Assembly (NCBI GenBank): GCA_040954595.2
Contig: CM082598.2
Location: 124,001-188,000, forward strand
Source of the DNA: Balanoglossus misakiensis
Taxonomy: Eukaryota; Animalia; Hemichordata
DNA length: 64,000 bases
Reading direction: 5' to 3'
Position 1 is the stretch's first letter. Every line of letters begins with the position of its first letter. The translations under genes were made by a program, and so were the position numbers. This document shows positions 1-64,000 of this stretch, piece by piece. Under the pieces are notes generated by a model. It saw only the letters and a program-made list of their open reading frames with translations, made no database searches and was not told where the DNA came from.

Positions 1-391
1 TTTTCCATCATCGCAATCATCACCTTTGCCAGGTACAGTTGACAGCTCTTGTTAAAGCTCCGTCAGCTATAAAATCTACTTGTAATTTACAGGATTCGAA
101 CCCAGACCTACCGCACCAAAAATCACGTAGCAAGCAAGTCCGTGCACAAAACCACTGTGCCAAAACGCCTGCAAAATCCACTGGAAAAATCCCTGGGGTT
201 TTGAATGACTTTGAGCGTGTGAACCCTGAACTAAGAAATTACTTTCACTACAATTTTGTCTCAAAGGCTGCCACTTTACTTTGTTTAGTCTACCTAGGGA
301 GTCTTGCATGTTATCTTTCATAGCTCAACACTGCATTAACTTAAAATATGTTTTTCTTTTCATATTTTACAGAGCTGATACATACAGTTGA
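1..391 (+). CDS. 3' end of an unidentified membrane-protein gene (partial; possibly TMEM17/80/216 family)
   Basis: 1-32 reads FSIIAIITFA(R) up to AG|gtacag; an acceptor ttttacag at 372 gives (R)ADTYS* with stop at 389-391. Only about 16 codons are visible, so the family call is a weak resemblance. Confidence 0.3.
88..172 (-). mobile_element. tRNA-derived SINE head or degenerate tRNA-like sequence
   Basis: Pol III A box TGGCACAGTGG (152-162) and B box GGTTCGAATCC (92-102) on the - strand at tRNA-like spacing; no convincing cloverleaf. Confidence 0.5.
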
Positions 392-1626
392 AGAGAAAAA
401 CTCATCCTACTTGTATTCTATACAGTGTACCATAGCTGTAAATAGTTTCTAATTCCGATTCCGTATACATCTGAGCATTATATACTAGGAGATGACTAGA
501 AATGAATTTTTGATCCAGAGGATTATTGACAAATGCTGAATTTGTGATTTAAACAAAAAATGCCAGAAAATAATGTTGATTTGAAATCAAAGTTATACTT
601 CAGTATAACTACATGTAGATTATCCAAAATACATTCATACGCTATAATTTATTCTGTTCATGTGTTAAAATAATTTCAGATTTTGTCCACCTTTCCATGA
701 GTTCACTCGGACTATTGAAAAAAACAACAATAGGACTTGTTTGGTAATGAACGGGTATCAATGTACTTCACTTTTTGCATTCTCATTGCACTAATGTTTA
801 TTTATCAGACCAATCACATCATCACCATCTATTTTACTTTGCCTTGAAGGAATACAATCAATGCTTATTCACTTATTTAAATATACATTTAAATGGCCAT
901 GTCTAATGACCATTTAGTGGTGTTTTTTATGTGTGGCCACTTATGTCCTGGTGTAAATCCATGATTGGCTAAATTGCCAAGTTCTGTAGTTAGTACTGTG
1001 GCTAAATTTGAATGAGTGACTGTATATACTTAAGATGTACAAAGGCTCTTAAATATTTCAACATAAGAAGAAATAGGCCATTGAAATCAAACATTATAAT
1101 GGAATTGTATTCATACACATGTATATTAAAAGTTTGTTTTATACTAACCAAAATGTTCTGTGTTATGAATTGTCAGATCAGACCAATCATATCTCTTGAA
1201 ATTCTTCCTCGAAAGCATTTATGCTGTTTTGAGATTCATAGATATCATTTCTGAAAAAAATGGTAAAACACCATATTCATGTCAGGTCATGATCAGAAAA
1301 TCATCTTTGATATATTCCCAATTATTAATACTCGGAAATGAAGTAATTGTGTGATTTTCTTTTCTAAGCAGTTCTTCAATGATATATCGACACATATATA
1401 TGTGTAGCTTGGTTGTATAGGACTGGTCATTACTTTACATTCTTTTGTTTGAACAGACACTGGAATTTTATCCGCAGTGAACTGCAAAATGCGTACGATT
1501 TTTTTCCGTTCTTGCTGCCATTTTCATGTAAATAGTAAACGTAAAAACCCATTGACAAGCGCCTTTTTCGATTACTAGTATTGGTGGATTATACTCACAG
1601 CGCCCTCGTCGATGACATAGACTATC

Positions 1627-1638
1627 AAAGATGGCGGC
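1627..1638 (+). promoter_or_regulatory. YY1-type motif (AAGATGGCGGC) overlapping the AMN1 start codon
   Basis: Matches the YY1 consensus. Similar AAAATGGCG / CAAGATGGCG motifs occur at the PIH1D1 start (7797-7807, -) and at 9081-9090 in CpG-richer promoter-like DNA. Confidence 0.45.
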
Positions 1639-3980
1639 TATGACATATGTAAACAGTTCTTCCGTGCCGACTTTATTTACAGCGTAAGTTCTGTAGAATT
1701 CTTTCTTTCGTTTGTTGGCTTTCAGCCTTTGCACATCGGAAAGGTATATCGGTGGTTTTAGTAGCCAGCAGAACTTTGAGTGATCGTATTGCGGCAAGAC
1801 CGAAGTAAAACTGCTCTTCGAGTTCTCGTTTTCCTGCACAACTCAATAGTCAATGTAAACACTAATTTTTGTATCGATGGTTACTTTCCACTTTGGTGCA
1901 TGCATTTGTACAATGAGCTCTTCGACACGGTTACAAATCAATATTCTCCGGAAGGGGATAGCGTCTGGTGAATGATGTTCTTCACGTTTCATATCCAGGC
2001 ATGGCATATACATGTATCTGGGGGAATCTTGCTGCCAAGGGTGACATCTAGTTATTACGAGTGATGTTAATTTCAAAACGTGTCGTAAATATGCATAGCA
2101 CCACGTCTATATGGGAATACACTACAGTTACTAAAACGAAATAACACCTCTTTTTCTAAACAAGTATTTGTTTCGTTTCACAGGTCTCTGCAGCATGTTG
2201 TGAAACGTCTTCCACTTTATATGCCAGACATTGAAAGACTGCCCTCTAGAGTCAAAGATCGGTTACTGAATCTCATGAGCAAAAGAGGTCTTCTTACAGA
2301 TGACAACATTTCAAAGGTGAATAACAAACTGTTCTGATTGGTCACAGGCATTTTGAGTTGCTGCAACATTTGTCTTTAGATCATTTTTATTGATCAGAAG
2401 GACAAAGAATTCAGCAGAGGTCTGAACATTGAATCTATGGTACAAAACAGAAAATTCTAAGAGATAATAACATTTTACAGTAATGATATTTCTTGTAGGT
2501 CATTCACGACAGAGTTAGAGTACTTGATTTGAGTGAGTGTGACATCACTGACAATGGGCTTCAGACTATCAGTCTGTGTAAACAGTTGAGAAAGCTGGAT
2601 CTGAACGCTGCCAAGGAAGACAGAACCTCCATATCAACCACAGGCAAGTATGAACAGTCAAAGGCTTCTACTGAGCTCTGATTTGGATAACATATCTGGG
2701 ATTGAGCAATGTCCACTTTAGACAAGTTTTACTCTATTGCAGTATATTCCATGGAATACAACTTCTGAACATAGTGTAATAGACCGGTATGTTTAAGTTT
2801 GATTGACTATAATTTCATTCTTTTCTAGGAATACAACATGTGGCCCAATCCTGCCCCATTTTACAAACAGTTTACCTGAGGAGATGTCTGAACATCACAG
2901 ATGAAGCCATTATATCTCTAGCACAAGGTTGCAGACAATTGATGCTGCTGAATATTGGTGGATGTCGTCAGATCACAGATGCATCTTTAACAGCACTTGG
3001 ACAGCATTGTAGGATGCTGCGTAGTGTTAACTTCAGTAGAACTCAGGTACACATTGTCCATTGACATCAATAAATCACCAACTGCTTGGAATCTTTCACG
3101 TTTTCACTGCTTACTTTCAACAATTCTTTAAAAATCATTATCTTCTGACTATTAATTTTGAACTTTTCATGCATTCCAAAACTAACACAATCCCTCATTA
3201 TCATGAGTTTATTTGCAGCTTGCATCCTAATATTCAACAAGCAGAGATTCATTTTCAAAGTTTCTTTAAAATTGTCAAGTTTTCATCTGGTTTCTTACCA
3301 AGGTAACAGATGAAGGAGTGATTGATTTGGTGACAGGATGTTGCAAGCAATCGCTGACAGAGATTCACATGAAAAACTGTGTGCATGTCACGGATGATGC
3401 CGTAGAGGCTGTTATGGAATGCTGTCCCAAAATTTCCATTTTGCTCTTTGATGGTTGTCCACTCATAACAGGTAATCAAGATTAAGAATAGCAGAAGCAC
3501 AGTTTTACATTATTTCTGCAAAGGCATTACATGATAATGGCATTTATGCATCCAAATATAGACTGAAAATTGCCAAGAAAATGGTACAAAATGATGAACG
3601 AGATGGTCTGCAATTAATCCCAAAGGATTGCAAGTACCATCATTGGCTTGACACCATAGCATTGAATGTTTCTTCTCAGCTGGATTCAAATCAAAGGATT
3701 AACCCTTTCACCCCCAGTTCCCTCTTTAGAGGTCCAACCTTACCATAGAAAACAATAGATTTTGACTGAACCATGGTGGTGAAAGGGTTAATCTGCAGGT
3801 GACAGTACAATAAATTTATGTTCATGCAAACCATGATAGTAGAAACATACCATCTAAGTTGAAATTTTACTTACATTTAATTTTTTTTCTTTCTCTACCA
3901 TAGATCGTTCCAGACAGGCACTTGAAGAGCTGAGTGGTCCACAAACTACTATGAAACAAGTAACATGGACAATTTATTAA
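1631..3980 (+). CDS. AMN1: Protein AMN1 homolog (LRR_AMN1 leucine-rich repeats), about 264 aa
   Basis: Exons 1631-1683, 2184-2316, 2499-2643, 2829-3046, 3303-3471, 3904-3980 splice in frame (795 nt). Peptides [51 protein letters not shown] and C-terminal KQVTWTIY match vertebrate AMN1. Intron 3 is GC-AG. Confidence 0.93.
3699..3791. mobile_element. About 93-bp MITE with TTAA ends and CCCTTTCAC terminal inverted repeats (piggyBac-like)
   Basis: ttaaccctttcacc...ggtgaaagggttaa; homologous copies at 22175, 22847 and 33319. Confidence 0.8.
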
Positions 3981-5055
3981 AGAGTTTCAAGTGTCCAATC
4001 CAATATTCATGTGATATCAAGTCAAGAAAGATGATGAAATAGGAGTAACTCAGTATGCTTTATTTGCGTAACTTGGAACATTTTGCAGGTGTCATTACAT
4101 GTCTGTTTAAGTTTGATGTAAATTTAAGAACACTCTCTCTCCGTCCATTGTGTTCCTCCATGACACATATTTCTGATACACTCAGTGTTTTTGTGTTGAT
4201 AACTTTGTATACTGACTTAACTATATTTTTAAATGTTGTGCTTCATATATGCTTACTTGTACATAGTCTTTTATACATGAGCATATGGTTACTGTACCAT
4301 AAAGTACTTTCAAGTGGAGACTTGTTGAACAAGTCTGTGAGTGTACATATTAAATGGCATAAAAAGTTTTATGTTAAAATTTCAGATTATGTTGTTTGAA
4401 TAATTTTCAAATACACAATCATGTATTTTGCATGTTTCATGTTACCATACAATACTTTTATGCAGAAATAAAATGTGAACCATATTTTGTTGTAAGCTGT
4501 TGTTATTTATCCCAACACTTATTTCTTGAGTGTAATGTGTTGAATATGTCATGACTCTGCCTTCATGTCATCTTCTGGATTACAAAACTGAAACGACACT
4601 ATTTTGACTCTAAAGTCTCTTAAAATTCAGTAATCTGTCAAAGTTGAACAGATGTTGGTTTCATATACTCCAGGTTCTACAATATCAGTCTAAATTTCAT
4701 TTTTAACGACAGTATTGTGGTCAAACTTACCAGCATCATTGTCCATCAGTGATTTTCTTCTCTTGGCCGTCACCTAGTATATTCACAATTATTTTACCAC
4801 ATTTCAGTGAAATGCTCAAGAAATGTGGTCTTAAACAACAGTAATGTTACTGTAGTTATCTGGTCTATTTCTCTTCTGTTCCCAAACTGATGATCAAAGT
4901 TGACAGTGCATTGACCACTCTTTTTAGCGGGGAAACAACTTGTCTAAATTCTCCCGGGGAAAATCACTCCAAGTGTTGTCCTGTAATTGGTACTGTGGAC
5001 TCGGGCCTATGTTCAGCCATGACTCGTCAGCAGATATTGTCATCTTACAGGCAAA

Positions 5056-7803
5056 CTAAATGGGTTGAATCGCCAAGGTCAATGTGAGAATCTGAAAGAA
5101 AGCAAGAATACAGTTAAAGATGAGCTTCAGATTTGAAGTTGTTTGGGAAATTTCTATTCATGAGTGTAATATGTGTTGGACAACAGTAGGTATATTATTA
5201 AAAACATTTTACCTTCGTATTTTTGTTGAACTGTGCTCCACACTCATCTTGATCAATGTTATAGGGAAGATAAATATCCAAATGATAGACATTAGGATGT
5301 GCATGTAGAAGTATCCTGTCTTCTCCAAGGTCAAAGGTCAAAGTTTTAGCTGATTTCTGCAGAGAAATGTGACAACCACAGATACATGTATATAATTATC
5401 AATGAAAGCCAGAGTGTCAAACACAACACACATTGTGTTATAAAACATGTTTTGCACTATTATAGACAAACACCTCTGATTCTGTTGTCACAGTTGACAA
5501 TGATAATTGGCACCTTGTACCAACAGAACTTTATAACATTGCAAAAATTCGCTGCTACCAAGTTCACATGTGAAGTTCATACACTTACTTCAAAATTGCC
5601 TCTGAGGGAATTGTCTAATACCACAATCAACAAATACTCATTGATACTCACTACATTTGGAAGCATTATTTCAGCAACAAGGAATTCTGGATGGCCTTCC
5701 GGTGGCTCTCGTATTATCTGAAACTCCGGTTCTTGTCCTCTGCTTTTGTCTTCACATTCTGTGACTTCTGTGATAAGTGATTTCTTTGGTTTTTCTTCTG
5801 TCTTTGTTTCTTCGTCTTCTACTTCTTGTATTCTAGGTTTGGATTTGGTTCGGATGTTCTGTTCTGGCAAGGAACCTAAGAACTTTCTATTTTTCAAAAT
5901 TACGTAATCTGTGATTGAGAGAACAATAGGATCAAAATGCAATATATATGGCTGCTTCAATGTCAGTCAGATTTCACATTTGAGATACAAACAAACTTGT
6001 GGTAGTGGCCACCTGTATATAGTGGCACCACTATATGGCACTCCATATGGCCATATATAATTCTCTCCGTTGAGCGTAAAAATACACAACACTACTTACT
6101 TCTGTCAAGCGTCATATCATATTTTCCTTCTAGGCCTTCCATGCATATTGTGAGGAAAAATCCTTGAAACATCATATTTTCCATAATTTTCTCAAAAAAC
6201 ATTGAGTTGATTATGGCATCGTAAGCAGTACAGCCATTGCCACCTGTAGAGAAAAGGATCATGAACTTTGTTGACTTCTTGTATCATTTGTACGACTTTG
6301 ACTGAAATCAGCCTGTACTTCATGGAAACATGATCTCACCAGAAACCATGGTGGAACTCAACAAACTCAAATAGTTTGTCTATGCATTATTAGGCAATGC
6401 ATTGTAGTGTAGCTTTAATATATGCTAACCTTTTTCCAGATTTTTAACAATCTGTGAATAAATTTTTTTTACTGCATGACCACTATTTTGTTTGTCAGCA
6501 TAGCTTGTAAAGCAACGATTTATTCAGAGGTGTATATGGAATAAGCAATGTAAGAGTTAAAGACAGTTATGTAAGAATTGAATTTTTACAGAATAACTCA
6601 CTTTTGTCGATTTCAGCATGTGGTTCACCTAAACTCATAGGAACTCTATAGTCTGATCCATCTGAAAACAATATTTCTTGGAGCTCTGATTCCGAGAGTT
6701 CCTTTGGTGCTGGCATCTGTGGAAAAGTGAGGAACATAAAATTGTCATGTTTGGTTGGTTGGAAACATGATATTGAATCTAACCTTCAACAACAAAGTTA
6801 TGTAGAGTTTACCAACACACTTGATCAGAGAATAAGTGCAATGCAATGCATTTGAAGGTGAGAATTATGTTGAATACATAATGCACACATACATCCAGAT
6901 ACACAGTCATAATAGGATGTACGCTTGATTCTAATATTTGACAAAGTGACATTTCCAGGAGGTATGCTACATTTTTCTACCTTGACCTCCAACAATATTT
7001 CTGAAACTCTCTCTTTACCTACCCTGTCAGTTTTGCACACATTGATAAAGACTTTCTCTCCCTTTTCATTCTTTGTTTTCAAGCAGAATCCAGGTTCTGG
7101 TATAACAGTGTTGAAAACCGGCATTTTTTCTGGATCTATTCCTTGCAGCTCACTCGCCTATAAAAGGAAATAAAATTGGTCAGTGAATGTAGAATGCTGA
7201 CAACCTCACTTCTTTCAGGAAACACTAGTTAACTGTTCAAGATCTGTTAAGATGAGTTAGCATCCCCTCTCCTTGCATCTTAATAGTAAGGCAAATGCGC
7301 CCGGTGCTATAATGTGCACAGTGCTAAAATGCCCTAGTCACGTCGGACACAAAATTGCCACAAGTTTGACAGATGCAACCACAGTTAATTTCACTTGTTG
7401 TCATGGTGATGATGTGCTGCCAAGGGCTGGGGCGGGCAGGGCGACAAGACGAGTGCGAACAATTGACATAAATGGGTTAGATCTGAAGAGAACGATGAGC
7501 TGTTAATGAGGATTAGCCCAGTTGTGACTTCCATGTACCAGCACTGCAAACATTCAGACACACGGGCCTCCACTAATGGAGCCGAGCCAGGGCGCCTATT
7601 TTGTTTTGTGGGGACGCATTGGTTAAATACACATGTACATAAACAACCACAAGAGACGTGATACGGATGTGGCGTTGAGACGATACATTCATGACATTCA
7701 CTACTAACTATGTAAACAATACCTGCAGTAATAATTTTTGGTACAACTCTTCTGTCTCGTCATCTTTTTCCGTTTCTAACAAACTTCTGTTGGGGGACGC
7801 CAT
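5056..7803 (-). CDS. PIH1D1: PIH1 domain-containing protein 1 (R2TP co-chaperone), about 303 aa
   Basis: Exons 7723-7803, 7023-7157, 6602-6716, 6100-6243, 5652-5908, 5213-5356, 5056-5091 (912 nt, in frame). Motifs PEPGFCLKT, KVFINVC, YRVPMSLGEPHAEIDK, LKNRKFLG, LDLDLGEDRI and terminal ILTLTL. Confidence 0.92.
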
Positions 7804-10183
7804 TTTGTTTCACAGCTGATTGACCACCTATGTTACTGTGCAGTTAGCTGAAAGCCCCATAACTTGACATATTATCGTTCAAACGCCATTTTCTCTTACA
7901 AAAGAAGCACCAACTTGGCCGTAGAGGGCGCTGGCGACCATCTTGTTTTCTAAATAATTTCCATTGCGTAACGCATAATCATAAAGTACATTGTACTTTC
8001 TACAAGATAGTTTTCTAATATTTTCAAACATCTATCTAAATTCTGGAATGGTTTGTTTCCTCATCAACATGGTTATATTGTCATTTTATCTTATTTTCCT
8101 TTCTTACTCTTCGCAAGTCAAGCGATGTGACCCACAATTATGACGTCTAGTAGACATCTTACTAAATGTGGGTTGACATGGCAACTTTTAACTCCTCTTT
8201 ATCACTATATCAGGACGAAATTAAGGTGTTTTCATGCTGAAGTGATTGTCTCTTGTAATTGTCCTAATTTGCATATTACTGGTACATGTACATGTATTTG
8301 CCAATTGTGTTCATAGCTAAAGTTTTCAATGCAATTCCCTTCAAGTTGACATTGCAAGAACTTTGCGGGCTTGTGTATAGGTCAGTTGTATGGGATTCTT
8401 CAAAAGTGTCATGTGTCAAAGAGTTTTCAAAGAAAATTTGGTAATCTTCATGCTTTAAACACTCAGTATGGTAACTTTTAATGAAATACGTGTACATGTA
8501 TTACTTTTTGTTTTTTAAACTCACAATTACATGCCATTTTCGGCAGTGTAGCTTCTTCATTTCGATTTTTACTGGTTTATTATCTAGGATATGGTCGCTA
8601 GATTCTGATTTATTGAATTATTTTCTCATCCCAGCAATTATCTATAACTTCACAACTATGATACATACGCAGCGCGACCGTGCTACTGTTTTTGTGCATG
8701 CAAATAAGCAAATGACAGTGACGTCACTCTTGTCAAAGGTCTGGGAGCATATCTTTCAGTTTGGCCAATAAGGAAACAGATTTTTAACCATGTGAACATC
8801 AACAACCAATGAGGTCATTGCATTGAAGTCGCCATTGGAAATACCTGGAGGATCTTGAATCTGATCAATTTCCGTATTTTGTCGCCGAGATCTGCGGGAA
8901 AAGATCAGATTTGCGGCTGTCTATTTACCAATTTCCATCCGTGGGTACTGCAGACGACTTACATAAACCTTCTGACAGACTGTCAGTTTCTCGTTTAGAC
9001 AAATTATGTACCATCGGGAAGATCTGTACAGGTAAGCTGTTTAACGTAAGGATATGATATGTACATAATCCATCCAGTCTCAAGATGGCGATAATAAATA
9101 CGTATGTGTCTGTCTTTATGTCAACTCGAAAGCACAAGGATTTCACGGTTAACTATGGAATGTGTATTCTGCTAACACTATCACATGACTAACACCGTTC
9201 GATGATCTCGTGCTGTCTTCTTAGTAACAATGAAATTTAAACCAGTCGCTATGTTCGATCATGTCACGATTGGATGTAGCTGTTTTCAGAAATCGGAGTG
9301 TTTTAAATGACAGATTATTACGGACATCTATGGATGATGTCGTTTGTAAAACGTAGGCCGCACCAGATCAGAAAAGCCACACATTGGAGGCATGGATCGC
9401 CGGTAACCCAAATTTTGAACTGACCTTACATGATAGTTGTCAACCGTAAACAATTTATGTAAATTATCCGGAACCATCACCAAGCAAGTGTATATGGGGG
9501 TACCGCCGTGATATTGCTATTATAATCAGTACATTGTTTGGGTGTTCTATGTTTTCACGACTTACATGGTAATTTTAGCTTCGCTAAAAAAAGCCTGAAT
9601 GACATATGCATACAGATTCACGCCCAGACTATAATCTTACCTCCATTGATTGCAATGTATAATTTAAAACCTGCTGTATTCAATGTCATGAAACTTGTAA
9701 TGTCAGTAATACTATTTGTTAAATCACTTACATCTACCACTATTGTATTGTTCGTCACATGTTTCATATTTTTAGCTTAAAGTTCACTTAAAGGGACAGT
9801 TGGTGGTAATGCAAGCTGATCTCATTACATGTACCTGGATCACCACAGTGTTTCAACATAAAAAATTTGAAATTACAATTGTATGCAACAGGTACTGATC
9901 TCATTCATGGTCTTACTGTAGTGAGAGACAAATAAATAAAAAGGTTAGGAAAAATACAGAGTAGTGACAGTTTACATGTAACTGTCAATATGTGTGCTGG
10001 CAACCAGTGTTATTTTATGCAGCTAAAACAAACACAAAATTTAAACAAATAAACATTACTGTAGTGCCCTTCATGCTGCATATATCAGATAATTGTTGAA
10101 TGTCCCAGCTTTTTGTAGTTTTCTTTCATGCTTTCATTATTACTGGGAGCAGAGAATTAGTTTATTAGTTTGTGCTGCTATTG

Positions 10184-10209
10184 GTGTGTGTGTGTGTGTG
10201 TGTGTGTGT
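10184..10209. repeat. (GT)n microsatellite
   Basis: Visible dinucleotide run. Confidence 0.9.
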
Positions 10210-11150
10210 TTACATGTCTGTTTCTGACTTTCATGTGTATATGTATGTATCTGCCCATAAAGCCATTGTAAATACACTAATTCATTGACTCTTGATGGGT
10301 CCACTCCAAGTCCAAGCAGATATGCACATAATAATAATAATAATTAATTTCATTATTTTGTTTGGTGGGCATGGATGATCTATCGCTCATTTCAATCCAA
10401 TAAAGTGGACAATATTGTAATGGTCTTCTTGAATATACCGCGTACATATAAACATAACGTCATGCATTTCAACCTTTTGCACTGACCATTCAGAAGGGTT
10501 TTTTTCCAAGCCACTGGTTCAAGGCTAAAATTGAATTTCTATGTATTTGCAACCTAGGTAAACACAGCTTGCATTTGAACATAATTTTCTCCGCACATCA
10601 GCAAAATAAATTTATGGATTTATGGATAAATATCCTTCTTTAATTGAATTAACATCACTTTGTTGCTTTCTAGTATTTCTTTGTAATGTAATATTTGCAA
10701 TTTTGATTAATTATAATTTTGATTCACATTGGTCAATAATTCACTATCTGCACATGATCACGTAATCTTGATTGCTACAAGGTGTCACCTATTAGTTCCC
10801 ATCCCTTTCCACTCCCTTTCATTGCCAGTGCCTTCATGTGGACTTCATTGTGGATGTAATAATCCAAGCAAACACTTTTATGAGTGTTTAGTAAATTGCC
10901 CCTACAAAATTGTTGGTTAATTAAAAATAATGGTGGTGATCAGATGGTGTTCATCATCATCATTATTGCTCCCGCTAATGAATATAAAAATGTCAAAGAG
11001 TTAAAGTTCAGTACAAGAAACTGGCATTATTGAAAGGGTGTGGAATTGTGTGTATGTTGCATGTTTTGATAATGTTGATGTAATGTGTTTTGTATTTACA
11101 TGTATAGAGCATAATACAGACCCCTCTCATAATCATCCAGTAGAATAAAT

Positions 11151-14100
11151 ATGGCTAGTAAAAAGAAACACAGGTAGGTGAAAGTGTGTGAGAGTGTTTA
11201 CTGCAGTTCTGTTAGTCAGAAATAACTGCTAGATCAACAGTAGGTTGGACCAGTGTCAGCTAATTGTCTGTATTGTTGAATTCTGTCATCAGTCCATATC
11301 TCAATGAATCCTAGTTTAGCCTGTTCTTTGTACCCTGTACCCGTGCAGTAGTTGTATGCAAATGAGGTTTTGGCAATAAGATGCTAAATGGATAATGATA
11401 TGCCCATCAGAGGTACTTCACAGCAGTTTCCTACATGTGCTAGTCTACGGAGATCCGCAGCACTGTTGACACAGTCAGTCACATGACAGTCAAGAATGCT
11501 CCTGTGGTTATGTATGCGATAGTTGTAAATCTTTTCACCTTTTGGCTTTGTTTCATATTTTACATTATGGAACGGCTGATTTCAGTTTGTATAATGTCTG
11601 CTAACATGTAGCATTTCTAAAATGCTCTTGCCCTAAAACCAGTGAAATTTTTCAGTGTCTGTTGCTTGGCAACTGCATCTTCAAAGTCTCATTTCTTTAT
11701 GTCCCTGTAATAAAAGGACTGAAGTGGGCATTTCTAAGAAACTACAGATGTTTACAATTTACAAATAGATGAGCATGCTTATCTCCAGCAAGAAAGCCTG
11801 GATGAAATAAGCCACTGAATGAATACCATATTCTGTCTCATCATAGATGATAATGTAGATACATACAATACGTATAATATTATTTATTTAGTGTTCAAAT
11901 TTCATTAGTTTTAACATTTTAGTGATGGATCATTTTTGTTTCCACGGACAAACAAGGTTTCCATATTTTCTTTACTTGCACCAAATGGTTCTTATAATAT
12001 GCTATGATTTTAATAAATGTTTAAATATTATAAAAATGTACTTCAGGGGTGTACTCCAAAATAAAATAGTCACATACAAACTATTGCAGGGTAGAATAAA
12101 TAGAGATGTTAAAGTCATGTGATACTGATAGCAGACGCTGGTACAAATTAGCAAATTCATGTGTACTAGAATTGTTTGTGTTCTTTGTTTTTGTAGTGGT
12201 AACCGATCAAGTTCCCACAGTGGCTGGACATCTGCGCCACCAGGGAGTGTTGTTGACAATGAAGGGTCAAATTCACCAGGAAGTTTGCGACAACAGAAAC
12301 TTGAAAAACAGCGTGCCTTATTAGAGAAAAAACAGAAAGAGAAGCGTTTGACGCCTGGTATGGTCTTAGCCAATGAGGAGGTCCGTGCTTCCTCAGGTGG
12401 CAAGTCACGCCGCAATCGTCAAGAAGAAGCCCGTCCATTGGTTGATGTCAGTAGCAAGAGTAGCAGTGTTTATCATGGTGATGATTTTGGCGGTGAGTTA
12501 CCATAGCAACCCTCTGATTGACTTCAGTGAAGTAAAATGAACATGAAAAGTGAATAGGATGTTATCCTCAAGCAGTGTCACTGTCTGTCGCAGACCAAAA
12601 TACATTTTGTGTGTTCAAATGAACAGGTCACAATATGTGTTTGCAAAATGATCATTATGTTGTCAGTTATTATTTATAATGACACTAAAGATACCCTTCT
12701 GAAAAACGTTTAGTTGCCATTAAAAGCAGGCTTCAGGGTTTCTGTGTTGAATATTTTTAGAGAGTTGTTTTACTACCATGATTACTAGGAGAGAACTGTG
12801 GGGCATGGTCGTTTGCATGAAAGCTCTCTTTACTGGTATTTGAATTGATTCCTACCCTAGAGCATAAACAGTATATCATTGGGAAATTTAACTAAGTCCC
12901 ATTTGAAGTGCTTTTCATATCAACAATACAAGTGGACTGAGCATTGAATTTAAAAACCGCTTATTAAGTATATATCTAGATGATAATGACAAAGGAAAAA
13001 TTTTATATATTTAAGGTATTCAGTACTGTAAAAAATACTTCAGAGCATTAGATTTTAAAATAAGCTTCTATAAGATTTAATTCTCCCACAACTGTGACAA
13101 AGCTTCTGAAATCTCCTTTCTATCAAGGTCAGATACAAGTACATTGTATGTCAATGTCAACTGAATTTATACAAATGAAATCTATCAACTTCACAGAAAA
13201 TCGTGTTGTGTCAGATCGATCAGTTGTAAACATGTTGATGATTTCTAAACTAGAAGGCACACATTTGAACTCTGCCATATCAAAGTTCTCTCCTGGAGAA
13301 GAATTACTAATTTAATTGCAGGTGTGTTTCAGTTTATTAGCGCAAGGCTACAACCATTTACCAAGTCCCTAAAGACCTCTTAAACTGAAATGCCAATGGC
13401 ATGCAATGAGCTCAGCAAGATTTCCAAGGGATTGTGATGGAATAGTGAGACAAACCAAATGGGAACTGAATGTATTGATAGCACTTAGCTTAAAAAAAAC
13501 CCACTGGCAATTCGGCCTTAATTCTCCTTTCCTTTGTGCCTCCTTGCATCTCCTCATTATGTCTTCATCTAATAACTGACATGTCAATGCATCTTCACGC
13601 ACATGTGACATAAGGCAGAAATCATCGCATGAAAGATGAAACTGTCTTTGATGTGATTAACTGAAAATATAGCTGACAATCTCTTCTGTGCCTTAAAATC
13701 TCTAGGGTACGATGGTCCAGCATCATCTGTCCATGCAAGTGCAGATCGCAGTACAACAGTTCAAGTATTAACAGTTGGCGGAATGACCCCAGATGATGAA
13801 GAGCCAATTATTAAAACAACTACAGGTAGGACAAGACAACCTATCACCCCTCTAATTCAAACCAAAATACATTAGCCCTATTGTCACAATAAGGTTTGAC
13901 TTGTCAAGTCTTAGGCATGCAGGTAATCCTGTGATCTAACCTCATACACATCACATTGTCTTTCAACAGAAACAGAGAGGATTTTAGCAGCTAGGGGGAT
14001 TCCCACAAGTGCAGACTACCATGTTGAAAATGATGAAGAGACAATACCAACCAGCTCATCGCCCATCGGTGTATCTCCGCCCTCTTACACTTCAGTGACA

Positions 14101-16409
14101 AACCCTCCAGCCTCAGCTCAAGCAGCGTCAACGCAACGCAAGAAAAATAATGTAAGCAGATTTGTGGTCTGTACAATCATTTTGCCAGAAAATAAAAACA
14201 TTCCAATACTGCTTGTATACAGTGAAACCTGTGGGACCAGAAATGTTGTCCTTTAATTAAGAGACAGGTAATATTCTATTCAAACAATGACTTTTGTCTT
14301 GAAAAATCTGTCCTTAATAGAGAGGTGTCCTGATTAGAGAGGTGTCTGTAATGACAGGTTTCACTGTACATGCATAACCATTATTATTGACAGGAATCCC
14401 CTTCTGGTGGTGCTAGTAATTTGCTGGAAGTGGAAGACCTGGACAAATTTGTCATGATGCCGGCACCACAAGGCGTCACCATCAAATGCCGGATATCACG
14501 AGATAAAAAGGGCATGGATAGGGGAATGTTCCCAACATACTACCTTCACATGGAAAGAGATGACGGAAGAAAGGTATTGTAGAGTCATTTCTAGCTGGCA
14601 AAATATTTAGCATTACATGGCTTGATACCAGTTCAAATTCTCCATGGTCAAGAGTTATGCCTGGTACTCTACTGGGGGATGAAAATGACACAGTTTGCTA
14701 CTGACTTGACACTGTTAGGGTTAACAGTGCAGAATGGCTCTTCTGAGATTAATGAATGACATTCTTGGTGATCTTATAAGTTACCACCTCCCCCACCTTC
14801 CCCCCTCCAGGTGTTTTTACTTGCAGGCCGGAAACGTAAAAAGAGCAAAACAGCAAACTATCTTATGTCAACTGACGCCACTGATCTGTCAAGAGACGGT
14901 GAAAGTTTCACTGGAAAACTAAGGTAAGTTAGCATCCGTGATGCTTTGTATTGGTTAGTTGGACACAAAGTAGAAAGGTATTTTACTGACATGTAACATC
15001 ACAAGAAATGCAAACATTCTAACACTATTCTTATGGAAAACCTTATCCCTTTCACCACCATGGTTTGGTCCACAACTATTGTTTAGTATCAGTGATTAAA
15101 AAGATGTTGTCTTTCAGGTCCAATTTTCTAGGAACACACTTCACCATCTATGACAATGGAATCAATCCAGGCAAACCAGGTGCACTGTCTGATGGTTCAA
15201 ATATGAGACAAGAATTAGCTGCTGCTGTTTATGTAAGTCTTTTGCACAGTCTTTAAACTGTGTCTGAAATTGGCCAAATGTTAGAATTATTACCATGCAT
15301 CTACACATGTAGAGGTTTTCTAGAAAGTGTTACTGGTATGGAAGTGTATTTAACCTGGAACTTTTCCCATTGAAATATTTTGTTTGAACTGTTTTGCAGG
15401 AAACAAACGTGTTGGGATTCAAAGGCCCTCGTAAGATGACAGTAATAATTCCTGGGATGAATATTGATCATGAAAGAGTCACAGTGAAACCAAGAAATGT
15501 AAGTGACTGTGAGAGACATTCCTCACAAATTGATGCAAACCTTTCACTGCCATGGCAGGCATGTTATTACATCTAAATGACGATATACGTTTTTGTTTTA
15601 GGAACATGAGTCATTAGTAGAAAGGTGGAAGAAGAAAGCCATGGAGAATTTGTTAGAATTACACAACAAAACACCAGTGTGGAATGATGGTAAGCCTTAT
15701 CATTCCCCCCCCTCCCAAAGTGACATTTTTTTCTGTTATGTTTATGATCATTACCTGCCTTCTTTAAAGTCTAAAATAAAAAAAGTAAACCTTACTGTGG
15801 CCTCATTTTGCTGGATTAGGGGGTACATACAATCTTTTCTTAGCACCTTTTTTCACAATGCTATGATGCACTTCCTTGGCACAATTTTATACATTCTGTA
15901 CACTTGCTGCTTCAAAGTCCCAACTGTCAAACCTGGCTCAGTGGTGATCGACAACACTACTCAGAAAATCTCATCCAAGCCATCAATTTTGAATTATGAT
16001 GGAGATAATGAGGGTCAGTGCAACTATAACTGAAGCATTGATGAATATCTTTGTGTATTACACAGACACTCAATCGTATGTGTTAAATTTCCATGGCCGC
16101 GTGACACAGGCGTCTGTCAAGAACTTTCAGATTGTCCATGATAATGATGGTAAGTCTAAAATCCTCTTATCAATCTCATATAATAAGAGTGTTTTAAGAT
16201 TTGAATAAAAAGTTTTAAAAATGAGTGTCATGTATGAAAACTGATTTGATGATCCTTTTTTTATATTTTGTCCAGTTGACTACATCGTGATGCAGTTTGG
16301 ACGTGTTGCTGAAGACGTCTTCACAATGGATTACAATTATCCGATGTGTGCACTTCAAGCATTTGGAATTGCACTCAGCAGCTTTGATAGCAAGCTAGCA
16401 TGTGAATAA
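11151..16409 (+). CDS. TUB: Tubby family protein (TUB/TULP1-3 ortholog group), about 477 aa
   Basis: Exons 11151-11173, 12197-12492, 13706-13825, 13970-14151, 14394-14573, 14811-14923, 15118-15232, 15400-15498, 15602-15689, 16066-16149, 16276-16409 (1434 nt). N-terminal IFT-A-binding helix [18 protein letters not shown]; tubby domain [29 protein letters not shown]; ends FDSKLACE*. The first coding exon is the least certain. Confidence 0.93.
14218..14368. mobile_element. Tc1/mariner-type MITE in a TUB intron
   Basis: TA|cagtgaaacctgt ... acaggtttcactg|TA terminal inverted repeats with TA target duplication; internal agagaggtgtc repeats. Confidence 0.75.
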
Positions 16410-17164
16410 TAAATAGTGGACCAAGCACTCATTTTTAGCAATATTTAAAGAAGAAAAAATTGCAAAATGTATTTTACAAAGTTTATTTTGATGAAAGACA
16501 AAGTAGTTTGGAGATATCTGTCCAAGGTGGCCATTGTTTGAAGCTGTTCAGTCAAATTATCTCAATGTACTCCAGACTGTGCCATGATTGACTACATGTG
16601 GATCTGGGTTTTAGGAAATCCTAGGGAAAGTGCAAACATGTTTATGAAAAAAGGATTCAACAAAAAGTAAACGTAAATTTGAGAAAAAGAAGTTTGTTAC
16701 AATAAGCTCTACTCTCCTTATTAAATACTTAATTCATTATTTTGATGTTTTATTATTTCTTGTTCCTTTGTTTAAACAACTGGCCTTACCAGGCATTTTT
16801 ATCAAAATATTTCTACAATATCTGAATATGTTGGCTTTATATGTTTTAACCCTTATCAAAATGTCAGAAAATTGTGAGTATATACAAAATGCAGCCCTGA
16901 GATACTAGAAAGCATCTAAATTACGATAGGGATGTAACGTCATTTAGACGGTGTAAAGTGTGTTTGTGTAGTTTACAGTGCAGACTAAAAAATGAATTTT
17001 AACTGGATCAATACATGAGACAGGTTTACAAACTAGATTTTATCAATAAAAAAGTAAAATCGTTTTATGAGTATGGACTGCTAAGGACAGATTTCTTTTA
17101 AACTATGTAAACAGTTTGCATTTACGAAGAATATTTCAGTGTAAATTACATTATTATACATCTA

Positions 17165-17602
17165 GTGCCGAGAACAATAGATTTTGGCGTGCAATAAAAA
17201 GCCGTACGGAACGGTACGTACGGAACGCGCGTTAAATAAGCCTTAGTTTCAAGGCGCCCCAAACTCACCGTGTACAGGTATGCGCTGTTATGCGGACGGT
17301 TTCAAGGCGCCCGCATTCCAACGCACGTGCGCACACGTAAACAAAAAAGAAAGATGGCTGCTCACTGAGTCAACTGAGCGGTTTTCGATCGATTGTATCG
17401 GCATTTTGGGCGTTTTGAAAGCCAAGTAACATGCAACACAAGAACTAACGGAGATGTAAGATGTATAATAATAAGGTTATTACGAAAATACCGCAAAGTA
17501 TGCACTCGGACATTAGCGCAGCGCATCGCCCTCCGCTACGCGTCGGGCGATACTCAGCGCTAATGTCCTCGTGCATACTTTGCGGTATTTTCGTAATAAC
17601 CT
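17165..17602. mobile_element. Non-autonomous CpG-rich element ending in a 129-bp hairpin
   Basis: Abrupt CpG-rich island in AT-rich DNA 3' of TUB; near-perfect inverted repeat 17474-17602 (aggttattacgaaaataccgcaaagtatgcac...gtgcatactttgcggtattttcgtaataacct). The left boundary is approximate. Confidence 0.6.
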
Positions 17603-19190
17603 CATAGTCTATGGAAAATAAAATGGAAAACTGAATTGATTTGTTTTTAGAACAAGCTTGCTGCAGCTTCTAAAATATTGTCAGGGCACCTTGATTATAC
17701 ATGTTTAGATTATTACCCCCTATTTTACAGTACTGAGGTCTGCCTTTTACCATCTACGACAAAAGGTTCAACCACAGTGCAAGTGTTGAAAGGGTTTAAA
17801 GGTAATTGCTTCAACATTTCTCTCTAGGGTTAGTAATTGGTGGATCTGAGCTATGCTAATTTCTTACAAAAGATACAGCCCATCTTCGTGTGATCGATGA
17901 ATTTACAGTGATGTCAATCAAACAGATCTTTATTTCAGTGTAATTTATTTTTTTTAAGTTCACTGTAATTTTTCAAAACAAGTTTAATTTTTTTCTTGGA
18001 ATGAGATTGCTTTCAAAATAACAGGAGGCTACATGCATAATTTCAATCATTGTGAAACAAAAATTCGCTAGTAAGTTATGAAATTGAAATCAATACAGCT
18101 GCCAGCATACGTTGGAACTTTCACTGAATTTAGTGTTGTGTGGTTGCCATGGGGAATTGACAAAGGTCATAGGTGAACTGCCAACTGATTGTTGCCATGT
18201 CGACAGAAAAGACCTACCGGGATGCGAGATTTGGTGATAATTTCAACTCATACTAAAGATTTCTTGTCATATTTAGACATAGATTCATACTTTATGTGGC
18301 CCCTGTTATTTTATAAGGGAGTATTATCTACATTTTCACCTTTTGCACTCATTTTGCGGTACTTGATAGCAAATAACCTTCTAGAACTGTTTGGAATTGA
18401 TCATGTACAGTTGGGTTACAGTGAGCATTCTTAGTGGAAGGTTGACACAAATCAATTTCAGACTTTATTTCCAGTAATTTAATGTACAGATACCGCTTTT
18501 TTCAGATGAGCATGTTCAGAGAATTCTACATAGTAGCTGGCAAGGTTAAATGACAAATTGTTTATCATTATAGAGTATATTTTAATCTGAAATGCCTAGT
18601 AAAACACCGTAAAAGAAGTCTGTTCAACATGGCATATCAAGTTATTTTTAATAGCTCATGTTTCATGGACGGTTCAATACTGTCATGCTGATATTGGTTG
18701 TGTTGGAAGCCATGTTGGAAGACCTACTTATGTTAAAGGTTGCAATAACAAAACAGGCATATTTATTGGAAGTTACACATAAATAATATATTTGCAACTG
18801 CAGAATTCTTACTCGTTACAATGCATGCTCTAATTTTTATTTTAAATTGTTGTATATTTCATGTTCAATATTAATGTTTTGCTCAGAGATTTAAATCTGT
18901 CCATTTTTTGATTGCCAAAGATTAGTGAGGAACAATGCTTCTCTACTTCAACACAGTCAGCGCCTTGGAATGTTTGTTTCACAGATACATTTCCAGGATG
19001 CATAGGTGTTGATTACAGATGTTTCTGTATTGTAATTTTTGACATTCTTGCAGTTTTGTACAGTCAAAGAGTTTGTGGATTTAAAAACAGCTGTTAGTAA
19101 CAGATTTGTTGTTAGTGTCCCTTTTTAGGTCCCATTTTGGTATGTATACCTACCATGGGACTTTATGGATTCAGTTGTGTCTGTATGTTT

Positions 19191-19221
19191 ATGGATGGAT
19201 GGATGGATGGATGGATGGATG
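19191..19221. repeat. (GGAT)n microsatellite
   Basis: Visible tetranucleotide run. Confidence 0.9.
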
Positions 19222-19354
19222 ACATGTCCGTCCACATGGTCATTCACATGAGGGCGCTGTCAATCTCAATACACTCTGCAGAATATTTAACAAGTCCGGC
19301 CATAGACAGTACTGTTTTATATGGTCAGGCCTGGTAGTATCCTAAAATACGCGT

Positions 19355-19638
19355 TACGCCCTCTTGAGTTCAAGGCAACAATTATTGCTAGCACTTTTGA
19401 AAACAAAATCATTAAGGATCATTCACACGAGGTCGCTGTTTTGTTTGGGTTTTACGCCCTCTTGAGTTCAAGGCAACAATTATTACAAGCACTTTTGAAA
19501 ACAAAAGCATTAAGAATCATTCACACGAGGTCTCTGTTTTGTTTGGGTTATACGCCCTCTTGAGTTCAAGGCAACAATTATTACAAGCACTTTTGAAAAC
19601 AAAAGCATTAAGAATCATTCACATGAGGTCGCTGTTTT
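19355..19638. repeat. Tandem repeat, 98-bp unit, about 3 copies
   Basis: Unit tacgccctcttgagttcaaggcaacaattatt... starts at 19355, 19453 and 19551. Confidence 0.9.
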
Positions 19639-20771
19639 CCCATGAAAATTTAACGAAAATAAAACACCCAAAAGAAATACAGCCATGGTTTCTTTTTTTT
19701 TGTCCATTTAAACAAAGATTTAATCTCCCCTGCTCCTTATAATTGACATTTCATCATTAAATCACCAAAGAACAAAATAAAGCTCTTGCCCATTGCAATA
19801 AGTTTTCTTTTGACTGGTTAAATGAAAAATTCTGAAGACTTGTAATTCAGTTCCATTTACGTCATTTTCTTGCAATTAAACCAACATTATTTGCTTACAG
19901 AGTCAACAGTAAATTCTTTGGAAGACTACACACACCATGATACGAGGGTTACACCTACAGAAGCTGCAGTTAATACAATTTCTGATTGGCAATAAATCAT
20001 ATGCACTCCCTAGAATCTGGGGCATCATAAATCTGGGAAAAACAAAGGTTTCTTCTGATGAAGTACACAAACCTTATCAATGTTGTTTGCTTTGGACCAG
20101 CATGCAATTGATCAATTTAAACTTTGATCAAATCTTACCAACAAAGGAATTAGTCTTGTATCCAAGGTGATGAAAAGTTCATCCAAAGTTTGCTTGGAAT
20201 TCACACGAAGATGTCTTCATAATATTAAGAACATAAAAATAAATAAACACTAAACTCAGTGGTCGTCTTTACACCTCTAACCCCAACTCTATTAATATGA
20301 CAATTCAAATCATTTGACTTCATCACCAAAGGAAATATAAACCTATCTACATTAGCATAAGTCTGGTCTTGATCACATTTCACCTTTGATTTCAATAGCT
20401 TTCAATCTCAATACACTAATGTAGAAAGTCTGGCCTAAAATGTATTACACAGTATCCATACGAGCAGCCTAGTATATAAAACAATTCTTAACAGTTATGT
20501 GCGTGTTAAAATAAAATAAATATCCCAGAAAAGAAAACAAAAACAAAAATGCAAGACTGAACAGTTTTATGTACTCAATATTACATGACTTTCCTGGCCT
20601 GTGACTCCATTAATATAAACAAAGTCAGCTCCCCACTTCCTGTCAGTTGCAAAAGAAATATCTTTTCTTCACAAAATAGAACATGGTAAGTTCCTAAGTT
20701 TGTTAGTTTGGTTAAATATAATTTAAGGCATTCAGAGTTGAAAGTATTTGTAATTCTTTCATTCCGAAATG

Positions 20772-24878
<4,107 letters not shown>

Positions 24879-26280
24879 TCATAAAAATAGCAACATTATA
24901 GCTCCCAGTTTGATAAAAAATTATGCATGCATGTGTCTAATATTCTTCATTATGTGTATATCAAATTTTTATACATTGATATGAAAATTACTTCACTCAT
25001 AAATAATAAATAGGATTTTGGAACAATTGACCTTATGAATCAAAATAACCTTCAAAATTGTTATCAGAAAACTTAATACCCCAATTTACCATTCATCCAC
25101 CAGAACTATCAACTTAGAGAATTGTAAACCCTCTCTATCATGTCTACTATGAATACCTATACCTTTTTAATTATATTATACTTTTATAGATAGCTGAAGT
25201 GCAGACGAAACATTCCAATTTTGTCTATAAGAACTATATAATGTTACATAATGACTCCCTTTGATTTCAGTTTATTCATCATTATGATTTAGTTTCAGTG
25301 ATTAAAATACCGAAACCTGACATTACCAGTGCAGGAAATGCGACATAGATGACAAAATGGCATAGCTGAGACGTCCGTTTGCTATTGATAAAAGACGTCC
25401 CTAAATGAACTTTTATCAGGCTGCTTGATAAATATAACTGTTAACAGATGTTATCGGTTGGGTAGATATTCACACGTTTGTATTTGACAGCTATTGTAAT
25501 GGTAAACATAACGGAACTCAAAATCACCATGATAATGCCCCATGCTTAGGAGTTATGTAACAACCAAGCGCAGCACGCACCACTGAAAAATTGCAGTGTC
25601 ATACACCACTTCGTAGTTGAGTCTCTGCTTGACGGATACAAACCAGCCTGAGCTACAACTGCTAGTACTATTCGACAGCGTTTTTACGAAGCAATAAAAC
25701 GGTGGCAGATGGTAGCATTAATTTTCAGTACTACTTTAAACAAATTGTAAAACTAGCGATAGCCGCACTTGTACAAGCACGCAGACGGTGTCAGTGTCGA
25801 CAACGTGGACACGTTTACACACAGAGACGATATCAACGCACCGCTAATGTGCAGACCAGTATATTTTTCAGAAGAACTGATGGTTTACGCGAAGGAGAAA
25901 AGAATATACAAAAACTTACTTCTGGTTTTAACAAATGAGAACGAGAACGTCCCTCAACACACGCGTATCGTCGGCGAGCTGCTTACAACATGTACAACTT
26001 ACAACACCTTCGCTCGAAACCTTTGACCTTTATTATACAGAGGGCGCTATGACAAATAATAATCTGAGCAAGCGGCCGGGTGAGGGCGTGTTCCAGTTTG
26101 GAGTTAGATCCGAAGGTGACGGACTTCATGGCTTCAGACCCAAAATACACCTGTAAATATAAATGAAATATATAAATTTAAATGTGTACAAGTTAAATAC
26201 TAAACAGGTTCAAATAGTGTTATCCATCAGCTCGGGATGTGGAGAAGATAGAAGTATTTTATCACAAAAATGTAGATATT

Positions 26281-26505
26281 GGGGCATCATCATCTTTGTT
26301 TGATCTCATATAGAGGCAACAGCAACCCAATGCGAAAAGCTGAGATCAAACAATCGGTAAACTAAAGCCGCCTATCTCTACAGCTGACTTTAATCAAATG
26401 ATGGGGCATTTTCACCTTTGCTTGGTCTCAGCTGTTCACATAAAATATGCGAAAAGCTGAGACCGACAAAGGTAAAGATCTTTCTCTACAGCTGACTTTA
26501 ATCAG
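26281..26505. repeat. About 120-bp tandem duplication, each unit containing a stem-loop
   Basis: Both units share ggggcat..., atgcgaaaagctgaga and tctctacagctgactttaatca. Stems are ttgtttgatctca/tgagatcaaacaa and ggtctcagct/agctgagacc. Confidence 0.7.
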
Positions 26506-27129
26506 ATTGTATAAGCTACCGGTATAGCTAAAAGTGGTAACTTATGGGCGTTAAAGAGGATGACTTCGGCTGGATAACATTTGTTACAAAAGTCCACCAC
26601 TGGCACCTGCTGCTACTTACTCCTCTTATTGCAACATTTATTATTATTACTACGTGAAAATTCAATGATCAGAATGCCTGAGACTCGAGTGAGCTTGATA
26701 CGGAGTACAAACTGTCAGTTCTAAGTGCAGAGCGCCCTCAATTGGACGTTATCGTTTGTTCTCTTGTTATGTAGTTACGTTGTTCATACGCTTTAGTTCA
26801 GCCATGACTAATAGAGTCAGTAACGATATACAAACGAGGGAGGCCAGATAACTAATTTGCAAGTTTGTTGGTTGTCCCTTTACTATACAACGCCCTCAAT
26901 GGATACATTACAGTGACCCTTATGTTTTTCTTCATGAATGATCTTTTCTGCTTTTGTTTTCCAAAAGTGCTAAGCAATAATTGTTGTATTTAAACTCAAG
27001 TGGGCGCATTTTCACTGTACAGCATATGCACTAATATTAGAGGTGGGTTTCAGGAAGTAAGTCATTAGTAGTGTGAGGTGTGAAACCTCTGCGACAACCC
27101 AGGTCACATTACTTTGTATGTCACAGTTT

Positions 27130-27480
27130 CAAAGATAGATTAATGACATCAAAAAATTTCCCGTTGTTACCAATATTTTTAATTTCAAAGATAAAACTTT
27201 TCTCCAATCAAAATCAAGTTCTTTTCTAAAATCTACAAATGTTGAATACAAATAATTTACTTTCTTTATTTTTCCATTGTAACGATGTTTGCTTATTGCT
27301 GTATTAAGCAGAAACATGCAACCAGATATTCCTTCTAAACCCAAACTCGTATGGGGAAAAAGCTTGTTAGTTTCACAGAAATTATTTGTGTATTCAAATT
27401 GAAAATGACAAATTTAGATAAACTGCTTGATAGTGCAATGACCCTGTAATTGCAAGTCGTCCGAATTACTGATCAGTATT
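27130..27480 (-). mobile_element. Degraded non-LTR retrotransposon (LINE, CR1/L2-like) reverse-transcriptase fragment
   Basis: Minus-strand peptides NYRVIALSSSLSKF and LYSTFVDFRKELD...W...KL...TGNF resemble the LINE RT motifs NYRxIxLxS and FVDFxKAFD; frameshifted. Confidence 0.65.
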
Positions 27481-27689
27481 AATATAGTTGATTTCTAAAC
27501 ACATTTTGATCATAAGCATTTTGTAGCTTTGTAATTAGCAATTTTTTAGAACTGCTCTTCATCATGCATGCTGGTCTATGCCATTTTGTATTTACAATTT
27601 GTCCACCTTAAGTAGTTTTACACTTTATTTCAGAAATAAATATATCTAATCATGATTTTAATATCATGTCAGTGTGCATGCAAGTTTTC

Positions 27690-31491
<3,802 letters not shown>

Positions 31492-33215
31492 CTATATTAA
31501 GAGAAAGATAAACCTGCTCAATAAAAAAACACAAGTAAGATACACCCCTTCATTATTTGAAAGCATTGTTTTAAAATCATTGGTGAGTATATAACAATAC
31601 CTTTGACAGCGAATCGAGAGTTTAATGATATATGCAATTTTCAAAACTGGTCAAAGACAAATTTTTATGATGAATTGAATATCCACAAGAGAAAAGTATC
31701 TCTCAGAAACAGTAAAGGCTGGTCCATGTAATTTAGTGCAATATTTCTGAAAGATTTACTCAACAAGAAGAGATGACATTGCCAATACCCGTTGAGCCCG
31801 CCCTATCACGGATAGTTTTTGCACTTTTGAAACACCTTTTCGATTATCCTGAGAACATCAATATGTCAAAAAATCCCCCCAAAGTGCCCGTGTGGTTTCT
31901 GACCACTTGTGAACATGAAACTCTATAAAAACAAGTAAATATGTACAACTTACCAGATACTTGACTTGAACAGTTGATGATCACAAAAAAGAAAGTCTGC
32001 AAACAATTTTCATTAAACCAAGAAGGCTCTGGAAATATGATATCATGTATGTACTGTATAAACCTGTATGACTATTTTATGCATCCAGGATGTTGGTTTC
32101 AAACTGTTATCTGCAGGCAAAGTATTAACCAGATGTCACTCAAGCCAACATTTGCATTTATCCTCCTCACATAAGAACTACCGGTACTTAATCCGTAAGG
32201 AAAGGGGGTTGATGATGCACTGGCATATTGTATTTAATCAATGATTGAGCTGTTGATTGTACCCATAATATCTTTCTTTATATTAAAACAGTTATGTATA
32301 AGTTTAGAAATAAGTTTGGAAACATGTCTGTCAATCAAATAAGCGTTGCTTCCACATGATGTTCTATTCGCGAATATGCCATAGGCAACAGTTGGTTGTA
32401 ACTTTTCTTCCATTGATGCATAAGTTGAACAATTTGAATCCTTCCGTTTTAATCCCCCCAGCCATTAATCTCTCTTTCTCCATCTGTGAATTGTTTCCGT
32501 TTTAGCCATGTTGCCATCATCTTATAATCGCTTTTATTCTATCAGTTTATCTGGCTTAAGTGGTAACATGCTGGTTGTGTACAGATTTGTGCGTATGTGT
32601 GTGTTTGCTTGTTTGTATGTTGAGAGACAGAGCAAGATTGTTTCATTAACAAAAAGTACTAAAATGCTTCCATTGAGTACAGAAATAGCTGTGTCATGTT
32701 TACAGACTTCTGTTCACAGCTATTTCTATACTCAATGAAAGCTTTCTGTATGTCATAGAATGCAGTAAAAACTGATTGTTACTGGAAGTGTCAGATTCAA
32801 GAAATATATCCAGAAAAGCAGAGAAATTAAGCCAATTCTGTTGTTTCTTTATTCTCTTATAGGAGGATAAACCATTGAGACATATTAACTGCATGTGGGA
32901 TTATCGACAGAATTGTCTTTTAGCTGCAAAGACTTTCTTTTCTCTGGATGGATAAATTCTGTCTCATATAAGAGAAGAATCCCATTGCAAACACAGATGC
33001 ACAACTCTACCCATATTTTAAAATCCACATTTGAATAAATTCATTATGAGAAAGACTGTAGCACACTATTCTGAAGTCCATATTTCATGGTTCAGAGAAC
33101 AGATGTCTCAGTATCAAAGGTAACTTAGCTTTTTCCAATCTAAGGAAGTAAACATTAAGACGAGGTTTACTGCTACTCTAAGACGTCTGTTGTGCGCTGT
33201 GATGTCCCTTGTACT

Positions 33216-36346
<3,131 letters not shown>

Positions 36347-37949
36347 CTATAAAGAGAAGACATTTAAAGCAAGAGAAAATACCCAGTCTTTCTATAGAAG
36401 CAGAATAATTAACCAATTATGTACATGTAAACAACCATTTATACTTTTACTAAATCTTCTGCTGATCAAGCATATACAGAATAATAAAACAGAGTTAAAA
36501 GAAAATATATGTTTAGGGAACTAAGTACTTTTGGTGAAAACAACAAATTGCAATATGAGCCTATACTTACATATGACCACCATAAAATGTACACCTCTTG
36601 CAGCCAAAAAATTACTCTAGAACGTTCGTTGTGATTGATTGAATGATTGGTATGTGTTTGTGGTTTCAGGATTGGTTACTCAAAGTCTGTGTATTTTAAT
36701 AGATGCACGACACAAATGTTGCATTTACGATTATAATGTATTAATTCCAACTTTTCCCCCCAAGCAGGATCTGGCTTTATCACTCTGATCTAATCCTTTT
36801 GTTGTGAATGTTGTTCAAAAAAGGAAAATAAAGTTTGATTTTTGAGTGATTGTCAAATCATCATAAATGAAATGGCAGGCTAAAGATCAAAATAGTTTAA
36901 TAAAAGGACGGAAAAAAATGACATTTATCTCTATGGTGGAAATGAGAGATTAATTGACTAGTATTATATCCCAGTCCATAGAGAAAACAGGTCCAATTGT
37001 TACTTACCATTTGGTGTCATTCTACACAGTTTGACAAAAGCGGTTCTATGTGACTTCTGAAAGGGAAATCTTTGGAAACATTTCTGTGAGCCTTAATCTC
37101 ATGATGGAAACAATACAAAAATCCGCTTGAAACAGATCAGGTTTTAAAAATACACAGCTGGTATCTGTTGACGGTGCATTTTTAAAAAGGATTTATTGAC
37201 TTATCCGCAGCCAGTTGTGACCATATTATTTTCTGACAGAAAATGAAGCCATAATAGCTAGAGGACTGTCTTTACTTTTTTCATTTTCATCTCGATGTTG
37301 AACAGAATAAGGACAAGACACAATTTTTGATTTGATTGTCTACAGCAGAATGATGTAATTGGTAAATGTATTTTACACATACTTGTGCCAGTAGTCGCAA
37401 TTTTTAATTTATAAAATAAAATGTTAACAAATGACAAACAATCACCCAATCTTATCAGGTCTTTGTCACTAACAGCAGAGCTGAAGAGTAGTCAACTGTA
37501 CACATTAGACAGAGTAAAGCCAAATGCTGAATCAAAGTTCAGATTTCAGTGTTTTAAAATATTACCGAACTTGGGCATATATTGCAAAATAATAGGGCAT
37601 AAGTACATACTAGTATACGCAGACAGACAGACAGACAGACAGACAGGGAGACGTGAATGTATACACATGACAGAAAAAAAAGCCTCATACGAGGTGGAGA
37701 TGCAATACTTGTTTTATTTAACTGTAATTTTCTTTACAAATTAATGTACAAAATTCAACAGAAAAGTTCAGCATGATGAGTGTGTGTTTATGAAAAACAA
37801 AAAAAAGACAATGAAAAAAAATAATGTCTAACAAATTGAACGCATGTCTCAAATCGGACTGCAGCCAGTATACCGTAACCCACAGTGTTCAGAGATCTTA
37901 GGCAATAGATGCACGAGAAAATCATACTTTACGTTACAGAAATATACAC

Positions 37950-38010
37950 CCAAATTGTTTTCTTTGGTAAACCTGGACCTCTAAAGAGGGAACCAGGGGT
38001 GAAAGGGTTA
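37950..38010. mobile_element. Truncated TTAA/CCCTTTCAC MITE
   Basis: ...ggacctctaaagaggggaaccaggggtgaaagggttaa, one arm only; another partial copy at about 15046-15083. Confidence 0.6.
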
Positions 38011-38710
38011 AATGAAGATGATGAAAAATCTCTTGTCAAAGTTTGATCTGTGTAGCGGGAATAAACCATCTCATAAATACAATATAATACAAATAATTTG
38101 ATGACTGCAACATGGGTACAAAAGAGAGCTAGAGAAAGAACAGATTTGATGACAACCATGGAAGGCCCGACACTTGGTGACTCTGACTTCAGACCCGACA
38201 CCAAAAGTCAGAAATTAATAAAAGTAGTGGTTCGGTTCATATGTTTAAAATAATTTTATTGAACATTAATTGCCTTTTCAATCAATTTACATTTCCAGTT
38301 TAATGGTCTTTCTGAGGTACTTTACAAGTACACGTAGTTGTGATTGGGTTCGCATTTCTAAGCTATTTGTGTAGAGCCATACACAGGCTTTAAAATCATC
38401 ATGACAGCTCTGACTTCATTGTCTACATTAGAGCTTAGCTTCAAGCCTGTGCAATCAGATGATAACACAACCTCCACAAAACAAAAGAATTATTCAAGTA
38501 AATGTTTTACATTATTACAACAGTTTCTACAAAAATGAAAATCAAATTAGTGTCATTGGTTATCTATTGACACTGACTGACAATGATAGATATAATTTGA
38601 TCAAAATGTCCTGTTTACATCTCCAAACTCAATATGCAAAATAATGTCAGTGTCTTCATCAGATTTTTGTCTTGTATAGTCATAAAAATAGAACAGGATA
38701 AAGGGAGAAT

Positions 38711-41700
38711 TCATCCCATTGAAAGCAAGGAATTTATAGCGGCTTCCTTGTCTCCATTATTTGCCTCTAAGATTGATCGGACCACTTGTTTCTCAACATT
38801 AGGGAACATTTCTTGTACAGCATCTATGTCTGCATCTGTAATTGCTACTGCTGTCTGTTGTGGCCTCTGCTGTTGATGTTGTGGTGGTGGTGGTGGTTGA
38901 ACTTGTTGTCCCTGTGGTGCTACTTGCGCTGGTATTGGTTGTCCTAAGTACAGAGAACAAATATACATGATAGATACACTGTGTGAATGCATACAGCAAA
39001 ATACATAGCCAAAGTTTTGTCCTAAGTTTTCCCTTTCTTCAAGCATGTAAGATAGCAAAAGTGGCTGCATTGGCTTGTAATGTAAACTTCATTTTTTTTC
39101 AGGATTTTCAAGACTGCCTCTAATACAATGGTTGGTTAATCCTCCCTCCCCTTCCATTTATCCATGCTCAATTGGTTTAATAAAATACACCACAACAAGT
39201 TACAGACAGTGGCTCTGAAAAGTGTTCAGCTGGAACCATTCCTCCCATTTCCTATTTCCTCAGCCCTCCCTCCCTCCCTCTTCCATTTATCCATGCTCAC
39301 CTGGCCCATAAGGTACGCCACCATAAAACATTGGTTGTGGCATCATTACAACTGGCATTTGTTGGGAATACATCATGGGTCCTCCACCTGGTGCTTGTGG
39401 TGTTTGTTGTTGATAAACTACAGCACCGGTTGGGGGTGGTTGGTGCGGCTGAAAGATGAAAAATACAAAGAGAATGATTGACACTTTCAGATTTGGAAAT
39501 CACTGCACCATTTCTTTGAAGTACTAGATACAAATGCAATGTGCTCCCACGTTTAATTTGTGTAGATGTACATGAACAAAAAGGGACAGGTTGTTTAGTT
39601 GCTTCTAACAGACCATTATTTTTCTGAATGTCCGTCCCCGAGGCACATACTGCCGTAAGATGATATCAAGATGATTCCTTCAGTATTTTTTGATCATTCT
39701 TGCAAACAATCATCTAGACAGACAGACAGACAGACAGCCAACCAGACAGACAGCAGATAGACAGACAGAGACATTTTCAACCTACATGAACTGCTTCTAT
39801 ATGTATCATGATGTACACACTTACAGTGAAGGTAAGTACAAGATTGATCATTCCCTCTTTGTCTTCTCCTTGCTTACCACTGAGTGTATACCAGTCATCC
39901 TTAGTTTCTCCAGACATGACCATCTCTGCAATGGTAATGTGAGCCCATGCTATCCTGTCATCAGTGGTAAATGATTTCTGTGGACAGAAAGCAACATTAT
40001 TGGACAATTTTTGATGCTGAACATAAATAAATAAGATTCACCCCATCAACTGATGAGCTTTCTCGATTAAGACTTTGAAATATGTTTGATTCAAGGAGAT
40101 CTCTAACTTCTCTGGGCAAATATGTGATTGATTCTTGTTACATGTGTACAAAACATTCAAGTTTTAAGTCTGTCTTACTGATGTTGAGATAATACAGATC
40201 TGATAAATGCTCAACTAAGTGATCTTTGATGCCTACCTTATAAGGAAAAAATGATTCTTCTCCTGAAATAGCGAAACCCGAATGTAGTTGATACTTTTTT
40301 TTAGTTGTATGCCTAGTTTCTTTCAAGTCCATCAAATTTGCTCTGTAATATCGTGCTTAAGTGAAGTGTAAGAAAAGGGTCCTGTTGCTTCACAGTTGCG
40401 CGGCTGTCGACCAAAAACATTCACGTGCGCGGGTGGGAGAGTCAAGCCAGGCGGCCAATGTGACATCAATGTTTTTACAGTAGTAACTTAGAAGGATTGT
40501 GACAGAAGCTATAGACAGTGGCTACGGTAAAAACACTCCTAAACTGCTAGCCTTTCAAGTTTCAATAAGAAAACAATGAAAAGAGCAAAGACATGGAATT
40601 GGGGAATTTCACACTTTGTGTCCATGACACAATTCATTTTGCAACTTATGCCGCACACCAAGTATCACTGACCTGATTCTATTTAAAGTCCAACAAATAA
40701 TTTCTTGCTTCAGTTAGGTGTTGTGTCGACACATGATTTGATCACATGAAAATATCCCACTTACCTCATCAAAGATTTCCAGATAGAAAGAGTCCACACC
40801 ATGTGGGAGATTACACTGTATGACTTTATTCCATCGTGGATTTTTGGCTCCGTTGTGGGCTGTTGGTGTCTCAAACACGGCATGCCCAACTCGAACACGA
40901 CAATACGGATCCATTTTAGTCAGTCCATAATTCTTGGCTAGCTTGCCCTGAAAGTAAGACCAGCATGTTATACAACCAACATACACATATCAATGTACTG
41001 CAACTAAAACTAGCAAAGAAGTTGTCTGCATTCTACTAGAAAGTAATACAGCAATACTTTCATAGGCATTTTCTAAGGAAATAGAACACACACATAAAAT
41101 AAAGCAACATGAAAACAGTGTTTATGATGCAGAATCGTGACTTACTTGAGCAATTGTTATGCTGAGCCGTCCCTGACTATTCTGTTGGTAAGCAGCAGAA
41201 CCACCCCATCCTGGTTGCTGATACTGCAGCGCTCTCGCAGTCTGTTCATCAAGACTCATCTGACTTTGTTGATCAGCTGACGGTATCCGCAGGAAATCTT
41301 CAGGTAGTTCTCCAATCATCACCTATGATGAAAAAACATTCCAGAAAAGAGTGAGAATTGTCATCCACATTTACAGTCTATCCTTCACATCAACTAATTT
41401 TCAAAGCTCCTGCACTGATGCTATCCTAATCTATGTACCGGTCCAGTATAAGTATATGCAGTCAAGTGCATATACTGTAAGGAGGGTAAAGTTGTGTTTT
41501 GATAATCACAGACAAAACTACAGTAACTGTAACATTGCCTTGTTTTTCAGCCAACATGTACAAGATACTCAATAAGTCGCGTGAAGTGGCTGAGTGTGTA
41601 CACACTCTGACACATACTTTTGTTTGTATAAGTTTCTAATGACTAACAAATTCACAGAATGGAATATTCTGTACAAGCACTGCATCTCTTCCTTGGGCCA

Positions 41701-44700
41701 ACCTACATCACTGAAATAAAATAATCAGGACATTCCAAAGAATGTTGACAAGAGGGGAACGCACACACAGAGACAGTATGTTTCACCTTTAATGTTTCCA
41801 AGACTCCACAAGACCCTAAGATATATTATGTGGCAAGGCAGTTTATATGGGAAGACATTCCCATGTGACACATGGCAAACAACACATGACCCATCATGCT
41901 GAACATCACAAAAGTTGCATGTTAAACACTTTTCCAACTGTCGGTCTCCCAAATAATATGTAATTAGGTTCTCCACTATATTACCACAGATACCCTTGGA
42001 ATATCAATGCAGCCATGTCAAGGAGAAAAAGCAATGTTACCACAGTTACTAACAATCTATTTCCCAACACTTGGAGAGCAAAAACATTGTTGCACAACAT
42101 GGAAATTTCACACCTGTGCAATGAACTACTGAAACAATTGTCTCTAAGGAATTTCCAAGAAGTAAATTCTTGACATATGTTTGATTAATGAAGTCTATCG
42201 AAGTCTGTGCTGTGGACATGTACATTGAACTTGACCAATTATTGGTAAGAAAAAAAGAAAATCAAAGTGTGGCCACTGGGGGCGCTATCTCATACAAGAT
42301 AGAGTGTTAACATGCTGCCCTATTGAGAGTACTATTTGCTGTTTGCACAGGAGCTTTGGGTTCATTTGATGTGAAGAAAAGAGCTTTAATGAACATTCTG
42401 AAAGTTAAAATCTTTACCTAGAAATGTTCACTTCAACAAGATATCTTTGTTTTTCACACACACACACATCCTACCAAATTACAATACACAGATAAAAGTA
42501 TGGGGTGAAATGATAACTTTTTGTGGAACTTTTGACACCTCATTCCTTGTAATCACAATGACACCAATTCTACACCATAAGTATATGTCATTTATGGAAT
42601 TTTAACTACTGAATTTCAAGGCATAATTATACCTGTTGTGCCTTGTCACTGCTCAACACACCGGCCTGAAGGAAAACAAAGTACATTTGATCATTAAAAT
42701 GAACAAAGTAACAGTAAAGAAGACAGGAATACTTCTAAAGATGTTCTCGCGGATAAAAAGTAAGACAGTGAAATGCAGAGAAGATTGGGAAACAACCAAG
42801 TTTAGTAGAATTTTAGACACCTCCGCGTTGATTATGGAACTATTACAAGTACATGCATCATGAAAATGGAAATCTACCCAGTGCATACATGGATGTGCCA
42901 ACACCAAATATAGATGCTTTCCTCCCTTATTTTTTGTAAAATGGGCTGACACCGGACAGAATGTAATCAGGTTGTTTCATTTCACTACAGAACAACAGGG
43001 GTGCACAGTTTGAATTAATTCTTCAGGCAAGTTAGTACATGTAAAGCATGTAACTTCACTTACAGAATTTCAGGTGATGAAATTAAAATTAAATATGTGG
43101 CAATTTCAAAATATAACATGCAGTCACCTCATTTTGGTTTGGTTTCGATCCAACTGCCTTCACAGCACTTGAATATATATCCAGAACTTCCCACTCTTCA
43201 CCGATCGATCTTGAACTTATGTAAAGGTCGTCAGTTTCAAGGTCATCTTGGCTGTGGGGTTGACTGTCAGAAGTACTGCTTTCATCCATTGGACCAGAGG
43301 AATCAACACTGTCTTTTGTTTCAGGTGTTTTAGAATCTTCAGAGTTGAGAGAGTTAAGGCTCGGGGTGACGGATGACGGCTCGACTGACACAGTTTCAGA
43401 ACTCGGTGCAAAAGTCTCTTTCTTTGTTTCATCAGGTTTATTCAAAGTTGTGTCTGCCACATCATTTGTCTCAAAATCTTGTTCCGTCAGAGTTGAGTCA
43501 GCTGTTGCCATTTCTGTGGATGGATCAGTCATCAACACTCTTTCAACGCTTTTAGCTGCGACACCCTGGTCTCCACTAGATTGAACAGCAGCTTGCCCAC
43601 TATCTGTTAAGTTTGCTCCTGAAATGGTGGTTGATTCTGCTACTGCTGCAGGATGTAGACTTACTTCTGAAGCAGTAATGTCCGTTGAAGTTTCCCTATC
43701 AGACACAGTTCTAGCTGCAGTGAGTACTGAAGGATTCACGACTGTTGTAGTCGCAATTGTCGGCCCAGATTTCGTCCAAGATGTGGCAGCACTTCCAGGT
43801 TTGACAACATTGACGTCATCTACTTTCACAGGCCGCTGCTGCACAGCATCTGCACGCTGCAGTGCTGCTGATGAAGCAGCTGCAGTTCTTCTTGCTGCAA
43901 TGGGTACTGCAGTCTTCTCCTTTGCCAATGTTTGATTTCTCCTTGAAGAGGTTATCAAGGATCTGGCTGGGAGACTGGTTTGCTTCTTCATCACATGACC
44001 TGTTTCAGTCTTTGAGTGCAAATGATGAGTTTTATCAACAGGTGTTCCTGGGGAGGGTTTTGCACTGAGATCCATAAACTCATTCAACAAGGCCACATAC
44101 TCAGGGTCCTTCATCAAGCTCACTGTGAGTTCTTCCTCACTGGGAATAATGTTGAAACTGGCACTCTGATTGGTAAATTGGGCAGGTGCAATCCCTTGAG
44201 ACTGAATCTGACTGGTTACTGGGTAAGCACTGACAGTCCTTTCATGTTGAAATGCCATTTGATATGGTGAGAAGTTAGCCGGATTCACAGCATATGGATT
44301 TTTTACGCTACTGTTCAGTGAGAACATTTGGGTCTGAGAGGGGACATTAGCCTGGCTGTAAAAATGTGCATTGGGCTGTTGATAGACATAACTTGTGTTG
44401 GTAATTGCTCCAGATGACAAACTACTATATGGGTACATGCCCATGGGTTGACCTGGTTTCATTGCAGTGGATCTTGCAGTTGTCATTGCTGCTGAAGAAC
44501 TCATCATTTGATTGGTGGCTCCACCTGGTTGACTTGCATAATAATATGCAGAACTTTGATTTGGGATGTATGATTGGTGGCCTGGGGTGTATGCAGAGTT
44601 GATGTCGCTATTTACTGGATAAGCTGGTTGTTGTGCTGATCCAGTCAAAGGACAACTTACTGGTTGAATGCTGGCTTGGTTTTGACAAGTAACTGAGGTA

Positions 44701-47700
44701 GATTGGCTGGAGACAGCGGTATTCACTTGAGATTCACTTCTTTGAGGATTATTCTGACTGTATCTAATTCCAGCATCAGGATTGGCTGTTGGCACGTAGT
44801 GCTGTTGTGATGGAAGAATCTGATTGGTTGATGTTGGCTGGGCCACTTTGACCGATTGCTGCTGTTGAGTTGTTTCAATGGTGGGCAGAAGATGACCTCC
44901 AAACTGGTAAGGAAGCTGTCCTTTTGGTGTTAGTTGGGACATCATTTGTGTCGGGGGTAGATTTTGCAAATTTGTGTAATGAAGGTTCTGATTGGCCATT
45001 GATGTCATACTCACAGGAATGGGCTGCCATTGGTCAGGCATTTGACTTCCTGGTGTAGATCTGGGTTGTTGTGACAGCGACATTCTTGCAGGGTCTTGGA
45101 TTGGCTGCTGTATCAACTGCGGCTGCATGTGATTGGCAGTAGATGATATCATATGGATGGACTGTGGCTGGGCTAACATTCTCTTTTCAATTGCTGCAAC
45201 TCCGTGCTGAAGTTGTGACTGACTGCTGACTGCAGGGGCCTGGAACTGTTGTTGAATTGATTGTGGCTGCATCTGATTAGCTGGTGCAGTGCTTCCTTGT
45301 TGCTGTAGTTGTAGAGGCATGTTGTGTTGCAGTTGGGTTTGACTGCCAAATGCTGAAGCTGGGTATTGTCCCTGCAGCTGACTCATCACTGGTGTCAGGT
45401 TTTGCTGATGGATTTCTTGCTGCAGATCTGCTGTGGTTTGGAACTGTCCTTGTGGTTGGGTGTGTACTGCTATGGGCAGAACATTCTCCTGCATGACTGA
45501 TGCAGTCCCATGTTGCCGCATCAGCTCTGACTTTGATGTTGCTGAGGTTGCTGCTTTGGTTTGCTGTCCTGCAGACTGATTGGCTGTCATGGCTCCATCA
45601 TGTTTCTGCATCACAGCAACCTTACCTGTTGACAACACTCCTGTTGGTTGCAGTTCGCCTTGCATTTGGTATGTTGCTGTTGCTGCTGTTGCAGGCAATG
45701 GCTGAAGATGTTGATGAGTAGCGCTCTGATCACCCAGCTGGGACTGACTAGGCTGTGGTTTGGTTTCTTCTGCTGCATCTCGTTCCTGCTGCAGTTGATG
45801 CTCCAAATCTGCTGCTACCTTGTGTTGTTTCTGGTTTTCTTCTGAATGATGACTTCCTCTCACAGTGTCTTGTTGAACGCTCTTAGATTGCAGTTCCATT
45901 GCATCTTTGGTGTTATCAGCCTGTTTTTCCACTGTCCCCTGTTCATCTGTTGATGCTTGACTGGCCTTCACAGGGATCAGTGGGTCCTGCAGCTTGGGGT
46001 TCTCTTCAATGCTGTTCTGGGGAAATATTGCCTGTTGATTGGGGTTGAGAAAGGTGGCTGGGTTGCTTTGCTGGTACATTTGTGGCTGAATGACTGCTGG
46101 TTGCTGGGGATACCCATACAATGGGAAATACGAACGGGGATATTGCATACTTTGCTGGACATTTGAAGGGAATTGCTGAGTTGCTTGTGGAAGCAACAAT
46201 GCTGGTGTTCCAAAATAGTCCACTATTACTGGCTGAGCTGATTGGTTTATTGGATACAAACCAGGTTGCCAAACTGGCTGATTAACCAATGGTCGCACAG
46301 CATTGTCTGTTGAAATGGATGGAGTGATCTGCTGTTGGCCGATCACAGCAGGAGCACATGGTGACACACTTTGTTGGAGGGGCAACTGTGTGGCTCCACC
46401 AGGCAATATTTGCTGCTGGTTGTAAATGCCTTGGTTGATAGGATATTGTGGAGTGTTGTAAATTGGTGACTTCTGTTCATCCTGTGACTGAGTGGCTGAT
46501 GATACTTGTTGGGATAATACTGATTGTGGCAATAATGGAGTTTGTGCCATCTGATTGGTTGACGCTGAAGGTACACCGGGTACATCAGGTTGAGTAATTT
46601 GATTGGCTCTGCATGTAAATGACATATTGTAATGTTGCTGAGCTGTCAAAGGATAACTGGTTGTTGGGTTTTGTACTGGCACTGGACAGTCACTGGGTTC
46701 TATGTTGACCCCCGGTTCTTTAACCACAGACAGAGCGCACTGCTGGTTTTCTGAGATCTGGTTACTTGTTGATGTGACACCTGGTGGGTTCACTTCTGGA
46801 TAAACATTTTGATTGGGTGTACTTGGAAGCTGAGGTTGGATTGAGACTGGAACACTCTGTTGCTGCTGAACTGGCTGTTGCAATTCACTGCCAGTAGTCG
46901 CTGCAACATTTGACACATCACTTGAATGAGTCAATGATCCATCAGTGGCTTGAAAATGTGTGCTACATGCTGATTGGTTGTTGCTTTGCAGGGATGCCAT
47001 ACCAGTGATCTCATTGGTTAGTGTAGGAGAAATAACATTCAAAGCTGACATCTGATTGGTCACAGTCGTGTCACACCTTGCATTTTCCATATCCAACTTA
47101 TTGCTTGCTGATTGTATTTCTGGACAGAGTGAAGAAACTGTTTCTTGAATTCTGTTCGTAGAACCACTTTCAGGTTGATTCAACACCTCATTCTTTACTG
47201 GACTTGCAACAACACCAGTAACATCAACTGCAAGTTGCTCTTCTTGTGTGTCCTCTGATATTTGTACATTTTCAACAGGCTAAGCAAAGTCAAAAAGCAA
47301 ATCATTAATATTATAGAATGCTGTACTAATACATTCTGTAAACCAAACTGCATTCATGTGGATCAATTGATCAATTAACTATTGATCATCAACTTCATGA
47401 CACGTCACTGATATACAAATCAGCAGTTACTTAGGACTTGGTTTTATTTAACAAGAAAGGTTTATAGCATATGTCTTTTGTTCTGCTGATGGATGTTTCT
47501 TTTACAAAATGTTAATGTAGTACACACACACAAACAGGGTTTGTACACTAACAGCAGGCTTTCCATGACTTTTAGAATCTTTCCAGCAGTCCTCAAGGAG
47601 TTTTCCTTTTTTTGCAGGAGAGATAAGAGAAGTTATGTGCTAATGTTTCCACCAATGGCCTCCATAGCTGCATCAGTTGCTAAAATCCTTTCTCATACAA

Positions 47701-48809
47701 TGCCATTACTTAGCACTAAATGCCACAGCACACAGACCTACAAGCACCCTCAACATGTATCATCAGAAATAACCCTCCACACTAGACAAGACAATTCATC
47801 AGAGAACTGATCCCCAAGATCTATGCACAGCAGTAATGCCAAACAAACTGCTAGCACACTGCCACAAAGGAACTTATTTGGGGAACTTTACTAAGCCAAT
47901 AATATTAGTCACCTGCAAATTGTTTATGCTGGAAATACATTTAACATTTACTAACAGGACAGTTTGTAATATTGTCTGTGCATGAACTTCCTCAAACAAT
48001 GACAATGTACACACGTACTACAATGCACTAATGAGAAACCTGGGGATGCTGTATTTGATACATATGTGGATACAGTACATCATTGATCAATACTTGTAAA
48101 CTATATATACAAATTGTACACATCACGTAAATCAATAGTCCAAGAAATGGGTACATGTATCTCTCTGGGCTACTATCACTATGGCAAATAAGTGCATTGC
48201 TATCCCATGAAGAGATCAAAATTGGAACCCTATCCCCCAGTGAATGTGGTAGAAAAAAGCCTACCCCCCCCCCCCCCCATGAGTTTGACCATTTCACCCA
48301 TAATTTTGATGAGTTGTACTACATTGATGGCGGTGGGTTGCTTCGTTGATTATACACGGATATACACCACGTGACGTAACCTTACCACTCCCTGGCCCTT
48401 CAGCTGCTTTCGGGGAGGGGGGCGTGGCTGGGCTACGAATCTACAACAACTCAAGGGCGACTGGAAACATGTACATTGTACATGATTGCTGAAAAACGAT
48501 CCATATTCACACGTGAACACAGACCTGTACGCAGGGCCAGGCTTAATGCAGCGAACCCGGATATCATAAAAAAAATACCTTAGGCCTTCATCATAGCCAG
48601 GCTACGAATAAACTACAGCCCACTGCACTGTATACATCTCAAGCTCTGTCGCATAAGAAATTCGCAGACTATGCTAACCTGTGATATTTCTTAGAATATA
48701 AATGCCAGACAATCAGTTTAGAATCATTATTTGTCTCACTTAGCAAATATTTCATTATTTTGCTTCAATTACTGACCTGACTTCGTCTTGTTTCCGTCGT
48801 CGACGCCAT
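38711..48809 (-). CDS. TOLLIP: Toll-interacting protein (TBD + C2 + CUE), about 308-aa standard isoform
   Basis: Exons 48777-48809 ([11 protein letters not shown]), 41146-41322 ([13 protein letters not shown]), 40765-40947 ([16 protein letters not shown]...[10 protein letters not shown]), 39825-39977 (DDRIAWAHI...WYTLSGKQG), 39301-39448, 38711-38943 (CUE: [30 protein letters not shown]). Confidence 0.95.
43128..47279 (-). CDS. Putative giant 4,152-nt cassette exon of TOLLIP (1,384 aa, Q/P/S/T-rich low complexity)
   Basis: Stop-free frame (1365-aa ORF track plus 31 upstream codons); acceptor tttgcttag|CCT at 47279; donor GAG|gtgact at 43128. Phase 0/0, matching TOLLIP exon 1 and exon 2. Confidence 0.75.
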
Positions 48810-49287
48810 TGTTGCTCGAAATAAAATGACGTGTTTCCAAAGATGTACGCCCGCTAGCGGCCATCTCAAACCCTCGATCGTCGTATGGCCTATCCGCCAA
48901 ACATATCAAAAAGTCAAAAACACTCGAGCTTCTAGCTTTCAAAGTCATATTTTTAGTCGATGCGCAAAAAATCTATCCATGATCATATCATGTGTGTCTC
49001 TGAGATCTCCATGACCGAGTCAAGGTCAGAGTGACCAGAAAAGTTTATAAATCAACAGGGGAGAGTGTGACACAAGAAGCAACTGTCATAGACTATTAAT
49101 AAGGCACTGGACAAGATGTTTGTTTGGGGGAATTTATTAAGTTACGTACGGAGAATGGACTACACAACTAATAACTTGTAAAGAACTGTTTCACCCGGAG
49201 ATGTCACATTTGACATTCTGACGTCGTGACTAGAACATTTGGTTACTGCATTGTATCACTGGCGAAGTTGGATCAATATAGCGCCAT

Positions 49288-51146
<1,859 letters not shown>

Positions 51147-52501
51147 AGTCTCTTCACAAATCAATAAATGTTGCTTTAATGATCCAACCGTTGAATAGGC
51201 TCAGGTAATCTAAATCTCACATCGTTTTTTAATACGCATCATTCCACACGTACAAGATACTAGTAAATCACTGCAGTATATTGCATTATCACGGGGATAC
51301 ATCATGCATGCCAGATGTTGACACAATGACAGATGCATGCAATTGTTTCTCATATGAAACCATTCAACCAAAACGAATGTGGAATTATTAAAGTCGCTGA
51401 GTTGTATCAGTTAAAAGCATACAGGCATGTTCAGGCTGTAAAGGTGTGAACTTTCAACTTATTGGGCTACAGTCTTGCACCCACGGATGTAACCTAGACA
51501 TTTTGAAGATAACTATACGGATTGACCGTATATTTCAAACTCTTCCCAAAATGCCTGCCTTGTCTATGGTTCATTTACAAAAACAACATGTAGAAAATGT
51601 ATAAATCCTTTGCGTTAGAAAAATCAATAAAATGAGAATTAACCTGGTTTCCTTGGTGATGAGTATTTGACTTTTGATTGACAGTGTAACAGCTTTCTGT
51701 CTTCCGTTTTAACTTTCGAGTAACTGAACTCTTTCATAATTACATACATTTACGTGTGTGGTGGATGCAAACGCACTGTGCCAAATAAATGGTCGGCCAC
51801 ATGACGAGACTCTGTCGCTAGATCATGTTTTATATTTAGAGCTGAGACAACTACGAACCTATTCGTTTAGAGAATTGCCTAATTTTTGAGGTCACTCACC
51901 TTAAAAAGTGAAAATGTCAACACGACGTGATTGTGAGTCATCGGTATTGACTTCATTATAAAGAGACCACCACAGATTATCGCATTAGCCCAATAGCCTA
52001 ATTTTGTTGACATCAAGATTTCTTCCCCTAAAACGAAGTTTAAAAAGTACGAATTACAGAAATTATCAAGATATCTTGTAGCGAATAGAAAAAATGACAT
52101 TTCATCTTCCTTGCCCTCTGCAATCATTTTCGTTCTTTATGCACAGTACTAGCACCGTGCCTCGTTCGCGAGAATCATTCACTAAACAAATAAATTAGCC
52201 TTTTCCAGCCAAAGTCCAGTTGTAAGGCCACCGACCATTACCTCTAAGGTTATTTCTGACCAACGGCATGTAACATGTAGTTGTGGAAACGTGCTATGTT
52301 TTTGTTGTGATACAGGGAAACAGTTCTAAGTTTGTTACGTCAATTTAGAGAAACCCCCATGGTTATTTTTGTCTGTAGCCCTGTAGTGGGGAAACTCCAC
52401 GGCCAGCTTATACGTCAATATGAGTCATTGTCAGTAGAGGCAGCTCATACATTTAAACTTTTTAGTATTAAGTTTGAAGTTTTGCAGTGAACATCGGCGA
52501 A

Positions 52502-54150
52502 ATGGACGCTGGTCTTCTTCTGTTCTTATTATTTATACTCAATGGTAAGTCTTGTTACATTTGCCGTAATTCTTTATTTTTTAAGACAAGCGAAGATGAC
52601 AATTGACATTGTATTCCTTTCGCGCAGCCTTCTCGGGTTTTTAAGTTGTAGAAACCCGTATGTAGATTATTTTCAGCTTCGTCAGTTGTGTCGCATTTCT
52701 AAAATTTCCAGACTGCATTCACATCTGGCATACATGTGAATGCAGTTTGGAAATTTTAGAAATGCGACGTCTAATAATGTTGGCCTAACACTGAGAACGG
52801 AGAACCTCGCCATCTTGAAAAATACCGTGTCAGTCACTGCAAGGGAAGTCCTTCTCGACGACTAACAAACCAAATTATCTGCATTCACTTTGGAAAACAG
52901 GTAAAAGACAAGCCGCCAATGTTACTTTCTCTCCCATGGATGTCTTAATGAAAAAGAAAACACACTTCTTGCCGAATTTTCTAGCGAGCGGTTGAAATCG
53001 ACCGAACCCGGAAGACTTACCATCTCAGGCCACTCAACATGCTCAAGGAAGATTTCTTTTGTTTACATCATGTGACTTCCTGTATAGCGCCATCTCTGGA
53101 CCAGCGCAGCCAGTCGAGTCAGCAGCTTCAGACAGTCAAGCAAGCAAACGAGTCTTTGAATGAGTCCAAAACCTACAAAATTTAGGCCTAGTTGTTTTTA
53201 ATGTATTATGTATTTCTTAATTTTAGTCGATTCAAGTCACCCCCCTGTTGTACCGTCGGACCAAACTTTCCACGTTAAGGAAAGCGAAACTTTATACATC
53301 GAAGTCCAAACCACATTAAGAAAGCAACTGACCACATCGACGCGAATTCATCTGGAGGTTTACAAACTTGAAGACGATAACTCCCCACAGGTAGTCATTC
53401 AGTCAACGGGGTCAACGACAGAAAAAATCTTACGCTATGGACTTCACATCTACTCGGAGATCGGCCAGAAAAAAGTGAAATCTTTGTTTACTATTGATCA
53501 TTGCAGAGAAGAGGACAGCGCCACCTATCAATTTTCTTTCACTATTCTTGATAGTCCCAGAGTGTTACAGAGCATGCACGCAGTTAACCACGTGCAAGTT
53601 CATCCACGTGAACTTTTCGGTGAGCGCATGCTTATTGACTATTGTTGTCATTTCTAATACTTTAGTATCTTATTGCTTTCTTTTGTTTTAATTCCTTTCA
53701 TTGTTATTTTTATTTTGTAGACGATCCTGGTGACAAAACGACCACAACTGGACCAAGTACTGAACCAATAGTCGAAACTAGTAAGGAAATGTTTTATCAT
53801 TAGTCCAACCTTGTGCTTGTTTAGTATCCACTCACGTTTGCCAATACTTTCCTATGCATCCTGAAAATGCCTCTTGTCTATATCTGCAATAAACTTTGGC
53901 ATTCCGTGATTTCTCGTCATAATTAAATCATAAATCGTGTTTTCATGGCGTTGTAATTCTCTGTTTTTCACTTTTAAAATCATTTTAGGCATAGCGACTT
54001 TAAAATTAAACAGAGAATCTCACTAGGTTGATTTTTGTTCCTCCATTAGCCTCTGACATCACCACTATGTCAAGTGTTGGTTCAAAATCAACCAAGAGCC
54101 TGGGAGTCTTTGTAATCCCGCTGTTGATTGGACTGCTGGAGAATATATAA
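52502..54150 (+). CDS. Small secreted or GPI-anchored protein with one atypical Ig-like domain and a Ser/Thr stalk, about 198 aa
   Basis: Exons 52502-52544 (signal peptide MDAGLLLFLLFILN), 53227-53619 (LFTIDHCREEDSATYQF, Ig E/F-strand pattern), 53721-53780, 54050-54150 (hydrophobic tail LGVFVIPLLIGLLENI*). All introns are phase 1. Confidence 0.7.
52690..52768. mobile_element. 79-bp near-perfect palindrome (MITE-like) in intron 1 of the Ig gene
   Basis: gtcgcatttctaaaatttccagactgcattcacat...atgtgaatgcagtttggaaattttagaaatgcgac. Confidence 0.65.
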
Positions 54151-56667
54151 TCAAGATGAATCTTGCCGCTGAGAGACTCTGAAGTCCAGCGGGCAGAGTT
54201 TGGTGTACATCCGACGATAGCGCATGAAAAGAAGCAACGTCATCGATTCGGACACAAGATGTAATCGCTCCTTTCACATATAGGGATTCCGTTTAATGTT
54301 TCAGAAGGCTTTTCTCGCTGGTTTGTTACAACACCAGCCAAGCGCACATTTCTCTGTGTTACAACGCTCCTCCTTAATCGCGCATTGTACTCATCGTTGG
54401 CAGAACGGAACTAGATGATTCAGTCCATATGCTTGAAGTATGGCCTACCCTCAACATGCAAATATATTATAATTCCTATTACAATGTCCGTGTAACACAC
54501 TTCTAAAGCACAAGAGATATGAGTTCCAAATAAATCTGAAATTTAAGGTAGTTTTCTGAAGTGACAATTCCGTGCAAAAATGGACAGTTTTCATCAGGAA
54601 GTTACTTTGTGAAGCACAAGGTTTAATCTCCTGAATGAGTTAGTTCTTCTTATTATCTCAAAATGGCCGTTTTGTATTTTTGTACTTCGACACAATTTAA
54701 CCTCAGTACGATTATGCAATGAATTTACTTTAAAAGTAAAAGGTACGGTGCTTAGTGAAGGCACGTAAATTTTGTGAATTAAAATCCGTCCATTGTGACA
54801 ATGTGAGGAAACTTTTCAATCAATCAATCAACATGGTTTATACAAAAAAACTCAAAAATCTAATATTTTGACTTCGGTCGCATTGTATGTTCTTGTGAAC
54901 AGATATGTTTTCAGTTTTTTCCTGAAAGTTTCCAAAATTGGCCTACTGAAATAAATTAAATTAAACAAATAAAATAAAATTAATTAAATTAAAGCTACAA
55001 AGTCTGGTAATTAATGAACAACTGTTTTGAATGTTGCAAACACAATACTAAAAGCATATTGGATAAAATGATGGCAAATTTCAGTGATATTATTATTGTT
55101 TTCCTGATTTCTATTGGTTTTTACGCCTTTTGTACATGTATTGTTAAAAATCTGTAAAGTGCAATAATATTATGTAAGTTATGAAATATATTTATACCCA
55201 TTAAAATTCAATATTTACAGGAATAAAAACTACGAGTTCATAACATTTTCACGTACTGTGTGTGTGTGTGTGTGTGTCATATAATCCCTGTCTTATAAAC
55301 TCACTCTTCTCTGTCTCACTCACTCTTCCCATCATGCCATGCTGTCTAGCACTCGATCTCCTATAGAATGTTGAATTACTTGACGGATTTAGTCTACGCA
55401 CCCGTGACCACACAACGCATTGATTAACCTGATCATATATTTTATGTGCGGCAAGTATTCTGTAATGAAATGCTTTTTCACTCATTTTCGAGTACTCTTC
55501 TCAACGACAACCTCCGCGTAATGGCACAAAGAATTGCTTATGAACACCTGCCGATCGATAATGCAACCTTTCTACATTCTATTTGCTGGATCCACGGCTG
55601 CAAAGATATGCTGCCGTCACTGGTTTCCAAAGACAAAATGTTTCAACAAAAGTAAAACGGATGAGAACTGTCCCTTTCACGAAATTAATTTTGAATTGCG
55701 TGGACTAAGTATGTTCCTCCCTCTGAATCATTCTGAAAGTTGTCTAGATATTTTATATTTGTCGATTCACTTAAATTTCATGCAGAGTAGTGGATGATTT
55801 ATTCGCTTCATGTTGCGACATATAACAACAAAATTTGTCATCTAACCGCTTCTATCTCAGCTCTAGCTGAGACCAACGACGAAATCTAAGTTGCAACATT
55901 ACAACATAAACATTATACACATGTTTTTTAATATTAACAATAATAATATATTTTATTCTGTACCCGAATGACTTCCACGACACTGTAATGCTGTGAAGCC
56001 ATCAAAATCTCACTTGTACACAGAACGGCTAAGAGCTCACCACTATTTCGTTAAAATTCGTACATGACGAAAATAAAAACACAACATTGTTAATGGAGAC
56101 ACATGCACCCAGATAAAAATCCCATGTCTTCAATCTGTTATATGTTTTACTCGTCGATCACCTCCGATAGCGCTGCAGACTCATTTTTTATTGCAACTTC
56201 CCGGGTCGGTCTTGTAAATATTGTCCTTTTTTGCTCATTGTTTTTGTGTGAAATCTTAATCTTGATGATTACAGTATTGTATTGACTTATTCCGAGTTAG
56301 TACTCAAAAGAGTCCGTGCAATTGCGAGCCGTTTGAACTAATGCTTTGGTTTGGCGTTACTTAGTCACCTGGACTTTTGTATTTAAATCCTCAAAAATTT
56401 AAAACACAGCGAATACTGATTACACCCAAACCATGAAATGTGATGAAAACTTTGCAATACGTAATTTTGTGACGCCGACAAATTTGTAGTAAGAATACTA
56501 GACACAAATAGATTTTAACGTCAAAAGTCTACGTTTACATGTTTCAACGTCACAAATTCATTTTTGCACATTTCAATGTCACAAGTTAACGCTAAAATCC
56601 AACCATGCCACCTTATTGAATTATAGGTTGTTATGGGTTATTCCGCGAATTATTCATATGTGTTGTT

Positions 56668-57120
56668 TTATGATTTCTTCTCATTCGGGTCCATATTCTG
56701 AACATCATTCAGAACGTCTTGAAGATGCTTTATATACTTAATGGCCGCGCGAAGTGTCTCCACTTTGCTCAGGCGCTTTTCAGGATTGTCCAGGGGGATG
56801 TGCTCTCGCAGACGTACATAACCCTCGTTAACGCATCGTACTCTCTCTCGCTCCCTCTCGTTCCTCCGGCGGATGAAAGACGGCTCGTAGTCATAGTAGC
56901 CGAACGGATGCGGCAGAGGAACATATCCTGGGTAAGATGACATGTACGAGGAAGGATAGATGGGATCCACCACGGCATTCATAGCGATGTGATGATCGTC
57001 TGATCGCGGTTCGCCCGTCATCACAAGAGCGTTTCCGGGAGGACATTCGGTCATCGGAATTCCCAATTGAACACACGTCGGTGTGGAGTATGCTACGGGC
57101 TCGTTACTGCAATCCTCCAT
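56668..57120 (-). CDS. Achaete-scute family bHLH transcription factor, ASCb (ASCL3/4/5) type, single exon, 150 aa
   Basis: YEPSFIRRRNERERERVRCVNEGYVRLREHIP...KRLSKVETLRAAIKYIKHLQ; EPxFI and CVNEGY are ASCL3/4/5-type signatures. Confidence 0.92.
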   Translation of the reverse strand: MEDCSNEPVAYSTPTCVQLGIPMTECPPGNALVMTGEPRSDDHHIAMNAVVDPIYPSSYMSSYPGYVPLPHPFGYYDYEPSFIRRRNERERERVRCVNEGYVRLREHIPLDNPEKRLSKVETLRAAIKYIKHLQDVLNDVQNMDPNEKKS

Positions 57121-57625
57121 CTTAGCCTAATACTTAACTTACGACCTCGTGTAATTCTACCAAATAATACGGTCTTTCAGATATTTCCTTGGTCCGGTTT
57201 ACGATTATCCTCTCGGGAATATCGCTGCATGTATTGTAATTGGAGTCCCTCTTATATGTATGATAACGTTTCTCGCAAGATTGCCGGACGACGTAATCGA
57301 ACTTCACCTGAAAGTCGAAAACAACATCAGAATTTTAGAACACAACTTGAAGCAAACACCAGTTTAGCGCCAGTAAAAATTGTTCTTCATTGTTCAGCCT
57401 CGGTGCTTTTTATGTCTCGCCATTAATGGTAATCTGAATTTCAGAATTTATTCAGATTGAACCACATTCGCACGCTGATTAAACAAGTCGGATTTATTAA
57501 TGACAACACGTCGGTTATTGATACAGCGGAAGCCATAATGGAAAAGAAATATTATTTATGTTGTTCGCGATGACAATATGGTTGTGAAGTTTGATTAGTT
57601 CCCAAACGAACTATAAAATGTTAGA

Positions 57626-57650
57626 AGAGAGAGAGAGAGAGAGAGAGAGA
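57626..57650. repeat. (GA)n microsatellite
   Basis: Visible run; a second run lies at 58615-58643. Confidence 0.9.
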
Positions 57651-58611
57651 TTCAGAAAAGAAAAAACAGAAATGAAACACACATGTTATGGTAGAATACA
57701 TTTCCCTCTTAGAGGAATGTTAGACTAAAATGACCTAAAACGCGAACTTGTAAGGCCGAGGATTTGGCAATCCGTAAAATTTAAAATCAAATGTTGATTA
57801 AGCATTGAAGTATATCAGAAACGCTTCGGTCAACTTTTGACCGGGACGCCTGGTGAATTTAATTAACATGTTATACCTTCATAAAGAATAAATTTTCCGG
57901 TTCAAATATTTTAGATTTTTATCTTGCAGTATAATAATATTATCTCTCGGCATACGTAGCTTCCGCACCCGTCAAAAGCCAGCGTCGTATCATGTGCATC
58001 ACCGAGTTCTCTCCATTGAAATTATTTTGAAGTCAATTGTTCCAATGTACAAGGTAGGCCTTCTAATTGATCGTATCGCTAGATTAAAAAAATAAAAGTC
58101 GGTCGACAATTGGTATATTGTGGTTGTGTTTGTTTTTGTTTGTTTCGGTCTGACGAAATAAAAAAACCGGTGAGAATTTGCGTGTTTCGCTTTCCGCATT
58201 TGCACAAAAGCGCTTTCTGAGACATGAATACGATACGAGGGAGACCAGGCGGGGCGGCAGTTCAGCGTTCCGGCTTGGCTGTTCCCAAAAGGCGGCATGG
58301 CGGAACGAAACTGTCCGCACGATTACTTCGAGAGTTCTTTGATTGTTTGCGCTGCAATTCTTAATAAGTGGATAATAAGTTACGTGTAATTTCCGTTCCA
58401 GAGATGTTCGGTGAGATTTAAAGTGTTCGATATTAGGTACGAACGCCCTGTCCTCGCGTGCACTAAGCATCATTTACTGCTAATCCAAGTTGTTTGAAAT
58501 CTGAAAATGCCGAAGTCGTGATTTCCACGACTAGTTGTAAACAAGTCACTCTCTGTATAATTTCATCTGTGAATTGATGAAAGAACGGACGAAATGAACG
58601 ATGAATTTCAT

Positions 58612-58647
<36 letters not shown>

Positions 58648-61600
58648 CATTTGAATATATGTCTACTGTTACCCAAGAAACCATACATCACGAAAAAAAT
58701 TGTAATTAGGACCCCCTCTCCAACAACTGCAGGCGTACACTAAATCATAAAACATTGAACATTATCATTCAGCACTGCACCGCATAAAGTCTTAAACGCT
58801 TGTAAAAATTCACAAACTATCAAAGTATGAACCGGTTTCGGTAACACTTGTGAAAAATAACAAACACGCAATACTGTATGCATTTCAGAAGGGGGCGGCG
58901 ACCACTTAATACAATGTACACAGTCTTTTGAAGTGCCGTTTCCAAAAATTAACCCGCGTGAAATTAATTGATTTGAACAATAACGAGCAGTGACATGGAC
59001 AATGCATACATCTTCACGCCTCGCCGCTCGTTTGTCAACACACATAATCTGATCGTGCAAAGAGGCATATAGCAGCCTGCATAGAGCAACGCACTGCAAC
59101 CGATTCACATCACTACGATGAGTGTCTACATCCAATTGCAACCCATTACCCAACACGTACCTTAATAGTAGCCGTATATTTTCCAATGTTTAGCTTTTTT
59201 TCTGGCATTGTGATGGTAATTTGCGAGGTGTAGCCGTTATTCTCGGTTAAAATAAATATATGGGTACTCATTGCAGACGAACGCTTTTACACCCAAATAC
59301 ACACGTCATAGACGGATGATCAGCAAAACAACTTTCTGGGCGATGGAGACAAAACGGAAGACATTGAGAGATTTGTGAAAGCAGACATGACAGAGCAAGT
59401 GACAGATACACGAGGAAGATACGTTTTCGTTAGAAATAAAACCCCTTAAGATTTCTTCAGTCAAACAGAGACATCGAAAGGTAAGCTTAGTGATAATGAG
59501 ACGGGCTGCAGACTGGCACACACGTGGAAGAGAGAGAGAGAGGGGGGGGGGGTGGAGAGAGACTAAAACGAAAAAGTCAGAAACAACAGAATGTGTTATT
59601 AGCAAAGAGATTTTTGGCCACGCCAGAGATTCATCGCATATTAAAACATTGAGCCGCGTCAAATATATCGTGTTGAAAACTGATCCTACATGAACATAAA
59701 ATAATTAATTTGAATCTTCAGCGCAATGAAACAATTGACTCGCCAGCACCTGAGCACATAACAGACCACAATTTCCATTCTTCAACAAACTCTTTGCTTA
59801 TGGCTGCCCTCTCACCACGTGACACACTCTAAAATCATATCGGTCAGAACTGTCAGACAGGGAAAATGGATGTTTTGCATATTTCAACTAAACTAACCGG
59901 GGTTAATAAAAAAAAAGAATTATATCAGATTTTATAACTGAACTGATACAGCAGTACATGTATTTATAACGAAACAAGTGGTGTATACATTGGTAGTAAA
60001 TGTCAATGAGTCTAAAAATCTTTGTTTGCAATTTTCTTACTTAGTCGTAATCCGTTCACAAGTAATTAATTTAAGGCCAAGACAAAATTCTGAAAAAGCG
60101 CATGTTTTTGTGCTTGAAAAAAGATTCGTGCGACCATGAATCTAGCTGTCGCCGAGCGTGCATCTGGTAGAAGTCTTTTAGAATTTTGTAATTTGCCTTC
60201 GTTCGATATCTGCCAAGTGAGTTTTGTCTAAAAGAAAGCACACGACAAGATTCGGTAACTTTCATAGTTTGTCAGTTTAGCTTTTGCAAGTCGTTGTCGC
60301 TGTGTTGGCTTCTGGATATGTAACGGGGGACAGAATGACTGTGTATATTTGGTGATTTTTATATTGCTCTAATGATATGGTGGTTTAGTAATTCATTTCA
60401 GCATATACATTCAAATTGTGGATATTTCATGACGAAGCCAAGACGCTTCTGTCTCCGGAAGCAAGCGAGAACAAACATGACGCCAAGGGCGAATACCTGA
60501 GCATAGTGTTTGAAATTTCAATGCCTAGAAATCGGCTACGGAAGGAAAACATTTGTGAAACCTTACCCTTAACACGGCGGTGATATCGTCTCCTCAGCCA
60601 ATAGCTGCACCTTGTACAGTTGTTGTGTGCGATATGCCTTGGTTTGGTTCTGAACTGAATCATCTTACTTCAAGTCAACTACTTATACTCAAAGCCAAGC
60701 GTGACGATCACGTGACCTGCCAATGTTGCAACTTTTCATGCACACCGGGTATGTTCTATAAACAAAAATTAGTATGCCATGTTTTAATTGACTGAACATT
60801 TCTTGAAAGCAGATAGGATGTCGAGAGATTCTCTAGGCTGATAGGGAAGGCACTGAAAACAGATCACGTGATTAGTAGAAACACTTTGTTATCATTAAAT
60901 AAAGATCTATATAATTACTTGTATTAGCATATGCTTTGCTCTATGGGGACTTTCATGTCCCAGCTCACAGTTCATTAAATATTCAGAAACCCTTTTTCCT
61001 CTGGCTGTAGGAAGGTCTATGCAAAAAATTAACTTTTGGATCGATTTAATATACGAAAAAGTATCTCAATTTTCTATCAGTTCGCGTCACGACACTGCAA
61101 CTTTCCATGGCTTTGTTCTGACAACTGAAAAGTTAAACCAAGAAAAACGTAAAGTCAGATACGACGGCAAAATTATAAAACTGGCTATTCTTATATACAT
61201 GTGTTATTGCGGACTTCAAGTTTTCGATAATTCCGGCTACAGATAGAGTTGGAGATTCCTGTTTCTTAACATGTCTGTTTGTCTTCACGGATTTTGCTAA
61301 AGTGAAGAAAGAAAGTCTGACCCTGAAAATTAAAAAATAAGCGACTGTTGAGCAGTGAAAACAGAAACAAAAATAACAAAATATGGATATAAGTGAAAAA
61401 CGTTCGAATGTTGATTACAAACTAAAATGTCTTAAAAGTTGATTCATGTGGCCATTGTAGAGAATTATTAACAGCAAAAAAGAAACGTAATTCGTTCTTT
61501 TTAATAAAGACAGTTGTGATCACATTTAACTTTTAACTTGTCAAAAAAAATAATCCGTGCGCTCCTATTACAGTGGATGGTGTGTCAGAGCATACATTTC

Positions 61601-64000
61601 TTTGATTGTGCTTTTGAAAAGACCGTGTCAAACGGTCAAAACATGTCGATTAAAGGCAGTCGATTTGAGCAACTTATGATAATAACGGTATCAATGAGTT
61701 GATCATCGATACGGTAGTCAGGCTTTCTCTTTTTTCGCGGGGGTTCGAATAACAACGTCCGTTGAGCGCCGCCTTGCTTGATCGGCGAATCGATCCAACT
61801 GCGACACAAGGCGAACTTGAAACACAATCCTGGACAAACACGGTATCTTTTTGGTAGCGCGCGTAGTGTAAACATGGCGAGCCCGCTTTTCTATTCGCTA
61901 TAGTCCGAATGTTACATTAAGTGCGAGATGAAATAATTTTATCGGAGAGTATATACAATGAAGAAAGGAGATACACCCAGTTGCCTTGATGTAAAGGGGA
62001 AAGACGCTTGAAAGAGCGAGGTTTAGGTGGAGGCAGGCAGGCAGACAGACAGACAAACAGAGAGACCGACAGACAGACAGACAAACAGACAAACAGAGAG
62101 CAACGGTACAGAAACCGTTACCGTTCCAACAACAAAATGTCTAAAACATGTCGCTCTCCATTTGTTGACAGAATGAACAAATTTACCGATAACGTGCACT
62201 AAAACAGTACAGAAACAGTGAAAGATGATTCGGTAAAAATAAATTGCATTCTTCATGTCGACCACTCCTCCTTAATTATAAGAAACCCACCTGCTAGGCT
62301 GGTTGATATTAATATCAGATTGGAATGAGGATTCAATTTTGTTCATCTTCATGCTTACGATGGTTCTATTGATTTTCTGGAGTTTCCGGAAAGCCACTAT
62401 TGTCTCCGTGAAAGCCCCGTGTCAAGTGTATTCTACAAAAACCGAACAGGAGCTGCAGATAATGACATTGCAAATCCTGGATCACCGCGATTGTTCCGTT
62501 AATTCAAAGGCTTTTTCACTATGTGCTTCCCCTTATCTTAATTGTTGGCTTTCGATGTCTCTATCTAACACTTCACTGCGTTATGTCATCTCTCCCTCCC
62601 TCCTCTCTCTCCCTCCCTCTCTCACCTCCCCTCTCAATCTGTAAGTTACATACATTGTCTCACCGAAGAAGCGATAGGTTAATCTGATTCATGGAAACGA
62701 TGGGCCAAATCGACATGAATTCAACTACAGTCATTTGTGCTGGTGGATATATATGTATGGTATGTAAGTATGGACACGGATCACTGTTTAACCTTAGGGA
62801 GATTATTGTCAGAGTCTGTTGATAACCCATTTCCTTTAAGGGCGTAAATTGATATGAGAATGAATTATACCTCAGACCGGACATGGAAACATTTCGTCAG
62901 CGGCTATCCGCTTCCTATGAATACAAGTCCCTTTCCCGTCTTTTTATCGATTTTCGGGCAAAAATTTAACATATAAAACATTATATTAGCATACGTTATT
63001 GGTCTTGTGTGACAAAAATTACGACGCAAAAAAAATTGGCAAATTCGAACACAACTGATGAACGACGCATCGAAGATATTGTCAGACAGGAAAAAGTCGA
63101 GAATTCTCATATACGTTTTCTAAGAAACGTGTGATGACCGGGCCAATTTATGGTAACAGACATAGCTAAAATTGAAAATAAATAAACTTAAAACATATAC
63201 CCAAGTTTTCGTTGATCTAAACTACAAAAATCCAGGACCTGGAAAAAATTGAACTTTCGTTTTCTTTTTTTGTTTTGTAGAAAGATATCCTGGCAGTTTT
63301 TCCAAGTCCACCATCTTCAGCGCAGATGGATTGTTTTCTTTAGTCTCAAGACGCGAATGAAAAAGGACATTTTCAGAAAGGGTATATGAAAAATAGGCCT
63401 GGCTAACATTATCGACATTTTTATGACATTTTCACATTTATCATTATTTACATTTTCGAATGTGTGTCGCTCGAGGAATGCTATTCACTGAGTGTCTGTT
63501 AATGGTTGGCAATATTCCAACAATCTATGTGTGTACAAAGACAAGCTGAAACCATAGAGCAAAAAAGACCATCATCGAGCGAAGATCCATCGTGCATGAA
63601 AATGCACCGCGATCACGCAATTGACCGTTGTTATGACAACTTGTGGGGGGAAAACAATTGGTGGCAAGTCGATTGGAAAACGAGGCTCACTCAACCTGTC
63701 TTATCAATAAAACATCGAGTGACGTATTCGGTATGCGATAAGTGACCCCCCGGACTAAAAAGGAACTGCTCCCTTTTCAGAAATAGAGTAGGAAAAAATC
63801 GATAGATTTTATTAAAAGTTGCCATTCGCTACTGAGACTGTGAGCTCACCTGTTTTACGTGTGCAATTAAGCTGTAACTAGAGCCGCGATGAAACCAGGC
63901 AAGGCAGTGCTGTCGCCCATGGGCTATTGATCTGAACAACCTATAACCACGTACGTAATCGCGTCGTACATCTTATGCGCACGCACACAAACACCGATGC

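Follow-up and report, generated by a model that had tools for sequence, protein, structure and literature searches.

TOLLIP is a compact adaptor that takes part in endosomal sorting, aggregate clearance and IL-1R/TLR control, and the median length among the 122 matches that we fetched is 275 aa. Its C2 domain binds PI3P and carries LIRs, and its CUE domain binds ubiquitin. According to one paper, the linker of the human protein binds misfolded clients, and F21A is a mutant defective in TOM1 binding (PMC10690474). The reported human isoforms lack exon 2, lack exon 3 or include an alternative exon, and no giant form is among those that the review describes (PMC8086045). A much larger design is documented for ankyrin-G, where a single 7.8-kb exon lies between the UPA and death domains (PMC12798937). 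The gene described here is similar in that an adaptor or scaffold gene would gain a far larger isoform through a single multi-kb exon that keeps the frame; no homology is claimed. The giant ankyrins have been established as alternative isoforms that function in neurons (PMC12798937), whereas the TOLLIP insert is a predicted one and falls inside a short N-terminal binding region.

The window that we analysed is a stretch of 64,000 nucleotides from the acorn worm Balanoglossus misakiensis, and the TOLLIP exons and the motifs within them lie on its minus strand. The TOLLIP gene that it contains resembles human isoform A, as described in two sources (PMC8086045, PMC10690474), in its six core exons, TOM1-binding region, C2 domain with two LIR-like motifs, Q/P-rich linker and CUE domain, but it differs by a predicted insertion of approximately 1,400 residues after residue 11. 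The coding part of exon 1 (48777-48809) comprises the 33 nt, or 11 codons, that begin the TOM1-binding region, and 10 of the 11 residues are identical to those of XP_070543526.1, a RefSeq model of 1,937 aa from Ptychodera flava. Exon 2 (41146-41322) encodes the rest of this region, with the residue equivalent to human Phe-21 (54 of 59 residues identical to the same model), and PDB entry 2n31 was aligned to it by way of P0004, a related Logan protein (E 6.6e-9). The C2 domain, which Pfam places at residues 1696-1797 of the P. flava protein, occupies exon 3 (40765-40947; 60/61 identical) and exon 4 (39825-39977; 48/51 identical). The latter carries W-x-x-I and W-x-x-L, in agreement with the human LIR sites given in PMC10690474. 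The exon map and composition assign a Q/P/M/Y-rich linker to exon 5 (39301-39448), and the coding part of exon 6 (38711-38943) completes the linker and adds the CUE domain (Pfam E 7.1e-14 on 38714-38941) and the stop. The hallmarks of the family, namely an N-terminal TOM1-binding region, a C2 domain with two LIR-like motifs and a C-terminal CUE domain, are present, with the first of these split after residue 11 in the long form. A broken Cys-rich stretch at 41572-42261 gave no significant Pfam or PDB match.

Within intron 1, positions 43128-47279 form an open frame of 4,152 nt, or 1,384 codons, with no stops. The remaining frames across the same interval contain 63 and 75 stops on the minus strand and 69, 83 and 52 on the plus strand, and when the bases of this DNA were shuffled 200 times, the longest ORF did not exceed 239 codons (mean 127). 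An initial annotation had described an uninterrupted exon of this size on the TOLLIP strand, bounded by an AG acceptor and a GAG|GTGACT donor in the same phase 0 as the flanking TOLLIP exons and entered in the ORF track with a GTG start, and our recount agrees on all of these points (the GTG is at 47186, and the first ATG is codon 64). It had also stated that the frame closes immediately outside both splice sites. This holds upstream, where an in-frame TAG directly ahead of codon 1 provides the acceptor AG, but downstream of the donor the frame continues for 12 codons before a stop at 43089-43091. As in the ankyrin-type case, a single multi-kb internal exon is seen in frame and with canonical splice sites. 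By a scoring matrix for which just 16 acceptors and 15 donors were chosen by eye, both sites are middling, with the acceptor ranking 22nd of 535 AG sites and the donor 24th of 476; a donor with a higher score is located at 43063, past the in-frame stop, and its use might close the frame.

We propose, with a probability of roughly 70%, that a conserved giant coding stretch is spliced into TOLLIP, and that the predicted disordered N-terminal arm it encodes is likely a cargo-gathering scaffold. The splicing of the giant exon into the B. misakiensis gene, taken by itself, we consider very likely. The evidence that carries this view comes from XP_070543526.1, which consists of TOLLIP residues 1-11, an insert of 1,633 residues and the core from residue 1645 onward. 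By BLASTP the insert is colinear with the giant exon (31% identity over 1,458 columns, E 5e-94), and the Smith-Waterman score of 1217 compares with 188+/-16 for 60 global shuffles and 329+/-29 for 60 local shuffles of 20 residues. In tblastn, residue 13 of the P. flava protein falls at 47276, which is codon 2 of the exon (a piece that is weak by itself, E 0.16), and residue 1628 falls at 43158, close to the exon end. The two proteins thus have in common TOLLIP residues 1-11, a Q/S/T/P-rich insert whose composition and charge follow the same order, an 11-residue end piece, the TOM1-binding region, C2 and CUE; they differ in that the P. flava insert has 1,633 rather than 1,395 residues, with 31-36% identity between the two, and in that XP_070543526.1 is a gene model whose database name is not TOLLIP. 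Since the cores are identical at 162 of 171 positions and the inserts at only 36%, the two sequences represent different species in which the frame has been kept open through many indels. Given an open stretch at the same place in a second acorn worm, these animals likely make a TOLLIP of approximately 1,700 residues.

This orthologous insert, found at the same junction in the P. flava model, makes a coding TOLLIP exon the most likely explanation, in preference to a repeat or, as the initial annotation had argued, to a nested gene. It is true that a 1,333-codon frame runs from the ATG at codon 64 to the stop at 43089, such that a separate, nested low-complexity gene might have been fused to TOLLIP by gene prediction in P. 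flava. We regard this as quite improbable, because homology ends at the giant-exon donor and then resumes in a candidate micro-exon whose length is exactly as expected, because the TAG ahead of codon 1 is the acceptor itself, and because no AATAAA occurs between the stop of the frame and exon 2, where only ATTAAA is present (42390 and 41793). Exact look-up of the stand-alone ORF products from four starts (GTG not being read as Met) recovered none of the four from the protein collection. A frame derived from a transposon or repeat, or produced by chance or by misassembly, has already been largely refuted and retains a negligible likelihood. The earlier claim that the peptide lacks transposon domains is borne out by the lack of any Pfam family at E<=10, including transposase, RT or gag domains; no second copy exists within the window, the frame holds only five short tandem arrays of 15-31 nt each, and the P. 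flava counterpart is likewise open.

The candidate micro-exon, overlooked in the initial annotation, is a phase-0 unit of 33 nt (11 codons) at 42633-42665, between the giant exon and exon 2. Its acceptor is the top of the 535 AG sites in the intron, and its donor is weak (score -1.0, rank 213 of 476). It agrees in length and position with the last 11 residues of the P. flava insert, although only 3 of 11 residues match and the P. flava boundary is drawn from the protein alignment alone; of seven open 33-nt AG..GT candidates, it is the only one that scores positively against these residues. The predicted product is therefore 1,703 aa with the micro-exon and 1,692 aa without it, as against the roughly 1,690 aa of the initial annotation, and the direct 43128->41322 junction given there probably passes via the micro-exon. 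Under our proposal, exon 1 would be joined to the giant exon, then to the micro-exon and then to exon 2, yielding 1,703 residues. The insert would enter after residue 11, within the TOM1-binding region, and would leave intact the part with Phe-21, the C2 domain, the linker and the CUE domain, while the micro-exon would supply 11 new residues ahead of exon 2 and so take the place of exon 1 there.

That the micro-exon equals exon 1 in coding length might instead indicate that exon 1 is replaced rather than extended. The giant frame would then be expressed from a promoter of its own within the gene, from another first exon or from an ATG (codon 64 or 77), and would be spliced to the micro-exon and exon 2 alone. 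Codon 77 encodes a Met that is aligned with a Met in P. flava, the first 100 codons are only 24-30% similar between the species, and a human TOLLIP isoform with an alternative exon is mentioned in PMC8086045. However, exon 1 is fused directly to the insert in XP_070543526.1, similarity begins at codon 2, right beside the AG, and N-Q-M-type motifs recur throughout the giant exon, so that the conserved Met is not special. We therefore judge replacement of exon 1 to be unlikely.

If the giant exon does extend exon 1, it seems appropriate to question whether it is a cassette, and one that may be tissue-specific, as the initial annotation had proposed. Both exon 1 and exon 2, which begins at 41322, are in phase 0, and skipping of the giant exon would preserve the TOLLIP frame. 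A short P. flava TOLLIP should rank beside XP_070543526.1, and none appears among the 120 matches listed of 441, so the long form could predominate. Moreover, XP_070543526.1 forms a cluster of one member and its name lacks the 'isoform X' suffix with which NCBI marks genes that have multiple isoforms. These acorn worms might thus produce TOLLIP mainly or solely in the long form, with the giant exon constitutive, a view that we take seriously while leaning against it. The phases permit clean skipping, the splice sites of the giant exon are middling, a protein collection may miss some isoforms, and in P0004, which starts with an almost identical exon 1 and agrees at 138 of the 171 core positions, exon 2 follows exon 1 without an insert. 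We give about even odds to the short form being made as well.

The peptide encoded by the giant exon is rich in Q (13.3%), S (12.2%), T (8.8%) and P (8.7%), much as the initial annotation had described it, and also contains 8.7% A, 3.8% Gly, 2.6% Tyr and 1.9% Arg. Codons 201-430 and 601-1045 are prion-like in composition, with a net charge of -2 to +2 and 19-27% Q+N. A first block, Q/P-rich and enriched in Tyr (codons 201-430; 45990-46679), is 26-52% identical to P. flava per 50 residues, and a second block, rich in Tyr, Ser and Asn (codons 881-1045; 44145-44639), is among the best-conserved stretches, with identities of 60% and 52% across codons 951-1050. The motif [TA]NQ, a pattern picked after inspection, occurs nine times in the B. 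misakiensis arm (shuffle mean 1.6, maximum 6 in 1,000) and 17 times in the P. flava insert (shuffle mean 2.2, maximum 9). A LIR-like W-x-x-L preceded by acidic residues is present near the end of the giant exon (43182-43193). It is absent from P. flava, and for this reason we dropped it as a core feature.

It had been suggested that the arm could form condensates. The two low-charge Q/N/S/P blocks, which contain 5-9% Tyr and occupy corresponding positions in both species, are compatible with a mainly prion-like, condensate-forming domain rather than a tether for clients, and PMC8394947 considers oligomerisation and phase separation in connection with aggrephagy receptors, including TOLLIP. However, no conserved aromatic stickers were found in the arm: aligned Tyr residues are identical in 17 of 35 cases, not significantly above other residues (p = 0.21), and aromatics overall in 20 of 55 (p 1.0). 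Because Tyr is not preferentially conserved, the condensate idea is weak. In addition, FUS-type domains differ from the arm in Tyr, Gly, Arg and Pro content, and approximately 40% of the giant exon is acidic or basic S/T-rich spacer. We consider a condensate-forming role rather doubtful.

Adjoining the second block is a conserved acidic and hydrophobic motif (codons ~1045-1075; 44055-44147), predicted to form a helix pair and offering a candidate docking site. AlphaFold, applied to 265 of the 1,384 residues, placed helices at model positions 235-243 and 246-259, with a pLDDT of 69-77 in this block; values were below 50 for 227 of the 265 residues, which the shallowness of a two-row alignment alone could cause. 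FoldIndex rated the folded core as more disordered than the arm and is therefore uninformative. A resemblance of the helix pair to the STI1/DP helical motif found no support from profile or structure: no Pfam match was obtained, the best PDB sequence hit was an unrelated protein (E 0.42), and Foldseek returned no match at E<=0.001 with the low-confidence model.

We return to the proposed cargo-gathering scaffold, whose function we approach through composition and analogy only. The Q/P/Y-rich blocks are similar in composition to TOLLIP's own misfolding-sensing linker. The C2 domain might hold the protein to autophagic membranes or to endosomes that carry PI3P, the blocks and repeated [TA]NQ motifs might bind aggregated or misfolded cargo multivalently and at a distance, and the one helix pair that is conserved might dock a specific partner; the combination of all three is a tentative suggestion. 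Cargo gathered in this way would be destined for disposal in lysosomes. Equally tentative is the broader notion that, in one branch of acorn worms, TOLLIP has changed from a compact endosomal adaptor and now exists mainly or only as a long multivalent cargo scaffold of 1,700-1,900 residues with a [TA]NQ array and a new helical docking site, in which one exon of 4-5 kb and a micro-exon of 11 codons would split the TOM1-binding region. A TOLLIP enlarged five- to six-fold and conserved between two acorn worms would represent an architecture new to the family. If true, it would offer a natural experiment on what a long low-complexity arm does to the capture of cargo, and on how exon definition works for a 4-kb exon beside one of 33 nt, with a reach limited to two species.

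Our literature search found no paper describing the giant exon or insert. Nothing was recovered by a word-based search that took the entire giant exon as its query (7,987 candidates scored) or by a HMMER search with a two-row profile of codons 814-1078 (1.84 billion representatives), and both missed XP_070543526.1, which lay within the length range of the former; they are therefore uninformative on absence elsewhere. A metagenome scan gave 125 pattern matches with none confirmed, and in the ESM Atlas the whole P. flava protein led only to TOLLIP/C2 clusters (0.76-0.88), with no usable match for residues 1200-1400. The insert has been found in two species only. Three proteins of 572-2,000 aa with a TOLLIP core were recovered and one has the insert, which is consistent with the lineage restriction suggested previously. 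The other two, P0122 and P0123, likewise exceed 570 aa but have RRM or cytochrome b5/oxidoreductase Pfam domains in place of a low-complexity insert, and each appears to be a product of adjacent gene models that were fused. The P. flava TOLLIP itself is hidden in databases behind an unrelated name, 'platelet binding protein GspB-like'.

TOLLIP lies on the minus strand, as do all the features described below, and comprises six exons totalling 308 aa in the window. The coding part of exon 1 (48777-48809) ends in phase 0 and exon 2 (41146-41322) starts in phase 0, followed by exons 3 (40765-40947), 4 (39825-39977), 5 (39301-39448) and 6 (coding part, 38711-38943). Within intron 1, the candidate giant exon (43128-47279) is a stop-free run of 4,152 nt (1,384 codons); the remaining five frames carry 52-83 stops each over this interval, and shuffling its bases 200 times never left an open run longer than 239 codons. 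The AG acceptor, the GAG|GTGACT donor and the phase-0 flanks proposed in the initial annotation were confirmed on the sequence together with the open frame. The further claim that the frame closes just outside both splice sites holds on the acceptor side, where the AG is part of an in-frame TAG immediately 5' of codon 1, but not on the donor side, where 12 more open codons precede a stop at 43089-43091. Both C and A are commoner in the sense strand of the exon than in flanking intron (C 0.26 vs 0.17). We found no Pfam family in the exon, consistent with the claimed lack of transposon domains, and no additional copy within the 64-kb window that would mark it as a repeat; its five tandem arrays are all short.

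The evidence that carries the case comes from a second acorn worm. TOLLIP relatives were gathered by a search with exon 3, and among the 120 of 441 matched proteins that were listed, the nearest by identity (98%) is P0003 (RefSeq XP_070543526.1), a Ptychodera flava gene model of 1,937 aa that contains both the C2 and CUE domains. Its N-terminus is TOLLIP residues 1-11 (10/11 identical to exon 1 of the window), after which come an insert of 1,633 residues and then the TOLLIP core, restarting at residue 1645. The giant exon aligns to this insert at 31% identity over 1,458 columns (E 5e-94), with a Smith-Waterman score of 1217, where sets of 60 shuffles reach 188+/-16 (global) and 329+/-29 (local). 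Near the two ends, tblastn places residue 13 at giant-exon codon 2, in a piece that is itself weak (E 0.16), and residue 1628 at window position 43158. Judged from these alignments, giant exon and insert are homologous. Between window and model the core is identical at 162/171 positions and the insert at 36%, and that the frame is still open despite such strong divergence and many indels suggests selection for the protein. These identities indicate that the window comes from a relative distinct from P. flava, most probably an enteropneust hemichordate. The giant exon is a genuine feature, conserved in a second acorn worm whose database model already includes it under a misleading name. The homologous insert follows TOLLIP residue 11 in that model, and we put the probability that the giant exon is spliced into TOLLIP at roughly 85%.

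The P. flava protein bears the database name 'platelet binding protein GspB-like' and is therefore missed by name searches. TOLLIP cores occur in proteins of 572-2,000 aa in only three of 386 candidates, namely P0003 and two with unrelated Pfam domains. The latter two, P0122 and P0123, are joined to RRM or cytochrome b5/oxidoreductase domains and are probably gene-model fusions, and a catfish entry (P0002) has tandem C2 repeats without a CUE domain.

In P0003, 11 residues separate the last part that aligns to the giant exon from the core, and a candidate micro-exon at 42633-42665, an open phase-0 AG..GT segment of 33 nt, could supply their counterpart. Seven open 33-nt AG..GT candidates lie between the giant exon and exon 2, and only this one scores positively in BLOSUM against the 11 residues (13, compared with -6 to -20 for the other six). 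Its peptide ranks second among 935 open 11-mers of the interval and matches P0003 at 3/11 residues, the P. flava boundary being inferred from protein alone. By a small splice-site matrix, for which 16 acceptors and 15 donors were chosen by eye in the window, its acceptor ranks 1/535 among intron AG sites and its donor 213/476. The predicted product is 1,692 aa without the micro-exon, in agreement with the roughly 1,690 aa first proposed, and 1,703 aa once the candidate is counted.

Skipping the giant exon would preserve the reading frame, and its splice sites are middling by the same small by-eye matrix (acceptor 22/535, donor 24/476). A short TOLLIP, the Logan protein P0004, has a near-identical exon-1 start and a core identical at 138/171 positions, and joins exon 1 directly to exon 2. 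The long form may nevertheless be the main TOLLIP, because no short P. flava form appears among the 120 of 441 matches listed, where it would be expected to rank beside P0003, and because P0003 forms a single-member cluster and its name carries no isoform suffix. A donor at 43063 scores 9.8 against 5.8 for the giant-exon donor; it lies 64 nt further on, past the in-frame stop at 43089, and its use would shorten the protein or provoke decay. Strong donor-like sites within the exon (44660, 45014, 43664 and 44234) all fall on codon boundaries and could yield shorter in-frame forms, although Val-Ser codon pairs create such sites by chance.

The insert has the same order in both species: an acidic start, a Q/P/Tyr block, a charged linker, a Q-rich stretch, a Tyr/Ser/Asn block, a conserved motif, a basic stretch and an acidic S/T tail. 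AlphaFold modelling of codons 814-1078 from a two-row alignment gave pLDDT below 50 for 227 of 265 residues, together with a predicted helix pair at codons ~1048-1072 (block pLDDT 69-77) that had no significant match by sequence or fold. TNQ and ANQ are the most enriched tripeptides common to both species; in a pattern spotted by eye before counting, and so post hoc, [TA]NQ occurs 9 times in the giant exon and 17 times in the P. flava insert, while 1,000 local shuffles give means of 1.6 and 2.2 and maxima of 6 and 9, respectively; the motif might be what remains of ancient internal repeats, or a linear binding motif. The insert has no membrane-spanning stretch (top 19-residue hydropathy 0.84), and an LIR-like motif at 43182-43193 is missing from P. 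flava. The earlier suggestion of a condensate-forming protein fared poorly, in that neither tyrosines (17/35 identical, p 0.21) nor aromatics (20/55, p 1.0) are conserved beyond other residues in the insert alignment; a mainly condensate role for this arm seems to us quite unlikely.

The insert enters after residue 11; the Phe-21 part, the C2 domain, both LIR-like motifs, the linker and the CUE domain all stay intact. The GAT domain of TOM1 folds the N-terminus of the TOM1-binding domain of TOLLIP and prevents C2-PI3P binding (available text of PMC7952518, PMC13386808 and PMC12519566; PMC4781976). The available text of PMC10690474 describes F21A as a TOM1-binding-defective mutant, direct binding of misfolded clients by the C2-CUE linker and ubiquitin binding by CUE, and that of PMC8394947 an aggrephagy receptor role. 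If the micro-exon supplies 11 new residues in exon 1's place before exon 2, long TOLLIP may retain or tune TOM1 binding. The linker in the window (25% Q, 27% P, 5% Y) and the Q/P/Tyr block (19% Q, 14% P, 5% Y) share a Q/P/Y-rich composition, which leads us to propose, tentatively and with the odds against it, that the arm is a long multivalent low-complexity tether of membrane-anchored TOLLIP that would widen client capture and hold one specific docking site.

Ankyrin-G has a 7.8-kb giant in-frame exon (available text of PMC12798937); the TOLLIP exon is alike in design and is known here from the gene sequence and the P. flava model. According to the available text of a review, human TOLLIP has four isoforms, none described as giant (PMC8086045). 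We found no publication on long TOLLIP or on TOLLIP in Ptychodera, subscription literature and supplements being outside the scope, and no mention of TOLLIP in the hemichordate papers listed, although isoform tables could sit in genome or transcriptome supplements. The giant in-frame exon is of a known kind, and what is new is its presence in the TOLLIP family, where we found no description.

Below the micro-exon, intron 1 holds a broken Cys-rich coding-like stretch (41572-42261) with stops and frame changes, which is possibly a decayed zinc-finger/CUE-type pseudo-exon. It had no significant match in Pfam or PDB; among the proteins compared here, its end piece (41572-41724) has its top local match in a nematode Tollip entry, over a CUE-like stretch (a weak score of 41). 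Downstream of TOLLIP are two tandem genes (~30000-36300) that by eye resemble GDP-L-fucose synthase paralogues. Upstream, Pfam identifies a sulfotransferase-domain gene (49291-51150), which ends ~480 nt ahead of the TOLLIP start codon, as well as a bHLH exon at 56671-57126.
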